Of a stretch of DNA of 64,000 bases, positions 1 to 64,000 are shown in pieces (positions within the stretch are counted from its first letter, which is position 1; the number at the start of each line of letters is the position of its first letter). Source of the stretch: a virus. The position numbers and the translations under genes were made by a program. The DNA lies in the IMG/VR virus record IMGVR_UViG_3300027801_000011, positions 51,310-115,309 of that record; one strand, written 5' to 3'. Under the pieces are notes generated by a model. It had not been told where the DNA came from. It saw only the letters and a program-made list of their open reading frames with translations, and did no database searches.

Positions 1-507
1 ATAATTACCAAGATCACTATCCACGGGTACAGCATAGACAATAGTGTTAGGTTGAAATGTGATATATTTAATGCCATCGATAGTCTTATTCTCAGTATCA
101 TCAGTCCACATAAGATCGCCCTGTAGAACGCCTTTGATACCAAGTTTAGAGAATTCAGTAAGTGCCACCTTGAATTTACTATTCAATGCACCAGATAGAT
201 CATCATCAATTTCCTTAATAGACTTATACAATTTGGGATTAACATTAAACACAGACTTTTTGGCAACAAAGAACTTACCATCATCGGGGTCTATACCAGC
301 AAAGATCGCTGGTGCGCCATCCCATTTGACAGTCATATTAACAGAAGAACGAGAAGAACCAGCCAACATATCACGTAGAGAACGAAGGAAGTTCAATGCT
401 GCCCTACCACCATCAACACCAAAGTTAATGATCTCATCCTCTAAGTGTTCAAGATGTAAGTTCTTGCCACCTTTATCTTCAGTAATCATTGTATTAAATT
501 TCATCAT
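1..507 (-). CDS. Conserved marine T4-like phage protein (DUF6267-like), runs off the window edge
   Basis: Not in the ORF track. Manual translation from ATG 507: MMKFNTMITEDKGGKNLHLEHLEDEIINFGVDGG...TVKWDGAPAIFAGIDPDDGKFFVAKKSVFN..., open to position 1. A promoter lies directly upstream. Confidence 0.75.
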   Translation of the reverse strand, partial: MMKFNTMITEDKGGKNLHLEHLEDEIINFGVDGGRAALNFLRSLRDMLAGSSRSSVNMTVKWDGAPAIFAGIDPDDGKFFVAKKSVFNVNPKLYKSIKEIDDDLSGALNSKFKVALTEFSKLGIKGVLQGDLMWTDDTENKTIDGIKYITFQPNTIVYAVPVDSDLGNY

Positions 508-512
508 GCTTC

Positions 513-543
513 TATTTATATCATAAACAATATAGTATGTCAA
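513..543 (-). promoter_or_regulatory. Composite sigma70 (TTGACA-17-TATAAA, TGn extended) plus T4 late (TATAAATA) promoter
   Basis: Minus strand TTGACA 543-538, 17 nt spacer, TATAAA 520-515 within TATAAATA 520-513; ATG follows 5 nt later. Confidence 0.8.
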
Positions 544-548
544 GTCAC

Positions 549-556
549 AATAAATA
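549..556 (+). promoter_or_regulatory. Late-promoter variant AATAAATA
   Basis: One mismatch to TATAAATA, exactly 5 nt before ATG 562. Confidence 0.5.
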
Positions 557-561
557 GAATA

Positions 562-765
562 ATGCCAGATAGATACGGAGAAAATACAAGAGAATGGATG
601 ATCATGTATAGTGATATAGAGATGGATAAAGAGTGGCATACGACTGCCTGTATAGGGGTTTGCACGCTCGAGGATGACGTATGCATAGGGTGTAATAGGA
701 CTATGGATGAGATTAGAGAAGCGTATATAGAGAGTATGCGGAGAGATTCCCATATAATCCCATAG
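562..765 (+). CDS. DUF1289-family small Cys-rich (putative Fe-S/Zn) protein
   Basis: TACIGVCTLEDDVCIGCNRTMDEI matches the DUF1289 pattern CxxxC...CxGCxRTxxEI. Confidence 0.8.
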   Translation: MPDRYGENTREWMIMYSDIEMDKEWHTTACIGVCTLEDDVCIGCNRTMDEIREAYIESMRRDSHIIP

Positions 766-774
766 GAACCCATA
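749..774 (+). repeat. Three CCCATA hexamers at exact 10-bp phasing (iteron-like)
   Basis: CCCATA at 749, 759 and 769, followed by an AT-rich tract at about 775-810. Confidence 0.6.
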
Positions 775-885
775 AAATAGGGTATTTAAATAAAGGTTAA
801 AATAAACATGATGCCGTTGTGATATGAATTTGTAGACTCTCAGCATAAGCTCCACACAGCCCTCAGAATTATTATAGAAAGGGAC

Positions 886-914
886 TTGACAATGGCCCCA
901 TATAGGTGTATATT
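886..914 (+). promoter_or_regulatory. sigma70-type early promoter
   Basis: TTGACA 886-891, 17 nt, TATATT 909-914. Confidence 0.7.
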
Positions 915-1001
915 AGGCCATGCTGGGCTTTTAAGGGTAGCTATAGAGTGTAACATTAATACAACACAGAGATAATAAACACAAATAAGCTAAATGAGTG
1001 C

Positions 1002-1030
1002 TTGACATATCCCTGCCAGCCATGTATAGT
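1002..1030 (+). promoter_or_regulatory. sigma70-type early promoter
   Basis: TTGACA 1002-1007, 17 nt, TATAGT 1025-1030. Confidence 0.8.
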
Positions 1031-1066
1031 ATTACTATAATGAGGATTAACGGTAAGGATAGAGAG

Positions 1067-1285
1067 ATGACTGAATTAACACTAGTGGCAGACGGCTGGA
1101 TGGAGAAGGGTGTACGAGTGGTATGCTGGAGATATGGTTCATATGACTATGAGATAGAGATATACAATATGAAGCTAACATCTAAGGAGACTAAGGTCAC
1201 TATACCGTATAAGGCCTCCTATGAGGCGACTATCGCCCATGTTAAGGAGATGTGTGCAGCTACTAACGCCTGTTGTGTGTATTAA
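1067..1285 (+). CDS. Hypothetical early protein
   Basis: ORF 998..1285; start moved to ATG 1067 because the upstream part overlaps the promoter and a purine-rich RBS precedes 1067. Confidence 0.6.
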   Translation: MTELTLVADGWMEKGVRVVCWRYGSYDYEIEIYNMKLTSKETKVTIPYKASYEATIAHVKEMCAATNACCVY

Positions 1286-1295
1286 AAGAAAGTAC

Positions 1296-1324
1296 TTGAC
1301 ATATACCTTATAGTGTGTTATAGT
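1296..1324 (+). promoter_or_regulatory. sigma70-type early promoter (extended -10)
   Basis: TTGACA 1296-1301, 17 nt, TG-T-TATAGT ending 1324. Confidence 0.8.
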
Positions 1325-1330
1325 ACTAAT

Positions 1331-1422
1331 AGAATTGAGAGAGTGATTCGTTAAGGTTGGATGGGTCATGTTAAAGTTCCACAATGGTGGTGTGACAAGT
1401 GAGTCGATCCTCTCTCAGCTCT
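1331..1422 (+). ncRNA. Candidate structured small RNA (about 92 nt)
   Basis: Starts at the expected +1 of promoter 1296-1324 with no plus-strand ORF. AGAATTGAGAGAG/CTCTCTCAGCTCT, TGATTCG/TGAGTCG, GTCATG/TGTGAC and CCAC-AATG-GTGG form nested stems. Confidence 0.5.
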
Positions 1423-1488
1423 CTCTAAGAAGGGTGGCCCCTTTAAACTGGCCGCCAATGTCTAATCTATAAATGTAATAAGTATCCA

Positions 1489-1692
1489 ATGAAACATCTA
1501 ACAGCAACTGAAAGGATCAACCCCCCAATGGCCAATTCCCCTATATCTTTAAGCTCCTCAGAGGCAATCACAATATCAGTATTAGAGAAGGAACTTGGTT
1601 CACCCTCTATAGATTCCCGATACAGAGAATGTATCATTAGGAGAATTGAGTACATCAAGGAGAACTTACAGGACAACATGGCCACCCCCTAA
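1489..1692 (+). CDS. Hypothetical protein
   Basis: 67-aa ORF in the direction of the early promoters; no recognisable motif. Confidence 0.45.
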   Translation: MKHLTATERINPPMANSPISLSSSEAITISVLEKELGSPSIDSRYRECIIRRIEYIKENLQDNMATP

Positions 1693-1753
1693 AACTGGAA
1701 GGGGGCCATATCCCTTAACTGGGAATAAAAATTCAGCTGGCCCAAAAAAAGAC

Positions 1754-1782
1754 TTGACAAGGCTGTTTATATGTGTTACTAT
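1754..1782 (+). promoter_or_regulatory. sigma70-type early promoter (extended -10)
   Basis: A-tract UP element, TTGACA 1754-1759, 17 nt, TG-T-TACTAT ending 1782. Confidence 0.75.
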
Positions 1783-1815
1783 AACACTTAACAATTGAGA
1801 AGGAACTACTACACT

Positions 1816-2136
1816 ATGAATGAATACAATATTGGCGACACCGTGTCCTATCTGGACGAATATAACGGAATGAAGTCTGGAGTTATCGCAGAGGTTGCCT
1901 CTGATATGGACTCCTATAACGATATGAAGCTTGAGGATGGTATTCCTTACTATGCTTCGAAGAAGCTGACAGCAGCTGCGAATAAGAAGTTAAAAAATGA
2001 AGCGAAAGCTCCGTTAACCTCTCCCGTATATGCGAAGGTCAAGCCGAAGAACATGGAATCAGTCTTCCTTATTCTGAAGAAGGATTTGGCGGCTGTTGAG
2101 GAGGAGTTTATCATGATGGATGATGTTATTGGATAA
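1816..2136 (+). CDS. Hypothetical protein
   Basis: ORF 1795..2136; ATG 1816 follows the GAGAAGGA RBS. Confidence 0.7.
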   Translation: MNEYNIGDTVSYLDEYNGMKSGVIAEVASDMDSYNDMKLEDGIPYYASKKLTAAANKKLKNEAKAPLTSPVYAKVKPKNMESVFLILKKDLAAVEEEFIMMDDVIG

Positions 2137-2674
2137 CCTTATAAGGACTGTGGATGGCGCTCTTAGTGCTGAGCAGTGTGATTACCTTATCGATATGTTT
2201 GAGAGGAACGTAGCTCTTCAAGAGACGCAGATGAATGGCAAAGGCCAATCATTAACCCGTATGAATTTGATGGGTTCCTCTCATACCCCCTTTAGAGAAG
2301 ACTTGGATTACTTAACCAAGGTCTTTAGTGCTGGTGTGGAGAAGTACAAGGCTGCATGTGGTATTCAGTCATGGCAGTTCCCGAAGAAGTATGCCCTAGA
2401 GGCCATAAAAATCAAGCGATACGAGCCTGATACTAATGAGAGCTTCCCCGATCATATAGATGTGATGGATTTAGAGATGAGCCGCCGTTTTTTGGTGATG
2501 TTTATCTACCTTACTGACAATGAGGGTGGTCAGACGTTCGTACAGGACTTTGTAAGCCCCTGTAAGCAAGGCACTATGCTATTGTTCCCACCTATGTGGC
2601 CTTGGGTTCATTCAGGCGAGTCTCCTGTGAAAACATCTAAGTATATTTTAGGGAGTTATCTGCATTATGTCTAG
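2120..2674 (+). CDS. 2OG-Fe(II) oxygenase (prolyl-4-hydroxylase-like)
   Basis: HxD (PDHID), FIYLTDNEGGQT, LLFPPMWPWVHSG and the terminal KY motif. Confidence 0.85.
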   Translation: MMLLDNLIRTVDGALSAEQCDYLIDMFERNVALQETQMNGKGQSLTRMNLMGSSHTPFREDLDYLTKVFSAGVEKYKAACGIQSWQFPKKYALEAIKIKRYEPDTNESFPDHIDVMDLEMSRRFLVMFIYLTDNEGGQTFVQDFVSPCKQGTMLLFPPMWPWVHSGESPVKTSKYILGSYLHYV

Positions 2675-3317
2675 TTTATCTCGTTTGGCTGGTTCTGTGA
2701 CGCCGGGCGCTACATTCAGTGAGAAGTTTAAGGCGAAAGTGGTTGACTTGGAACAGTCGATGCACTATAATACCGAACGAGCCACTGGAACTTGCGTTGG
2801 TGGCACCGAAGGCTATACGATGGCCGAGATGAACGATGCCCTACGGAATGATATAAGAGAATCAGGCGATTCGTTTCAAGGTCGGAACTCTTCTACTGCC
2901 TCCTTTATGACAAGATGGGACATGCATCAAACCTATGGTTCATTTTCTCTTCTGGGTGATCTAGCAATAGAGGCAGCCGCAGACATACCCCTGGCGATAC
3001 GGACGTTTGCTGATGGAAGTCCTAATCCTATATCTCTTTACGTTCAAGAGAGCTGGGGTTTGATATATAATAAGGGTCATACGTGTAAAACGCATACGCA
3101 TTGGCCTTCCACGTGGTCTTACACCTATTGTGTGGATGCATGTGAGAAATGTGCGCCTCTTTGTTTCCCAACAAATGATGGTGTTCATCCTATACCCCCA
3201 AAGCAAGGGCAGTTAATACTCTTTCCTTCTTGGGTTAATCACTTTGTGCCAGAGCATGAGTGTGATCACGAAAGAATTATGATCTCTGGCAACCTAGACG
3301 TAGATTGGAAAAAGTAA
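2667..3317 (+). CDS. Putative 2OG-Fe(II) oxygenase (TIGR02466-like, HxH type)
   Basis: WGLIY...HTHWPSTWSYTYCV...GQLILFPSWVNHFV...ERIMISGN. Confidence 0.85.
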   Translation: MSSLSRLAGSVTPGATFSEKFKAKVVDLEQSMHYNTERATGTCVGGTEGYTMAEMNDALRNDIRESGDSFQGRNSSTASFMTRWDMHQTYGSFSLLGDLAIEAAADIPLAIRTFADGSPNPISLYVQESWGLIYNKGHTCKTHTHWPSTWSYTYCVDACEKCAPLCFPTNDGVHPIPPKQGQLILFPSWVNHFVPEHECDHERIMISGNLDVDWKK

Positions 3318-3964
3318 TGCAAGGTAAAATGAGTTTAAAAGAATTAAGTGCTATGGTTAATGTCAACAATAAGGCGTTCGATGCTAATCGACGGCCTGAT
3401 ATGTACCAGCATCCGAAGAACAGACCCTTTCAAGTGGGATATCCGCTCATTCAACAGCATGTTGATCTGCCAGAGGGTGTAGATGAGGAACTTATACAGA
3501 TTATCAAGGGCCGAGGTGATACACAACGTCACAAAACGAACGTCAAAGCGGATATGACGGATTGGTTCATGCAAAAACAGCACCCACAGTTTCAATTGGT
3601 GGGCGATGTAGCGATTGAACTCGCAAAACGTGAGTCTCCCTATGACATGGCGATGGAACTGTTCGATTGTTGGGGTGTCATCTATCAAAAAGACGATTGG
3701 ACAAAGGCCCACGATCATTGGCCTCACCCGTGGTCGTTCGTTTATTACATAAGATGCGGAGTAGACGATTCGCCCCTAGCGTTCCCCGATGGATATCAAG
3801 GTGAGCATCATTTGAAGCCTGTTTCTGGTGACATGATCCTCTTTCCAGGCCATTTGAGGCACAAAGTACCCAGACAAACGCATGATTCAGAGAGAATCAT
3901 AGTGGCAGGGAACATTTCACCCATGCTTTTACCTTTGGCACACCCTTTTAGAAGGTTTGATTAG
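3317..3964 (+). CDS. Putative 2OG-Fe(II) oxygenase (TIGR02466-like), paralogue of the upstream gene
   Basis: WGVIY...HDHWPHPWSFVYYI...GDMILFPGHLRHKV...ERIIVAGN; ATG 3317 overlaps the upstream TAA (TAATG). Confidence 0.85.
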   Translation: MQGKMSLKELSAMVNVNNKAFDANRRPDMYQHPKNRPFQVGYPLIQQHVDLPEGVDEELIQIIKGRGDTQRHKTNVKADMTDWFMQKQHPQFQLVGDVAIELAKRESPYDMAMELFDCWGVIYQKDDWTKAHDHWPHPWSFVYYIRCGVDDSPLAFPDGYQGEHHLKPVSGDMILFPGHLRHKVPRQTHDSERIIVAGNISPMLLPLAHPFRRFD

Positions 3965-3980
3965 TCTAAATAAACTTCAC

Positions 3981-4199
3981 ATGACAATAAGAACCACAAA
4001 AACGGGAAACAAGTTTCGTGTAATGGTCTTAGAAGACCCTAATGTTCCAGATGTGTATCTGGAGTATCAGAGCGGACTGAGCTTTGAGGAGGCACATGAG
4101 ATGTTAGCCTTCTACGCAGACCAAGGAAAGAATGACTTGGTACTTGAAGAATACTATCCAGATGCTAATCGTATAGGACGCAATCCCGAGCTCCATTAA
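3981..4199 (+). CDS. Hypothetical protein
   Basis: ORF 3957..4199; ATG 3981 follows the late-like TCTAAATA 3965-3972. Confidence 0.6.
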   Translation: MTIRTTKTGNKFRVMVLEDPNVPDVYLEYQSGLSFEEAHEMLAFYADQGKNDLVLEEYYPDANRIGRNPELH

Positions 4200-4203
4200 T
4201 CCT

Positions 4204-4211
4204 TATAAATA
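4204..4211 (+). promoter_or_regulatory. T4 late promoter
   Basis: TATAAATA, 5 nt before the gp5 ATG. Confidence 0.85.
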
Positions 4212-4216
4212 GGTTT

Positions 4217-5731
4217 ATGGAAACAGAAAATCAATATTTTATGGGCATGGACGGATTCGTATGGTTCGTTGGTGTTGTTGAAGATCGTAACGATCCAGAC
4301 CAACAAGGCAGGGTTCGAATACGCTGTCTAGGATATCATAGTCAGAACCATCATGAGGTTCCAACAACTGATCTACCTTGGGCTCACGTTATGCATCCCG
4401 TCACAGACCCTTCTATGCATGGAATGGGCAACAGTCCTTCTTGGCTTGTTGAAGGCTCTTGGATTATCGGATTCTTTCGAGATGCAATAGAGAAACAACA
4501 ACCCATCATCATAGGTTCAATGCCTGGCCAACCTTCTGAGGTTGCGAACTACCGAACAGGGTTCAACGATCCTCGACACAAAGAGTCCACTCAGACAAAT
4601 GATGCTGGTATTAAAGAATATGCAGCCAACCCAGAAGATGAGGCGGATTACGGCCCCTATCCTTTGGGAGCGATAAAGGATAACTCTCTACCAGAAGACA
4701 AACAAACGAAATTCAGTAGGTTCTCTGGACACACTGTCGGAGAAACGGACACAAGTCGTTTGGGTAGAGGTATAACATCAGAAAATCATGCTGCACTATC
4801 ACGAAGACGCAAGCAACGCCGTACGAAGATACCTACTGCCACCAAACCATTCATACCTACGGTTGAAAACCTTAGTGTAAATGGAACTAATAAAGCAGAT
4901 GTGATGAAACCGTGGGATGAATTGCATCCTAAAGGTCTAACCAAGGATGCATCTCCCTATATCTCAGCCGCTTATCCATACAACCACGTATATGAGAGCG
5001 AGTCTGGTCATCTTATGGAGATTGACGATACGCCAGGCGGAGAAAGACTCCACAGAGAGCATATGTCTGGTACGTTTGAAGAGATTCATCCAAAAGGAGA
5101 TAAGGTTGTCAAGGTTGTCGGATCGAACTACGAGATTATCGCTGGTTCCTCTAATGTTATTATAACAGGAGATGTAAATCTTACAATAGAAGGCACGAAG
5201 AAAGAACTTATCAAGGGAGATTACGTTCTAGAGGTAGAAGGCGATTATACGAGGAAGATACATAAGAACGAGAGAATGAAAGTTGGGTCTGGAATAGGTG
5301 GCAACCTAGAACAAGAGATTGTTGGAAACAATTCCTTCAATATCAATGGTGCAGTAAAGGGCCGGATTAATAAAGACTCCGATACTACCATTGTAGGAAA
5401 CCAACAACACACCGTAGAGGGATTCCAACGTACTTCTATCACAGGAGACATCGGCAGGAAGTCTACTAAGGGTTCTATTATGGATGAGGCGTTTGTTAAC
5501 TACTCTCAACTGTCGATATCTGGTATCATGTCTGTCAAGTCTGGTACAACAGGTAACTTTAAGACTGCTGATGTCATGACAATTCATTCAGAGGCCGCAA
5601 CCAATTGGCGTTCCGAAGGCTTGGTTACAGAAACCTTCGAAGCAAGTCATACTAATAACACTACAGGGATTTTCGACTTGAACGTATCGACTGAAGTTGA
5701 TATCGACAGTGCGTTGATTAACTTAAACTAG
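4217..5731 (+). CDS. gp5: Baseplate hub/spike protein gp5 (no lysozyme domain)
   Basis: FVWFVGVVEDRNDP..GRVRIRCLGYH..LPWA OB domain, YPYNHVYESESGH..EIDDTPGGERL and VxGxxxxx beta-helix repeats. Confidence 0.95.
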   Translation: METENQYFMGMDGFVWFVGVVEDRNDPDQQGRVRIRCLGYHSQNHHEVPTTDLPWAHVMHPVTDPSMHGMGNSPSWLVEGSWIIGFFRDAIEKQQPIIIGSMPGQPSEVANYRTGFNDPRHKESTQTNDAGIKEYAANPEDEADYGPYPLGAIKDNSLPEDKQTKFSRFSGHTVGETDTSRLGRGITSENHAALSRRRKQRRTKIPTATKPFIPTVENLSVNGTNKADVMKPWDELHPKGLTKDASPYISAAYPYNHVYESESGHLMEIDDTPGGERLHREHMSGTFEEIHPKGDKVVKVVGSNYEIIAGSSNVIITGDVNLTIEGTKKELIKGDYVLEVEGDYTRKIHKNERMKVGSGIGGNLEQEIVGNNSFNINGAVKGRINKDSDTTIVGNQQHTVEGFQRTSITGDIGRKSTKGSIMDEAFVNYSQLSISGIMSVKSGTTGNFKTADVMTIHSEAATNWRSEGLVTETFEASHTNNTTGIFDLNVSTEVDIDSALINLN

Positions 5732-5739
5732 GAGATGTT

Positions 5740-6036
5740 ATGCCAGAAGTAACAAGAGTGGAATCAGACCAGCATGTAGGACACGCAAGTCCTACGCCAG
5801 GCCCATTCCACAAAACAGCATATGCAACAGGTTCGCCAGATGTGTTTGTGAATGGTAAAAAGTGTACACGTATTACAGACACTACGGCTTGTGGTGATCC
5901 AGCTGTGGTAGGAAGTGCAACTGTATTTGCAAACGGTCTTAAAGTTCATCGTAAAGGTGACGGGACAGGTGGTCATGCTTCATGGGTTCCTAATGCTTCT
6001 GCATCTGGTTCACCTAATGTGTTTGCTGGAGGTTAA
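5740..6036 (+). CDS. gp5.4: PAAR spike-tip protein
   Basis: GSPDVFVNG, GSATVFANG and GSPNVFAG repeats with His/Cys ligands; follows gp5. Confidence 0.92.
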   Translation: MPEVTRVESDQHVGHASPTPGPFHKTAYATGSPDVFVNGKKCTRITDTTACGDPAVVGSATVFANGLKVHRKGDGTGGHASWVPNASASGSPNVFAGG

Positions 6037-6038
6037 CT

Positions 6039-6758
6039 ATGGATTTTAATGTACCTAATTTGCCAGGCGCTAGTGCCATATACAATAAGATTGCAGCCAA
6101 AGTTGCGGATATCGAAAAGGATATTAAAGCAGCGCTAGATATTACGGCTTCTGAAATCAAAGCGATCATGGATGCTAACATGGTAGACCTTGTGGAAAGA
6201 ACCAAAGGTCTTATTCCAGAGTTGCCGACTACCACTCCTGTAAATTTTCAAGCAGAGGTGGAAGGTTTGCTTTCTATGGCACCCACTAGTGCTATCTATG
6301 CGGAAAAGCTTGCATCACTAACAACAAGTTTTGGCCCAGGCCTAAAAGATGCTGGATATGCGTTAGATGATTTGGTAGTTGCTGGAGCAGCTGCATTGAA
6401 AGGTGATGCTGCCAGTCTGGCCGGAGCAATACCTAACTTTGAAATACCGCCTGGTTCTCTAGATGCAATTGAAGTTGCACACGCATCTTTAATGCCAGAC
6501 CTGTTAACCTTAAAAGAGGCCGCTCATAAATTTTCGGAAGATGTTTCGGAAGATGATATCAAAGGATTGTTTGGAGATAAGTTCTCTACGGAAGAATTAA
6601 ATAAAACCAAAACTGCTATGGAAGCTCATGCGAAACAGATTGAAAAGGTATGGGGAGCTAAAATGAAAAGACTTGGAGTTGAAATTGAAGCAAGGGCAGA
6701 AGAAGTTAGAAAAGATTCACAAAACATCGGCACTTCAGCTGAAGTTATATCACTATAG
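6039..6758 (+). CDS. Hypothetical alpha-helical protein in the baseplate operon
   Basis: 239-aa ORF with GGAGG RBS, tightly packed after gp5.4. Confidence 0.75.
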   Translation: MDFNVPNLPGASAIYNKIAAKVADIEKDIKAALDITASEIKAIMDANMVDLVERTKGLIPELPTTTPVNFQAEVEGLLSMAPTSAIYAEKLASLTTSFGPGLKDAGYALDDLVVAGAAALKGDAASLAGAIPNFEIPPGSLDAIEVAHASLMPDLLTLKEAAHKFSEDVSEDDIKGLFGDKFSTEELNKTKTAMEAHAKQIEKVWGAKMKRLGVEIEARAEEVRKDSQNIGTSAEVISL

Positions 6759-6766
6759 GATTAGTT

Positions 6767-7030
6767 ATGGGTAAGAAGAAATCAAGAGAAGGACAAACAT
6801 CGAAAGGTGAGCGTAGGAATGTTGTTGCTGGGAAGGGCCCCGATTGGAGTCCCCTAGAAACTCTACATCATAAGGTAGATGCTTGGAAACGGGGGAAACC
6901 AGTAATGCTAACTATTGCTAACCCTATTAAGAGTGAAACGTCAAAACCATTTGTAAAAGTACAAGCAACAGACGTTTGGGGTAAATATACTCCTTATCTA
7001 ATGAAGCACAATCCTGCCGCCGGAGTATAA
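6767..7030 (+). CDS. Hypothetical basic protein
   Basis: 87-aa ORF with AGGA RBS; MGKKKSR..TSKGERRNV. Confidence 0.7.
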   Translation: MGKKKSREGQTSKGERRNVVAGKGPDWSPLETLHHKVDAWKRGKPVMLTIANPIKSETSKPFVKVQATDVWGKYTPYLMKHNPAAGV

Positions 7031-7033
7031 ATA
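7026..7033 (+). promoter_or_regulatory. T4 late promoter
   Basis: TATAAATA followed by GAAGAAG, the same context as 15296. Confidence 0.85.
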
Positions 7034-7050
7034 GAAGAAGGAGTTAATAA

Positions 7051-7515
7051 ATGTCTACTACGAATACAAATTATGCATGGCGAAATACCGATGTTGCTCG
7101 TGATGCCGCTGGAGCAGGGGCATCCCGTAGTTCCAATTTGTATACAGACCTTGATTTATTCTTTAGTAAAAACAATACTACTGGTGACGTTAATACACTA
7201 ACAGATGTTGCCGCTGTTAAGCGGTCTATACGTAATTTGGTATTGACCAATCAATATGAGAAACCCTTTCATCCAGAAATTTTCTCTGGGGTAAGGGGGC
7301 AGTTGTTTGAACTGATGACTCCTATAACAGCAGTCATTATAGCACGCCAAGTTGAAGATGTTATCACAAACTTTGAACCAAGGGCCAGACTAGTTGGTGT
7401 ACGTGCTACACCAGACCTTGATCGTAATATGTATGAAATAACCGTAGAATTTTATATTGTTAATGCTCCTACTGAATTGGTTGACTTAACACTAACATTA
7501 GAGAGAGTACGATAA
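7051..7515 (+). CDS. gp25: Baseplate wedge subunit gp25
   Basis: YTDLDLFF..AVKRSIRNLVLTN.YEKPFHPE..LFE..FEPRA. Confidence 0.95.
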   Translation: MSTTNTNYAWRNTDVARDAAGAGASRSSNLYTDLDLFFSKNNTTGDVNTLTDVAAVKRSIRNLVLTNQYEKPFHPEIFSGVRGQLFELMTPITAVIIARQVEDVITNFEPRARLVGVRATPDLDRNMYEITVEFYIVNAPTELVDLTLTLERVR

Positions 7516-9425
7516 TGGCCACAGGAACAAATCGAAGATTAGATGTAACAGAGTTTGATTTTGATGAGGTAAAATCAAATCTAAAAACTTTCCTCAAAGG
7601 GCAGTCTCAGTTTAAAGATTATGACTTTGAAGGTGCTGGTATTAACGTGCTTCTAGATACTCTCGCTTACAACACTCACTACCTTGGTTATAACTTGAAC
7701 ATGGTTGCTAATGAGATGTTCTTGGACAGTTCTACTCTACGTTCTAGTATAGTATCACATGCAAAGACACTAGGATACGAAGTTAGTTCTGCAAGGGCTT
7801 CTTATGCGGAAGTTAATATTGTCCTAAACGATGCTTCCAAGGCCTCCGCTGTTATGCCTGCTGGTACAAAGTTTTTAACCAAATTAGATAATATAGATTA
7901 TCAGTATGTCACTGTAGCAGATGTTGTGGCTTCAAGTACTGGAGTGGAGATTCCTTTTAACAATATTAAGATATATGAAGGATCGTATATAACAACACGA
8001 TACGTTGTAGACTCTACCGATCTTAATCAGAGATTTCTTATAAACGACAACTCTACTGATACGACAACTCTTACTGTTAAGGTACAGAACTCCGTATCTG
8101 ATTCTACGACAACCAAATACACCAGAGCATCTGACATAACTCAATTGATAGGTGATTCTACAGTTTACTTCTTACAGGAAGTCGAGAACGGAAAGACGGA
8201 AATCTATTTCGGTGACGGTGTTACTAGTGCTAAAGTTCTGGACGGTAATGTAGTTTACCTTGAATATGTTATATCAAACAAGGCCGCTGGAAATGGTGCG
8301 AAAGACTTTACTCCATCTGGGGGTATTGATTCAGTAACAGACGTTACGGTCACTACACTTAACAGATCGATAGGTGGTGCAGAATCAGAATCACTGGCTT
8401 CTATAAAACTAAATGCTCCCTTGGATTACGCTTCTCAAGGGCGATGTGTTACTACGGAAGACTATAAAGTTTATGCAAGGAAACTGTTTCCGCAAACTCA
8501 AGCGGTAATGGTGTTCGGCGGAGAAGCCGGTTCCTTTGATCCTAGTCTTGGTGTAACAAGTACAGCGTCTTATGGTAGAGTTTATATATCAATCAAATCT
8601 ACCACAGGAAATAATTTAACAATATCTCAGAAAGAGCTACTTGTATCTCAGTTAGGAAAATTTAATGTTGCTTCTATTACTCCTGTCATTATTGACCCAG
8701 ACGTAACCTCACTAATTTTGAATATTGGATTCAAATACGACTCCAGTAAAACCACCAAAGAAAAATCTGGCCTGCAAACTGCCGTTATCAATGAGTTAAA
8801 AGATTATAACAACAAACAGCTAAAATCTTTTAACCAAGTATTCCGTTTCTCTAACGTGTCTGCTATTGTTGATAGTGTGGACACATCGATTTTAAATAAT
8901 ACAATGACTGTTACTATGTCTAAAAAAATCGAACCAGTGCTAAATGTTAAACGTGGTTACTTCCTATATTTCAATAACCCAATTTACAACCCCCATCCGA
9001 CACATAACGAAGAGAATGGCGGTGTTACTACTTCATCAGGCTTCTATCAAGACGGGAATACTACTAACGAAATATTCTTTGATGATGATGGTGAGGGGAA
9101 TATGAGAACATACTATATTTCTGGTATTACCAGATTATATACAAATCGTCTAGCAGGGAAAATTGATTACAATACAGGCTCAATCGTAATCAACTCTATC
9201 AACATTACGAAGATGTCTAAAGTGGATGGATTGAAAACAACTACAATCCGAATTACTGCTTTACCGACATCTAAAGATATTGTACCTGTTCGAAATCAGA
9301 TATTAGAATTAGACATAGTGAACTTAGGATGCGTAGGAGAAATAGATACAATTGCTGTTGGGGATGCTGGTGCTAGTTCAACCTATACCACCACACCTTC
9401 AGCTCCAGATAATAAGAGTTATTAA
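7515..9425 (+). CDS. gp6: Baseplate wedge subunit gp6
   Basis: DFDEVKSNLK..DYDFEG..LAYNTHY..NEMFLDS..RSSIVSHAK.LGY; SQGRCVTTEDY. Confidence 0.95.
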   Translation: MATGTNRRLDVTEFDFDEVKSNLKTFLKGQSQFKDYDFEGAGINVLLDTLAYNTHYLGYNLNMVANEMFLDSSTLRSSIVSHAKTLGYEVSSARASYAEVNIVLNDASKASAVMPAGTKFLTKLDNIDYQYVTVADVVASSTGVEIPFNNIKIYEGSYITTRYVVDSTDLNQRFLINDNSTDTTTLTVKVQNSVSDSTTTKYTRASDITQLIGDSTVYFLQEVENGKTEIYFGDGVTSAKVLDGNVVYLEYVISNKAAGNGAKDFTPSGGIDSVTDVTVTTLNRSIGGAESESLASIKLNAPLDYASQGRCVTTEDYKVYARKLFPQTQAVMVFGGEAGSFDPSLGVTSTASYGRVYISIKSTTGNNLTISQKELLVSQLGKFNVASITPVIIDPDVTSLILNIGFKYDSSKTTKEKSGLQTAVINELKDYNNKQLKSFNQVFRFSNVSAIVDSVDTSILNNTMTVTMSKKIEPVLNVKRGYFLYFNNPIYNPHPTHNEENGGVTTSSGFYQDGNTTNEIFFDDDGEGNMRTYYISGITRLYTNRLAGKIDYNTGSIVINSINITKMSKVDGLKTTTIRITALPTSKDIVPVRNQILELDIVNLGCVGEIDTIAVGDAGASSTYTTTPSAPDNKSY

Positions 9426-9428
9426 CAG

Positions 9429-12400
9429 ATGGCGCCCTTTGATGCAGAATTAACAACTAAAATTTCTCCACTGATAGAAGGCCAGGTGCCTGATTATCTT
9501 CAGGCAGAGAATCCAAAGTTTGTCGAATTTCTAAAACAGTATTATCAGTTTTTGGAAGCTGCTGAACTACGGGTCAGTGGTATTATTAATAATATAGTTT
9601 TAGAGAATACTGATGTTCGATATCTACGTAGTGAAGATGGCACAAAGATTGTTGCTGAATCAGGCGTAGGTACTACTGGTAAATTTATCGAAGGTGAATT
9701 AATAACTGGTACTGATACCAAAGCTACAGCTACAGTTTTGATTGATGATCTAGATCAAGAAAAACCTAGATTGTTTATTTCCTCTACTCAGAAATTTAAT
9801 ATAGGTGAAACGGTCACGGGTGCAACTTCTGGTGCTTCTGCTCAGATCATTCAGTATCGTGCTAATCCTATTCAGAACATACAACAACTATTAGATTACT
9901 CCAATGTGGACAATACTACTTCCACAGTATTAGATGAAATGCAACGGCAGTTTATGGATGCTATTCCAGAGACTTTGGCTAATGGAGTTTCTAAGAGAAA
10001 TCTATTAAAGAATATTAAAGACCTCTATGCGGCTAAAGGAACTTCTGAAGGACATAAACTCTTTATGCGTTTGATGTTTGCTGAAGAGGCAGAAATCTTC
10101 TATCCTACACAATACATGTTAAGAGCATCAGATGGTAACTGGACTAAGAAATCTGTTATCCGTTGTGAAAATTCACAAGGAGCAAATGGTCAAGAAGTTA
10201 TAGGACAGACACTAGTAGGACGATCCTCTGGTGCTTCAGTCTTTGTTATTAATGCAGTTACGTTTGCCCAAGGTAGTGCTTCCATAACAGAATTCGATGT
10301 AGACTTACGATATGTTGTTGGTACTTTTATTGATGGTGAAACTCTAACGGCCGATGGACTACTAACCTTCACCGAACAAAATTTTACTATTCAAAAGATT
10401 ATCGCAAGTGCCACAGTAGATAACGGTGGTATACTTTACAATGCTGGTGACATTATTTCTATTAGTGCTGGTGGTAACAATGCAGCTCGTGCTCAAGTCA
10501 ACACTACTGGTGTTGGTACTGTGGATGGTGTTCATATCGATACTGGGGGTTCTGGTTATAGAGTTGGCGATAGATTTGTTTTCACTAGTGATGCTACATC
10601 TCAACCAGCTGAGGGTTATGTCTCTTCTATTGGTGGATCGTTTCTTTTAGAAAACAATGAAAATATAGACGGTGTGATCAGCGAAGATTACTTATCACAG
10701 GAAGAAAATACAACTTATCAATATGCAGATATTAATATAGGACTAGAAGAAGGTGGTTCACTATTAATAGATGCTACAGACTCCAGCGGGACAGATGAGA
10801 ATTGGTATTTTGATTATGAGGCCGCCGTTGAACGAAAGTTAATAGCGGACGGTAATGCTTCTAAAAGAATTACCTTTGAAGCTAACACCAACTTAACGTA
10901 TGGTGAAATCGCAAACGTGATAGTGACAACCAGAGGCGCTGGTTATATTAGGTTGCCTCAAATTTCAATAACATCTGTGAATGGTACAGGTGGTAAAATT
11001 ATTCCTACTACAAATACTATTGGTACAATTCAAGATGTGTCTATTGTTGATGCTGGGTTTAACTATAAGGTTGTTCCCGAAGCAGCCGTTGATGCTAAGT
11101 TTATTGTTAAACAAGTCTCTGGATCATTTTCTGCGGCAGAGAAATTAACAACTCACACAGGTACAGTTACGGGTTGGAGTTCCCAAGATCAAGTACTCTC
11201 AGTTTCAATTGAAGATGTTATCCGTATTAAGATGGAACAAGAGACTGCTGACATAAATGAGAATATCCAATTAGAAGTAAATACCGATAATGAATTTAAT
11301 AGAGTACTAGGTGAGAATGCTGTAGAAGGAAACACTGGCCCAGAACTAGTTGCTAGAGGTTTGGATGATGTAGACACTACTGGTATTGTAGTAAAAGAAG
11401 AATACAGATATGATATAGAAGATCAACTAGTACTTGATTCAGATGGTAGTACTAAGGTAACAATTCCTTTAGAACGGCCGTCTGCCCCAGGCCCTAGAGC
11501 AGTCTTCAATCAACCATCTGTGGCATCAGGCATGACGCCGTTTCCGCCTTTACGACATCAATTTCCAGACCCTGGCTTGGGGGGATATGATAATGACGGC
11601 GCACTCTTTAGAGAGAACGTAGAACTTGAACAAAGATTTGTTGGCCCCGATGGTTTTGAGGATACTATTTTTGATGGTGTGACTAAGTTGCCTTCTCTTA
11701 CTACTTACAGTGGTGCGTTTTCTGATGTTAACCTTCTATTAGAAGGTACTGCTGTGGGTGATGATCTACAATTAAATGGCACAGATGCAAGTCAGACTGA
11801 CGCTGGTGATGATTTCCGTCAAGAAGATGGATCAACAGGCTCTGGTATGGGCGACAAGTTGATACAGGAATCCTTGGATGATGGTAATAGAGTTCGATAC
11901 GAAACTCATGGCATGGTGGATAACCTCCAGTATAAGAAAGATAAGTTTCAATTAAACGGAACTAAAGAACAAGTATATACTAGTGGTGGTTGGGTTGATG
12001 CAGATCGAGCAACTTCTGAAGAGTTACAGATAGTCAGCAGTCACGTTGTTGTTGAACCTGGCAAAGAAGGTGATAGAATTATTACAGAAGACGGCGTTGA
12101 TCTTATAGTGCTGGATGGTACTAATGGTAAAGCGCTTTTTAGAATAGGGTCTGCTGCGACATTCTGGGAGAAGACACTTGACGAAGGTAGCTACCTTAGA
12201 AACGAACCATTGCCAGATCGATATGTTAATGTTGAACACCCATCATCTAGAATAGTAGATGATACAGATGGTATTTTACTAGAAGATGCATCTGCTCAAT
12301 CTACTGTTAACTGGACAGAGTATTTGATTCTACAGGGTCAAGATGGTACTTCTAATTCTGATGCTGACGGTTGGTATACTGAGTACACAGATTATAAAGC

Positions 12401-15287
12401 TTCTCATGGTAACGATGATAGAGACATTTGGATTTTAGAAGATGGAGATTGTGTCTTATCAGAAGAGTCTGTAGATGACCCTAATGGTGGATTTGATGCT
12501 GCCACATTATTGGCAAGGACTACTAATTCGGGAAGTAGAGTTATACTCGACAATAATATTGTGGGTGGTCTTGATGATATTCATATTGTTCTAGATGGGA
12601 CAGATACAGAATTGACAAATGCCGGCGGGTATATGCTTCACGATGGTTTCTCTACAACAGAAAGAGGTGGAACAACTCTAGTACAAGAGAGTGGACTTGC
12701 TGCTGGTCTTTCGGCAGAAAGTGATGCTGTTCCTGGCGATGAATTAACTCACGAAACGCAAAGCTTTACATCTGGTAATATCGTAATGAATGCTTACGAT
12801 GATAATAATTTGTATGCTGGGTTTGATGTTGTAACCGAAAGCTTACAGAACTTTATTGGACAAACAATTTCTACTGGCCAAGGAACGGCAGTTATTATTG
12901 GTGCTAACCTTGGTAAAGTTTCTGTTAATATTGGATTTATAACAACAGACGTTGGTAGATATTCATCTACGAATAGTTTGATATCAGAAGATGTTATTCG
13001 TATTCAAGATTCATATTACTATCAAGACTTCTCTTACGAAGTTCGTATTGGTCAATCTGTCAACACATACATGAATGAATTGAAACGTGCAGTTCATCCA
13101 GCTGGTTTCATTCCATTTGGTAGGGTTACTATTGCTAGTCTGATGTCTGTGTCTATGTCACCAGCTGGTATTGGTCGTGTCGATCCTCCGTTGGCGTCCT
13201 TCTCTCCAGTACTTGCTTCTTCTCTTAGAGAATTGTTTGAATTGAGAATCAATCACAGATTGGGTATACCTAAAGTATTTGAACAAGGTAGTTTGTTTGC
13301 TGAACTTAGATTAGAGAACGGCACTTCAGATTTCAACTTTGTTTTGGATGGTACTGAATATGGTACACTACTAGAAGCAGAAGAAGGCGGTGTTATCAGT
13401 CTTGAGGAATCTCATGACGATGGAGATAACATTTGTATTGTTGCTGGAGATGATGGATCACAAGTTGATGCTGGGGATAATATTTCATTAGACGGTACGG
13501 ACATATTCGGCACAGACAATGTAGATGTGCTTGGTGAAGTTAGTTCTATACTTCTAGATGGTTCTAATATTGTAGACGGTGCTGTACAGGATGCTGGTTC
13601 TTCTTTATTGTTAGACGGTAGTGCTCTTGGTGTATACAATCTTATAGATGCCGATAGTAATCAACTAGTATTAAACGGTACTAGTGTTGATGGAAATACT
13701 CCAAATAGTAAAGTAGTACATGAAGATGGAGATCATGTTGGTGCAAAAATAATAACAGATTCTATTCAAACTACAAGTGGCCAAGTATTTGATTCCTCAG
13801 AAAATATAGTTTCAGAATCCTCTATGGGTGGCGCTCTTACATTACAAGATAGTTCTGGTAAACTAATGAGTGAGGCTGCAGCTGGTGTTTCCGATTCAGA
13901 TCGTGAAAATCTTTTCATCAGAATGTTAAAGGTAAAAATTTCTGTACCGAAACCCAGAGCGCTTAACTCTGTTGGACTTAGTTCAATGGGTATATCTGAT
14001 ATGTTCAGTGATGCCTTTGGTGCAACACACATACAATTAGAAGATGCCCTACGGAAACGTGGGCCAACGATTAACGCTTCTAGACTTGTTCTTGATGGTT
14101 TAGATGTTGGTGGTAAAGATGATCCATTAGATGTTAAAAACCAAGGCGAAGCAATTGAGATGGAAGTATCTCAAGCTGTTAACTTAGGTTCTGGTCTAAA
14201 GTTTTCTGACTTTAATAAGAAGAACACTTGGACTATTGATTTGGAAGATGGAACTGGAAGCATATACTTAGAAGATTATGCTGGCGGTTTCCTTGTTTCT
14301 GAAGATGAAATAGTTTCACCACTATTATCAAACTTCTTAGAACAAGATATTTTGTTGAGAGAAAATGATATTGATCACGTTTCTGATTGGGGGAGATTAC
14401 AATTAAACAGAACTGCTGTCGATAGCGATGATGAATTTGATTTCATTGTTCTTAATGCTATTGATGCTACGGGCCGAGGTGATGGAGATTATGTCTTAAA
14501 AGAAACTTACTCTGAATATCACAAGTCTGTAGATGGCGATCTTGGTGGACTAGGAATACTTACAGAAGATTCTGATCAGTCTGGTAAGTATCAGTTAGAG
14601 AATCCAAGAAACTTCTTTATGTTATATGATGGTATATATTCTGAGACTCAAGGGTGGACAGATGATGGCACGCCGATGACGCTTGAAGATGGTTCCAACT
14701 TACTTACCGAAGTCACAGACCCATTTGGAATTAGTATACTTCTAGAAGAAGGTTCAGCTACAACGAGTGGTTCAAAGTTGTTGTTAGATTCTCAAAGACT
14801 TTCATTAGAAGATCATATTAACGATGGTCATGTGCCTGATAGTAACTGGGGTGATAATTCTTATTATCCAGAATTTACACGGCCAACAGAAATTAAAATT
14901 CGTCCAGTAGGAAGAATATCCCTACAGGATGAAAGGGCTATTACAGAATTGGTTCTGGATAGTCACGAAGTATCAACGGGCCCACTGGTCGTAGATAGTC
15001 AAGGTGACAATATCATCTTTGATCGTACAACTTTATCTGGAGACGATATTGGGGATAAGGTTATGGTTGAATCCAATGCCGAAGTTATCCTTGATCAGTG
15101 TGCCGGCGGTATGTTACTAGATGCAGATGGCGGTATGGTTAGTTTTGAAGAAGGTACTCATGCTAGTCTAATTGCTACAGGTAAGGCGTTCTTACCTCTA
15201 GGTGCTGAGGCGGAAACTTTCGATAATGAGACTAGGACTACATTTGACAGTACCAATCAAACTTACGATGTTGTCGAAGGCAGCTAA
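9429..15287 (+). CDS. gp7: Baseplate wedge initiator gp7-like, greatly expanded by acidic repeats
   Basis: Follows gp6; LLKNIKDLYAAKGT, IQDSYYYQDFSYEVR..HPAGF gp7 motifs; C-terminal TFD..TFDST..YD. Confidence 0.85.
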   Translation: MAPFDAELTTKISPLIEGQVPDYLQAENPKFVEFLKQYYQFLEAAELRVSGIINNIVLENTDVRYLRSEDGTKIVAESGVGTTGKFIEGELITGTDTKATATVLIDDLDQEKPRLFISSTQKFNIGETVTGATSGASAQIIQYRANPIQNIQQLLDYSNVDNTTSTVLDEMQRQFMDAIPETLANGVSKRNLLKNIKDLYAAKGTSEGHKLFMRLMFAEEAEIFYPTQYMLRASDGNWTKKSVIRCENSQGANGQEVIGQTLVGRSSGASVFVINAVTFAQGSASITEFDVDLRYVVGTFIDGETLTADGLLTFTEQNFTIQKIIASATVDNGGILYNAGDIISISAGGNNAARAQVNTTGVGTVDGVHIDTGGSGYRVGDRFVFTSDATSQPAEGYVSSIGGSFLLENNENIDGVISEDYLSQEENTTYQYADINIGLEEGGSLLIDATDSSGTDENWYFDYEAAVERKLIADGNASKRITFEANTNLTYGEIANVIVTTRGAGYIRLPQISITSVNGTGGKIIPTTNTIGTIQDVSIVDAGFNYKVVPEAAVDAKFIVKQVSGSFSAAEKLTTHTGTVTGWSSQDQVLSVSIEDVIRIKMEQETADINENIQLEVNTDNEFNRVLGENAVEGNTGPELVARGLDDVDTTGIVVKEEYRYDIEDQLVLDSDGSTKVTIPLERPSAPGPRAVFNQPSVASGMTPFPPLRHQFPDPGLGGYDNDGALFRENVELEQRFVGPDGFEDTIFDGVTKLPSLTTYSGAFSDVNLLLEGTAVGDDLQLNGTDASQTDAGDDFRQEDGSTGSGMGDKLIQESLDDGNRVRYETHGMVDNLQYKKDKFQLNGTKEQVYTSGGWVDADRATSEELQIVSSHVVVEPGKEGDRIITEDGVDLIVLDGTNGKALFRIGSAATFWEKTLDEGSYLRNEPLPDRYVNVEHPSSRIVDDTDGILLEDASAQSTVNWTEYLILQGQDGTSNSDADGWYTEYTDYKASHGNDDRDIWILEDGDCVLSEESVDDPNGGFDAATLLARTTNSGSRVILDNNIVGGLDDIHIVLDGTDTELTNAGGYMLHDGFSTTERGGTTLVQESGLAAGLSAESDAVPGDELTHETQSFTSGNIVMNAYDDNNLYAGFDVVTESLQNFIGQTISTGQGTAVIIGANLGKVSVNIGFITTDVGRYSSTNSLISEDVIRIQDSYYYQDFSYEVRIGQSVNTYMNELKRAVHPAGFIPFGRVTIASLMSVSMSPAGIGRVDPPLASFSPVLASSLRELFELRINHRLGIPKVFEQGSLFAELRLENGTSDFNFVLDGTEYGTLLEAEEGGVISLEESHDDGDNICIVAGDDGSQVDAGDNISLDGTDIFGTDNVDVLGEVSSILLDGSNIVDGAVQDAGSSLLLDGSALGVYNLIDADSNQLVLNGTSVDGNTPNSKVVHEDGDHVGAKIITDSIQTTSGQVFDSSENIVSESSMGGALTLQDSSGKLMSEAAAGVSDSDRENLFIRMLKVKISVPKPRALNSVGLSSMGISDMFSDAFGATHIQLEDALRKRGPTINASRLVLDGLDVGGKDDPLDVKNQGEAIEMEVSQAVNLGSGLKFSDFNKKNTWTIDLEDGTGSIYLEDYAGGFLVSEDEIVSPLLSNFLEQDILLRENDIDHVSDWGRLQLNRTAVDSDDEFDFIVLNAIDATGRGDGDYVLKETYSEYHKSVDGDLGGLGILTEDSDQSGKYQLENPRNFFMLYDGIYSETQGWTDDGTPMTLEDGSNLLTEVTDPFGISILLEEGSATTSGSKLLLDSQRLSLEDHINDGHVPDSNWGDNSYYPEFTRPTEIKIRPVGRISLQDERAITELVLDSHEVSTGPLVVDSQGDNIIFDRTTLSGDDIGDKVMVESNAEVILDQCAGGMLLDADGGMVSFEEGTHASLIATGKAFLPLGAEAETFDNETRTTFDSTNQTYDVVEGS

Positions 15288-15295
15288 CGACTTCG

Positions 15296-15303
15296 TATAA
15301 ATA
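15296..15303 (+). promoter_or_regulatory. T4 late promoter
   Basis: TATAAATA. Confidence 0.85.
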
Positions 15304-15327
15304 GAAGAAGAGAAAGGGATCGTATTA

Positions 15328-16053
15328 ATGGCATATCAAACAATAGGGGTTGGTTTAGCAGCAGATGATGGGCAAGGAGATTCCTTACGTATTGGTGCGG
15401 TAAAAATAAACTCCAACTTTAATGAGATATACACAACATTCGGAGATGGATCAAGTTTAACATCTGGTATCGGTGTTGACGGCTCTATAATAACATTAAC
15501 ATCCCCAACAATCAACACTCCTACTATAGTAGGTGTTGTATTAGGTATTCAAACATCTGCAAATATTGTAACCCTTGCTACCACGACAGTTAACGGTACT
15601 ACATTAAAAGCAGGCGGATTGACGTTGGCTGAAGGTTCAATAACGGACAGTACTGGTGCTATTAGTTTCTCAAATGAAAATCTTACGACAACTGGTACTA
15701 TTAACAGTGGACAGATATCAACAGATGGAGTTTTATATATTACTGGTGGTGTATCTGGTGGAGAAGTTAGTTTTCTTCAAGTAGAAGGTACAGCTGACGG
15801 AAGTGAACTAAACTTTAAAGCAATCGATCCTACTGGAGATCGTACTCTAACCTTTCCAGACATTACGGGAACTATTATCACATCAGCTGATACAAACACG
15901 GTAACTGGAGTTATGCTTGCTGCTGATACGGTAGTGGAAGCAAACATGGCGAATGACTCAATAAGTTCAGTTGAATTGAAAAGTCTTTCTACATTACTAA
16001 TTAAAAATTCTGGCGGCACAACTTTAAAGACACATTACGGTGCTGGTGCATAA
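15328..16053 (+). CDS. Short baseplate-anchored fibre/adaptor with gp9/gp10-like N-terminus
   Basis: MAYQTIGVG..DDGQGDSLRIGAVKINSNFNEIY is the gp9/10-type attachment motif; C-terminus shared with the 24234 fibre. Confidence 0.75.
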   Translation: MAYQTIGVGLAADDGQGDSLRIGAVKINSNFNEIYTTFGDGSSLTSGIGVDGSIITLTSPTINTPTIVGVVLGIQTSANIVTLATTTVNGTTLKAGGLTLAEGSITDSTGAISFSNENLTTTGTINSGQISTDGVLYITGGVSGGEVSFLQVEGTADGSELNFKAIDPTGDRTLTFPDITGTIITSADTNTVTGVMLAADTVVEANMANDSISSVELKSLSTLLIKNSGGTTLKTHYGAGA

Positions 16054-16056
16054 ATA
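16049..16056 (+). promoter_or_regulatory. Late promoter variant CATAAATA
   Basis: Overlaps a stop codon upstream of gp8; the same arrangement occurs at 27319 and 28296, and the variant recurs at 48313. Confidence 0.65.
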
Positions 16057-16072
16057 GAACGAGGATAAAAAA

Positions 16073-17569
16073 ATGACAGCAATAATTACGGAAAGATTTA
16101 GGCAACACAATGCGACTCAATTCTTTGAGTCCTTTAGTGAAGCTTCTGGGAACTCTTATTACCTTTTCATAGGTAAAGCGACTCCCTTCACCACAGGAAC
16201 ATCTGGAGGCTCGGATGGCGCTCCACCTACACCAGTAGATGGAATAAGTGAAGAGTTTTATGTGTGGGATGATATGATTGCTGCTAAACAAATTACTGGT
16301 AGTTTTATAAGTTATGCAATTCCTCGGCGTGACTTTGCTAACGGTACAATTTATGATATGTATGATCACGCAGTTAGTTCTTCTAATGTAACTACTTCTG
16401 GTGCTACAAACATATACGACTCAAGTTTCTTCTTCTTAACTGCTGATTATCGTGTATATCAAATACTAGACAACAATGGCGGAGTTGCATTTAGTGGTTC
16501 TGCTCCTACATCAGAATCTACTGCCCCATTCGAATCTGGTGGATATGTTCTTCAGTATATGTACTCTCTCACATCTTCAGAAGTTGAGAAGTACTTGACA
16601 ACAGACTTTATGCCTGTTAGTACAGACACAGCAGTTAGTTCGGCCGCAGTCGATGGATCGATTGTTTCCCTTAAAGTAACTGGTGGTTCTGGATATTCAG
16701 ATGGAACTTACTACGCTGCCATATATGGAGATGGTACAAGTCAAGGAACTTCCTCTGGTGGTATTGTAAGAGTTACCGTTGTTAGTGGTGCTGTTGCATC
16801 TTTCGGTCTTACTGCTGGAACAGACACAACAATTCATGCTATCGGTTCTGGATACACTTACGGAAAAGTAAACCTTGCTTCTGGATATACCTTTTCAGAT
16901 ACATCCCTATCAACTGCCTCGGCAATGGGTGGTACTGGTGGAGTGGTAGAAGTTGTAATTAGTCCTAAAGGTGGTCATGGTTATAATGCTGTTGAACAAC
17001 TTGGTGGACATTATCTTATGATGAACACAACTCTAACACAGTCTGAAGGCGATGACTTCACTACTGCTAACGATTTTCGAAGAGTGGGTGTTGTTGTAGA
17101 CCCTTATATTTACGGTACATCTACATTATCTACTGCTTCAACTGTAAGACAAACATATGCTTTAAACTTAACAACCATCAGTGGTACTTTTGATATTGAT
17201 GAGAAAATATCACAACAGACTACTGGTGCGATTGGCAAGGTTGTTGATTGGGACTCTAGTTTAAATATTCTTTATTACCAACAAGAAAGGTTTGGGGATT
17301 ATGGAACGAATGGTTCTACTGGTTCCTATGTTGCTTTTAGTGGCGCAAACAGAGTTACTGGATCAACTTCAAATGCTTATGGTACTCCAGATGCAGCTTC
17401 GGATAGTGCGGTTACTCTTGCTGGTGGCGCTACAATGTCATTTACAAATGGATATGCAAATCCAGAGTTACAACCAGATAGTGGCAATATAATTTATATA
17501 GAAAATAGAAAACCGATTAGTCGATCATCTGACCAAACGGAAGACATTAAACTTATTGTGGAGTTCTAA
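16073..17569 (+). CDS. gp8: Baseplate wedge subunit gp8
   Basis: MTAIITERFR..YLFIGK..WDDMIAAK..YDMYDH..FMPV; C-terminal SGNIIYIENRKPISRSSDQTEDIKLIVEF. Confidence 0.93.
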   Translation: MTAIITERFRQHNATQFFESFSEASGNSYYLFIGKATPFTTGTSGGSDGAPPTPVDGISEEFYVWDDMIAAKQITGSFISYAIPRRDFANGTIYDMYDHAVSSSNVTTSGATNIYDSSFFFLTADYRVYQILDNNGGVAFSGSAPTSESTAPFESGGYVLQYMYSLTSSEVEKYLTTDFMPVSTDTAVSSAAVDGSIVSLKVTGGSGYSDGTYYAAIYGDGTSQGTSSGGIVRVTVVSGAVASFGLTAGTDTTIHAIGSGYTYGKVNLASGYTFSDTSLSTASAMGGTGGVVEVVISPKGGHGYNAVEQLGGHYLMMNTTLTQSEGDDFTTANDFRRVGVVVDPYIYGTSTLSTASTVRQTYALNLTTISGTFDIDEKISQQTTGAIGKVVDWDSSLNILYYQQERFGDYGTNGSTGSYVAFSGANRVTGSTSNAYGTPDAASDSAVTLAGGATMSFTNGYANPELQPDSGNIIYIENRKPISRSSDQTEDIKLIVEF

Positions 17570-17572
17570 AAA

Positions 17573-20500
17573 ATGCCAATTAAAACCGATTTAAATGTAA
17601 CGCCGTATTACGACGATTACAACGAAGAGAATAATTTTCATCAAATTCTCTCTAGGCCTGGTTATGCTATCCAAGCAAGAGAGTTAACTCAGATGCAATC
17701 CATCTTGAGGAATTCTGTAGAACATATTAGTAATTTTGTTTTGCAAGAAGGTTCCGTGGTGGTTCCTGGCCAACTGAGAGTTATGAATGATTTTAGTTTC
17801 ATTAAATTGGCGGCAGATTTCGGAGGAGAAGCAGTAGACGTTACTCAGTATCTTGGTACAGAAATTCAAGGTGTTACTTCTGGTGTTAAGGCACATGTAC
17901 AACATGTGATTGCTGGAACAACTACAGAACAGCCAACTCTCTATCTACGTTATACTTCAACTGGTTCTGATAATACATCCACAGTATTTAATGACGGTGA
18001 AATACTTAAAGCTAATTTAAAGTCTATAGTTAACGGTTCTACAACTTATGCTATCGGTGCTAATTCTGCTCAAGCACATAGTACTAAGGCAACAGGTCAA
18101 GGATTAGGCGCTGTTATACAATCTGGTATCTATTATCTAAGAGGTTGTTTTGTACATGTTGCAGAACAGACACTAATCATATCTAAGTATACTACCTTTG
18201 GGCCTGGAACTTCTGTACGGGTTGGTTTTACTGTTAAAGAAACTATTGTTACTCCAGAGACAAATACTACTCTACTAGACAATGCTTCTGGAACTTCCAA
18301 CTATGCAGCCAAAGGTGCTCATAGATTGCACATCGATGCGAAGTTATCTTTCCTACCAAAAGGATCAACTGATGATGGTAATTTTACTGAACTTATGATC
18401 ACGGATAATGGAATATCTGTTTCTCCTATCGACAGGGCTCAGTTAGGTTCCATAATAGATACCCTTGCTCGTAGGACTTATGACGAATCTGGTGATTACA
18501 CGGTTCGTAATTTCCAATATGAAAATATGGAATCGGTTACTCTTAATGAAAACCTTGGTGTTTATAATAAGGGTGATGTTACATCCGGCGGCAAAATAGC
18601 ATCAAATGCTTTGCTTGCTCTTAAAGTATCGCCTGGTAAAGCATATATCAGAGGTTTCGAGATTGAAAAATTAACGAATACTTTTGTAGACATCCCCAAA
18701 GCTAGAACGGTTAGTTCAATCAACGCTGGTGTTACAACATACGATATTGGTAACTTCCTAAACGTAACTAACGTATTTGGAACGCCTGACGTTTCATTTA
18801 TTAGTGGTGAGACTACTCCCTATAAACAAATCTCTTTGTTTGATGACGTTACCCAAATTAGGGGTGTATCATCTGGTAATCGTATTGGTGTGGCACGTGC
18901 AAGGACAATAGAATATTCTACTGGTACAGTTGGCCAAACGACTTCTGTGTTCAAGTGTTATTTGTTTGATATTCGCCCATTCACCCAATTAACATTGAGT
19001 GATACTCCTAGTCCTACCCTTGAAGCAAATCATGTTCTGGGTGGTGTACAGGTTAAGGGTGAAACCTCTAAAGCAACTGGTTGGGTATTTGCTGATGGTA
19101 CTTCTGGAGAAAACGTGTATCTCACAAATGTTTCTGGTATATTTAAAGATGGAGAAAAGATTACAGCCTCTGATTCAGTGGAATCAGACGGCATTGTAGA
19201 AAACTCTGGTAATGTAGACATTACTATCTTACGGTCACGTATTAACACGATTAGTGAAGCCCGTCAACTACACATGACAGATGTCGATAGTGGACAGAAC
19301 TTCTCAGCTGATATTGTTTTAAATGCTCTACCAACCACGGAGTCTTATTTGACTTTGGATGGTACAAATGAATTTGGATTGAATGGTAATGAGAATATTG
19401 TCGGAGAATTAGATAATGTTCCTATCGGCCTTAACCGTGGTGCTACTGGTGGTACAGGTTCTACTCTACCTCAGGCTAAATTGAAATTATCAGAAAAGAA
19501 TATTGGAGTATTTAAATTACCGAAGACAGGTATTAAAACTCATCTAACAACTGCTAATGCTGGTGCAAGTGATACTACTTATTACTTACGTAGACAATAT
19601 GTCACAACCTCATCCTCAGTTGGTGTCGTAACAATTAGTGCTGGAACGAATGAGGTGTTTACCTCTCACAGTGAAGTTGACTATACAGTTTCTATTCTTT
19701 CACAAGGTTCTGGTGGTCTAGGACAAGCTGGTGATATAGTTAGTGCGTCTACTGGTTTCTCTGGTGCTGGTACATCTACTGCCACTATCACGAATAATGA
19801 CATTTTTGGTAACGGTGCCAAGTTAAAGATCACCGCTACTCTGCTTAAGAGTTCTGCTAATGCTAAGACTAAGACTGTTAAACTAATGAAACAGATGAAA
19901 GTGGTTGGCGGCGCTACTGGTGCATATGGAACCAGACCAAAAGATAAAACTATCTCTCTAGGAAGGGCAGATTGTTTTAAACTTGTTGCCGTTCTAGACT
20001 CAGAGAGTGAGACTACTGATGCGGTTGCTCCATCTATGACACTGGGTACAATTATTGGTAACTTCATTAAAGGTGAAGAGATTATTGGTGATCAATCTGG
20101 CGCAGTAGGTAGAATTATAACAACATCTAGTCCTATGAAATTTGTTCGAAAACGTGGTACTACGGCAATCTTTACGTCTGGTGAAACAATTACAGGTTTC
20201 TCTAGTGGTGCGAAATGCCCAGTTCTTGTTGTAACAACTGGTGACACTAATATCACAGAACGATATGAACTTGATATGGGCCAACGAGATAACTACTATG
20301 ACATATCTAGAGTTGTTAGGAAACCAAATGTGGGTATGCCTCTTGGTAGAATTCTAGTTATTTATGACTATCTAGAACATGGTACAGGTGACTTCTTTAC
20401 AGTTGATTCCTATATTGATGTTGCTGACCAAATGACATATGAAGATATTCCAAAATACTCTGCTACAAAAGTCGATCCAGATGATCCAGCTCCAACTGGT

Positions 20501-23500
20501 GAGTATGATCTACAGGACGTTTTAGATATGCGGCCGAGGGTTGAAAATATTGCTGGAAGTTCTACAAACGTAGAATTAGTAGATTCGATAACAGGAAGCT
20601 CATTTGATTTTGCCAACAGGCAGTTTGATGGTACGGGTGCTTCTACTGTTAACTTTATGAAACCTGGCGGTTTGATTATAACTGATTTTGAATACTTCTT
20701 GCCTTATCGGGGTAGATTGTATCTAGAAAAATCTGGAAATATTAAATTTAAGGCTGGTACTGCTGATGAAAATCCAAGGATGCCTGATCCTGTAGCAGAC
20801 ACTATGCAACTTGCCACCATGCTTGTTCCTGCTTATACATTTAAACCTACAGATGTTAATGTTGTGAAAGAGAAGAATCGTAGATACACAATGAGGGACA
20901 TTGGTAAGTTAGACGAACGTCTTTCTCATGTAGAATACTATACTGCTCTAAGTCTACTGGAACGAGATGCTGAAAGTTTTCAGATACAGGACGCTAACGG
21001 ACTTGATAGATTTAAGTCTGGTTTCGTAGTCGATAGTTTCTCTGGTCATAAGATTGGTGATGCTAAACACAAAGATTATAAATGTTCTATTGATATGACT
21101 CTAAATGAACTGAGGCCTTTATGTTCTCCTAAGGCGATTAAGTTACAAGAGTCTATATCTACAGATGCTTTACGGACTTCTGCAAACTATTCTAAGAAGG
21201 GTGATCTTATTACTCTACCATATACAGAGGTTCTTTATCAAGAACAACCATATGCTTCTAGGGTGGAACGTGTTACACCATTGCTCATGTCTACTTGGAC
21301 AGGTCAGATTGATCTTGATCCAGCTGGAGATGAGTGGTTTGAAACTGAAACTGCTCCAGATTTAATTATTAATGTCGAAGGTAATTTTGATACTTTCTCT
21401 GCTGCTAACGCTCGATCTGTTGGCACAGTGTGGGGTGCTTGGTCAACTGTTTGGGGTGGTTCATCTTCTTCATCAACTTCAACCTTTACTGGAAACGCCA
21501 CGGTTACTCGTACAACTACAACTTCACGTGGAACAAGTAACCGTTCTGGTGTTCAGACGGACATTATACCACAGATTGACCTTGAGAGTCAAGGAACAAG
21601 AGTTATTCAACGTGCATTTATTCCTTTCATGAGGGCAGTTAATATAACCTTTACAGGGTTTGGGTTCTTCCCGAATATTAGATTGTATTGTTTCTTTGAT
21701 CAGAAAAATGTCAACTTGTATTGTACTCCTCTATCTGGATTCACTACAGACGCTGCTGATGTTAGTGGTGTGCCTGTTGCGGCTACACCGTTAATTACAA
21801 CTGCTTCTGGTGAGATTAAAGGTATACTCTCAATCCCCGATCCTAAAGTAACTGGTAATCCAAAATTTAGAACTGGTGAGATTGAATTTAGATTGACTTC
21901 TAGTTCTACTGATGTTAGAACCAAAGACCCAGAAACTGCTGGTACTACTACATTCCAAGCAGTGGGTATCTTAGAAACGGAACAAGAAACTATTATTGCT
22001 ACTCGTAATGCAAGAATGGTTAGTTCTTCCGTTAGTCAGTCCACTAGTGTAACTTCTAGATCAACGCAGCAAAGTATAGTGCAGATGGCGACGGGGGATG
22101 ATGGCGGTGGTTGTGGTGGTAATGATCCACTTGCTCAGACGTTTATTGTTAGTCCAAACCCGAAGGTCAACGAAACTTTTGACAACATGAACAACACTCG
22201 TTCATCTGGACGTTTCTTAACATCTATTGATGTATTTTTCTCTCATAAAGATGCTAACTTACCAGTGTGGATGGAAATCCATAATACAGAAAATGGTTTC
22301 CCAGGCAGTAAGATTTTGCCTTTTGCAAGAGTGGTTAAAAACCCAGCTGATATTAATATTTCTTCAGATGCCACAGTGGCGACTAGGTTTACTTTCCCTG
22401 CTCCTGTTTATGTCATGAGTGACAAAGAATATGCGATATGTCTCATGGCAACAACTCCAGAGTATAAAGTATTTATTTCTAGAATGGGTGAGACTGATAT
22501 TCTTGGTTCTCGTATGATTTCTAAACAACCTCACACGGGTACTTTATTTAAAGGACACAATAATAGAACTTGGGCTCCTTCTATGACGGAAGACCTCAAG
22601 TTTAGAATGAATGTTGCCAAATTTGATACTGGAACTATTGGTAATGTTACTCTACAGAATGCTGAGGTTCCTAAGAAAAACCTAGTGGTAAACCCATTTG
22701 TCTTTACTAATGGTAATACTGCTGTTCACATTGAACACATGAACCACGGTATGTATCTGAATACTAATAATGTTGTCATCTCTGGAATGGAATCTGGTGC
22801 TGAGACAACTCTTGCTTCTGCAATGGATGCTGCTGCAACAAGTTTAACATTAACTACCAGTACAGACTTTGATGATAGCTCTGGTAAATTTGCATATGAC
22901 TCTAGTAGTCAGTGGTGGCTTAAAATTGGTGATGAGATTATGAAATATAGTACCATTTCTGGTACTGCTGTTTCTAGTATAACAAGGGCTCAAAGTAGTA
23001 CCGCTGCTGTCTCTCATGCGGCTGGTAGTAAAGTTGAACTCTATATCTTGCATAAAGTTCCACTGCACGAAATAAATAAAACTCATGAGTCACTTGATAA
23101 TATTGGTATGGACTCATACACAGTATTGTTGACCACAGCACCTACAATTGTTGGTGGTGCATTAACTGCTACTAATGGTGGTCAAAATGTCTTTGCCACA
23201 GAGAATATAACTATGGATACAATCAATCCAATTATCTCTTCTATGGAATTGCCTGAAACAAATATGGCTGCAAATATTTTGCCGATGTCTGCTACTTCTC
23301 CAAGTGGCGATCAATCATCCTTTGTACCTACCTCAGCTGCAAATAAAATACCTATTGACTTCAATATCGATACAGATTTTGAGGAACCGTTTATGGTTGC
23401 TTCTGCGATTAATGAACAGAAAGAGAACGCTGCAAACAAATCTCTTAATATTGAAATTGCTCTAACTAGTGCTAACGAAGATGTTTCTCCCGTCATTGAT

Positions 23501-23995
23501 ATGGGAAGGGCATCATTAATGTGTGCCGCTAATAGACTTAATGTTATTGATTCTGCAACGGATGTTTATCCTCAATCAGATTGGAATTCCTCTCTTGATC
23601 CTATTGGTGATGATAATGCCGCAATTTATTTAACCAAGAAAATATCCCTAGAGAATCCTGCCACCGCTATAAAAGTATTCTTTGCTGGCCATAGACATTC
23701 TAGTGCCGATATAGAAGTTTACTATAAGATTTTGAGATCAGATGATGCGTCTGAATTTGATGATTTGAGTTACGTTGCATTTAATGGAACTGGTGGCCCA
23801 GATCAACACACTAATGCATCTACGACAAAACAAAGTTTCACGGAATACTTGTACAGTGCTGGTGTGAATGACGATGGTGATGGAACTCCTTTGGATGAGT
23901 TTATATCTTTTCAGATTAAGATCGTCATGAAAGGAACTAATACAGCAGAACCGCCTAGGATTAAAGAACTTAGAGCAATAGCATTGGCGATGTGA
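17573..23995 (+). CDS. Large virion structural protein, VrlC/DUF4815 family
   Basis: PYYDDY..RPGYAIQARELTQMQSIL, LARRTYDESGDY, RRYTMRDIGKL..EYYTALSLLE, RFKSGFVVDSF, DPLAQTF, PPRIKELRAIALA. Confidence 0.9.
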   Translation: MPIKTDLNVTPYYDDYNEENNFHQILSRPGYAIQARELTQMQSILRNSVEHISNFVLQEGSVVVPGQLRVMNDFSFIKLAADFGGEAVDVTQYLGTEIQGVTSGVKAHVQHVIAGTTTEQPTLYLRYTSTGSDNTSTVFNDGEILKANLKSIVNGSTTYAIGANSAQAHSTKATGQGLGAVIQSGIYYLRGCFVHVAEQTLIISKYTTFGPGTSVRVGFTVKETIVTPETNTTLLDNASGTSNYAAKGAHRLHIDAKLSFLPKGSTDDGNFTELMITDNGISVSPIDRAQLGSIIDTLARRTYDESGDYTVRNFQYENMESVTLNENLGVYNKGDVTSGGKIASNALLALKVSPGKAYIRGFEIEKLTNTFVDIPKARTVSSINAGVTTYDIGNFLNVTNVFGTPDVSFISGETTPYKQISLFDDVTQIRGVSSGNRIGVARARTIEYSTGTVGQTTSVFKCYLFDIRPFTQLTLSDTPSPTLEANHVLGGVQVKGETSKATGWVFADGTSGENVYLTNVSGIFKDGEKITASDSVESDGIVENSGNVDITILRSRINTISEARQLHMTDVDSGQNFSADIVLNALPTTESYLTLDGTNEFGLNGNENIVGELDNVPIGLNRGATGGTGSTLPQAKLKLSEKNIGVFKLPKTGIKTHLTTANAGASDTTYYLRRQYVTTSSSVGVVTISAGTNEVFTSHSEVDYTVSILSQGSGGLGQAGDIVSASTGFSGAGTSTATITNNDIFGNGAKLKITATLLKSSANAKTKTVKLMKQMKVVGGATGAYGTRPKDKTISLGRADCFKLVAVLDSESETTDAVAPSMTLGTIIGNFIKGEEIIGDQSGAVGRIITTSSPMKFVRKRGTTAIFTSGETITGFSSGAKCPVLVVTTGDTNITERYELDMGQRDNYYDISRVVRKPNVGMPLGRILVIYDYLEHGTGDFFTVDSYIDVADQMTYEDIPKYSATKVDPDDPAPTGEYDLQDVLDMRPRVENIAGSSTNVELVDSITGSSFDFANRQFDGTGASTVNFMKPGGLIITDFEYFLPYRGRLYLEKSGNIKFKAGTADENPRMPDPVADTMQLATMLVPAYTFKPTDVNVVKEKNRRYTMRDIGKLDERLSHVEYYTALSLLERDAESFQIQDANGLDRFKSGFVVDSFSGHKIGDAKHKDYKCSIDMTLNELRPLCSPKAIKLQESISTDALRTSANYSKKGDLITLPYTEVLYQEQPYASRVERVTPLLMSTWTGQIDLDPAGDEWFETETAPDLIINVEGNFDTFSAANARSVGTVWGAWSTVWGGSSSSSTSTFTGNATVTRTTTTSRGTSNRSGVQTDIIPQIDLESQGTRVIQRAFIPFMRAVNITFTGFGFFPNIRLYCFFDQKNVNLYCTPLSGFTTDAADVSGVPVAATPLITTASGEIKGILSIPDPKVTGNPKFRTGEIEFRLTSSSTDVRTKDPETAGTTTFQAVGILETEQETIIATRNARMVSSSVSQSTSVTSRSTQQSIVQMATGDDGGGCGGNDPLAQTFIVSPNPKVNETFDNMNNTRSSGRFLTSIDVFFSHKDANLPVWMEIHNTENGFPGSKILPFARVVKNPADINISSDATVATRFTFPAPVYVMSDKEYAICLMATTPEYKVFISRMGETDILGSRMISKQPHTGTLFKGHNNRTWAPSMTEDLKFRMNVAKFDTGTIGNVTLQNAEVPKKNLVVNPFVFTNGNTAVHIEHMNHGMYLNTNNVVISGMESGAETTLASAMDAAATSLTLTTSTDFDDSSGKFAYDSSSQWWLKIGDEIMKYSTISGTAVSSITRAQSSTAAVSHAAGSKVELYILHKVPLHEINKTHESLDNIGMDSYTVLLTTAPTIVGGALTATNGGQNVFATENITMDTINPIISSMELPETNMAANILPMSATSPSGDQSSFVPTSAANKIPIDFNIDTDFEEPFMVASAINEQKENAANKSLNIEIALTSANEDVSPVIDMGRASLMCAANRLNVIDSATDVYPQSDWNSSLDPIGDDNAAIYLTKKISLENPATAIKVFFAGHRHSSADIEVYYKILRSDDASEFDDLSYVAFNGTGGPDQHTNASTTKQSFTEYLYSAGVNDDGDGTPLDEFISFQIKIVMKGTNTAEPPRIKELRAIALAM

Positions 23996-23996
23996 T

Positions 23997-24233
23997 ATGA
24001 GCGAATCAAAATTAATATCTGTTGAAGGAAAACCTGCTCTTGTAAGAGAGGAAGCTTCTGGTGCAATTATAAATAGGGATAGAGATGCTTATGATCAGGC
24101 AGTTAAGAGGGCTCGTTCAGCATCCGATCAAAGAGATGCTATAAGAGACACAACAAGAGAGATAAATACATTAAAGTGCGAAATGCATGAAATTAAAAGT
24201 CTATTACAATCTCTAGTGGAAGGTAAAAATTAA
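23997..24233 (+). CDS. Small conserved protein following VrlC
   Basis: VEG...LVREEASGAIIN and C-terminal coiled coil EINTLKCEMHEIKSLLQSL. Confidence 0.8.
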   Translation: MSESKLISVEGKPALVREEASGAIINRDRDAYDQAVKRARSASDQRDAIRDTTREINTLKCEMHEIKSLLQSLVEGKN

Positions 24234-27200
24234 ATGGCTATTACAGCATCACAGTTAACGACATCTCAAACTCTAGAAGAGTTTAGATTAGAATATAACA
24301 AGCTTCAAGACGATGTGACTATCCTAAAAGATAATCCCACTTTTGGATCAAATCTCGTTTTCGAAGGTGCTATAGCTGATGCCCATGAAACGACACTCTC
24401 TGTTGTAAACCCCACAGCGGATCGAACTGTACTTGTTCCAGATTCTAGTGGTACTATATTTCTATCAGACACAACCCCCCTAAGAATTGCTGATGGTGGT
24501 ACTATTGGTTCTGTATCAGACGCTGACTCTATGACAATTGCTAGTACGGGTGTAATTACCTTTAGTCAGAAAAATAACTTCACACTAGGTATGACTGTTA
24601 ATGACGGTCAAACAATCGGTTCTGTTAGTACTGCCGCTGCAATGACAATTGCTTCTACAGGTATTGTAACATTTATTGATGATATCCTTATCAAAGATGA
24701 TGGAACTATTGGTTCTGCTTCGGCAACCACTGCCATGACAATTGGTTCTGGTGGTATAGTAACATTCGTAGATGACATCATAATCAAAGACGTTGGAACA
24801 ATTGGTTCTGCCACAACACCTGGCGCTATGACAATAGCTGCAAATGGAACCGTTACTTTTGCTGTAGGGCCCGTATATCCCGATGGTTCAATAGTCCTTC
24901 TGGATATAGACATTGATGGTGGAACAGACATTGGTGCTGATCTTGTTGATGCCGATCTAATTATTGTCGATGATGGCGCTAATGGTACAAACAGAAAAAG
25001 TGCTGTATCACGAATTAAAACCTATATTGCTGACGTTACACTAACAACGCCTGCTCAACCAAATATTACTTCACTAGGAACACTTACTACACTTACTGTT
25101 GATAACGTAATTATCAATGGAGCGACAGTTGGACATACAGGTGATACTGATTTAATGACATTAGCAGATCAGTTGGTAACTGTTGCTGGCGCTTTAACTG
25201 CTACAGGAGTTGTGACTGCTGGTGGATTTACAATTGGTTCTGCTGTAATAAATGAAGCAGACCTAGAAGCGATTGATGGTATAACTGCCGGAACGGCTGC
25301 TGCTTCAAAAGCACTAGTACTAGATGCTAATGGTGATATCGTAATCGCAGACGGCGACAAGTTCAACTTCGGCGGTGGTAGTGATATGATAATATACCAT
25401 GACGCTGCAAATTCTTATATCACTAACAAAACGGGTATAATGAAACTTGCAACGGAAACTTCTGGTATTGCGGTGACGATTGGTCACACTACATCTGAAG
25501 TAACAATCGGAGATAACCTAACTGTTGCTGGTAACTTAACAGTTCAAGGAACTCAGACTGTTGTTGATACCGTAACCATGAACGCAGCTAATGCTATTAT
25601 ATTTGAGGGTGCTACGCCAGATGAATGGGAAACCACCCTAACAATAACAGACCCTACTGCTGATAGAACAATTACTCTACCAAATGAAACTGGTACTGTA
25701 CATACTTCTGGTGGAAGTATTACAATCCCAGATGCTGGAACCATAGGTTCGGCCTCATCAACTAGTGCTATTACAATTGCTAGTAACGGTGTTGTTTCTT
25801 TTAGTAGTCACATCAAAATAGCTGATGCTGGTACAATCGGTTCTGCTAGTGCAACGGATGCGATGACAATTGCATCAACTGGTATCGTAACATTTAAAGA
25901 CGATATTCTACTCAAAGATGCTGGCACAATCGGTGTCGCAAGTTCTACTTCTGCCATAACAATTGCTTCTACTGGTATTGTTTCTTTTGTAGACGATATC
26001 GCAATTAAAGACGGTGGAACAATAGGAACTGCTACTGATGCTGACTCAATTACGATTGCATCTGATGGTGTAGTTACACTCAGTCAAAGAAGTGTTCACA
26101 ATGCTGGTATAACAATTAATAATGCTGGAGAAATTGGTTCTGTAGGTGATCCAGATGCAATGTCCATTACCAATGTTGGTGTAGTAACTTTCAGTCAAAG
26201 AGATATTCATAGTGCTGGTATAACACTTGCCGATGATGGTCAGATAGGTTCTGCCTCTGATGCAGATTCAATAGCAATCGCTTCAACAGGCCTTGTATCA
26301 TTTAGTCAAGGTGTGTCCCTTATTGGTGACGAAATGGAATTACGTTGGTATGAAGGTTCGAACTATGTTGGATTTGCTGCACACAGTACACTCGCTGGAA
26401 ATCAGATTTGGAAATTGCCTGTTGCAGATGCTTCTTCTAGCGGTGACGCTTTGGTTTCTGATGGTGCTGGTAATCTTTCATTCTCTGGTACAGTAGGAAG
26501 TAATGCCGCAAGCTTTACTCTGATTGCAACTAATACTACAGACGCAACTCATTTCCCAGTATTTGTTGATACTGCTACGGGTAATGAAAATCCAAGAACA
26601 GACACAGGGTATACTTACAATCCTAATAGTGGAACATTAACATCCACAATATTTGCTGGTAACGTAACGGGTAACTTGACAGGTACAGTTAATACCGCAG
26701 CTCAAGGAAGTATAACTTCATTGGGTACTCTAACAAGTCTCGTAATTGCAGATGCTGGAACCATAGGTTCAGCCTCTGATACAGATGCAATGACGATCAG
26801 TTCTGCTGGTGTTGTTACATTCTCTTCTGATATTGTAGTTACAGGAACCACAACCCTTAACGGTAACTTGGTTCTGGGCGATGCGGCTGCCGATACATTA
26901 ACAATCGGGGCAACAATTGCTGGTGCAACACCTCTAGTATTTGAGGGTGGTACTCCTAATGATCACGAAACATCTTTTGCCTTTACTAATCCTACTGCTG
27001 ATCGTACTATCACTTTTCCAGATCAAACTGGTACTGTACATACTTCTGGTGGTAGTATCCAAATTCCAGACGGTGGAACAATAGGAACTGCTACTGATGC
27101 TGACTCTATGACAATTGCATCTGCTGGTGTAGTTACCTTTAGTCAGATACCAATTCTGCCAGCTTCTTCAATTCCCGTTGGCGCCTTGGTAGATGATTCA

Positions 27201-27323
27201 ATAACAGAAGCAAAAATGGCCGATGATGCGATTAGTTCTGTACAGTTAAAAACTCTATCAACTCTGTTAATTAAAAATTCTAGTGGTACAACACTGAAAA
27301 CAATGCATACGGCGGGGGCATAA
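24234..27323 (+). CDS. Repeat-rich tail fibre/whisker-like protein
   Basis: N-terminal TLEEFRLEYN anchor; 12 copies of an approximately 31-aa IxDxGTIGSxxxxxAMTIASxGxVTF repeat; three FEG..ETTL....PTADRT modules. Confidence 0.8.
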   Translation: MAITASQLTTSQTLEEFRLEYNKLQDDVTILKDNPTFGSNLVFEGAIADAHETTLSVVNPTADRTVLVPDSSGTIFLSDTTPLRIADGGTIGSVSDADSMTIASTGVITFSQKNNFTLGMTVNDGQTIGSVSTAAAMTIASTGIVTFIDDILIKDDGTIGSASATTAMTIGSGGIVTFVDDIIIKDVGTIGSATTPGAMTIAANGTVTFAVGPVYPDGSIVLLDIDIDGGTDIGADLVDADLIIVDDGANGTNRKSAVSRIKTYIADVTLTTPAQPNITSLGTLTTLTVDNVIINGATVGHTGDTDLMTLADQLVTVAGALTATGVVTAGGFTIGSAVINEADLEAIDGITAGTAAASKALVLDANGDIVIADGDKFNFGGGSDMIIYHDAANSYITNKTGIMKLATETSGIAVTIGHTTSEVTIGDNLTVAGNLTVQGTQTVVDTVTMNAANAIIFEGATPDEWETTLTITDPTADRTITLPNETGTVHTSGGSITIPDAGTIGSASSTSAITIASNGVVSFSSHIKIADAGTIGSASATDAMTIASTGIVTFKDDILLKDAGTIGVASSTSAITIASTGIVSFVDDIAIKDGGTIGTATDADSITIASDGVVTLSQRSVHNAGITINNAGEIGSVGDPDAMSITNVGVVTFSQRDIHSAGITLADDGQIGSASDADSIAIASTGLVSFSQGVSLIGDEMELRWYEGSNYVGFAAHSTLAGNQIWKLPVADASSSGDALVSDGAGNLSFSGTVGSNAASFTLIATNTTDATHFPVFVDTATGNENPRTDTGYTYNPNSGTLTSTIFAGNVTGNLTGTVNTAAQGSITSLGTLTSLVIADAGTIGSASDTDAMTISSAGVVTFSSDIVVTGTTTLNGNLVLGDAAADTLTIGATIAGATPLVFEGGTPNDHETSFAFTNPTADRTITFPDQTGTVHTSGGSIQIPDGGTIGTATDADSMTIASAGVVTFSQIPILPASSIPVGALVDDSITEAKMADDAISSVQLKTLSTLLIKNSSGTTLKTMHTAGA
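26009..26047 (+). repeat. 39-bp exact direct repeat inside the fibre gene (second copy 27068-27106)
   Basis: AGACGGTGGAACAATAGGAACTGCTACTGATGCTGACTC appears twice; a 28-bp repeat also occurs at 25687-25714 and 27025-27052. Confidence 0.85.
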
Positions 27324-27346
27324 ATAATGTATAAGGAGATTATCCA

Positions 27347-28300
27347 TTGACTGTTCGAACGCCATTAAAACTTGACGGAAGTAACGATCTTCAAGAAATG
27401 ACTGCTGGTGAAATTCTTTTGGTACAACAAAAGATGATCTATACCTATGCTGGCAATCCTACTGCACAATTGACATATGTAAGTGCTAGTGGTGCTTTGA
27501 TCGCTGCTATTAGTGATACAAGATTGCAAGCTGGTGCAAGGTCACAGTCTTCAACTGCTTTTGTTGCAGAAGGATCAACTGCTGAACCTTCTACTGTTAC
27601 AGTGTCCCACGATAAAGTAAACTTGGGGTATGTTGTTACAGGAAGTATTGCCAACCCTGCCGATGATGGAACAACTTTCCCTGTGTATTATGATTCCTCT
27701 ACTTCTTCTATTCAAGCAATGACTTTAGCAGATACCTTAGATACCTTTGTGTATCCTGCTGTTGATCTAATGGTTGTTAGTTCTGAAAGTGGAAACACAG
27801 GTGGAACTTATACAATAACAACTTCTGCTACTGCTGCTTCTGGTTACACACAAGTAAGTGCCAATCCTATTTTTACCGACACAAGAGCAAATACGGGCGC
27901 ATATTCTGCTGCTGGTATTCCAGAAACATTAGATCAACCAACTACGATTACAAGTTATTACTTACACAGACGGAATGGTACAGATGTTACGGTCAATGCA
28001 CCACCCTTAGTTATTAACGCTCAGAATGATCTTCAACAGATGAGTGATGCAACAATCGCTTCAGAACTTGCTAATTGGTTGAGATATACAGCGGCCCACA
28101 ATGCTGCTGGTTACAAGATTAATTACCTCATGGCCTCAAGTGGAGGCGCTACAAGAGGAACTGCTATTGTTGATACTAGACTAAATGGTGCTGGTGCTTA
28201 TGGAACATTACAAGTTGGTGATGATTACCGTTCACAAGAATTTCCAAATGGATCAGCTGCAACCATAGCTACGTATAACCTACGTATAGTTAAAGCATAA
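27347..28300 (+). CDS. Putative virion structural protein (fibre-tip/associated), TTG start
   Basis: AAGGAG RBS 8 nt before TTG; CATAAATA at 27319; Thr/Ser/Ala-rich with an internal duplication (PLKLDGSNDLQEM / PLVINAQNDLQQM; DTRL twice). Confidence 0.7.
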   Translation: MTVRTPLKLDGSNDLQEMTAGEILLVQQKMIYTYAGNPTAQLTYVSASGALIAAISDTRLQAGARSQSSTAFVAEGSTAEPSTVTVSHDKVNLGYVVTGSIANPADDGTTFPVYYDSSTSSIQAMTLADTLDTFVYPAVDLMVVSSESGNTGGTYTITTSATAASGYTQVSANPIFTDTRANTGAYSAAGIPETLDQPTTITSYYLHRRNGTDVTVNAPPLVINAQNDLQQMSDATIASELANWLRYTAAHNAAGYKINYLMASSGGATRGTAIVDTRLNGAGAYGTLQVGDDYRSQEFPNGSAATIATYNLRIVKA

Positions 28301-28320
28301 ATAAAGGATAGGAGATAATA

Positions 28321-28896
28321 ATGGCTGATAACGACTATAAACCGATTGCCGGTGAACCTTTCCCTTTTTGTGGTAGGATCGTAGAGGCATACTATACGAA
28401 TCCAGAATTGGATACGGTAGCTGTTCTGTGGCATGATACAGGCGATTCAGCTGAAACACAAACATTGCGAGAGTATTACATTGCAGTTGATGAGGAAAAT
28501 GAACAATTTCAGTATCTACTGAAGGAATTTAGTTATGACTCTATTGATGAGTGTACACGTGATCGCAATGAAGCAACCAGAACAGAATTTAGAGATGCTT
28601 TTCATAGGTATGCTACAGAGAATAATTTATATGGTCATGGGGATGATGGAACCAATCGGGCGCCTGAACCAGAAGCAATGGTAGCGCCGGCAGAAGAAAC
28701 TATGCCATCTGTAGATATTATGTTTGAGTATGATGAAGAAGATGAAGTCCAAAAAGAATCTTTGTTTAAAATGAAACTAAAAATGTTCGAACAGGACGTA
28801 ATCCAAAAAAGCAAAGCAAAGGTTAAAAAAGCTGCAATCCGTAAAGCAAAAACTCCATTGGAGGCTCTAGTAGCATATTCCGCTTTTATCAAATAG
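28321..28896 (+). CDS. Hypothetical protein (late; possible fibre assembly factor)
   Basis: AGGAG RBS and CATAAATA at 28296; acidic body with a basic C-terminus. Confidence 0.7.
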   Translation: MADNDYKPIAGEPFPFCGRIVEAYYTNPELDTVAVLWHDTGDSAETQTLREYYIAVDEENEQFQYLLKEFSYDSIDECTRDRNEATRTEFRDAFHRYATENNLYGHGDDGTNRAPEPEAMVAPAEETMPSVDIMFEYDEEDEVQKESLFKMKLKMFEQDVIQKSKAKVKKAAIRKAKTPLEALVAYSAFIK

Positions 28897-28900
28897 GTAC

Positions 28901-28929
28901 TTGACTTTAATTATAACTTGTGATATGAT
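28901..28929 (+). promoter_or_regulatory. sigma70-type promoter heading the tailoring-enzyme operon
   Basis: TTGACT 28901-28906, 17 nt, TG-A-TATGAT ending 28929. Confidence 0.75.
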
Positions 28930-28949
28930 GTTCTTATTTGTGGGAGTAG

Positions 28950-30290
28950 GTGATGAATATACTAGGGATATCTGAGGGATTTCATGATGCAAGCGTGTGT
29001 TTAATCAGAGGTCACACTATTGTACATGCTTCCCATGCTGAGAGATACAGCGGAGTCAAAAACGACAAATGGGTACATCCTTCCCAATGGCCTGTTTCAG
29101 ATCGCAATCAACCAGACATAGTTGCATACTATGAGAAACCTTTTCGTAAAAACCTAAGACGTTTGTATGCTGGACAATCCTGGCAAACCCCCAGAGTTAA
29201 TTATGACTTTAATTACGGACACCATGAATCTCATGCGGCCGCTGGGTATTATACGTCACCCTTCAATGAATGTAATATTCTAGTTATCGATGCTATCGGT
29301 GAATGGGATACTATTTCTATATGGAAGGCAAAAGATGATAAGATGACTAAGTTGCAGTCATGGAAATATCCGTATTCTCTTGGCCTCCTCTATTCTGCAA
29401 TCACCCAACGTATAGGACTAAAACCCAACGAAGATGAATATATCACGATGGGGATGTCTGCTTATGGAGAACCCAAGTATAATTTAGAAGATCAACTGTG
29501 GGAGAACAATCATAAGGGATGTGGAGACATATACCCAAAAGCCACCTCAGAAGACCTGGCAGCATCCGTTCAGCTGCTCTATGAGAGGGAGTTACTTAAA
29601 CTTGTGGACTTATGTCCCAGTGAAAATCTAGTAATTATGGGAGGGTGTGCTTTAAATTGTGCAGCTAATTCTAAGATAAAAGGAAAGAATATCTGGATCA
29701 TGCCCGCCCCTGGCGATGCTGGTTCTGCTATTGGGGCAGCGGCCTTAGTTCTAAAGACAAAACTAAAGTGGCGAAATCCTTATCTTGGTTATCCTATAAT
29801 GCAAGGTTTACATTTGAACGAAATAATAGAAACATTAGAAACAAATAAGATTGTTGGTATTGCAAATGGTAGGGCAGAGTTTGGGCCCAGGGCATTAGGT
29901 AATCGATCTCTTCTTGCTGATCCACGATATGATATAAAGGATACTGTGAATAAGATCAAACGCAGACAGTTGTTTCGTCCTTTCGCACCAGCAATTCTGG
30001 AAGAGTATGCAGACGAATACTTTGAGGGCCCTATGAATGAGTACATGCAATTTGTCGCAAAAGCAAAGCATGACTATAGTTCTGTTACTCATGTTGATGG
30101 CACTGCCAGAGTGCAAGTAGTGAAGAAAAATTGTGGTTCACAAATAAGACAAATATTAGAGGTGTGGTATGAAAAGACAGGATGTCCTATGTTACTCAAT
30201 ACCTCTTTAAATATTAAAGGCAAACCTATGGTTAATACGTGGGAAGACGCCCAACAATGGAGTAAGTTATATAATGTCCCTGTTTTCTAA
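28950..30290 (+). CDS. O-carbamoyltransferase (NodU/CmcH/TobZ family)
   Basis: ILGISEGFHDAS, ERYSGVKND, HHESHAAA, DAIGEW, GGCALNC, PGDAGSAIGAA, EFGPRALGNRS, FRPFAP, HVDGTARVQ, LLNTSLN. Confidence 0.95.
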   Translation: MMNILGISEGFHDASVCLIRGHTIVHASHAERYSGVKNDKWVHPSQWPVSDRNQPDIVAYYEKPFRKNLRRLYAGQSWQTPRVNYDFNYGHHESHAAAGYYTSPFNECNILVIDAIGEWDTISIWKAKDDKMTKLQSWKYPYSLGLLYSAITQRIGLKPNEDEYITMGMSAYGEPKYNLEDQLWENNHKGCGDIYPKATSEDLAASVQLLYERELLKLVDLCPSENLVIMGGCALNCAANSKIKGKNIWIMPAPGDAGSAIGAAALVLKTKLKWRNPYLGYPIMQGLHLNEIIETLETNKIVGIANGRAEFGPRALGNRSLLADPRYDIKDTVNKIKRRQLFRPFAPAILEEYADEYFEGPMNEYMQFVAKAKHDYSSVTHVDGTARVQVVKKNCGSQIRQILEVWYEKTGCPMLLNTSLNIKGKPMVNTWEDAQQWSKLYNVPVF

Positions 30291-31080
30291 ACGCAAGAAG
30301 TTAATTATAGGTGGTTGTTCCTACACAGACAACTATGCAGAAAAACAAAAGATGCCAGAGTTTCCTATATGGGGAGAAGTTCTAGCTGATAAGTTGGATA
30401 TGGATTTGATTAATCTAGCATCGTGTGGTTATAGTAATAAAGCAATTTATCACACTCTTACAGAATCTATGCTAACCAATAAGAACGTAGGTCTAGTTGT
30501 TTCTATGTGGAGTGAATGGCAGAGGTTTGGAGCCTATGTAGATGTGAGCACGAAAATGTTAAACAGACACCCGTGGAGATGCTTTCTACCAGAAAGAACT
30601 GTTAAGGACGCTGAATGGCACGATCAATTTTATACGAATGGAACTATCAATCCAAAGAAGCAAGGACTAAAATACGATATAAGTAAAGCAATTATTGCAA
30701 AGGGACTTGACTCTATTAAAGCCGGCACGGTTGAAACCTTGGGTTATATGTATGCTTTTCAAAACGCATGTGAACAAGAGGGAGTAGACTACTTACAAAT
30801 ACAGGGATGTCAACCTCTGATGAGCAAATCAGAACCAATGAATGGTATGCAGTATAGAGAATTGTGCAATCATATTATTGAAAGTCCCTACATCGAAAGA
30901 ATGAGTAGTGCCTTTATGGGTTGGCCGATTGATGAACGAATTGGTGGTTATAGTATCGACAACAAATTAAAAGACGAACACAGGTTCAGTCCAGAAGATA
31001 CACACCCGAATGAAGAAGGCCACCTATTAATGGCAGAAAGGATATTTGAAGAATATGAAAAAATATATACTGAAACTTAA
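30274..31080 (+). CDS. SGNH/GDSL hydrolase-like protein
   Basis: Block I GCSYT, NLASCGYSN and block V DTHPNEEGH. Confidence 0.8.
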   Translation: MSLFSKRKKLIIGGCSYTDNYAEKQKMPEFPIWGEVLADKLDMDLINLASCGYSNKAIYHTLTESMLTNKNVGLVVSMWSEWQRFGAYVDVSTKMLNRHPWRCFLPERTVKDAEWHDQFYTNGTINPKKQGLKYDISKAIIAKGLDSIKAGTVETLGYMYAFQNACEQEGVDYLQIQGCQPLMSKSEPMNGMQYRELCNHIIESPYIERMSSAFMGWPIDERIGGYSIDNKLKDEHRFSPEDTHPNEEGHLLMAERIFEEYEKIYTET

Positions 31081-31228
31081 ACTATTCTTATCTGGATTTA
31101 AAAGGCAGAATAATAAAGAAGAAGCTGGATTCATATATGAATTTGATGATAAGAGATTTAAAGACCTTACACAAGAAGAACAGGGGATACAGGTTCAGAA
31201 AAACTGGAACAGGTATATGAAGAAATGA
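31055..31228 (+). CDS. Small basic protein with an FIY motif
   Basis: MKKYILKLKLFLSGFKRQNNKEEAGFIYE...; overlaps both neighbours. Confidence 0.6.
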   Translation: MKKYILKLKLFLSGFKRQNNKEEAGFIYEFDDKRFKDLTQEEQGIQVQKNWNRYMKK

Positions 31229-31950
31229 AATTAGTAGCAATAGGAGATAGTTATACTATTAATGGTTCATGGCCAGACCTGTTAGCTGAAAAACTTGATA
31301 TGGAATGTATTAACTTTGGAGGCGATGGATCAGGCAATCAATTTATCATATCTAAAGTGTTAGATACTTTATTGCTTGAAGATGTTGGGTTGGTTGTTGT
31401 TCAATGGAGCGAATGGCAAAGGTTAGATTTCGAACATCACCCTAAGAGAAATAAGGGCTGGACTTCATTACACCCACATAGAGACAACTCTAGAGTAGAA
31501 AAATATCCCATGAGTTTAGAAGGAAGATGGACTATGATGGAGTATAGTAATTTTGTAGCATCTACTATGCTTTCCCTTAGACTCTTTGTCATTGCTCAGA
31601 AACTATTAAAAGATATTCCTCACCTTATGATGCAAGGGCCATATCCCCTAATTCAACCACAATATGACATGGGTAGAGCCGAGAGTTATAAATGGAACTA
31701 TAGTGAGGAAATGAAAAAGGTGTATTCAAACTGCTTAGATCATCAGCTAATGAATCAGATAGAAGAGGACACGTTTATCGGTTGGCCAATAATTGGAATG
31801 GGTGGATATAGTATGGACGGACTACTTGACGAAAATGATAGTACGAGACAAAAATACAGACAGGGCAACAACAACAGCACCCCCAATGATGCTGGAAATG
31901 AGATGATTTCGAAGGATATATATAAAGTATATAAGAAGGTTTATGGATGA
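31225..31950 (+). CDS. SGNH-like paralogue lacking the block V His
   Basis: GDSYT, NFGGDGSGN and WSEWQR are shared with 30274; STPNDAGN replaces THPNEEGH. Confidence 0.75.
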   Translation: MKLVAIGDSYTINGSWPDLLAEKLDMECINFGGDGSGNQFIISKVLDTLLLEDVGLVVVQWSEWQRLDFEHHPKRNKGWTSLHPHRDNSRVEKYPMSLEGRWTMMEYSNFVASTMLSLRLFVIAQKLLKDIPHLMMQGPYPLIQPQYDMGRAESYKWNYSEEMKKVYSNCLDHQLMNQIEEDTFIGWPIIGMGGYSMDGLLDENDSTRQKYRQGNNNSTPNDAGNEMISKDIYKVYKKVYG

Positions 31951-32699
31951 ATACAATATTATGCGTAAGGTGGGGTGACAAGTATGATCATACCTATGTT
32001 GAAAAACTAAAGGAACAGTGCGAACAAAATTGCTCTGTTCCATTTAACTTCTACTGTCTCACAGACAAACCAACTAAGCCATATGATATAAAACTTCCAA
32101 CTGAGTTGGATGAGTACTACTTAGAGGATCGTGGATTCTTTTGGGCGTATAGGAAGTATTATGCATTTGCATTGGCTGGTGATGATAATAAACTAAACGT
32201 AAAACATTTTTCTAGAATTAAGGGCGACAAATTCTTGCTGTTAGACCTTGATGTTATCATACACCAAGACCTTAAATATTTCTTTGATCTTCCTATGGAC
32301 AAGCCTTGGATGGTACGTGGATGGTGGAATAACATAGATACAGTTAAACAAAACTTTGCTAAACACAAATCTACGCCTCTTAACTCTTCCGTGATACGAT
32401 GGGATCGTGGGCAATTAGAAAGTGTCTATAAGAAAATCAAAACAAATGCTGAAGTAATCTTCTTTACATACCCCAGTGCCGATAACTATTTTAATCATCA
32501 CTGGTATAACTGTTGGGATGAAGACAAGGGATTCTTTAAAGCTTTCCCCAAAGGTGACGTATACTCTTGGTATAAGGGTAATGTATATCCTCATGATATG
32601 GCACCAAAGAAAATAAGAGAAGATCATAAAATATGTCTATTCAATAACTCTGGATATGATGAAGGCGACAACGATGATGAGATAAAGGAACTATGGTGA
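31947..32699 (+). CDS. GT-A fold glycosyltransferase
   Basis: ILCVRWGDKY..YVEKL..FYCLTD, DLD (DxD) and NSSVIRW. Confidence 0.8.
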   Translation: MNTILCVRWGDKYDHTYVEKLKEQCEQNCSVPFNFYCLTDKPTKPYDIKLPTELDEYYLEDRGFFWAYRKYYAFALAGDDNKLNVKHFSRIKGDKFLLLDLDVIIHQDLKYFFDLPMDKPWMVRGWWNNIDTVKQNFAKHKSTPLNSSVIRWDRGQLESVYKKIKTNAEVIFFTYPSADNYFNHHWYNCWDEDKGFFKAFPKGDVYSWYKGNVYPHDMAPKKIREDHKICLFNNSGYDEGDNDDEIKELW

Positions 32700-33343
32700 A
32701 TTATATAAAGTACACGCCTGAACTGGCAAACGATTGGAAACAAGCAGCTGCAGATGTTAAGAAAGATTACCCCCATCAGTTCAGACGCACTTTAGACGCT
32801 AGTACGGAATCTCAATTAAAAAGTAAACTATGGCTCGTTAACACCTTAAAAGAATTGGCGATGGATTCGTTGATACCAGACAACCCCCGTGTTGCTTTGG
32901 TAGGTGGCTGGTTTGCGAACTACCTAACACCTTTATTGTTTGATGTAATGTATGCTAAACAGGTATTCAATTATGAGATTGATAATGATGCAAAAGAAAT
33001 AAGCTACAAATACAATAAGAGATATAAGGATTCAGATAAATATCAATGTTCTGTTAAAGACGTTATGATGAAGTCTTTAGGAGACAACTATGATATTATT
33101 ATTAATTGTTCATGTGAACACATGTTTCCCATGACAAAATTCTATGAATGGAATCCAGACTTGCCTGATCCAGTGTATGTCTTACAATCCACAGATGAAG
33201 ACTGCTTTGATGATCATATCAATTGTGTGAGCTCCCCCGAAGAGTTAGCAAAACAAAACAGAATAACAGAAGTGTTATATTCGGGAACGAAGAAGTTACC
33301 TAACGGAATGAACCGTTTTATGGTTATAGGATATCCTTCATGA
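32693..33343 (+). CDS. Class I SAM-dependent methyltransferase-like protein
   Basis: SQLKSKLWL, VALVGGWF, YEID, DIIINCSCEHM and RFMVIG Rossmann pattern. Confidence 0.65.
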   Translation: MVNYIKYTPELANDWKQAAADVKKDYPHQFRRTLDASTESQLKSKLWLVNTLKELAMDSLIPDNPRVALVGGWFANYLTPLLFDVMYAKQVFNYEIDNDAKEISYKYNKRYKDSDKYQCSVKDVMMKSLGDNYDIIINCSCEHMFPMTKFYEWNPDLPDPVYVLQSTDEDCFDDHINCVSSPEELAKQNRITEVLYSGTKKLPNGMNRFMVIGYPS

Positions 33344-34032
33344 CAATTGTCGAGTGGTGCAGAGAGAATGATGTTTGGTATCTTAAAATGGATATAGAGA
33401 TACCAGAAGTATGCATTAAAGAAGCACAAGCAGTATACGATGAAGGGTTCTTTGTAGATCACAGATATGGAGATGGAGATGGTTGGCGTTCTGCTGCAAT
33501 ACATAGCTTCGTCCACGAAGACGCAAAAGATACCAGCATGGGTTGGCATCATACTAAAAACCCAGATGGCCATGGCTTACACGAAAGCAAAGTTAAATGG
33601 GGGTGGACTGAAATTGCAGAAACTGCTCCAGAGACTAAGAGGTGGTTAGAAGACTTTCCACACAAGTCTTATAGACGTTTACGTTTCATGTTATTGGAAC
33701 CACAGGGACGTATAGTAGCCCACAACGATTCTAATAAAAAAAGAGATGACGAAGGAAGAACTAGAAACATTGCTGGTGCAATAAACCTTGCGTTCTACCA
33801 ACCAAAAAATTGTTATCTGAGAAGGGTAGATACTAAAGAAGAGTTGCCCTTTCAAAACTGTACAGGGTTTTGGTTCGACAATGGTGTACACCACGAAGCA
33901 TATAACGCCTCTGAAGAAAATAGATTTCACTTTATTATGCATGGTGGATTTAATTCAGAGCGTAAAGAACTTATGAAGAGGTCGCTTGCAAAGCAATTTG
34001 GCAACGATGTTCTGAAGGAAATTGATGAGTAA
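33340..34032 (+). CDS. Aspartyl/asparaginyl beta-hydroxylase family (2OG-Fe(II))
   Basis: RLRFMLLEPQGRIVAHND, FDNGVHHEAYNASEENRFHFI. Confidence 0.85.
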   Translation: MTIVEWCRENDVWYLKMDIEIPEVCIKEAQAVYDEGFFVDHRYGDGDGWRSAAIHSFVHEDAKDTSMGWHHTKNPDGHGLHESKVKWGWTEIAETAPETKRWLEDFPHKSYRRLRFMLLEPQGRIVAHNDSNKKRDDEGRTRNIAGAINLAFYQPKNCYLRRVDTKEELPFQNCTGFWFDNGVHHEAYNASEENRFHFIMHGGFNSERKELMKRSLAKQFGNDVLKEIDE

Positions 34033-35278
34033 GCTTAAAGACTTGGAGTGGTTCTGTCCTCAGCCGTTCATGAACACTGTGATGAATCACGATCTTATTC
34101 CAAAGGCATGTTGTGTGCTAAAGCAGTGGCCTGGAAATGAAATACGTGAAACTGGTAAGACATCTATTATGGAAGTTCATAATTCAGATTTTATGAAAGA
34201 TTTCCGTAAAGAATTCTTAAACGGTGGCGGGCCAATATCTGATAAATTGTGCATGGTCTGTAAGGAACAAGAAAAACATTCCTCCACAGAAAGTCATCGA
34301 CTAACGTATCTAGATAAGTTTGATGAAGAACATGGAGAGTATAGAGAACATCTAGAGGCTCTTGAGGAGTACATTGATACAGACCAAAGCGATTCTATGT
34401 ATTTGACGTTTGAATATAATGCTCCTAATAACTTCTGCAACCTCAAATGTAACATGTGTTCCCCCATGAATTCATCTACATACGCCAAAGAGAATAAAGC
34501 AATAGGTGTTTCTAATGGAGCTCTAAGGGATGAGACTTGGATCAATCTTGAAGATGATATGTCAAGATATGAGGATGTGCTTAAAAACCTTATAGAATTG
34601 AAACTAGTTGGTGGTGAGACACTTGCTCTTCCTCAAAACTATGCGATGATGGATAAAGCAATAGAGATGGGCGTGTCTAAACAAATGAGACTTGTTATGA
34701 CTACAAATGCAACGCTGACTCCGAAGATGGGTAAGCATGGCGATGTGTTTGATTATGTCCCATACTTTAAAGATTGTCAAATGAATATCTCTATAGAATT
34801 TTGGGGAGAGAAGAATAACTATCTACGGTTCCCATCTAAATGGGAAAAGATTATGAAGAATGTTAAAAAGTTTGCTAAGATGCCCAGAACTAGGATACTA
34901 TTTGCTACCTGTGTTAGTTCTCTAACGATAGGATATCTACACGAAGTAGCTATAGCTGTTGATGCTCTGATAGAAAAAGAACCACACATTTACAATAGTT
35001 TTGCAACTGGCAGTTTGGTTATTGGTGGAACCAACTTATATACTGTAACAGCAATCCCAGAGGGAATTAGAGAAGAGTATCTTGAGACAATTTATAGTCG
35101 TGCTCCCCGAAACCATGCTCCCACATTCTTGAAACTGGCCAACTATCTAACAGAGATGCCTTTTGATCAAGACCTACATAATAGAATGATGATTGACGTA
35201 GCTAAGCGTGATAAATTTCGAGGAACCGTGTTGACAGATTTGTTCCCAGAGTGGAAACCATATTATGAAAAACTTTGA
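34025..35278 (+). CDS. Radical SAM protein with N-terminal twitch/SPASM-like Cys domain
   Basis: CNLKCNMC (CxxxCxxC), GGET, TTNAT, YLRFPSKW; N-terminal FCPQPF..ACC..CMVC. Confidence 0.9.
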   Translation: MSKLKDLEWFCPQPFMNTVMNHDLIPKACCVLKQWPGNEIRETGKTSIMEVHNSDFMKDFRKEFLNGGGPISDKLCMVCKEQEKHSSTESHRLTYLDKFDEEHGEYREHLEALEEYIDTDQSDSMYLTFEYNAPNNFCNLKCNMCSPMNSSTYAKENKAIGVSNGALRDETWINLEDDMSRYEDVLKNLIELKLVGGETLALPQNYAMMDKAIEMGVSKQMRLVMTTNATLTPKMGKHGDVFDYVPYFKDCQMNISIEFWGEKNNYLRFPSKWEKIMKNVKKFAKMPRTRILFATCVSSLTIGYLHEVAIAVDALIEKEPHIYNSFATGSLVIGGTNLYTVTAIPEGIREEYLETIYSRAPRNHAPTFLKLANYLTEMPFDQDLHNRMMIDVAKRDKFRGTVLTDLFPEWKPYYEKL

Positions 35279-36839
35279 TGAGTTTGGCAATGTAATAGTT
35301 GGGCGGGACGTAATGCCCTTCCGGCATCACGCCCTTGAACTATCAATTGTAGAACCATTTTTGGCATTTAAAGCTCTGTGGGAAAAAGAAACCAAAGACA
35401 TCAAAAATAAAAAAGAGTTAGAACACTTATTATTTGTAGTTGTATATCCAGACAAGTTGAAGTGGGCGTTTCATATTGAGAAACAACTACAAACAACTAC
35501 AATACAAACCTCAGGCGGTGTCACTGGCGCTGGTACTGGTCACAATCAAATATTGTGTCTAGAGAGTGAACTCCATAATACCCTACAAAACTCTAAAGCC
35601 TCCCATGCGATGATAGTAACGGTGGGTATGGTCTTTAATATGACTAAAGTAAATACTTCTATAACAAGATTTTATGAATTTGCAGAGACAGACGTATACG
35701 CTAGAGGTCATATTATAGCCCGCCCAGAAGATAAGGCATATCTACATCATCAACATATAGAGATAAACTTAAACCAGTGGAAAGGTTTAGGATCACCTAA
35801 AGTATATGAGAGGTGGCCTGTGTTTGAAAGATCAGAAGAAAACTTTCATGATGATTATACTCCACATTGGATTCTGCCTAAAGATCGCCCATTGATTAAT
35901 AACTTTACAGACGAAGAACGAAAAAATAAACATTTTGCATATCATATGGCGAACAGAAAAGATATACAGGAAATAAATTGGAGAGCGATGACACCACAGT
36001 TGCCAGACTATTGGTGGAAAAGTGCCGCAACTTTTAAGCATACACCTAAAGGAAGAGGGTTCTATGGTTGGCGTCAAAGGGTGGATAGGAGTGATCCTTA
36101 TTTTGATATCTTGATGAACAGGATGACTGAGGTTTTTTACGCTGAAAATACTGAAGAAGTTGGCCAACTCCCAACTGATAAATTTGATTTAATTATTACA
36201 CCAACAGCTGGTTATAGTGGAGAAGTGTTTGCTGAAAAACTAGATTTCGATGGAGAAATTATATTCTATGATTATTGTCATGAAAATGTTGAGATCAAAA
36301 AATCGATTGTTGATATGAATATGAGTCTTGATGAGATATCTATTTTGAAAAAGTATTGGAGTAAGGGCGTGGGTAATCGCAAAAATGGTAAAACTAGAAC
36401 CCATATGATTACGTTTAATTCCAATCAACTTTCTAATGGCAAGGAACTTAAAAAACGATCTGAGACTTTTGGAACTTGGGAAGAACTACAAGCCCTACAA
36501 GGTAAAATGTCTGATAACTATAAAGTTGATTTTTGGTTGATGGATTTGGTGTGTATGTCTGATCCCGATTGGTATCGGCCGACCAATATTTACTCAGATC
36601 ACTCCGACATACACAACAAATCGGGATATACAACAACTGAGAATTTTATAGATAAGATAAAGGGGAAGCGTGTGTTTATGGATTGTAGTAATATTTTCGG
36701 ATATCATATAGTACATGCTTGTTGGTCTTTATCTCAACTAGTTGAAAGTTATGAAAGACTTGTTAAACTGCTACAAGAGAACACCGAATATTTCTACTTA
36801 AAGGGAACTCGGCCCGGCAAACAGAAAATAAGAATATGA
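35265..36839 (+). CDS. Hypothetical 524-aa protein, possible C-terminal methyltransferase-like domain
   Basis: Long coupled ORF; RSEENFHDDYTPHWI; IIFYDY and FMDCSNIFGY weakly suggest a Rossmann fold. Confidence 0.6.
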   Translation: MKNFDEFGNVIVGRDVMPFRHHALELSIVEPFLAFKALWEKETKDIKNKKELEHLLFVVVYPDKLKWAFHIEKQLQTTTIQTSGGVTGAGTGHNQILCLESELHNTLQNSKASHAMIVTVGMVFNMTKVNTSITRFYEFAETDVYARGHIIARPEDKAYLHHQHIEINLNQWKGLGSPKVYERWPVFERSEENFHDDYTPHWILPKDRPLINNFTDEERKNKHFAYHMANRKDIQEINWRAMTPQLPDYWWKSAATFKHTPKGRGFYGWRQRVDRSDPYFDILMNRMTEVFYAENTEEVGQLPTDKFDLIITPTAGYSGEVFAEKLDFDGEIIFYDYCHENVEIKKSIVDMNMSLDEISILKKYWSKGVGNRKNGKTRTHMITFNSNQLSNGKELKKRSETFGTWEELQALQGKMSDNYKVDFWLMDLVCMSDPDWYRPTNIYSDHSDIHNKSGYTTTENFIDKIKGKRVFMDCSNIFGYHIVHACWSLSQLVESYERLVKLLQENTEYFYLKGTRPGKQKIRI

Positions 36840-37540
36840 AGATATTAGCATTAAGAATTGGTGATAAGTATGGCCCAGAGTATGAAGACTATTTGAATAA
36901 AAAACTATCCAAATATGACATACATTGGATGCATGAGCCGTATGATGAAAGAGTTACCTTACAGTGGAATAAGATGTGGGGTATGCAGTTGGATCAAAAT
37001 GAGCCTATTTGTGTCATGGACATAGATGTTCTTCTCATGGGCGACTACGAAAGAATATTTGACTATCCTATTATGCGTGGACAATTCCTTGCAATGCCTG
37101 GCTGGTGGAGAGACACAAAGAAAGAAGGTTACTCTATCAACGGTGGATTCTTTAAGTACTATCCGAAGGACTGTAAGTATATCTACGATAAGTTTATGAA
37201 AGATATACACGGGTGGCAGAGACACTACATTGATAATGGGGTTACAAAAGGCCCTGTTAATGGAGAGCAGTACTTTGTCGAAGACTCAGTATTACAAAAA
37301 TTAGAACTTATCACATTACCCAAAGAATGGTTTACTCGCTGGGTTGTAGACTCCGATATTGTAGGTAGGAGTATGACTACATGGCAAGTACAGATCACAC
37401 GTAAGTATCGGGAGATAACAGGGAACGACTATATATTCCTTGGTGGTGAGTTTCATCCAGATATCAAATTCGTACACTTCACACACAGAAATAACAAGCC
37501 TCATGAATGGGAATACTATGAACAAATTCGTTTACGTTAG
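36836..37540 (+). CDS. GT-A fold glycosyltransferase, paralogue of 31947
   Basis: ILALRIGDKYGPEY, WNK, DID (DxD), INGGF, GEQYFV, KFVHFT..NKPH. Confidence 0.8.
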   Translation: MKILALRIGDKYGPEYEDYLNKKLSKYDIHWMHEPYDERVTLQWNKMWGMQLDQNEPICVMDIDVLLMGDYERIFDYPIMRGQFLAMPGWWRDTKKEGYSINGGFFKYYPKDCKYIYDKFMKDIHGWQRHYIDNGVTKGPVNGEQYFVEDSVLQKLELITLPKEWFTRWVVDSDIVGRSMTTWQVQITRKYREITGNDYIFLGGEFHPDIKFVHFTHRNNKPHEWEYYEQIRLR

Positions 37541-38681
37541 TCATGAGTTTCGTACTCTATATCAGAGTATGTACTTCAAGAATACTCAGAAGGTCTGGGA
37601 TACTTCTTGGGTAGATGAAGACTTTAAAGAACAACTTGAATTTAAACTTCAAGAAGAACAACATATGCTTAGAAAATACACAAGGCCTCATACTGCATAC
37701 CTTAATGATATAGAAGGTGAGACTGAGCTTGTATTCAACATGAGTATGAAACATTTTGGTGAGCCCCAGAAATATGAATGGACTGCTGATCTGACAGAGA
37801 AATTTACAGACCTTCTTATGGAAAAAGCGATATCTATTAGAGACAAGGGTAGAAAAATTCAAGTATTATATTCTGGAGGAATTGACAGTTCTGCAGCACT
37901 ACTTGCTTTATATGAGGTTTGTCCTAAAGATCAGATTGAAGTTGTCATGGGAAGAACTGGCGAAGGTGGTGCTGGTTTTAGAGCTAAAGATCAGACTGAT
38001 CCTGTAAAGCAAAATCCTTGGATGTTTGATAATATTGTAAAACATTTGGATCACACATTCACTGATGATTTAAATGGTTACTGTGATCCTAGCAAATATG
38101 TGTTTGTCACAGGCAATGAAGCAGATCGTTTATTCGGGTCTACTGGTTATACTCTAATGACTCAATACTCTAAACCAGATGGTGCTGATTACCAAGAACA
38201 TTGGGGAAAGGCTCCAACTGATGAACTTGATGAAAATTGGCAATGGAACCAAAACAGGTGGTGGGGTATAACTAGGTACACATATCTTATGCAATCTTTT
38301 CGTATGATGGCAAACATTTCATGTGATAAGATTGATATGGACAACTACCAGCCCATGTTCTTTGATAGAAAGATGTTACAATTTGCTATCAATCTACATA
38401 TCCAAAAGAAACATAAGTGGTACAACTGTGGAGCCTTAGCAGATGAGAAGAAATTTAGAGATGGAAAGATGTGGATACGTGACGCTATATTTGATATAAC
38501 TAAAAATAGTTGGGTATCATATAACATGCATAAGACTATTTCATCTGCAACTGATCTTAATAAAAGGCAGTCTGTTCCTCTGCCATTGCGCTTGAAGGTG
38601 TTAGCAATAACAGAAGATGGTACAGTTGTTAATAGAAAAAATTTAATGGAATATGTCTGTAGGGAGTCTTTTACGATATGA
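37518..38681 (+). CDS. Asparagine-synthetase-like N-type ATP pyrophosphatase (PP-loop) ligase, no glutaminase domain
   Basis: YSGGIDSS and TGNEADRLFG; start set to ATG 37518 by alignment with the downstream paralogue. Confidence 0.8.
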   Translation: MNKFVYVSHEFRTLYQSMYFKNTQKVWDTSWVDEDFKEQLEFKLQEEQHMLRKYTRPHTAYLNDIEGETELVFNMSMKHFGEPQKYEWTADLTEKFTDLLMEKAISIRDKGRKIQVLYSGGIDSSAALLALYEVCPKDQIEVVMGRTGEGGAGFRAKDQTDPVKQNPWMFDNIVKHLDHTFTDDLNGYCDPSKYVFVTGNEADRLFGSTGYTLMTQYSKPDGADYQEHWGKAPTDELDENWQWNQNRWWGITRYTYLMQSFRMMANISCDKIDMDNYQPMFFDRKMLQFAINLHIQKKHKWYNCGALADEKKFRDGKMWIRDAIFDITKNSWVSYNMHKTISSATDLNKRQSVPLPLRLKVLAITEDGTVVNRKNLMEYVCRESFTI

Positions 38682-39823
38682 AAAAATTCTGCTATGTAAG
38701 TAATGATTTCAAAAATGCTTGGAGAATATTTTTTGCCAATAAGAAGATGTTATGGGATACCTCTTGGGTAGACGAATCTGTTTTGAAGAGATTCTTTGAA
38801 CTTTATAATAAAGAGAATTCTGATCTGAAGAAGTACTCTCGCCCAGCTAACTGGTATCTTAATGACCTAGAACAAAAGGATACTTATTTGTTTCCTATGG
38901 CACAATCACATTTTAACGGTGCTGGCCAGAAGTATGAATATACAGAGGGGTTGCCTTCTCTTAAAGATATCTTATTAGAGAGAGCCGCTGATATAAGGGA
39001 TCAAGGAAAACCTATTGAAATATTGTATTCTGGTGGGATAGATAGTTCAGCTGTAGTTCTTGCTTTTAATGAAGTATGTCCCAAAGATCAGCTGAAGATT
39101 TGGATGGCAGGAGATCATTGCATTACCAACAACAAAAATCTTTTTGATAAAATTGTTAGTAATTTGGAATGGGAAATGACAACAAATCTAAATGGTTGTT
39201 GTGACCCTAGTAAAAATGTATTCACATCTGGTAATGAAGCAGATAGATTGTTTGGTGCTGATGGTTACACTCAAATGATGGGACACTCAAAACGAGATGA
39301 GAATAGTAAGAACGGATATAAGATACTAGGGCCAAATGAACCACCCACTACAGATCATCCAGACAACTGGCAGTGGAACCAAGACCGATGGTGGGGTATT
39401 ACTAGTCACACATATCTAACACAGTCTTGGAGAATGTTACGTAATGTTGAATGTGATAAAATAGTTATGGATAATTTCCAGCCTTTGTTTTTTGATAAAA
39501 GAATATTACAGTATGCTATAAACATCCATATGGATGGAGAAATGAAGTGGTACAACTCTGGTCTATTGGCTGACCCTCAGAGATACAAAGAGGGCAAGAT
39601 TTGGGTAAGAAATTTTGTTTATGAAATGTCGGGCGATAAAGAATATTCTTATAATATCGGTAAGACATTAACTACTGTATCAGATATAAATGAAATGTTT
39701 AAGTTACCACTGGCTCCAGACTTTAATGTTCTTGGTGTTATGGACGATGGTACTGTTGTAAATAGAGACAATATGATGGAATATATGACCAAAGAACACA
39801 CATTGTTCTCTAATGCTATATAA
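38678..39823 (+). CDS. Asparagine-synthetase-like PP-loop ligase, tandem paralogue
   Basis: YSGGIDSS and SGNEADRLFG; colinear with 37518. Confidence 0.8.
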   Translation: MKKFCYVSNDFKNAWRIFFANKKMLWDTSWVDESVLKRFFELYNKENSDLKKYSRPANWYLNDLEQKDTYLFPMAQSHFNGAGQKYEYTEGLPSLKDILLERAADIRDQGKPIEILYSGGIDSSAVVLAFNEVCPKDQLKIWMAGDHCITNNKNLFDKIVSNLEWEMTTNLNGCCDPSKNVFTSGNEADRLFGADGYTQMMGHSKRDENSKNGYKILGPNEPPTTDHPDNWQWNQDRWWGITSHTYLTQSWRMLRNVECDKIVMDNFQPLFFDKRILQYAINIHMDGEMKWYNSGLLADPQRYKEGKIWVRNFVYEMSGDKEYSYNIGKTLTTVSDINEMFKLPLAPDFNVLGVMDDGTVVNRDNMMEYMTKEHTLFSNAI

Positions 39824-39832
39824 ATATAAATA
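39819..39832 (+). promoter_or_regulatory. Two overlapping T4 late promoters
   Basis: TATAAATATAAATA. Confidence 0.85.
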
Positions 39833-39851
39833 GAACAAGAGGAGATTAATA

Positions 39852-40196
39852 ATGGCTTTTACATTAACTACAACGTCTGTCGCAGTTAGAGATGACACAA
39901 GCACACCGTGGTTCCATGAAGTTGATAATGATGCAAGGACTGCCTTTTTAGCTTGGCGTGATACAAATTATATCGACACCAATAAAACTTCTGCATGGTC
40001 GGCTACTGAATCTGCTGATGAGACAACTCTTACTTCTGTACGACAATTTGTAGACAGGGATGGGATAAATGCATGGTTAGCGGAATCCAATGTAAAAACT
40101 CAGATGGCTGCTCGAAAAGTGTATGAAGATGCAAACGGAATTACTAGAACAGGCACAAGGATGCTTTTAGGCAGTTACCTTGCTTTCTCTGGTTAG
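39852..40196 (+). CDS. Late-expressed small protein, homologous to the C-terminal domain of the convergent kinase
   Basis: GAGGAG RBS and double late promoter; R....PW..YIDTNK..SADETTLTS..F.D..YEDANGI. Confidence 0.75.
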   Translation: MAFTLTTTSVAVRDDTSTPWFHEVDNDARTAFLAWRDTNYIDTNKTSAWSATESADETTLTSVRQFVDRDGINAWLAESNVKTQMAARKVYEDANGITRTGTRMLLGSYLAFSG

Positions 40197-40197
40197 T

Positions 40198-41106
40198 TTA
40201 TTCAACAAATGATTCTATACCTTGTTCTTTATTATACTGAGACAGCAATTCTCTTCGTGCCACAATCACTGGGTCTTCTAGATAATCAATGTTGGCTGAC
40301 TTGTCTTTAAATATAGTACGAGACGTTTTTGACAATCCATCCTTAGACATCATCGTATTGGTTGTAATCATTTTGCCAGTATCTCTATATGTTTCCATAA
40401 TATGTGCTTTGTGATCTTCTGATTGCTCTGACCATTCTACATCAACACTTGGTCTAGTCTGGATCAGTATAGTCATATAACCTTTTACTTGAGCGTCAGT
40501 CATTTTCATTCGTTCAAATTTCTGTATAGCATCTGGTTCATCGTGACGCAGAAGGCCTCGCTCCTCTCGTATTCTAATAGAGTTAGCAATAGAAACTCTG
40601 TTCAATACTTCAACAACATCAATATCAATTTTCCAAGGGACATGCTTGTGGTAGTGAGTGAGCAATTCTTCTAGTCCATTCCAACCAATCCAACGGTGAA
40701 CCATTCTAAATTCCCAGTGAGGATTACATTTGGATTTTGCTTCCCAATCTATTAGTCCAGTAAGATTTCCCTGCTCATCTACAAAAATATTCTGTCTCCA
40801 CAAGTCTCCATGAATTATACACCGTTCTTCACCCAAAGGCCCTTTTAGTTCTGCTAAGTCAAACAAAGCATCTTCTATATATTCGTCTTTAGTTGCCATC
40901 GGCATTAAAGACTTTATTACAGAGTGCATTTGGTGTGGACGGATACCTTTGACTCTGAGATTGGTACTGTGTAATTCTCCCAACAAATTTCCAAGTTGCT
41001 CGTTGAATTTACGACTAGGCATTATAGGCCCACCCTTACCATAAGTATGAGCGAGCTGTTCGCCTGGCACGTGCTGGCCCTTTATCATTTGATCTAAAGT
41101 AACCAT
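40198..41106 (-). CDS. APH/choline-kinase-like phosphotransferase fused to an approximately 95-aa domain
   Basis: Brenner motif IIHGDLWRQNIFVD and GLIDWE; LGNLLGELH. Confidence 0.85.
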   Translation of the reverse strand: MVTLDQMIKGQHVPGEQLAHTYGKGGPIMPSRKFNEQLGNLLGELHSTNLRVKGIRPHQMHSVIKSLMPMATKDEYIEDALFDLAELKGPLGEERCIIHGDLWRQNIFVDEQGNLTGLIDWEAKSKCNPHWEFRMVHRWIGWNGLEELLTHYHKHVPWKIDIDVVEVLNRVSIANSIRIREERGLLRHDEPDAIQKFERMKMTDAQVKGYMTILIQTRPSVDVEWSEQSEDHKAHIMETYRDTGKMITTNTMMSKDGLSKTSRTIFKDKSANIDYLEDPVIVARRELLSQYNKEQGIESFVE

Positions 41107-41777
41107 TCTTCTATCTCCTTGTAATTCGTAAATATTTCAGAATAATCTGGATAAGGTATTACTCCATCCTTATCTAATTCTTCATATGTAACAACAGTAT
41201 GCTCAAGTCTGGACATAAGCATGTTTGTGAATTCTTCTCTTGCCTTGTATTTATGCATCTGCTCGATTGAACCTGTAAAGGAATGTGGTTCTGGGGTTGT
41301 TCTCCATTCATAATTATACGTACAAAATTCTCTTGGAGCAGGATATCCAGGCATACTACAAAACATGGCCGTTTGTTCAAAACAAAAATGAGATACTTTA
41401 TCGTGTTGTTGAAACCAAATTAGAGTGAAATCTTTCAGTATTTTCTCAGCAATGTCAAGTCTCTTTTCTACAGGAAGCTTCCATTTCTTGGGGGTATTGG
41501 TTAATTGTAATGGCATACACTTAACAACATATGGTAGGGGGAAATTGTGGAGATGATTTAGACGCACACGCATTTCAATATCTGTTAACAAATCTTCATT
41601 AACATTCCAATTAATATCCACAGTCTTAGTTTTAAGCTCTGATTTTAGTTGGAGATTAACCATTTTGTTTCGGCCAAACCATTCATTACCATTTACTAGG
41701 TCTTTGTCTTTAGCAAACTGCTTAAGAAAATAGTAAGAACCAGAACGGGGAGTACAGACGATGCAATATTCACTCAC
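41094..41777 (-). CDS. Sulfotransferase-fold (P-loop, Stf0-like) protein
   Basis: IVCTPRSGSYYF 5'-PSB-like loop, NEWF, VVKCMP and VTYEEL. Confidence 0.7.
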   Translation of the reverse strand: MSEYCIVCTPRSGSYYFLKQFAKDKDLVNGNEWFGRNKMVNLQLKSELKTKTVDINWNVNEDLLTDIEMRVRLNHLHNFPLPYVVKCMPLQLTNTPKKWKLPVEKRLDIAEKILKDFTLIWFQQHDKVSHFCFEQTAMFCSMPGYPAPREFCTYNYEWRTTPEPHSFTGSIEQMHKYKAREEFTNMLMSRLEHTVVTYEELDKDGVIPYPDYSEIFTNYKEIEEWLL

Positions 41778-42376
41778 TCAAACCACCCTTTAATCTCTTC
41801 AATATTTTCAAATTTCTTTTCATAGTCTATGCCCATCTTAATTGTTAACACAGTTTGCACAGTGTTATCAACCTCTAATCCATACTGCTCTTGTAGATGA
41901 GCAAGAGTACTTAAAGGATCATCTAGAAAATTCTCAAACGCTACTAGAGCTCCTTCATTGTGAGTATAATAGAAATCCCAGAACTGTTCTAGCTTAGTCA
42001 TAAACCTATCATATTCTTCTTTGGTAGCTATGAGACTATTATCTTTAATCTCTGGCCTCTCAGATGCGTAATGAATGTGGTTGACTTTTGTTCGTAAACG
42101 TGTTATATGACTCAAAAATTGTGATAGTACGTCTTTTCTATACAACCAGATACAGGGAAATCCACTAATCATTTCCCCGAAGTGTTGATCTTCTGGTAGG
42201 TAGTGGGGAAGGATTTTAAGAAGGTGTGGTTGTGTTGCCCAGTTCTGCTCATCTATATCTTTATAGTCATTCTTCTTTAGCCATGAGGCAGGGTCATATA
42301 GTCCGAAGGTGTTGCAAAGGAACCTACGGAAATACGTGCTACCACTCCTAGACGTTGCAATTAACCCTATTCTCAT
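41774..42376 (-). CDS. Sulfotransferase-fold (Stf0-like) protein
   Basis: MRIGLIATSRSGSTYF, LYRKDVLSQFLS and FENFL; start set to ATG 42376. Confidence 0.75.
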   Translation of the reverse strand: MRIGLIATSRSGSTYFRRFLCNTFGLYDPASWLKKNDYKDIDEQNWATQPHLLKILPHYLPEDQHFGEMISGFPCIWLYRKDVLSQFLSHITRLRTKVNHIHYASERPEIKDNSLIATKEEYDRFMTKLEQFWDFYYTHNEGALVAFENFLDDPLSTLAHLQEQYGLEVDNTVQTVLTIKMGIDYEKKFENIEEIKGWFE

Positions 42377-42381
42377 GTACC

Positions 42382-42389
42382 TATATATA
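42382..42389. promoter_or_regulatory. Palindromic TATATATA, putative bidirectional late promoter
   Basis: The only element in the 16-bp gap between divergent ATGs 42376(-) and 42393(+). Confidence 0.55.
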
Positions 42390-42392
42390 ACT

Positions 42393-42866
42393 ATGAAAGT
42401 TATTGAATCTACATTCGAGGAAGTGTTTCCTGTCTGGCGTGACAGACTGTGGCCCAATAGGATTAGTGCAATTGAACCTATGAGTAGTCTGTGCTGGAGG
42501 CAACCAAAAGATATAATAAAGGACAGTTCGATATTCGATAAGTATGTCCCCAGTTTCTTTGCTTTGAAGATAGATGATGAAATTGTTGGAGTGAATAGTG
42601 GATTTAAAACAAGTGAGAAAGTTTATCGTTCTAGAGGATTGTGGGTAAGTGAACAACATAGAGGTAGGGGATTTGGCCAACTTCTTTTGTTACAAGCAAT
42701 AGTTCAAGGTAAAAGCGAAGACTGTCATTGGATATGGAGTATGCCACGAAAAACCGCTTTGGGGTCTTACGAGAAGGTAGGATTCAAAAAAAGAGGTAAG
42801 TGGATAGACCAAAAGGTAGAATTTGGGCCCAATTGTCTGGCTACCCGCCAGATAATATATAAATAG
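42393..42866 (+). CDS. GNAT acetyltransferase
   Basis: YRSRGLWVSEQHRGRGFGQLLL acetyl-CoA motif A and YEKVGF; start ATG 42393. Confidence 0.88.
   Translation: MKVIESTFEEVFPVWRDRLWPNRISAIEPMSSLCWRQPKDIIKDSSIFDKYVPSFFALKIDDEIVGVNSGFKTSEKVYRSRGLWVSEQHRGRGFGQLLLLQAIVQGKSEDCHWIWSMPRKTALGSYEKVGFKKRGKWIDQKVEFGPNCLATRQIIYK
42858..42865 (+). promoter_or_regulatory. T4 late promoter
   Basis: TATAAATA upstream of gp13. Confidence 0.85.
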
Positions 42867-42883
42867 AGGACAGGAGATAGTAT

Positions 42884-43702
42884 ATGGCCATTCCAACAAG
42901 TAAGACTACTTTCAAAGAATACTGCTTACGCTCATTGGGTGATGGTGTTATTGATATTAACATATCAGATGCCCAAGCGGATGATCGAATTGATGAAGCG
43001 ATTCAGTATTTCTCTCAATATCACTATGAGGGAATTGAAAGGATGTACTTAAAACATCTTATCACACAAGCAGATGTAACTAGAGCTACATCTAACACAG
43101 CATCAACTGGAACCGATCCAGCAGATGACACTATTACTGCGAGTTGGTTAGAAGGTGGAAACTATATTCCTCTGCCAACTTCTGTCATTTCTGTCGTTCA
43201 AGTATTTCCTCTTACTGGTACTGGTACTGGGGCAAACATGTTTGATGCCCGTTATCAGTTACACCTAAACGAATTGTTTGATCTCTCATCTACATCTGTT
43301 ATTCAGTATGAGATGATGAAGAACAACCTAGATTTCCTAGAACACATTCTCATTGGTGAAGCACCTATCAGATTTAACCAACATCAAAATCGTTTATATA
43401 TTGATGCCGATTGGTCTACTGATTTTGTTGCTGGTCAAGACTACATTGTTATTGAGTGTTTCCGAAAACTAGACCCAGCAACATTTACAAATGTGTATGA
43501 TGATGTTCTACTGAAACGATATGCGACTGCTCTTATTAAGAAACAATGGGGTGCAAACCTATCTAAGTTTAGTGGCGTTGCAATGCTAGGTGGTGTTACC
43601 ATGAACGGTGAAACCATTTACTCCCAAGCGCTTGAGGAGATTACCAAGTTAGAGGAAACAATCTTCTTACACGAACCTCCAATACTTATGGCGGTAGGAT
43701 AA
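42884..43702 (+). CDS. gp13: Neck protein gp13
   Basis: KEYCLRSLG..VIDINI..QADDRIDEA; LKRYATALIKKQWGANLSKFSGV.MLGGVT.NG. Confidence 0.95.
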   Translation: MAIPTSKTTFKEYCLRSLGDGVIDINISDAQADDRIDEAIQYFSQYHYEGIERMYLKHLITQADVTRATSNTASTGTDPADDTITASWLEGGNYIPLPTSVISVVQVFPLTGTGTGANMFDARYQLHLNELFDLSSTSVIQYEMMKNNLDFLEHILIGEAPIRFNQHQNRLYIDADWSTDFVAGQDYIVIECFRKLDPATFTNVYDDVLLKRYATALIKKQWGANLSKFSGVAMLGGVTMNGETIYSQALEEITKLEETIFLHEPPILMAVG

Positions 43703-43705
43703 AAA

Positions 43706-44695
43706 ATGGCCGTAAATAAACACTTTCACACCAGTGGGCGGACTGCTGTTACGTCAGAACAGAATCTATATGCTAACCTTGTATCTGAAGCAATTCAAAT
43801 CCACGGGCATGATGTGTATTATCTAGATCGTACTCTTGTTGCAGAAGACACTGTGTTTGGTGAAGATTCTCTATCTAAGTTTCAAACACAGGTTCCTATA
43901 GAAATGTATATGGAAGACAATCAATCTGGATTTGCTGGCCAGCAAGAATTGATGAGCCAATTTGGTTTACAGAATTTGAGTGAGGCAACCTTTGTCGTAA
44001 GTAAGAATCGTTTTCAAGATAAGACTAAACAGATTACAATAGAGAGTGGAACAGACACTTCTTCATCTGGAGCAATTGAGATGGAGAGTGGAACGCTAAC
44101 AACGCTAGACGGCGGGTTTCTTATTTCAGAGGCAGATGTTTCTGATTCCGACAGACCCCTAGAAGGCGATGCAATCTACCACCCTATCTTAAAGAAATTA
44201 TTTGAGATCAACTTTGTGGATCATGACGATCCTTTCAATCAATTAGACAACAACCCTGTATATAAAATGCGTTGTCGTTTATATGAATACAGTTCAGAAG
44301 CACTGGATACTGGTATATCTGCAATTGATGCTATCGAAGATGCCTTGTCTACTGACACCCTTGGTTATCAAATTTCATTAGAACAAACTACTGCTCAGAA
44401 TGAACCATTCAGATTAGAATTATTTGCTGATAATGGTTTGATTGCAGATGAGGATGGCGATAATATTATAGGTGAGGATGACTCAACTTCAGTTGGTGAG
44501 AGTATTCTTATGGAACACAATATCGATACTGGTCATGGAGGCTGGTTAATTTCAGAGGACTATATAATAGGAACAGGTGGTGTAAACACTAATAGTGTAG
44601 ATAAGTCTGCACAAAATGAATTATTTGACGAATTGGATGATACGATCTTAGACTTCTCTGAGAAAAATCCATTCGGTGATGCTGGGAGTAGTTAA
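43706..44695 (+). CDS. gp14: Neck protein gp14 with acidic repeat insertions
   Basis: EQNLY..LVSEAIQIHGHDVYYL.R, RPLEGDAIY.P, LFEINFV, LDFSEKNPFG. Confidence 0.93.
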   Translation: MAVNKHFHTSGRTAVTSEQNLYANLVSEAIQIHGHDVYYLDRTLVAEDTVFGEDSLSKFQTQVPIEMYMEDNQSGFAGQQELMSQFGLQNLSEATFVVSKNRFQDKTKQITIESGTDTSSSGAIEMESGTLTTLDGGFLISEADVSDSDRPLEGDAIYHPILKKLFEINFVDHDDPFNQLDNNPVYKMRCRLYEYSSEALDTGISAIDAIEDALSTDTLGYQISLEQTTAQNEPFRLELFADNGLIADEDGDNIIGEDDSTSVGESILMEHNIDTGHGGWLISEDYIIGTGGVNTNSVDKSAQNELFDELDDTILDFSEKNPFGDAGSS

Positions 44696-44697
44696 TT

Positions 44698-45498
44698 ATG
44701 TTAGGACAACAATTTTATCACGAAACAATTCGAAAAGTGGTTATCGCTTTTGGAAGCATGTTTAACGATATACATTTAGTACGAAAAGACAACGAAGGAA
44801 ACATTGCACAGTCAATGAAGGTTCCCTTGGCTTATGGCCCAAGACAAAAGTTTCTGGTTAGGTTGCGAGAAGACGCAGACCTTACGAAACAAGTTGCTGT
44901 TACGTTGCCTCGTATTGGTTTTGAGATTAAGGGTCTGACTTATGATCCTGCTCGTAAACTAAACCGTGTACAACAGTTTAAGAAAGTTAAGAGTGGCGCT
45001 TCTAAGCAACTAGACACACAGTATATGCCTGTGCCTTATAATATTGAATTTGATTTATATATCATGGCAAAGCAATCTGATGATGCTCTACAAATTGTAG
45101 AACAGATTTTACCTTACTTTCAACCAGACTATACGGTAACTATTAATGACAATACTGATATGGGAATCAAACGAGATGTGCCCGTAGTGTTGGGTGGTAT
45201 TACGTATGAAGATACTTATCAAGGCGAGTTTGAGAGTAGACAGACTTTAATCTACTCTTTGCAAATGACTGCTAAGTTCTATCTCTACGGGCCAGTCACT
45301 TCCACTAAGGTTATCAAAACTGTTCAGGCAGATTCATTCGCTGACATGCCAGATAAGACACCTACTAGGGAACAAAGATATACGGTTAGTCCAAAACCCG
45401 CTACTGCTAATGCAGAAGATGATTTTGGTTTTAACGAATCTAGTTCATTCTTCCAAGATGCGAAGTCCTATGATCCAGAAAGTGGAACCGACAAGTAA
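44698..45498 (+). CDS. gp15: Tail sheath stabiliser/completion protein gp15
   Basis: FYHETIRKVVIAFGSMFN, VPLAYGP.QKFL, LPRIGFE, QIVEQILPYFQP. Confidence 0.95.
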   Translation: MLGQQFYHETIRKVVIAFGSMFNDIHLVRKDNEGNIAQSMKVPLAYGPRQKFLVRLREDADLTKQVAVTLPRIGFEIKGLTYDPARKLNRVQQFKKVKSGASKQLDTQYMPVPYNIEFDLYIMAKQSDDALQIVEQILPYFQPDYTVTINDNTDMGIKRDVPVVLGGITYEDTYQGEFESRQTLIYSLQMTAKFYLYGPVTSTKVIKTVQADSFADMPDKTPTREQRYTVSPKPATANAEDDFGFNESSSFFQDAKSYDPESGTDK

Positions 45499-45908
45499 TG
45501 TCTTCTGATCCGATAGGTGAAGCTCTTGGTGTAGTCGAAGAGATTACTAAAGAAGTTGAGGTAATCGGCCCAACTTCTAGATATCCAGCGGAGCTTACAG
45601 ATGGAAATGATGATGACATCGAAGCAGATTATGTTCATCAAAGAAAGATGTTTTATGCTTTGGTCGAGAAAGGGAGTGCCGCAATTGATGGAATACTCAT
45701 GCTTGCTAAAGAAGGCGAACACCCCAGAGCGTACGAAGTAGCGGGACAACTGATAAAGAATGTTGCAGAAGTAACAGAGAAATTAGGCGATCTTCAAGAG
45801 AAAATGAAGAAACTAAAAGAGGTTCCAGGCAATGCGCCGAAGAACGTCACAAATGCCCTATTTGTAGGGTCAACTGCTGAATTGCAGAAAATGTTAAAAG
45901 GAAAGTGA
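45498..45908 (+). CDS. gp16: Terminase small subunit gp16
   Basis: EHPRAYEVAGQLIK, NALFVGSTAELQKML. Confidence 0.95.
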   Translation: MSSDPIGEALGVVEEITKEVEVIGPTSRYPAELTDGNDDDIEADYVHQRKMFYALVEKGSAAIDGILMLAKEGEHPRAYEVAGQLIKNVAEVTEKLGDLQEKMKKLKEVPGNAPKNVTNALFVGSTAELQKMLKGK

Positions 45909-45915
45909 AAATATT

Positions 45916-46167
45916 ATGAGTTTTACACAACCAAAATGGTTTGAAAAATTACCAAGAACAATTGCTAAAGCTGTTACTTGGAGAAGTTGGATGATGATTA
46001 CCAATAGTCTTATTGGGTGGATTGTCACAGGGGATTGGATGAAAGGTTTAGTAGTGGGTTTAATGGCTCTAGTCATTAACAGTATTTTGTATATATGTCA
46101 CGAAAGACTCTGGAATCGGTTTGATTGGAAGAAAGTTTCTTCTGATACAGACAAGATTGTATTATAA
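45916..46167 (+). CDS. DUF2061 small membrane protein
   Basis: RTIAKAVTWR...TG...LYICHERLWN..W. Confidence 0.85.
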   Translation: MSFTQPKWFEKLPRTIAKAVTWRSWMMITNSLIGWIVTGDWMKGLVVGLMALVINSILYICHERLWNRFDWKKVSSDTDKIVL

Positions 46168-46170
46168 ATA
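46163..46170 (+). promoter_or_regulatory. T4 late promoter
   Basis: TATAAATA upstream of the dctP-like gene. Confidence 0.85.
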
Positions 46171-46193
46171 GATACAGATAAAGGGAGACTATT

Positions 46194-47138
46194 ATGAAAA
46201 CCATTCGTTGGGTGCTAGCACACGAACCTATTGAATTATTTCTTAGGGCTGCAAAACATTTTAAAGCAACTATGGAAGAGAAGATGCCGGGCGCTATTAA
46301 CTTGGAAATCTTAACTCTATCAGAATATGCCGAGAAGTACAAGCCTGGCGAGAAGATCACAAAACACGATCTTCTTCAATTGATGGAGGACGGTGAGATA
46401 GAAATGTCTCAGATGTATACTTCTACTCTTGGACGTACTCACGCAAAAGATATGTGGGCCCTAGATATGCCGTTCATCTTTAAAGATCACGATCACGCAA
46501 AAGAAGTGCTTGAGGGTGATATCGGCAAGTCTCTCCTTGCTGGTCTTAATAAGAACAGTAATGTTCAAGGCCTTGCGTTTACCTACTCTGGTGGATTTCG
46601 AATGATCCCTGCTAACGTAGAACTACACAAGATTGAAGACTTTGAAGGTCAGAAGTTGCGTTGCAACAAATCTCCTATCGCAGAAGAAACTCTTAGTGCT
46701 GTTGGTGCTGTCCCTGTTCCTATGGAACTTGAGCAGATCAACGAAGGTGTACAGGGTGATATCATTGTTGGTGGTGAGTCTACTTATCCCCGTTTCTATG
46801 GTTTGAAACAGAATGAGTTCATGGACACAATCAACGATGCAGAACATTCATTGTTCCTTACTACAATTCTTGTTGCTAAGGATTTCTGGAACACTCTTGA
46901 TCTTGAGCTGCAAACCGAAATTGAAGATGCATCTTTTGATGCAGCTAGGGCAGAACGTGTCTGGTCTGTAGAAGACATTGACATTGTTAAGTCCAAATGT
47001 GAGAAAGATACCATTAAGGTAGTCACCATGTCTGATAAGGAACGTCTGCGTTTCAAAGAGGCAACTGAGTATATGTATGAAAAATATGATGATATGTTTA
47101 CGCCAGGGCTACTTCAAAGTATCAAATATGATGCATGA
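46194..47138 (+). CDS. dctP: TRAP solute-binding protein DctP-like, no signal peptide
   Basis: LDMPFIFKDHDHA..VLEGDIG..LL, YSGGFR, IEDFEGQKLR, GAVPVPM, H.LF, FWNTL..ELQ. Confidence 0.88.
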   Translation: MKTIRWVLAHEPIELFLRAAKHFKATMEEKMPGAINLEILTLSEYAEKYKPGEKITKHDLLQLMEDGEIEMSQMYTSTLGRTHAKDMWALDMPFIFKDHDHAKEVLEGDIGKSLLAGLNKNSNVQGLAFTYSGGFRMIPANVELHKIEDFEGQKLRCNKSPIAEETLSAVGAVPVPMELEQINEGVQGDIIVGGESTYPRFYGLKQNEFMDTINDAEHSLFLTTILVAKDFWNTLDLELQTEIEDASFDAARAERVWSVEDIDIVKSKCEKDTIKVVTMSDKERLRFKEATEYMYEKYDDMFTPGLLQSIKYDA

Positions 47139-48325
47139 AAATAATTAATCACTGTTCTCTAACAAGAACATACGGAATACGTCCAGAACTAAAACTTTAT
47201 AATCCTTTAGATTTAGAGGATATTTCTGGCTATGAATCCACTCATATTGGGGAACTGTTCAACAACTTCATCTATGGTTTAGGTGTGTTGGTTGAAACAG
47301 ATGCCCCGTATGATAGACTTGGTAGAGACAACAATCTCAACGTAGATTTCGATCCTATCCCAAAAATCCCAAATAACTGGAATAGAGAATTCGGAGATAT
47401 ATGTGACCAGAGAGCTCAAGAGTTATGGGCCCTGGGAAAACCTATTCGATGTTGGTGGTCTGGTGGTATAGACAGCACCACAACTCTTACTGCTCTTATA
47501 CGAACTAAGAAACCAGAAGACACGCTTAGTATCTGGATGAGCAAACAATCTGTTGAAGAAAATCCTACCTACTACGAAAAAATAAAGAACTTGAATATAG
47601 AGTGGGCTACTAAGGAAACTCTACTAGCAAAGAAATCTCTGTGGAATGGTAAGGTGTTAAATGTCAACGGTGAGTGTGGTGATCCTATGTACGGAACATT
47701 CGTCATTGAAAAACACATAGAAGAACTAGATGATCACTGGCACACATTTCTAGACTTTGAAGATGTAAACTTCATATACAAAGACAGTCCCATGAGAGGA
47801 CGCTTCATGGATTATCTTGAGGAACATATCACTCATTGTCCATTTGAGATTAAAAATCCTTTTGATATCGCATGGTGGTTAGCGTTTACAACCAAGTGGC
47901 AGTGGATAGAACGCCGTTGGTTTGGATTCCTAGAAGACCCATCTGGATATAAAAATCTGGTTGCTTTCTTCAACGATCCAGAGTTTCAGATATGGAGTAT
48001 GACTAATCATCATCTGAAGCATAAGGGAACGTACAAAACATACAAGTGGCCTTCTAAAAAGTACATCTATGATTTTAATCCAGATTCAAATTACTTGATG
48101 AATAAGACAAAAGAAAAAAGTTTACCTAAGACTATGGGGAGCTTTAAAACCTTTCCTTTTAGAAACCAGAATAGAGTTGTATTTGATAACGGTGACTATT
48201 ATCCGTTTGGAGATGATGGAGAGATATTCCCTATCATGCCAACAGACGTACCAAAATGGGATTTATTTAATAAGCCAGTTTGGGATAGATACAAGACTAT
48301 GGAACCTATTCGCATAAATAGTTAA
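47135..48325 (+). CDS. Asparagine-synthetase-like PP-loop ligase (third copy), coupled to DctP
   Basis: WSGGIDST and NGECGDPMYG; ATGA overlap with the dctP stop. Confidence 0.8.
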   Translation: MKIINHCSLTRTYGIRPELKLYNPLDLEDISGYESTHIGELFNNFIYGLGVLVETDAPYDRLGRDNNLNVDFDPIPKIPNNWNREFGDICDQRAQELWALGKPIRCWWSGGIDSTTTLTALIRTKKPEDTLSIWMSKQSVEENPTYYEKIKNLNIEWATKETLLAKKSLWNGKVLNVNGECGDPMYGTFVIEKHIEELDDHWHTFLDFEDVNFIYKDSPMRGRFMDYLEEHITHCPFEIKNPFDIAWWLAFTTKWQWIERRWFGFLEDPSGYKNLVAFFNDPEFQIWSMTNHHLKHKGTYKTYKWPSKKYIYDFNPDSNYLMNKTKEKSLPKTMGSFKTFPFRNQNRVVFDNGDYYPFGDDGEIFPIMPTDVPKWDLFNKPVWDRYKTMEPIRINS

Positions 48326-48340
48326 AATAGGAGAAGAGAG

Positions 48341-48751
48341 ATGCACGAATATGCTTGTAAAGTTGTACACATTGTAGACGGAGACACCGTAGATGTGGAC
48401 ATTGATTTGGGCTTTGGAATTTGGATGAAGAAAGAACGTATTCGATTGTTCGGCATTGATACTCCAGAATCTAGGACTAGAGATTTAGAAGAAAAGAAAT
48501 ATGGGTATGCTGCGAAAGATTACTTAACTGGCATGCTCGATGATGAGTTGATTATGTTGAAAACTCATAAGGATAAAGCTGGAAAGTACGGCCGCATCCT
48601 TGGTGAGTTGTGGCGTACTACTGACTTTGCAGACCAATCCATTAACGAATACATGATTGAGAAACATCATGCAGTACGGTATATGGGACAATCAAAAGAT
48701 GATATTGCTGAAGAGCATATTAAAAACAGAGAGTTTATAACGATAAAATGA
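48341..48751 (+). CDS. Thermonuclease (staphylococcal nuclease-like)
   Basis: IVDGDTVD, RIRLFGIDTPESRT and GKYGRILG; CATAAATA at 48313. Confidence 0.9.
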   Translation: MHEYACKVVHIVDGDTVDVDIDLGFGIWMKKERIRLFGIDTPESRTRDLEEKKYGYAAKDYLTGMLDDELIMLKTHKDKAGKYGRILGELWRTTDFADQSINEYMIEKHHAVRYMGQSKDDIAEEHIKNREFITIK

Positions 48752-50391
48752 ATGACACCGTATATCTTGGTAATCCAAATCTCAAGAGGGCTAATGTCAC
48801 TCAAGAGTGGACTAAGGAAGAATTAGAACAATACGCTTTGTGTATGGAAGACCCAGCGTATTTTATTATGAATTACATTAAGATTGTATCTCTTGATGAA
48901 GGTCTAGTGCCTTTCAAGATGTACGACTTTCAGAAGGATATGGTAGGTACTTTTCATAGTAATCGTTTTACTATCTGTAAATTACCTCGGCAATCTGGTA
49001 AGTCCACAACCATTATTGCTTATCTCCTTCATTATGTTTTGTTTAATGATTCTGTGAATGTTGCTATACTTGCGAACAAGGCGGCTGTTGCCCGTGATTT
49101 ACTATCACGATTACAACTCGCTTACGAACATTTACCCAAGTGGTTACAACAAGGAGTAATGTCATGGAACAAAGGAAGTCTAGAGCTTGAGAATGGTTCT
49201 AAGATTTTGGCGTCTTCTACTTCTGCTAGTGCGGTGCGTGGCGGGTCTTATAATATTATTTTCCTTGATGAGTTTGCTTACGTTCCCGCTAATGTGGCTG
49301 AACAATTCTTCAGCTCCGTCTATCCCACCATCTCCTCTGGTAAAACCTCAAAGGTGATGATCGTTTCCACCCCACATGGAATGAATATGTTTTATAAAAT
49401 GTGGACGGATGCAGAAGAAGGCCGCAACAGTTATGTACCGATAGAGGTTCATTGGAGCGAAGTGCCAGGGCGTGATGAAGCATGGAAAAAAGAAACTATC
49501 AAGAATACCTCAGAGTCACAGTTTAATACTGAGTTTGAGTGTGAATTCCTTGGTTCTATTGATACGCTTATATCCTCTAGAAAGTTGAAGACCCTTGCAT
49601 ATGTACAACCCGCTCAATCTAATGCTGGGTTCGATGTGTACGAAAAACCTATTGAAGATCACACGTATATGTTAACAGCAGACGTTTCACGTGGCACATC
49701 TCTAGATTACTCAGCTTTTGTTATGTTTGATATAACTGAGGTTCCATTTAAAATTGTTGCAAAGTACAGAGATAACGAAATAAAACCCCTTCTATTCCCA
49801 GCGAAGATATACGATGCTGCTAGGGCATACAACACAGCATACGTTTTGATTGAAGTAAATGACATTGGAGAACAGGTTGCAAACACTATGCAGTTTGACT
49901 TGGAGTATGACAACCTTGTTATGGCTAGTATGCGTGGGCGAGCGGGACAGGTACTTGGAGGTGGCTTCTCTGGTGGTAAAGCACAATTAGGGGTAAGAAC
50001 CACAAAGGCGACAAAAAAGGTTGGTTGTTCTAATCTTAAACAGTTAGTCGAAGATGACAAGCTCATAGTTCAAGATTTAGAAATAATTAGTGAACTGTCT
50101 ACGTTTATTGTGAAGGGATCATCTCACGAAGCAGATGACGGGTGTACAGATGATCTAGTTGCCTGTCTGTTCATATTTGCATGGGCCGCCGATCAACAAT
50201 ACTTCAAAGAATTAACTGATCAAGATATTCGAAGGACTATGATGCGAGAACAACAAGACGCACTAGAACAGGACATGGCTCCATTTGGATTTGTAATTAA
50301 TGGTCTAGAAGAAGATAATGTAGGTACAATGGTAGATGAGTATGGTACTAAATGGAATCCTATAGTACGAGATTACGGGACTGATTGGTAA
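48748..50391 (+). CDS. gp17: Terminase large subunit gp17
   Basis: YLGNPNLK, Walker A PRQSGKST, Walker B IFLDEFA, VSTPHG and nuclease DDLV. Confidence 0.97.
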   Translation: MNDTVYLGNPNLKRANVTQEWTKEELEQYALCMEDPAYFIMNYIKIVSLDEGLVPFKMYDFQKDMVGTFHSNRFTICKLPRQSGKSTTIIAYLLHYVLFNDSVNVAILANKAAVARDLLSRLQLAYEHLPKWLQQGVMSWNKGSLELENGSKILASSTSASAVRGGSYNIIFLDEFAYVPANVAEQFFSSVYPTISSGKTSKVMIVSTPHGMNMFYKMWTDAEEGRNSYVPIEVHWSEVPGRDEAWKKETIKNTSESQFNTEFECEFLGSIDTLISSRKLKTLAYVQPAQSNAGFDVYEKPIEDHTYMLTADVSRGTSLDYSAFVMFDITEVPFKIVAKYRDNEIKPLLFPAKIYDAARAYNTAYVLIEVNDIGEQVANTMQFDLEYDNLVMASMRGRAGQVLGGGFSGGKAQLGVRTTKATKKVGCSNLKQLVEDDKLIVQDLEIISELSTFIVKGSSHEADDGCTDDLVACLFIFAWAADQQYFKELTDQDIRRTMMREQQDALEQDMAPFGFVINGLEEDNVGTMVDEYGTKWNPIVRDYGTDW

Positions 50392-51693
50392 TTAAAACCA
50401 CACGAATATAAACGGCATTATATAGAGGGGCCAAGCAATAAACATAGAAGTTATTGCGGTTCTGATAGGATTAGCGCCTGCTATCTTTGCCGCAGTAAAA
50501 GATGATAATGCGACAGGTGGAGTTATCATCGACAACACCCCAAAATACAATACAAACATATGTGCCCAGATTTCAGTGATTCCAGCATCTACTAGAGTTG
50601 GTGCTGCTACGATTGCTACAATAAGGTATGTAGAACTAGTCGGCATACCCATTCCAAGTATTATACACAATATTGCGACTAATGTCAAGAGAAAAAACGT
50701 ATTACCTCCAGATGCTACATTAAGTATAGATGTAATATGAAAACTAAGTCCAGTTTGATCCATTATCCCTATTATAAGACCGATGGCCGCAGATAGTATA
50801 ATAAGACCATACATGCTATCAGCGATAGGGGATACCGAAGCCGTTTTTTTAAAATCCCCTGCCATTGAAATTCTTCCTTTAGGAACTGAACAGAACAGCA
50901 CTGTATAGAACAATACTGCTGGTACAAGTGCCGAGAGTGCCACTGTCCAATAAGATACTTGAAGTATTTCTGCCATGAGAAATGCAGCTGCGCCCATAAC
51001 GGGGGGCATTAGTTGACCACCCGTGGAAGCAACTGCTTCATATGCAGCTGCTTTGTGTTTTTTATATCCACATTGAATCATTAGGGGTATTGTGAGTTGC
51101 CCTGTACTCATTACATTAGCTACAGCACTACCAGAGACACTACCAAATACTGCTGAGGAAAGGATTGCTACCTTGCCGGGCGATTGAACATGTTGTAAGA
51201 TAAATTTGATAATGTAGTCTATAATTCCAAATCTTACCAAGAATTGTCCAGCAAGAACAAATAAGAATACAATACCACACATAATAGACATTGACATACC
51301 AAGCATAGCGGTGTTATCTATAACGATATGTGATATTATATCATAATAATTCCTATCTGTCAAGAGGGGAAATGAAAGAAAACACATTAATATTATGCCG
51401 AACGCTTTGCCGCTTGTCTTAAAGCAAGCATAAACAACGAGCAAACAGAGAGGTATTGATATAAAGTTTAACAGAGTTTTTTCATAATTTGCGTATTCTG
51501 TTAGATATGGATATGCAAACCACATAGCCACACCCATAGAAACTAGTAGTAGACTATATCGTTTGTAAGCGTGTCCTAGAGCTGTGAATAGTATCAGAAC
51601 GAACCACTGCTCATCAAAGGTAGGGTATCCAACATAGAAATCTATGTCAGATACGCTTACCAATAGAAAGAGGGGTAGTAAAAAGTTAGTCAA
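50392..51693 (-). CDS. TRAP transporter fused permease (TAXI-type DctQM), shortened
   Basis: SAVFGSVSGSAVANV.STG..TIPLM, EAVASTGGQLMPPVMGAAAFLMAE, ILGMGMPT..Y, AHMFVLYFG.LS.ITPPVA. Confidence 0.9.
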   Translation of the reverse strand: MTNFLLPLFLLVSVSDIDFYVGYPTFDEQWFVLILFTALGHAYKRYSLLLVSMGVAMWFAYPYLTEYANYEKTLLNFISIPLCLLVVYACFKTSGKAFGIILMCFLSFPLLTDRNYYDIISHIVIDNTAMLGMSMSIMCGIVFLFVLAGQFLVRFGIIDYIIKFILQHVQSPGKVAILSSAVFGSVSGSAVANVMSTGQLTIPLMIQCGYKKHKAAAYEAVASTGGQLMPPVMGAAAFLMAEILQVSYWTVALSALVPAVLFYTVLFCSVPKGRISMAGDFKKTASVSPIADSMYGLIILSAAIGLIIGIMDQTGLSFHITSILNVASGGNTFFLLTLVAILCIILGMGMPTSSTYLIVAIVAAPTLVDAGITEIWAHMFVLYFGVLSMITPPVALSSFTAAKIAGANPIRTAITSMFIAWPLYIMPFIFVWF

Positions 51694-52630
51694 TTAACTT
51701 CAATACTTTATACGCAAATCTAGCGCCATTATGAATAGGAACTCCGCTTTCTTTAGAGTACATATTCTTCCTGTCGAAACCGCTAACCATCTTAGACGAT
51801 TTCTTATAAACCTCAGCATTGTTGTAAAGAGCAATAACCATGCTCGAAACAACTGGAACAGGCACATCTTTATGTGCCCATAAGACATAAGGGAATGTTA
51901 GTACACGTGTTGCACCCCTTACTTCTGGTGTTCTTTTCTTAGGATGTACAGTGGTTACAGAAAAGTTTTTCCAACCATGTAGCAACCTTTTTTCTGCTTC
52001 TCCTCCATTGAGAGATAAAACACGGATACCACCGTCACTCAAAGCCTCAGCATGTAATTTCTTAGTATGGCCTGCACCAATAGCAACAATAGTCACATCC
52101 ACCCGTCCTTGCCGAAAGGCGTTCCAATTGCCTGGCAAAGAAGTTACTGGTACACGTTTAACGTCATCCCACACTAGAGCGGGGTTAGAATTAAGTAGTT
52201 TGTGTTTAATATTCCAATGGAATCCAGGCGCTCCACGAAATCCAGAAGGCACTCGTTTGCCCTTTAGATCATCATAGTTTTTGATGCCTGAGTTATCCCG
52301 AACAGCAAGTCCTGTCTGGAAGAAGTGTAAATTAGCCACAAAACGTAGATTTTTGTGTGCTTTTTTTGATGTACGGATACCTGTGTATCCCCAATAAAAG
52401 TCCGTAGGATTGCTAATCCCAAAGTCTAGTTCTTTATTATCAACCTTTTCAAGATAAGATTGAGTACCACGATGAGGGATGGGGGTTAATGTTAATCCAG
52501 CCGCTCTCATAGTTTTCGCAAGTGCAAGGCCAGTTTGTGCATTAGCACTGCCCTTTGTAGTCCCTAACGTCTCAGCTAAAGATGTAGTTGTCATGGCGAC
52601 TAATACTAGTGCCGCAATAATGAATTTCAT
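51686..52630 (-). CDS. TAXI-family TRAP solute-binding protein with Sec signal peptide
   Basis: CAGGAG RBS then MKFIIAALVLVAMTTTSLA; NLRFVANL, DSGIK..DDLKGKRV-like segment, VPIHNGA..Y. Confidence 0.85.
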   Translation of the reverse strand: MKFIIAALVLVAMTTTSLAETLGTTKGSANAQTGLALAKTMRAAGLTLTPIPHRGTQSYLEKVDNKELDFGISNPTDFYWGYTGIRTSKKAHKNLRFVANLHFFQTGLAVRDNSGIKNYDDLKGKRVPSGFRGAPGFHWNIKHKLLNSNPALVWDDVKRVPVTSLPGNWNAFRQGRVDVTIVAIGAGHTKKLHAEALSDGGIRVLSLNGGEAEKRLLHGWKNFSVTTVHPKKRTPEVRGATRVLTFPYVLWAHKDVPVPVVSSMVIALYNNAEVYKKSSKMVSGFDRKNMYSKESGVPIHNGARFAYKVLKLID

Positions 52631-52631
52631 A

Positions 52632-52943
52632 TCATACTCCTGTAATAAATTCAATTAGATCGTTGTCGAGCTTAATCCAGCAATTGGAGCAAACAACAAA
52701 TGATTCACGAATAAGGGCGAACACTTCTTGTCTGCTTTCATTACTAGTTCCTACTCGTTTGGTTAGTTTACGGATTTCAGAGTTATGTGGATAAAACTTG
52801 AGGCAAACCGTCTCAGACTCGCCACAGTGTTTACAGTGCTTATCTCCTAAATATTCATTCAAGATAACAATACGTTTACGATAATTGCGTCTAGCAACCT
52901 TCTTAATCGTATCCTTATATTTTTCATAATGAGCATTTACCAT
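52632..52943 (-). CDS. HNH-endonuclease-like Zn-binding protein, degenerate active site
   Basis: CKHCGE...CLKFYP...VVCSNCW; the usual LxFHH and CxxCH His residues are substituted. Confidence 0.65.
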   Translation of the reverse strand: MVNAHYEKYKDTIKKVARRNYRKRIVILNEYLGDKHCKHCGESETVCLKFYPHNSEIRKLTKRVGTSNESRQEVFALIRESFVVCSNCWIKLDNDLIEFITGV

Positions 52944-52948
52944 GCTTT

Positions 52949-52956
52949 TATTTATA
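52949..52956 (-). promoter_or_regulatory. T4 late promoter for the HNH-TAXI-permease operon
   Basis: TATAAATA on the minus strand, 5 nt before ATG 52943. Confidence 0.8.
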
Positions 52957-52998
52957 AGAGACTACACATATAAAAACACTCTTTAGGATTCTTTTTTT

Positions 52999-53006
52999 TA
53001 TAAATA
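52999..53006 (+). promoter_or_regulatory. T4 late promoter
   Basis: TATAAATA upstream of gp18. Confidence 0.85.
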
Positions 53007-53061
53007 TTATTAATAACAGATAAGAAAACTATCCCTTGTTAAAAAAGAAGGAGAACAAAAT

Positions 53062-55074
53062 ATGTCTTTTCTATCATCTCCTGGCGTACATGTAAAAGAG
53101 ATTGACCTTACGAATATTGTGCCTGCCGTTGCTACCACTGTTGGTGCAATTGCTGGCCCGTTCGCTAAAGGCCCAGTTTCTTCCATTACGACCATTGGGA
53201 GTGAACAAGATTTGTTGCAAGTGTTTGGTAAACCAAATGCTAGTAACTTTGAGTGGTGGTTCACAGCCGCTAACTTCCTTGCTTATTCCGATCAACTAAA
53301 GGTGATTCGTGCCGGTTCTGGAATCCTAAATGCTGGTGAAGCATCTGGTGTTTTAATCCGTGACGATGATCACTATCTACACGACTTCTGGGCCGAAACT
53401 GGTGACGGTCAAGTAACTTCTAACGATTGGTATGCACGTACTGCTGGAACTCATGGTAATTCAATTGGTATTCAGACTTGCCCATCTGCTACAGCATATG
53501 AACAGGACTTGAGTACTTCTAACCAAGTAAACGATGCTTCTGCAACTGCTGGTGAAAATGTTATCAGTGTTGATGATGCAGATGCCTCTGGTTTTGCAAT
53601 TAATATCGGTGATTTGCTCACATTTACTTCCACTAACGGTTCTATTACTCATGTGCCTGGTGATGAAGGAAATGAGTATCAAGTTACTGCTATCGCTACC
53701 AACGAACTGACGATTCGCCTTGCTGGTGATCCGAATGGTGCTGGTCTTGCCGTTGCAATTCCCGATGATTCTTTCATCCGAAGACGCTGGGCTTTCTACA
53801 ACCTCTTTAACGGGGCGCCTGGAACTTCTGCTTGGGCAACTGATAATACCCGTGGTACTGGTGATGAAATGCACATTGTTGTGTATGACACTACTGGTGA
53901 TCTAACTGGGTATGACTATGATGTTGCTGGTCAGGCAACGAATGCTGTACTTGAACGCTGGGACAGTGTAAGTAAGAATCCTGCTGCTAAGACTGCACAG
54001 GGTGGATCAAACTATTATGTTGATGTAATCTTTAGGGGTTCTCAATATATTTACTGGGGTGATCATCTTGCTGCTGGAACTAACTGGGGAACAGATGTAA
54101 CTGCTGCTATGACTGCCGTAAGTACAATTGCTATCGCAGAACTTACTGGTGGAACGGACGATTATGCAGTAAGTAACGGTGAACTCAAAACTGCTTACGA
54201 TCTGTTCTCAGACGTAGAAAGTCTTGATATTAACTTAGTACTTGCTGGGCCTTCTGGTGGTGTTACTAACAGTGCTGCTGGTATGGACACACATGGAACA
54301 ATGATTACTGATCTTTGCGAATTACGTAAAGATTGTGTAGGATTTATCTCTCCATATCGTGCCGCTACAGTTGGTGTTGCTTCCACTATCACGCAAACCT
54401 CTAATGTCGTAGATGCGTTTAATCTACTGCCATCGTCCTCTTACATAGTGTACGATAGTGGTTACAAATACATGTATGACAAGTATGCAGATGTTTATCG
54501 TTACGTACCACTAAATGGTGATATGGGCGGATTATGTGCTAATGCAGATAAAGTTGCCGATCCTTGGTATTCTCCTGCTGGATATAACCGTGGACATGTT
54601 CGTGGTGCTATTAAACTCTCTTACAACCCGAAGAACAGTGAAAGGGATCAACTATATCGTGCCAGAATTAATCCTGTTACGAACTTCCCAGGCCAAGGTG
54701 TTTTACTCTTTGGTGATAAAACTGCTCTTGCCAAACCTAGTGCATTTGATCGTATTAACGTACGCCGATTGTTCTTGGTACTTGAGAAGGCGATTGCTAC
54801 TGCTTCTAAATATCAACTCTTTGAATTCAACGATGAATTTACAAGGGCGCAGTTTAGGAACATGGTAGAACCTTTCTTGAGGGACGTACAGGGAAGACGA
54901 GGAATCTTTGACTTTAAGGTAGTCTGTGATTCATCTAATAATACAGGTGAAGTCATTGATCGTAACGAGTTTATTGGTGATATTTACATCAAACCAGCCC
55001 GTTCGATCAACTTCATTACCCTAAACTTTATTGCAGTACGAACTGGTGTTGCATTTAGTGAGGTAGGAGGTTAA
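53062..55074 (+). CDS. gp18: Tail sheath protein gp18
   Basis: SPGVHVKEIDLT, PWYSPAGYNRG, AFDRINVRRLF, LFEFNDEFTR, IKPARSINFITLNF. Confidence 0.97.
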   Translation: MSFLSSPGVHVKEIDLTNIVPAVATTVGAIAGPFAKGPVSSITTIGSEQDLLQVFGKPNASNFEWWFTAANFLAYSDQLKVIRAGSGILNAGEASGVLIRDDDHYLHDFWAETGDGQVTSNDWYARTAGTHGNSIGIQTCPSATAYEQDLSTSNQVNDASATAGENVISVDDADASGFAINIGDLLTFTSTNGSITHVPGDEGNEYQVTAIATNELTIRLAGDPNGAGLAVAIPDDSFIRRRWAFYNLFNGAPGTSAWATDNTRGTGDEMHIVVYDTTGDLTGYDYDVAGQATNAVLERWDSVSKNPAAKTAQGGSNYYVDVIFRGSQYIYWGDHLAAGTNWGTDVTAAMTAVSTIAIAELTGGTDDYAVSNGELKTAYDLFSDVESLDINLVLAGPSGGVTNSAAGMDTHGTMITDLCELRKDCVGFISPYRAATVGVASTITQTSNVVDAFNLLPSSSYIVYDSGYKYMYDKYADVYRYVPLNGDMGGLCANADKVADPWYSPAGYNRGHVRGAIKLSYNPKNSERDQLYRARINPVTNFPGQGVLLFGDKTALAKPSAFDRINVRRLFLVLEKAIATASKYQLFEFNDEFTRAQFRNMVEPFLRDVQGRRGIFDFKVVCDSSNNTGEVIDRNEFIGDIYIKPARSINFITLNFIAVRTGVAFSEVGG

Positions 55075-55076
55075 CC

Positions 55077-55610
55077 ATGGCTAATATAGATGACTTTAAA
55101 GCAAACTTACTTGGTGGTGGTGCTCGTGCCAACCAATTTAGGGTAACGATTACTCCGCCCCCAGGCATTGCAATTGGATTAGATGTTCGAAGAACTTCTT
55201 TTCTAGTAAAATCGGCAGCTCTTCCTGCTCTATCTCTTGGTGAAATCGGTATTCCATTTCGTGGACGACAGATTTTCATCGCTGGTGACAGAAATACTGC
55301 TGAGACTTGGGACGTAACTTTCCTTAATGATACGGACTTTATGATCCGTAACGCTATGGAGAGATGGTCTAATGGAATTAACGATCTTGCCAATAATACT
55401 GGTGTGGTTGCTCCATCTGATTATCAGAGTGATTTGACTGTAGAACAGTTGGATCGTGATGATGCGGTACTGAAGTCTTACATCTTTAAGAGTGCTTGGC
55501 CGACTGCTGTTTCAACAATTGCGTTGGATACTGCTGAAGCTACTGCGATTGAAGAATTCTCAGTCACGTGGAGGTTCCAACACTTTGAAGCCTCTGGCGT
55601 AAACTTCTAA
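55077..55610 (+). CDS. gp19: Tail tube protein gp19
   Basis: GGGARANQFRV, PFRGR.I.IAGDR, W..TFLND.DF.IRNA.E.W, IEEFSVTW. Confidence 0.95.
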   Translation: MANIDDFKANLLGGGARANQFRVTITPPPGIAIGLDVRRTSFLVKSAALPALSLGEIGIPFRGRQIFIAGDRNTAETWDVTFLNDTDFMIRNAMERWSNGINDLANNTGVVAPSDYQSDLTVEQLDRDDAVLKSYIFKSAWPTAVSTIALDTAEATAIEEFSVTWRFQHFEASGVNF

Positions 55611-55647
55611 TTATAAACCTACTAAATAGAAGTAGGAGAAAATTAGT

Positions 55648-57357
55648 ATGGCAGAGTTATTCGGATATAGTATAAAGAAAACCAAAGATCAGGCGTTGGG
55701 TAAAGATGAGAAATCATTTGTATCCCCAACGTCTGACGATGGTGCTGTAGAGGTTGCCGGTGGCGGCTTCTTTGGACAAGTATTAAACACTGACGGAAGA
55801 GAAAAAACTGAGATTGATCTCATCAAGCGGTATCGTGACATTTCCCAGCAGGGAGAGTGCGATACTGCTGTTGAGGACATCATCAATGAAGGTATTGTGG
55901 CCAATCAAGAAGATGTGCCCGTACATATTTCATTAGACAGAATTCCTTATTCAGATAAAATCAGACGCAAAATTAGAGATGAATTTGACGAAGTATTACG
56001 TTTACTTGATTTCGGAGTCAAGGGGCATGATGTTTTCCGTAGATGGTACGTAGATGGGCGCCTTTTCTATCACAAGGTTATTGATACGAAAGACCCTCGC
56101 AAGGGCATCACAGAATTACGTATGATTGATCCCACACGGATCAAAAAAGTACGAGAAGTAAAAAAGAGTCCAGACCCTAAGACGGGCGTTGAAATGGTAC
56201 GTTCTATCGAAGAGTATTTTGTATTCAATGATAAAGGTATTGAGAAAGCTGGTCTAGCAGGCTCTGGCGCCAACCAAGGAATTAAGATAGCATCAGATTC
56301 TATCACTTATGTTCCTTCTGGTCTAGTTAATCAAAACACAGGAATGGTAATGTCTTATCTACATAAGGCAATCAAACCTGTTAATCAGTTGCGTATGATT
56401 GAAGATTCATTAGTTATCTATCGTATCTCACGTGCGCCTGAGAGACGTATCTTCTATATTGACGTTGGTAATCTACCAAAGGTTAAAGCAGAACAGTATC
56501 TTAAAGACGTTATGAACAGGTATCGTAACAAAATGGTATATGATGCATCTACTGGAGAAATCCGTGATGATCGTAATCATATGTCTATGTTGGAAGATTT
56601 TTGGTTGCCACGGCGTGAAGGTGGTAGAGGTACAGAAATTACAACTTTGCCAGGCGGTTCTAATCTTGGAGAGATTGATGACATTACCTACTTTCAGAGA
56701 AAATTATATCGTTCACTTAACGTGCCGATTTCAAGACTTGAATCCGAAAGCGGTTTCTCTCTCGGCCGATCAACTGAGATCACTAGGGATGAACTTAAAT
56801 TCACTAAGTTTGTACAGAGAATACGGAAGAAATTCACTCCCCTATTCACTGACATACTCAAGACCCAACTACTTCTCAAAGGCATTATAGCTCAAGAGGA
56901 TTGGAAAGCTCTTCAAGAACACATTTCATATGATTTCCTAGAGGATGGTCATTTTGCCGCTCTTAAAGAATCAGAGTTACTTGAAGATCGTATTAATCAG
57001 TTGGGTACTATTGAACCTTATATCGGTACATTCTTCAGTAAAGAGTTTGTTCTGAAGAAGGTATTACATCTTAATGATTCCGAAATTCAAACAATGCGGG
57101 ATCAGATTAAGAAAGAGACAGAAACCGATCCAATGGATGGTGGAATTATTCTACCGCCAGGTGGTGACGGTATTCAACGTATTCCTGTTGATCCAATGGG
57201 AATGCCAATTGATCCGAAAATGCCTGCCGATGATAGGGCTAAGGCTGCAATGGGACTTGACCCATCAGCACCGTCTGTAACACCAACCGTTAAACAACCA
57301 GCGCCGGGTGCTGCTGGATCAGCTACTGACACACCGAACGCTTCTGGTGACAAGTAA
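55648..57357 (+). CDS. gp20: Portal protein gp20
   Basis: FRRWYVDGR, SYLHKAIKPVNQLRMIEDSLVIYRISRAPERRIFYIDVGNLPK, EDFWLPRREGGRGTEI; ACTAAATA at 55621. Confidence 0.97.
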   Translation: MAELFGYSIKKTKDQALGKDEKSFVSPTSDDGAVEVAGGGFFGQVLNTDGREKTEIDLIKRYRDISQQGECDTAVEDIINEGIVANQEDVPVHISLDRIPYSDKIRRKIRDEFDEVLRLLDFGVKGHDVFRRWYVDGRLFYHKVIDTKDPRKGITELRMIDPTRIKKVREVKKSPDPKTGVEMVRSIEEYFVFNDKGIEKAGLAGSGANQGIKIASDSITYVPSGLVNQNTGMVMSYLHKAIKPVNQLRMIEDSLVIYRISRAPERRIFYIDVGNLPKVKAEQYLKDVMNRYRNKMVYDASTGEIRDDRNHMSMLEDFWLPRREGGRGTEITTLPGGSNLGEIDDITYFQRKLYRSLNVPISRLESESGFSLGRSTEITRDELKFTKFVQRIRKKFTPLFTDILKTQLLLKGIIAQEDWKALQEHISYDFLEDGHFAALKESELLEDRINQLGTIEPYIGTFFSKEFVLKKVLHLNDSEIQTMRDQIKKETETDPMDGGIILPPGGDGIQRIPVDPMGMPIDPKMPADDRAKAAMGLDPSAPSVTPTVKQPAPGAAGSATDTPNASGDK

Positions 57358-57379
57358 TTAATTATTAAAGGAGAATAAA

Positions 57380-57547
57380 ATGAGTAGAGAATTTGTAGAT
57401 GCCACAATGAATGGTGATAACTCTAAAGCAGAAGATGATTTCAAAACATCTATTGCAGCTAAAGTTGGTGAAGTACTTGAACTTAAACGTCGAGAATTGG
57501 CCAAGAGTTTTGTAGGTACGCACGAAAAGGCGGAAAACGATGCTTAA
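57380..57547 (+). CDS. Prohead core protein gp67-like (55 aa, below the ORF-track cutoff)
   Basis: AAGGAG RBS; MSREFVDATMNGDNSKAEDDFKTSIAAKVGEVLELKRRELAKSFVG...; sits in the gp67 position after gp20. Confidence 0.7.
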   Translation: MSREFVDATMNGDNSKAEDDFKTSIAAKVGEVLELKRRELAKSFVGTHEKAENDA

Positions 57548-57788
57548 TTTCGTAGAGATTTACGAAGAAACCGTTGTGGAAAAGGACGAACATAAGAAAT
57601 CCAAAGCGTATAAGGGATTATCTCCTAAGATGCGGAGTGCTGTCGATGATATTTTCAAAAAAATGGAAGCTAAGCCGACAGATTTCCTAAATAGCTTTGA
57701 AAAAACAATTAAAGACGTTTCTAAGAAACATAATGTAATGAATAAGGATGTTATGAATTACTTTGAGAAAGAAATGTTAACGATCTAG
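57540..57788 (+). CDS. Hypothetical head-cluster protein
   Basis: 82-aa ORF overlapping the previous gene. Confidence 0.7.
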   Translation: MLNFVEIYEETVVEKDEHKKSKAYKGLSPKMRSAVDDIFKKMEAKPTDFLNSFEKTIKDVSKKHNVMNKDVMNYFEKEMLTI

Positions 57789-57799
57789 GAGAAGACTAA

Positions 57800-58168
57800 A
57801 TGGCGTTAGTTCTACAGACAATTAGTGACAGTGATTTTGAACACACAGTAAAAGTCACCACTACGGGTACGACCAGTACAACTGTTATTGCAGATGTCTC
57901 TGAACTCAAAGGCGATGCTACTAACCCACGTGTTTCAATTGTAGGCGTTACATGGTCAGTCGGGTCTGTTACCAATATTGAGTGGAACGCCGATTCAAAT
58001 GTCGTTGCACTATCTTTAACTGGAAACGGTTCTTGGACAAATATATCTATACCTAATAATGCCGGCACTGGAGTTAACGGTGATGTTCACCTTTCAACCG
58101 CTGGGGCTTCTGTTGGAACTGTTATACTACACCTTAGAAAAGTATCTGGATGGGATAATATCGTATAA
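57800..58168 (+). CDS. Hypothetical beta-rich putative virion protein
   Basis: AGGAG RBS; Thr/Val/Gly-rich; IPNNAGTGVNGDV. Confidence 0.7.
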   Translation: MALVLQTISDSDFEHTVKVTTTGTTSTTVIADVSELKGDATNPRVSIVGVTWSVGSVTNIEWNADSNVVALSLTGNGSWTNISIPNNAGTGVNGDVHLSTAGASVGTVILHLRKVSGWDNIV

Positions 58169-58860
58169 TGCTTAACGCACACACACATACAGAAATAGAT
58201 AAGGCAGTTATTCGCAGCCAACATACTCAGCGAAACTGGGATTTGAATCAAAACATTCCGAAGGCTGATATTAAGACACTACTACATGCAGTAACTAATT
58301 GTCCTAGTAAACAAAATATTGCATTTTACAAGGTACACTTTATTCAAGACCGTGACATAATTGAAGAAATTCATGAGAACACTTACGGTTTCGGAACAAC
58401 TAAAGGCCGAAAAGGTGCTGATTATGACGCTAGTGAGGTTCGTGAGACGGAGACAAATCCGCAGACCCTAGCTAATTTATTGGTGATTTTTGAAGACTAT
58501 AATTATTTAAACCACTTAGAAGGTGACATTCACAGAAATCAGGCAACTAGAGAGTATGTAATGAATGGTAAGTTGAGTGATGACCGACAGGCTGAACTTG
58601 ACAGAGATAAACAGATTGCAGTAGGTATTGCTTCTGGGTATCTTAACTTAACTGCTTCTTTGATGGGATACAAGACAGGGTGCTGTCAGTGTATGGATCA
58701 AAAGGCAATACAAAATATTGCTTTACTGGAAGAGAAACCCATTCTGTTGATGGGCGTAGGATTTCCCCAAAAGGGTGTAAGTCGGCGTCAACATCACGTA
58801 AGGGATTTCAATTTCGTAACAAAGAAAAAACAACCTATCAAATATAAGATATGGGATTGA
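58168..58860 (+). CDS. Nitroreductase-family FMN protein
   Basis: RSQHTQRNWD, L.HAVTNCPSKQN, AVGIASGYLNLTASLMGYKTGCC, LLMGVGFP. Confidence 0.85.
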   Translation: MLNAHTHTEIDKAVIRSQHTQRNWDLNQNIPKADIKTLLHAVTNCPSKQNIAFYKVHFIQDRDIIEEIHENTYGFGTTKGRKGADYDASEVRETETNPQTLANLLVIFEDYNYLNHLEGDIHRNQATREYVMNGKLSDDRQAELDRDKQIAVGIASGYLNLTASLMGYKTGCCQCMDQKAIQNIALLEEKPILLMGVGFPQKGVSRRQHHVRDFNFVTKKKQPIKYKIWD

Positions 58861-58876
58861 ACTTAGGAAGAGTGCT

Positions 58877-59533
58877 ATGGAAAACGTAAAATTATTTTCT
58901 GAACAAGTCGAAGAAGTAGAATACATTACCGAAGCCAATGACAGCGGCGGTAAGAACTACAAGATTCGGGGCATTTTTCTACAGGCGGACATTAAAAACC
59001 GTAACGGACGTATATATCCAATGGAAGTTCTTGAAAAAGAAGTCGGTAAGTATAATAAAAACTTTATCGGCGAGAAAAGGGCATATGGGGAGCTCGGACA
59101 CCCAGACGGCCCAACAGTGAATTTAGAAAGAGTTTCACACCTAACTACAAGCTTAGAGCGAGATGGAAAGAATTTCATAGGGGAGGCGAAGATTATGAAG
59201 ACCCCTATGGGAGAAATTGTGAAATCCCTTATGGATGAGGGATGTAAATTAGGTGTATCGAGTCGAGGGATGGGAAGTTTAGTTTCAAAGGGCGGTGCTA
59301 ATTACGTCAAGGATGATTTTTACCTTGCTACTGCTGCTGATATTGTTGCTGATCCTTCCGCACCAAATGCCTTTGTTGAAGGTGTTATGGAAGGAAAAGA
59401 GTGGGTATGGCAGAATGGCGCACTAATTGAATCTCATCTTATCGAATTAAAGCAGAAATTCGATGTAAAACAGCGGAATCGTAACGCAAACGTGGAGGCT
59501 TTGGAGTTTGCAAAGTTTCTTAAAAGACTATAA
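58877..59533 (+). CDS. gp21: Prohead protease gp21
   Basis: KNRNGRIYP, GELGHP, NLERVSH, LGVSSRGMGS, DIVADPSAP.AFV. Confidence 0.97.
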   Translation: MENVKLFSEQVEEVEYITEANDSGGKNYKIRGIFLQADIKNRNGRIYPMEVLEKEVGKYNKNFIGEKRAYGELGHPDGPTVNLERVSHLTTSLERDGKNFIGEAKIMKTPMGEIVKSLMDEGCKLGVSSRGMGSLVSKGGANYVKDDFYLATAADIVADPSAPNAFVEGVMEGKEWVWQNGALIESHLIELKQKFDVKQRNRNANVEALEFAKFLKRL

Positions 59534-59535
59534 TT

Positions 59536-59543
59536 TATAAATA
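59536..59543 (+). promoter_or_regulatory. T4 late promoter
   Basis: TATAAATA upstream of gp22-gp23. Confidence 0.85.
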
Positions 59544-59570
59544 AATATTACAAAGAGAAGGAGACATCCT

Positions 59571-60929
59571 ATGTCCGACGAAATTGAACAAACCATTGAG
59601 GAACTTGAAGCGGAAGTCCTTGCAGAACTAGAGGAAGCATCAGAAAAACCTCTGGGTAAAGCAATTGACTTAGGCCTAGGTTCTAATAATGCTGACGAAA
59701 CAGTCAGTAACGCTAAGAAACCAGCACCGAAAGCTGCTGGTGCCGACAACGCAGAGTCAGTTGAGGGCGAGAAAGCTCAAGACCTCGGCGGTGCGAAACC
59801 AGAAGCTAGTGTAGAAAAAGGCGCTGACGAAGACCGATCTGAGAAAGAGATTGGTAAGAAGGCATCTGCTAAAGCTTCCGCAACGAAAGACGCCCAGAAT
59901 AAGGGTGCAAAACAGGAGCCTAAAGTGAAACAAGGAAGTTCAGGCGAAGCTACGCCAGGCGAAAGCCAGAAACTTGCAGCGTCTCATGTTCCCGAAGGAG
60001 ACGAGGTTCTTGAAGAAGCACCAAAACTTACTAAGGCGCAACACATTGAGAACATTGCAAAGATGAAGAAAGGCGACATCGAAGAGATGCTTGCTGCTCA
60101 TACATCTAAACTTGCTGAAGCAGACAATGCAGAGTCCGAAGAGGAACTTGCTAAACTTAAAGCTGCTAAGGAAGAGATTGAAGAAAAAATTAAAAATATC
60201 AATGTCAAAGAAGATGTTGATGCACTTGTTGACGGGGAAGACCTGTCAGAAGAGTTTAAAGCAAAAGCTGCAACTATCTTTGAGGCCGCTGTCAAATCAA
60301 AAATTCGCTCAGAAGTAGAACGTATTGTTGAAGAGTCAGCTTCTCAAAAGGATGCAGAGGTAGATACCTTTAAGGAAGAAATGACTGACAAGGTTGATAC
60401 ATATCTAAATTACGTAGTGGAAGAATGGACGAAGGAAAATGAGTTGGCAATCGAACGTGGCCTAAAGGGCGAGATTGCAGAAGACTTTATTTCTGGACTG
60501 AAACAGTTATTTGAAGACCATTACATCGATGTGCCTGATGAGAAATATGACGTTCTCGAAGCACAGAGTGAAAAGATTTCTGAACTAGAAAGTCGTTTGA
60601 ATGAGGAGATTGAAAAGAATGTTCAGTCTTCCACGAAGACTAACGATCTAGTTCGTGAAAGTGTCATTTCTGAAGTTTCCGTGGATTTGGCAGATACCGA
60701 AATTGAAAAGTTTAAGTCCCTTACCGCTGATGTTGAGTTTACTAGTGAAGAGGCTTTCAAAGAGAAACTTAATACTCTCAAAGAAAGTTATTTCCCTAAA
60801 CAGGATCAGGCAAGTGACGTAACTACTCTAAATTATGAGGAAGAAAGCACCGCTCAGGACATTGATACGACAGATAGTATGCGTAAGTATATGTCTGCTA
60901 TCAGTCGTGATCAAAAGGCGAGTGCATAA
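59571..60929 (+). CDS. gp22: Prohead scaffold protein gp22 (long N-terminal extension)
   Basis: LSEEFKAKAATIFEAAV, VDTYLNYVVEEW..ENELAIE.G, LFEDHYIDVPDEK.DV, LKESYF. Confidence 0.95.
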   Translation: MSDEIEQTIEELEAEVLAELEEASEKPLGKAIDLGLGSNNADETVSNAKKPAPKAAGADNAESVEGEKAQDLGGAKPEASVEKGADEDRSEKEIGKKASAKASATKDAQNKGAKQEPKVKQGSSGEATPGESQKLAASHVPEGDEVLEEAPKLTKAQHIENIAKMKKGDIEEMLAAHTSKLAEADNAESEEELAKLKAAKEEIEEKIKNINVKEDVDALVDGEDLSEEFKAKAATIFEAAVKSKIRSEVERIVEESASQKDAEVDTFKEEMTDKVDTYLNYVVEEWTKENELAIERGLKGEIAEDFISGLKQLFEDHYIDVPDEKYDVLEAQSEKISELESRLNEEIEKNVQSSTKTNDLVRESVISEVSVDLADTEIEKFKSLTADVEFTSEEAFKEKLNTLKESYFPKQDQASDVTTLNYEEESTAQDIDTTDSMRKYMSAISRDQKASA

Positions 60930-60965
60930 TATTATTATAACAGATGTAAAATAAAGGAGAAACTA

Positions 60966-62306
60966 ATGTTTCAGACAGAACATCTTCAAGAAAAGTGGCA
61001 GCCAGTCCTAGAACACCCCGATCTTCCAAAGATTGAGGATTCTTACAAGCGTGCTGTTACTACTCTAATTCTAGAGAACCAAGAAAAGGCTATGCGAGAG
61101 GACGCTTCGTACCTCTCAGAAACTGCTCCTGTTAACGCCATGTCTGGCGGACAGATGGACACTTGGGATCCAATTTTGATCTCTTTGGTTCGTCGTGCAA
61201 TGCCAAACCTAATCGCTTATGACGTTTGTGGTGTACAGCCAATGACGGGCCCAACTGGTCTGATCTTTGCTATGCGTTCTTCGTTCATCTCACAAGATGG
61301 CGCAGAAGCACTCGTTGATGAGTCAATGCCCGATATCTCTAACCAAAATGCTGCCGGTACTATCGGTGGTGGTGATGTTGGTGCTACAGAAACTAACCCT
61401 GCTGTTCTTAATGACAGTCCTTCTGCTGGTACGTATGTAAGTGCTACTGGTATGACGACTGCTCAGGCTGAAGCACTGGGTGATTCTGGTGCAAATGCTT
61501 TCGGTCAGATGGCCTTCAGCATCGAGAAGTCCACGGTTACTGCTGTTACACGTGCCCTTAAAGCCGAGTACACAATGGAACTTGCACAGGATTTGAAAGC
61601 AATTCATGGTCTAGACGCTGAAACTGAGTTGGCAAACATTTTGTCTTCTGAGATTCTTGCTGAAATCAACCGTGAAGTTGTTCGTTCGCTTTATGTTACT
61701 GCTGTTGCAGGCGCACAGGTTAATACGACAACTGCTGGTATCTTTGATCTTGACACCGACTCAAATGGTCGTTGGTCAGTTGAGAAGTTTAAAGGTCTTA
61801 TGTTCGCTATCGAACGTGATGCCAATGCGATTGGTCAACAGACTCGTCGTGGTAAGGGTAACATGTTGATTGTATCTGCTGACGTTGCAAGTGCATTGAA
61901 CATGGCTGGTGTACTAGATTACACTCCTGCTCTTAATAACAACTTGAATGTAGATGATACGTCTACTACGTTCGCTGGTGTTATGAATGGTCGTTTCAAG
62001 GTTTATGTTGATCCGTATTCTGCCAATGTTGCTGCTAGTCAGTATTATGTTTGTGGTTACAAAGGTTCTTCGCCTTATGACGCTGGTTTCTTCTACTGCC
62101 CTTACGTGCCTCTTCAGATGGTTCGTGCGGTTGGTGAAAATTCCTTCCAACCTAAGATTGGTTTTAAGACTCGTTATGGTCTTGCTGCTAATCCTTTCGC
62201 AGGCGCTGGTGCAGTTGCTGCTGGTGATACCGTTAATGCTAACGCATCACTTGACGCAAATACCAATGCTTGGTATCGTCGAGTTAAAGTTACTAACCTT
62301 ATGTAA
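60966..62306 (+). CDS. gp23: Major capsid protein gp23
   Basis: DPILISLVRRAMPNLIAYDVCGVQPMTGPTGLIFAMRS, ELAQDLKAIHGLDAE, FQPKIGFKTRYG. Confidence 0.98.
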   Translation: MFQTEHLQEKWQPVLEHPDLPKIEDSYKRAVTTLILENQEKAMREDASYLSETAPVNAMSGGQMDTWDPILISLVRRAMPNLIAYDVCGVQPMTGPTGLIFAMRSSFISQDGAEALVDESMPDISNQNAAGTIGGGDVGATETNPAVLNDSPSAGTYVSATGMTTAQAEALGDSGANAFGQMAFSIEKSTVTAVTRALKAEYTMELAQDLKAIHGLDAETELANILSSEILAEINREVVRSLYVTAVAGAQVNTTTAGIFDLDTDSNGRWSVEKFKGLMFAIERDANAIGQQTRRGKGNMLIVSADVASALNMAGVLDYTPALNNNLNVDDTSTTFAGVMNGRFKVYVDPYSANVAASQYYVCGYKGSSPYDAGFFYCPYVPLQMVRAVGENSFQPKIGFKTRYGLAANPFAGAGAVAAGDTVNANASLDANTNAWYRRVKVTNLM

Positions 62307-62329
62307 AATAGGGAAGTCCTACTTTAGAA

Positions 62330-62674
62330 CTAGGGAGTGCCTTCGGGCGCTCCCTTTTTTTTGTCCCAAATGGTAAAACCGAATGTGGCACATGATGCTT
62401 CTTCATGTCTGTCAAATGTATAAATTTCACACTCCTTAGCAATCAAGAAGTCTAAGTATTCTTCCTCGTTCATACAAATTTTATCACCATCAAGAAGACG
62501 AAACATCTGGCAATCCTTACCAGAGATGTCACTTGCTATGTGATCAGTTGAAGTTTTTCCTGTCTGTGTCCACAGTACCGCATCAACAGCAGTTTTTCCT
62601 GCTGTTATGTACCACGGCAAACCACACCCAGTGAGTACTAAAAGGGTTAGTGACATAGTAATGATGAGGGGCAT
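62330..62674 (-). CDS. Putative lipoprotein
   Basis: Hydrophobic leader with lipobox LTGC; TGKTSTDHIASDISGKDC..R and four further Cys. Confidence 0.7.
   Translation of the reverse strand: MPLIITMSLTLLVLTGCGLPWYITAGKTAVDAVLWTQTGKTSTDHIASDISGKDCQMFRLLDGDKICMNEEEYLDFLIAKECEIYTFDRHEEASCATFGFTIWDKKKGAPEGTP
62332..62362 (+). terminator. Rho-independent terminator with a C(UUCG)G tetraloop
   Basis: AGGGAGTGCC-TTCG-GGCGCTCCCT followed by a T run, after gp23. Confidence 0.92.
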
Positions 62675-62681
62675 ATGATAT

Positions 62682-62697
62682 TATTTAGGCCTAAATA
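62682..62697. promoter_or_regulatory. Perfect 16-bp palindrome = back-to-back CCTAAATA late-type promoters
   Basis: TATTTAGGCCTAAATA lies between divergent ATGs 62674(-) and 62703(+). Confidence 0.65.
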
Positions 62698-62702
62698 TTT
62701 GT

Positions 62703-62786
62703 ATGAGGTGGATATGTAGAATCTATAAGATATGGAAGAAGAAACGTGAAATTAAAAAACGTGATCCGTTTATATATGGTGGTTAA
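62703..62786 (+). CDS. 27-aa basic microprotein ending in DPFIYGG
   Basis: Manual translation MRWICRIYKIWKKKREIKKRDPFIYGG; ATG is 5 nt after CCTAAATA and the stop abuts the next ATG. Confidence 0.6.
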   Translation: MRWICRIYKIWKKKREIKKRDPFIYGG

Positions 62787-63512
62787 ATGTTAATTGAAGA
62801 TTTTGAGCATTGGAAGACTAAGAGCAACTATCGTAATGATTATGATGGCATGGACAGTCCAGACGCACCTTGGCCGCTAGGTCTAGGTTATCGACCACGG
62901 GGGTGGTGGAAAAATTATCCAATACAAGATTTTAATTATAAGTATAACTCTTGGGGTTTTAGAGGCCCAGAATATGAGCAGTACTTAGGTAAACAGGTCA
63001 ACATATGTTTGGGTGACAGTTTTACTGTTAATATTGGAGGGCCGATAGAACACAGTTGGCCAACTCAGTTAGGGAAACTCTTATGGGATTTCCCTATTCT
63101 CAATTTGGGTATGGATGGCGCTGGAAACGATGCTATACGAATTGTATACGATAGGGCATGTAAATTGTTCGACGTTCAAAATGCATTTGTAATGCACAGT
63201 TATTTTCACAGAAGGTTTGAAGATAATAAATTTATACATCATAGAAACTGTCTTACTACAGATTGGCAGAACACCAAGCACCTCATAGAATCTATGGATG
63301 GTATGGATGCCTTCTGTGGGTTTATTCCAGATTGGTGTTACTCATATGAAGAGATGCACGTGGTAGACAACTCGCCTCACATGGCATATCCACATAATAA
63401 AGAAGAGTGGGTTAATAGAGATTACCACCACATGAATAAGAAACTTAACAAGAAGGTTGCAGAGCACTATTTCAATGAATTATCTCGTACTGACGCCGGA
63501 CGGCGTAGGTAG
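62787..63512 (+). CDS. SGNH/GDSL hydrolase-like protein
   Basis: YKYNSWGFRGPE, CLGDSFT, NLGMDGAGN and RDYHH. Confidence 0.8.
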   Translation: MLIEDFEHWKTKSNYRNDYDGMDSPDAPWPLGLGYRPRGWWKNYPIQDFNYKYNSWGFRGPEYEQYLGKQVNICLGDSFTVNIGGPIEHSWPTQLGKLLWDFPILNLGMDGAGNDAIRIVYDRACKLFDVQNAFVMHSYFHRRFEDNKFIHHRNCLTTDWQNTKHLIESMDGMDAFCGFIPDWCYSYEEMHVVDNSPHMAYPHNKEEWVNRDYHHMNKKLNKKVAEHYFNELSRTDAGRRR

Positions 63513-64000
63513 TACTTATCTACAAAGGGCGATAACGGTTTACCTTAACGCCAACGGAGAAGATTACTACAACACACATGAACTTCTAAACGGGTTAGAG
63601 TTAGATTATAACAACAACCTGTATAAGAAGATGAAAGGATATTCTCAGTCTATAGAAGAGATTGTTGGAATGATCGAAAAAAATGAGGCTATGTTAGTTT
63701 CTAGACTCGCTCACTATCACGTTTTGGATAGACTTGCTGGAAAGGTGCCGAAACCACCAAAGGGAGTAATAAGTAGACCTATAGATATAGATATCTTAGA
63801 ACGAAATAGGAGTGAAAATTATGATCTTTTATATGACGCTTGTAACGATCATTATGGAACTATCTTATGTTGTACACGTGATCCATTTGAGTACGCTTTA
63901 AGCTGGGGGATAAGAGACTTCACTGGCGTGTTGAATTGTTTTTCTTTGAAAGAGAAAGCAGATACGGTGAACTTTCACATGCCAATTGATCTGGAGTTCT
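63475..64000 (+). CDS. Sulfotransferase-fold P-loop protein, runs off the window edge
   Basis: Not in the ORF track. Manual translation MNYLVLTPDGVGSTYLQRAIT...THEL...CCTRDPFEYALSW (3'-PB-like RxPxxxxxS). Confidence 0.6.
   Translation, partial: MNYLVLTPDGVGSTYLQRAITVYLNANGEDYYNTHELLNGLELDYNNNLYKKMKGYSQSIEEIVGMIEKNEAMLVSRLAHYHVLDRLAGKVPKPPKGVISRPIDIDILERNRSENYDLLYDACNDHYGTILCCTRDPFEYALSWGIRDFTGVLNCFSLKEKADTVNFHMPIDLEF

Follow-up and report, generated by a model that had tools for sequence, protein, structure and literature searches.

Binding proteins of TRAP-type transporters are textbook exported receptors, and the family to which they belong (PF03480) is defined by exported receptors. The periplasmic-binding-protein fold is also found in cytoplasmic enzymes with established catalytic roles, such as THI5, MqnA/MqnD and HisG. 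Orphan periplasmic binding proteins, namely Bordetella Bug proteins and AdpC, are encoded away from any membrane component, and no cytoplasmic binding protein is described in the TRAP/TTT review which covers them (PMC5812351). Among phage enzymes, CmoY of Synechococcus phage S-B43 is a glutaminase-less, ATP-dependent amide ligase which joins glycine to 5-carboxymethylcytosine in DNA (PMC12783734). Neither the same TRAP/TTT review nor the pelagimyophage literature (PMC7029224) mentions a DctP protein without a leader, and we found no published description of a cassette in which DUF2061, DctP and PP-loop ligase genes stand together, as they do in the phage analyzed here. Annotation pipelines label such a DctP gene as a dicarboxylate-uptake auxiliary metabolic gene; our survey points elsewhere.

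The window, that is the whole stretch of 64,000 nucleotides analyzed (IMG/VR record IMGVR_UViG_3300027801_000011), belongs to a marine, T4-like phage whose DctP gene sits among structural genes. Upstream of it, on the plus strand as are all genes of the cassette, lies a gene (45916..46167) for a small membrane protein of 83 aa with a predicted helical hairpin, which matches DUF2061 (PF09834, E 3.6e-14, 53.4 bits against a cutoff of 23.1) over the full 52-position profile and whose hydropathy plot shows a hydrophobic helix at residues 44-62, a weaker helix at 25-38 and K/R-rich termini. Its stop codon is overlapped by a T4-type late-promoter motif, TATAAATA (46163..46170), 24 nt upstream of the DctP ATG, and direct reading of the plus strand further shows an in-frame TAA (46179..46181) four codons before the DctP start and the Shine-Dalgarno sequence GGGAG (46183..46187) 6 nt before it. 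The DctP gene (46194..47138, 314 aa) ends in a TGA (47136-47138) which overlaps, as ATGA, the ATG (47135-47137) of a gene for a PP-loop ATP enzyme of 396 aa (47135..48325). Twelve sites of the late-promoter motif occur in the window where 6.0 are expected, a number reached in none of 100 shuffles; within the window's lineage all 12 distinct sequences upstream of DctP keep the motif, and a purine-rich Shine-Dalgarno sequence is retained in relatives. The preliminary description of this locus had listed the late promoter, the ribosome-binding site, the upstream DUF2061 protein and the overlap of DctP stop with ligase start, and all of these were confirmed. Beyond the ligase lies a staphylococcal-nuclease-like gene (48341..48751, plus strand; PF00565, E 8e-13), a usual resident of the TerS-TerL slot, found in many relatives whether DctP is present or absent.

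The DctP protein reads MKTIRWVLAHEP from its ATG at 46194, a start which is 5 residues ahead of the first strand of the mature fold. Within its first 36 residues the 12-residue hydropathy peak is 1.0, as against 2.87 for the leader of the TAXI binding protein of the same phage, an internal control which demonstrates that this phage does encode classical leaders. No leader, lipobox or twin-arginine motif was found at the DctP N-terminus, and the earlier claim that a hydrophobic leader is missing therefore holds. A hidden signal peptide reached from an upstream start was considered and rejected, because the in-frame TAA leaves no upstream start that could supply a leader. Similarly, 112 of the 114 top homologues with a retained N-terminus start 16 or fewer residues before the first strand, i.e. 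they are leaderless. As this DctP has no leader, cannot be extended upstream and belongs to a subfamily that is leaderless throughout, classical export as an uptake receptor is excluded for it.

The ORF is matched by Pfam DctP (PF03480) with an E-value of 5e-44 and 151.2 bits (cutoff 23.4), residues 17-298 corresponding to profile positions 12-283, and by NF037995 TRAP_S1 with 95 bits (cutoff 50), while its 124 bits to TIGR00787 dctP lie under the NCBI subfamily cutoff of 175. A profile search against PDB gave E 1.6e-37, and the AF2 model (pLDDT 95.8) was matched by Foldseek (E 2e-27) to SiaP, PA5167, 4n8y and others with TM 0.78-0.87 over ~311 columns. The conserved Arg noticed earlier in the KLR motif is R156, aligned with the Arg of LKIRV in 4n8y and at least 90% conserved among 44 homologues; R136 is invariant in the same set. 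Invariant polar residues of the subfamily are H10, H99, H101, E195, R200, H218, E254 and R255, but in the profile alignment most invariant residues are generic DctP-family positions, and a metal site made of the invariant His and Glu was dropped for this reason. The idea of a decaying remnant was also rejected, for the gene is intact and conserved at 55-95%, with its binding residues retained. Judged from the model, the 314-aa protein is a complete TRAP-type organic-acid-binding protein and is predicted to be ligand-competent.

The adjoining PP-loop protein carries the motifs SGGIDS (residues 109-114) and GECGDPMYG, with S109, G110, G111 and D113 invariant in 70 family members. It has no Pfam, NCBIfam or PHROG match, PF00733 (Asn_synthase) giving none even at E 1; within the family PF00733 matches 6 of the 70 members weakly (best E 2e-5), and the family profile matches LarE, TilS, NAD synthase, AsnB and QueC at the SGGIDS motif only. 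In the predicted fold (AF2, pLDDT 89.3), residues 69-370 gave Z 13.9-11.1 to beta-lactam synthetase, TsnB9, ASNS, AsnB and carbapenam synthetase, as against Z of 9.4 or less to GMP synthetase, NAD synthetase, LarE and TilS (generic PP-loop enzymes, 7-9). An N-terminal Ntn glutaminase domain is lacking, since only ~70 residues precede the synthetase domain and the targets are matched from their synthetase part onward. Motifs and predicted fold thus identify the protein as a glutaminase-less asparagine-synthetase-like enzyme. Its family is large and mostly viral (1283 representatives at 50% identity, at least 534 viral stretches), and its ten longer relatives add only an LRR tail and a weak Asn_synthase match. 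The window holds three paralogues, the other two (413 and 381 aa; 37440..39823, plus strand) lying in a tailoring island and aligning with the 47135 protein in BLASTP at E 4e-6 and 3e-10, centred on the SGGIDS region. DNA modification of the CmoY type found no support: neither CmoA nor a C5-cytosine methyltransferase (TIGR00740, PF00145), nor CmoX, was found in the 115-kb, 64%-complete record of the phage, and the S-B43 genome has no DctP and no match to the ligase-family profile. The resemblance to CmoY is therefore at the level of superfamily and mechanism only.

The preliminary description would have been refuted had the linkage of DctP with the ligase not been conserved, but in many phage lineages, and in several cellular genomes, it is. 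Of 57 informative viral loci, 45 have a PP-loop gene no more than 300 bp away from DctP and 52 have one at 3 kb or less, in at least six different gene orders; of the five apparent exceptions, one (L191) proved to encode a PP-loop protein after all. The same linkage is seen in seven cellular loci, belonging to Bdellovibrionota, Burkholderiales, Xanthobacteraceae and Nomurabacteria. DctP without a PP-loop gene within 4-7 kb occurs in three to four lineages (L008/L010, L162/L163 and L202), and DctP is missing from 66 of 76 viral loci of the ligase family, ~59 of which keep the PP-loop gene in the same TerS-TerL slot. On this gene content the dependence is one-way, the ligase not needing DctP; and because insertions at the TerS-TerL slot vary, the particular juxtaposition of the two genes could be positional. 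A weak search among longer DctP proteins found no fusion with the ligase. In 42 of the 57 viral loci, DUF2061 is found no farther than 300 bp from DctP. The DUF2061-DctP pair shows 88-95% nucleotide identity between phages as against 71-83% for the flanking core genes, the identity of DUF2061 following that of DctP and not that of the flanks, and in two phages (L009 and L036) the pair occupies a different genome position. The co-moving, co-inherited unit is DUF2061 with DctP, not DctP with the ligase, and this unit has moved recently among diverged marine T4-like phages. Gene adjacency suggests that DctP is functionally linked to both the ligase and DUF2061.

The leaderless subfamily comprises at least 459 viral stretches in IMG/VR and is also present in Bdellovibrionota, CPR and other MAGs; more than 1800 homologous proteins of 55-95% identity were found in metagenomes, identity stays at 55-95% across phyla, and the main carriers of the subfamily are marine T4-like phages and bacteria living off other cells. 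In a quick IQ-TREE run with midpoint rooting only, the leaderless DctPs, bacterial copies included, form one clade (SH-aLRT 100) with the phage clade nested inside. Leader loss being common to this clade, it was not a phage-specific repurposing of one copy; of the earlier proposal that this copy had been repurposed in the cytoplasm, the leaderless, ligase-linked part stands and the copy-specific part falls. Searching 50,697 phage records with tblastn returned no cultured-phage homologue of DctP but only four distant matches of 23-28% identity (three unannotated fragment records and one Salmonella bacterial contig), one distant 'mnmA' match to the ligase and one weak match to DUF2061. Among cellular loci a second context, Crp-MFS-unknown-DctP, has no ligase, and others hold BKACE, SDR and AMP-forming ligases; the partner protein c30 had no family match. 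In the Bacteriovorax loci, for which a link with flagellin glycosylation was considered, the neighbours resemble housekeeping genes.

As to transporters, the statement that no DctQ or DctM is adjacent is right for the immediate neighbours, but a DctM-type permease is encoded 3.2 kb downstream of DctP. It is a fused TAXI-type TRAP permease of 433 aa (50392..51693, minus strand; PF06808, E 2e-56; TIGR02123, 332 bits against a cutoff of 320.65), a possible uptake arm, and is paired with the TAXI-family binding protein with classical signal peptide (51686..52654, minus strand; TIGR02122, 94 bits against a cutoff of 84.35; PF16868). Where DctP occupies the TerS-TerL slot, all six phages that could be assessed carry TAXI-TRAP as well; strict co-occurrence was nevertheless rejected, as ~10 related phages have TAXI-TRAP without DctP in that slot. 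No DctM was found in phages of the L025 type, in records 36-70% complete. None of 25 cellular loci, nor most viral loci, has dctQ or dctM beside the leaderless DctP, and direct transporter adjacency is confined to two lineages other than the window's. One of these (L078 and L084) has the order PP-loop x3, DctQ, DctM, exported DctP, leaderless DctP, and the other (L191 and L192) the order PP-loop, TctA, signal-bearing protein, leaderless DctP. Three independent phage contexts thus place importers beside or near the leaderless DctP, so that uptake is probably the first step of the whole module. The earlier view that this is not a nutrient-uptake gene is accordingly weakened for the module, but it stands in so far as DctP is not a classical exported receptor.

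Taken together, these observations suggest that DctP most likely acts within the infected cell, as part of a late pathway so far undescribed. As it is made without an export signal it should stay cytoplasmic, and its contact with DUF2061, its hand-off to the ligase and its link to uptake are likewise inferred. The account which we tentatively favour, though at somewhat less than even confidence, is that DctP, in a unit with DUF2061 and adjoining the ligase, is a cytoplasmic acid binder linking uptake to amide ligation. The DUF2061-DctP unit would have been inserted just upstream of a resident PP-loop ligase and be read together with it from the late promoter. An organic acid would be imported by a binding-protein-dependent secondary importer, here the late-expressed TAXI-TRAP pair and in other phages DctQM or TctA, or would alternatively come from the host pool. 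The leaderless DctP would capture this acid intracellularly, the K/R-rich ends of DUF2061, which by the positive-inside rule should face the cytoplasm, could hold DctP at the inner face of the membrane, and the ligase would adenylate the carboxylate with ATP and join it to an amine, giving an amide. A bolder and distinctly unlikely generalization is a two-sided capture-and-ligate form of uptake by TRAP, TAXI-TRAP or TTT systems in phages, predatory bacteria and episymbionts, with an exported receptor outside and a DUF2061-tethered or permease-docked leaderless DctP inside, passing its ligand to an ATP-dependent amide ligase.

We weighed this account against others. DUF2061 and DctP could be self-contained at the membrane, acting as a cytoplasmic sink in which an imported solute is kept or as an inner-face sensor or regulator, and occupying the same island as the ligases while passing no substrate to them. 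The pair is indeed co-transferred independently of the ligase and occurs without a PP-loop gene in L008/L010, the Crp-MFS-unknown-DctP context has no ligase, and DUF2061 genes are nutrient-responsive, since in Caulobacter and Shewanella they are induced when iron is limiting or Fur is lost. However, the ligase link persists where DUF2061 is missing, in 15 of 57 viral loci and almost every cellular locus, and PP-loop adjacency recurs in too many independent arrangements for chance, so we regard a sink or sensor as a rather unlikely explanation. It is improbable that DctP is instead an enzyme, or a substrate-holding subunit, acting on a carboxylate intermediate in the manner of THI5, MqnA/MqnD and HisG. 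Its very high conservation across phyla, its many invariant polar residues and the metabolic enzymes of its cellular contexts would suit such a role, but the genericity of most of those residues within the family does not, nor does the superposition of the model on ordinary receptors (TM 0.8-0.87) with no extra elements. We know of no catalytic precedent in PF03480; to our knowledge those enzymes share the broad fold class with the window DctP and belong to different families.

If DctP were virion-associated, a lectin-like binder of acid sugars for host recognition, it would need no export signal, and its late promoter, its place among structural genes, the sialic-acid binders among its nearest solved folds and the position of the cassette in some phages, in a tailoring/host-recognition region before the neck genes and next to glycosyltransferases, would be explained. 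Yet the 314 aa amount to the receptor fold alone with no attachment domain, constant pairing with a membrane protein fits poorly, leaderless copies occur in cellular genomes and other phages have the cassette in the replication module, which together make a virion role quite improbable. Very improbable is that DctP is an ordinary uptake receptor which becomes periplasmic in another way and there serves the TAXI permease of the phage or DctQM of the host. Such a role is what the family is defined by, six Bacteriovoracaceae relatives (39-46% identity) carry leaders and a permease is encoded nearby; but the missing export motifs and the impossible upstream extension speak against it, a signal-bearing TAXI protein already partners the phage permease, and leaderless copies beside DctQM (L078/L084) come with a separate exported DctP to which they show no similarity detectable by BLASTP.

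If the cytoplasmic role is true, it would represent a new functional class in a well-studied transporter family and would correct a systematic mis-annotation in surveys of viral metabolic genes. A soluble, easily expressed binder would moreover give a handle on the metabolite which abundant ocean phages capture and convert late in infection. Compared with known systems, the window DctP has the same full two-domain receptor fold as the PF03480 receptors SiaP, DctP PA5167, 4n8y, 4p47 and IseP 8t9t and the same pair of Arg residues for the ligand carboxylate (R156 and R136), but it differs from them in having, like its whole subfamily, no signal peptide and in being paired with DUF2061 and asparagine-synthetase-like enzymes instead of dctQ/dctM. 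The Bug and AdpC orphans differ from it in being exported members of the TTT family, whereas the window protein is a DctP-family member with no leader. AsnB/ASNS, beta-lactam synthetase, carbapenam synthetase and TsnB9 have SGGxDS, GE.GD..[FY]G and the fold in common with the window ligase, which motifs and fold liken to these class II synthetases, which make amides or lactams from an adenylated carboxylate; class II amidotransferases differ from it by their N-terminal glutaminase and their Pfam Asn_synthase match. CmoY, a phage-encoded, glutaminase-less homologue of asparagine synthetase like the window ligase, provides the precedent for an amide ligase of this kind.

The preliminary description held that the 314-aa TRAP-type solute-binding protein DctP (46194-47138, +) starts without a signal peptide behind a late promoter, and its statements on the motif, ribosome binding site, leaderless start and ATGA overlap were found correct on re-reading of the window. 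The late-promoter motif TATAAATA lies at 46163-46170, GGGAG at 46183-46187 and the ATG at 46194, from which the N-terminus reads MKTIRWVLAHEP. An in-frame TAA at 46179-46181 leaves space for only four extra codons 5' of this ATG and thus excludes a leader from any upstream start; the peak 12-residue hydropathy of the N-terminal part is 1.0, versus 2.87 in the leader of the TAXI binding protein of the same phage, and classical leaders are in use by this phage for exported proteins. The Pfam DctP alignment begins at residue 17, matched to profile position 12, so the N-terminus coincides with that of mature receptors. In the window TATAAATA occurs 12 times versus 6.0 expected, a count reached by no shuffle, and mostly immediately 5' of gene starts. 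The DctP stop overlaps the ligase start (ATGA), and the DctP, ligase, nuclease and TerL genes have no terminator-like site between them. The subfamily profile matched solved TRAP receptors (E 1.6e-37), the AlphaFold model (pLDDT 95.8) superposed on SiaP, PA5167, 4n8y, 4p47, IseP and others with TM 0.78-0.87 over ~311 columns, and both R156, the arginine pairing with the ligand carboxylate, and a second arginine, R136, are conserved. Combined together, these results argue that the leaderless DctP is a complete receptor without its address label, and probably ligand-competent.

The claim that this particular copy had been repurposed did not hold, as the leaderless state extends over the whole subfamily and the phage clade is nested inside it. 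Among 1838 DctP homologues in the protein database, the best 120 show 55-95% identity and are mostly 313-323 aa long; 114 of them carry the N-terminal strand motif, the other six being truncated fragments, and it begins within 16 residues of the protein start in all but two of the 114, which have a longer N-terminal extension that is non-hydrophobic or doubtful. Scanning one genome for each prokaryotic species gave 25 cellular DctP loci, 15 in Bdellovibrionota and the others in Saccharibacteria, Nomurabacteria, Elusimicrobia and various proteobacterial MAGs. Classical leaders were noticed in six Bacteriovoracaceae copies (39-46% identity) and in none of the closer ones. In a quick maximum-likelihood, midpoint-rooted tree the leaderless copies formed a single clade (SH-aLRT 100), with the 23 phage copies as one nested clade. 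The homologue starts, the cellular copies and the nested phage clade suggest that DctP was already leaderless when captured by phage. The leaderless DctP is a new functional variant within a well-known family, widespread in uncultured marine phages, and no description of it was found in the pelagimyophage paper (PMC7029224), the TRAP/TTT review (PMC5812351) or full-text searches. The leader-bearing Bacteriovoracaceae relatives (L050, L051, L052, L055, L056, L059) are orphans too, with dctQM not nearby; their neighbours are methylmalonyl-CoA mutase and MeaB, or an NMT1-type ABC transporter with MBOAT and AMP-ligase genes. A 66%-identical homologue (P0060) was noticed in a EukProt eukaryote transcriptome assembly (Trinity contig); it presumably derives from a phage or bacterium sampled alongside, but a DctP-type gene is transcribed somewhere.

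The source phage is a marine T4-like myophage, its TerL sharing 68-70% identity with the TerL proteins of Methylophilales phage Melnitz and Pelagibacter phage HTVC008M; the 115-kb IMG/VR record has an estimated completeness of 64%. On the plus strand, a gp15-like gene (44698-45498) and TerS (45498-45908) are followed by DUF2061 (45916-46167), DctP, the 396-aa PP-loop protein (47135-48325), an SNase-like nuclease (48341-48751) and TerL (48748-50391). A TAXI-type fused TRAP permease (50392-51693), a TAXI binding protein with signal peptide (51686-52654) and a small HNH-like gene (52632-52943) lie on the minus strand, before the tail sheath gene (53062 onward, +). The GC content is ~39% throughout, so the genes around DctP show no look of fresh acquisition. 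The 103-aa HNH-like gene is kept between TerL and sheath in essentially all related phages, with or without the TAXI-TRAP insert, and L109, L130 and L138 carry another insert of ~1.7 kb at that place.

The 396-aa protein gave no sequence match in Pfam, NCBIfam, PHROG or PDB. It carries the motifs SGGIDS and GECGDPMYG, the latter resembling, by eye, the motif SGEG.DE.FGGY of AsnB-type enzymes. Its family (1283 representatives at 50% identity) is mostly viral in the Atlas and auto-named 'asparagine synthase family'. The model (pLDDT 89.3, pTM 0.92) matched beta-lactam synthetase, TsnB9, human and E. coli asparagine synthetase and carbapenam synthetase with Z 11-14, versus Z 7-9 for other PP-loop enzymes, and a glutaminase domain is absent. 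Motifs, family and predicted fold thus support the earlier label 'PP-loop ligase' at motif and fold level, and carboxylate adenylation with subsequent amide formation would be expected of it. Two more distant paralogues lie within the window at 37440-39823.

The linkage of this ligase to DctP is conserved. A PP-loop gene flanks the DUF2061-DctP pair in ~30 of the first 37 viral loci; a wider profile scan gave at least 459 viral stretches with DctP, and in the 57 loci counted, each with 1.5 kb or more to either side, it lies within 300 bp of DctP in 45 and within 3 kb in 52. Of the five loci that seemed to lack one, L191 does hold a divergent PP-loop protein. The gene orders vary widely and include DUF2061-DctP-ligase, DUF2061-DctP-ligase-ligase (after gp41 helicase), ligase-DUF2061-DctP-ligase (before gp13), three ligases-DctP, c30-ligase-DctP and DctP-DctP-ligase. 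Seven cellular loci also hold a PP-loop gene near the leaderless DctP, among BKACE, SDR and AMP-forming ligase genes and often preceded by c30, while a second cellular context reads Crp-MFS-unknown-DctP without ligase; dctQ or dctM was beside the leaderless DctP in none of the 25 cellular loci. The c30 protein (230-270 aa; e.g. L038:5740-6549, L041:9152-9853, L187:5018-5719), without match in Pfam or NCBIfam, is encoded directly 5' of the PP-loop gene in five cellular loci and in 12 or more viral ones; it looks like a dedicated ligase partner. A ~100-aa family with the motif TRPxT..W[FY] adjoins the DUF2061-DctP pair or ligases in several phages and neighbours an APH-type kinase (window 39852-40196 and 40198-41106; L011:4825-5743; L078:9193-9495). 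L011 and L012 have three copies of it in tandem, and the small protein could be the acceptor or a carrier for the ligases. A ligase-family profile scan gave at least 534 viral stretches, and only 10 of the 76 new loci examined had DctP within 5 kb. About 59 of the 76 read gp15-TerS-ligase-(nuclease)-TerL-HNH-sheath, without DctP, DUF2061 or TAXI-TRAP, which makes the ligase a regular resident of the TerS-TerL slot. The dependence is one-way, and the lineage of the window has the DUF2061-DctP pair inserted ahead of a resident ligase.

DUF2061 lies directly 5' of DctP in the first 37 viral loci wherever upstream DNA exists, and within 300 bp in 42 of the 57; among cellular loci it is beside DctP in L041 only. 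Compared with L004-L006, L009 and L036, the window shows a nucleotide identity of 94-95% for DctP and 88-92% for DUF2061, 71-86% for gp15, TerS and TerL, and 69-71% for the ligase; L009 and L036 carry the pair elsewhere in the genome, with other ligases as neighbours. These identities and the altered position suggest that the pair is the mobile unit and has been recently exchanged among diverged phages. From gp15 through TerL, L001 and L002 match the window at 99-100% nucleotide identity; the exception is DUF2061 (84%; segment 45916-46193), in which the window is closer to L005 and L006 (92%), and recombination breakpoints therefore flank this 250-bp gene. The DUF2061 protein is a helical hairpin; its loop has ~5 residues, and its ends, rich in K/R, should be cytoplasmic by the positive-inside rule, so that contact with a cytoplasmic partner could occur and with a periplasmic one hardly. 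DUF2061 genes of Caulobacter (CC_0155) and Shewanella (SO_4740) appear in lists of genes regulated by iron limitation or Fur (PMC3751524, PMC12442407); no other functional hints were found in the literature.

The statement that no DctQ/DctM is adjacent stood for the adjoining genes, but a DctM-type permease is encoded 3.2 kb downstream. Each of the six phages that have DctP in the TerS-TerL slot and could be assessed also carries the TAXI-TRAP after TerL; ~10 related phages have the TAXI-TRAP but no DctP in this slot. L078 (1732-10052) and L084 carry three tandem ligases, DctQ (E 2e-20), DctM (E 7e-54), a 362-aa signal-bearing DctP, the leaderless DctP, a small protein of 100 aa and an APH-type kinase; this cassette lacks DUF2061, and BLASTP detected no similarity between its two DctPs. 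L191 (2690-11291) and L192 carry a fatty-acid-desaturase-like gene, the divergent PP-loop gene, TctA (E 1e-35), a protein of 276 aa with signal peptide but no family match, the leaderless DctP and two glycosyltransferase genes before the neck genes. One of these glycosyltransferases is fused to a methyltransferase, and desaturase-like genes recur near cellular DctP copies (L038, L040, L061). No DctM was found in the partial records of L025-type phages, and no further transporter adjacency among the fetched loci. The importer link is thus not strict; since the adjacent importers carry their own exported receptor, we argue that the leaderless DctP is a second, internal binder and not the transporter's periplasmic partner.

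We tentatively favour a mechanism in which an organic acid would arrive via a binding-protein-dependent secondary transporter, or from a host pool, and would be captured by a late-expressed cytoplasmic DctP, which DUF2061 probably keeps at the membrane, whereupon the asparagine-synthetase-like enzyme would adenylate a carboxylate and form an amide. It builds on the leaderless state, the intact fold and binding residues, the conservation of late promoter and overlap, and the gene linkages, from which we infer the localisation, physical contacts, hand-off and uptake link. The main rival, that DUF2061 and DctP act alone as a membrane-associated sink or sensor, merely sharing islands with ligases, seems to us rather unlikely. 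The observation in the preliminary description was confirmed, and its interpretation is supported in part.

The chemistry expected of the ligase is like that of AsnB-type synthetase domains and of the phage amide ligase CmoY, which joins glycine to DNA 5-carboxymethylcytosine (PMC12783734), although the window ligase lies outside the CmoY family; CmoA and CmoX were not found in the 115-kb record (64% complete). With the DctP family the leaderless DctP shares sequence, fold and binding residues, whereas export and the partnership with DctQM, both contextual features, are absent from it.
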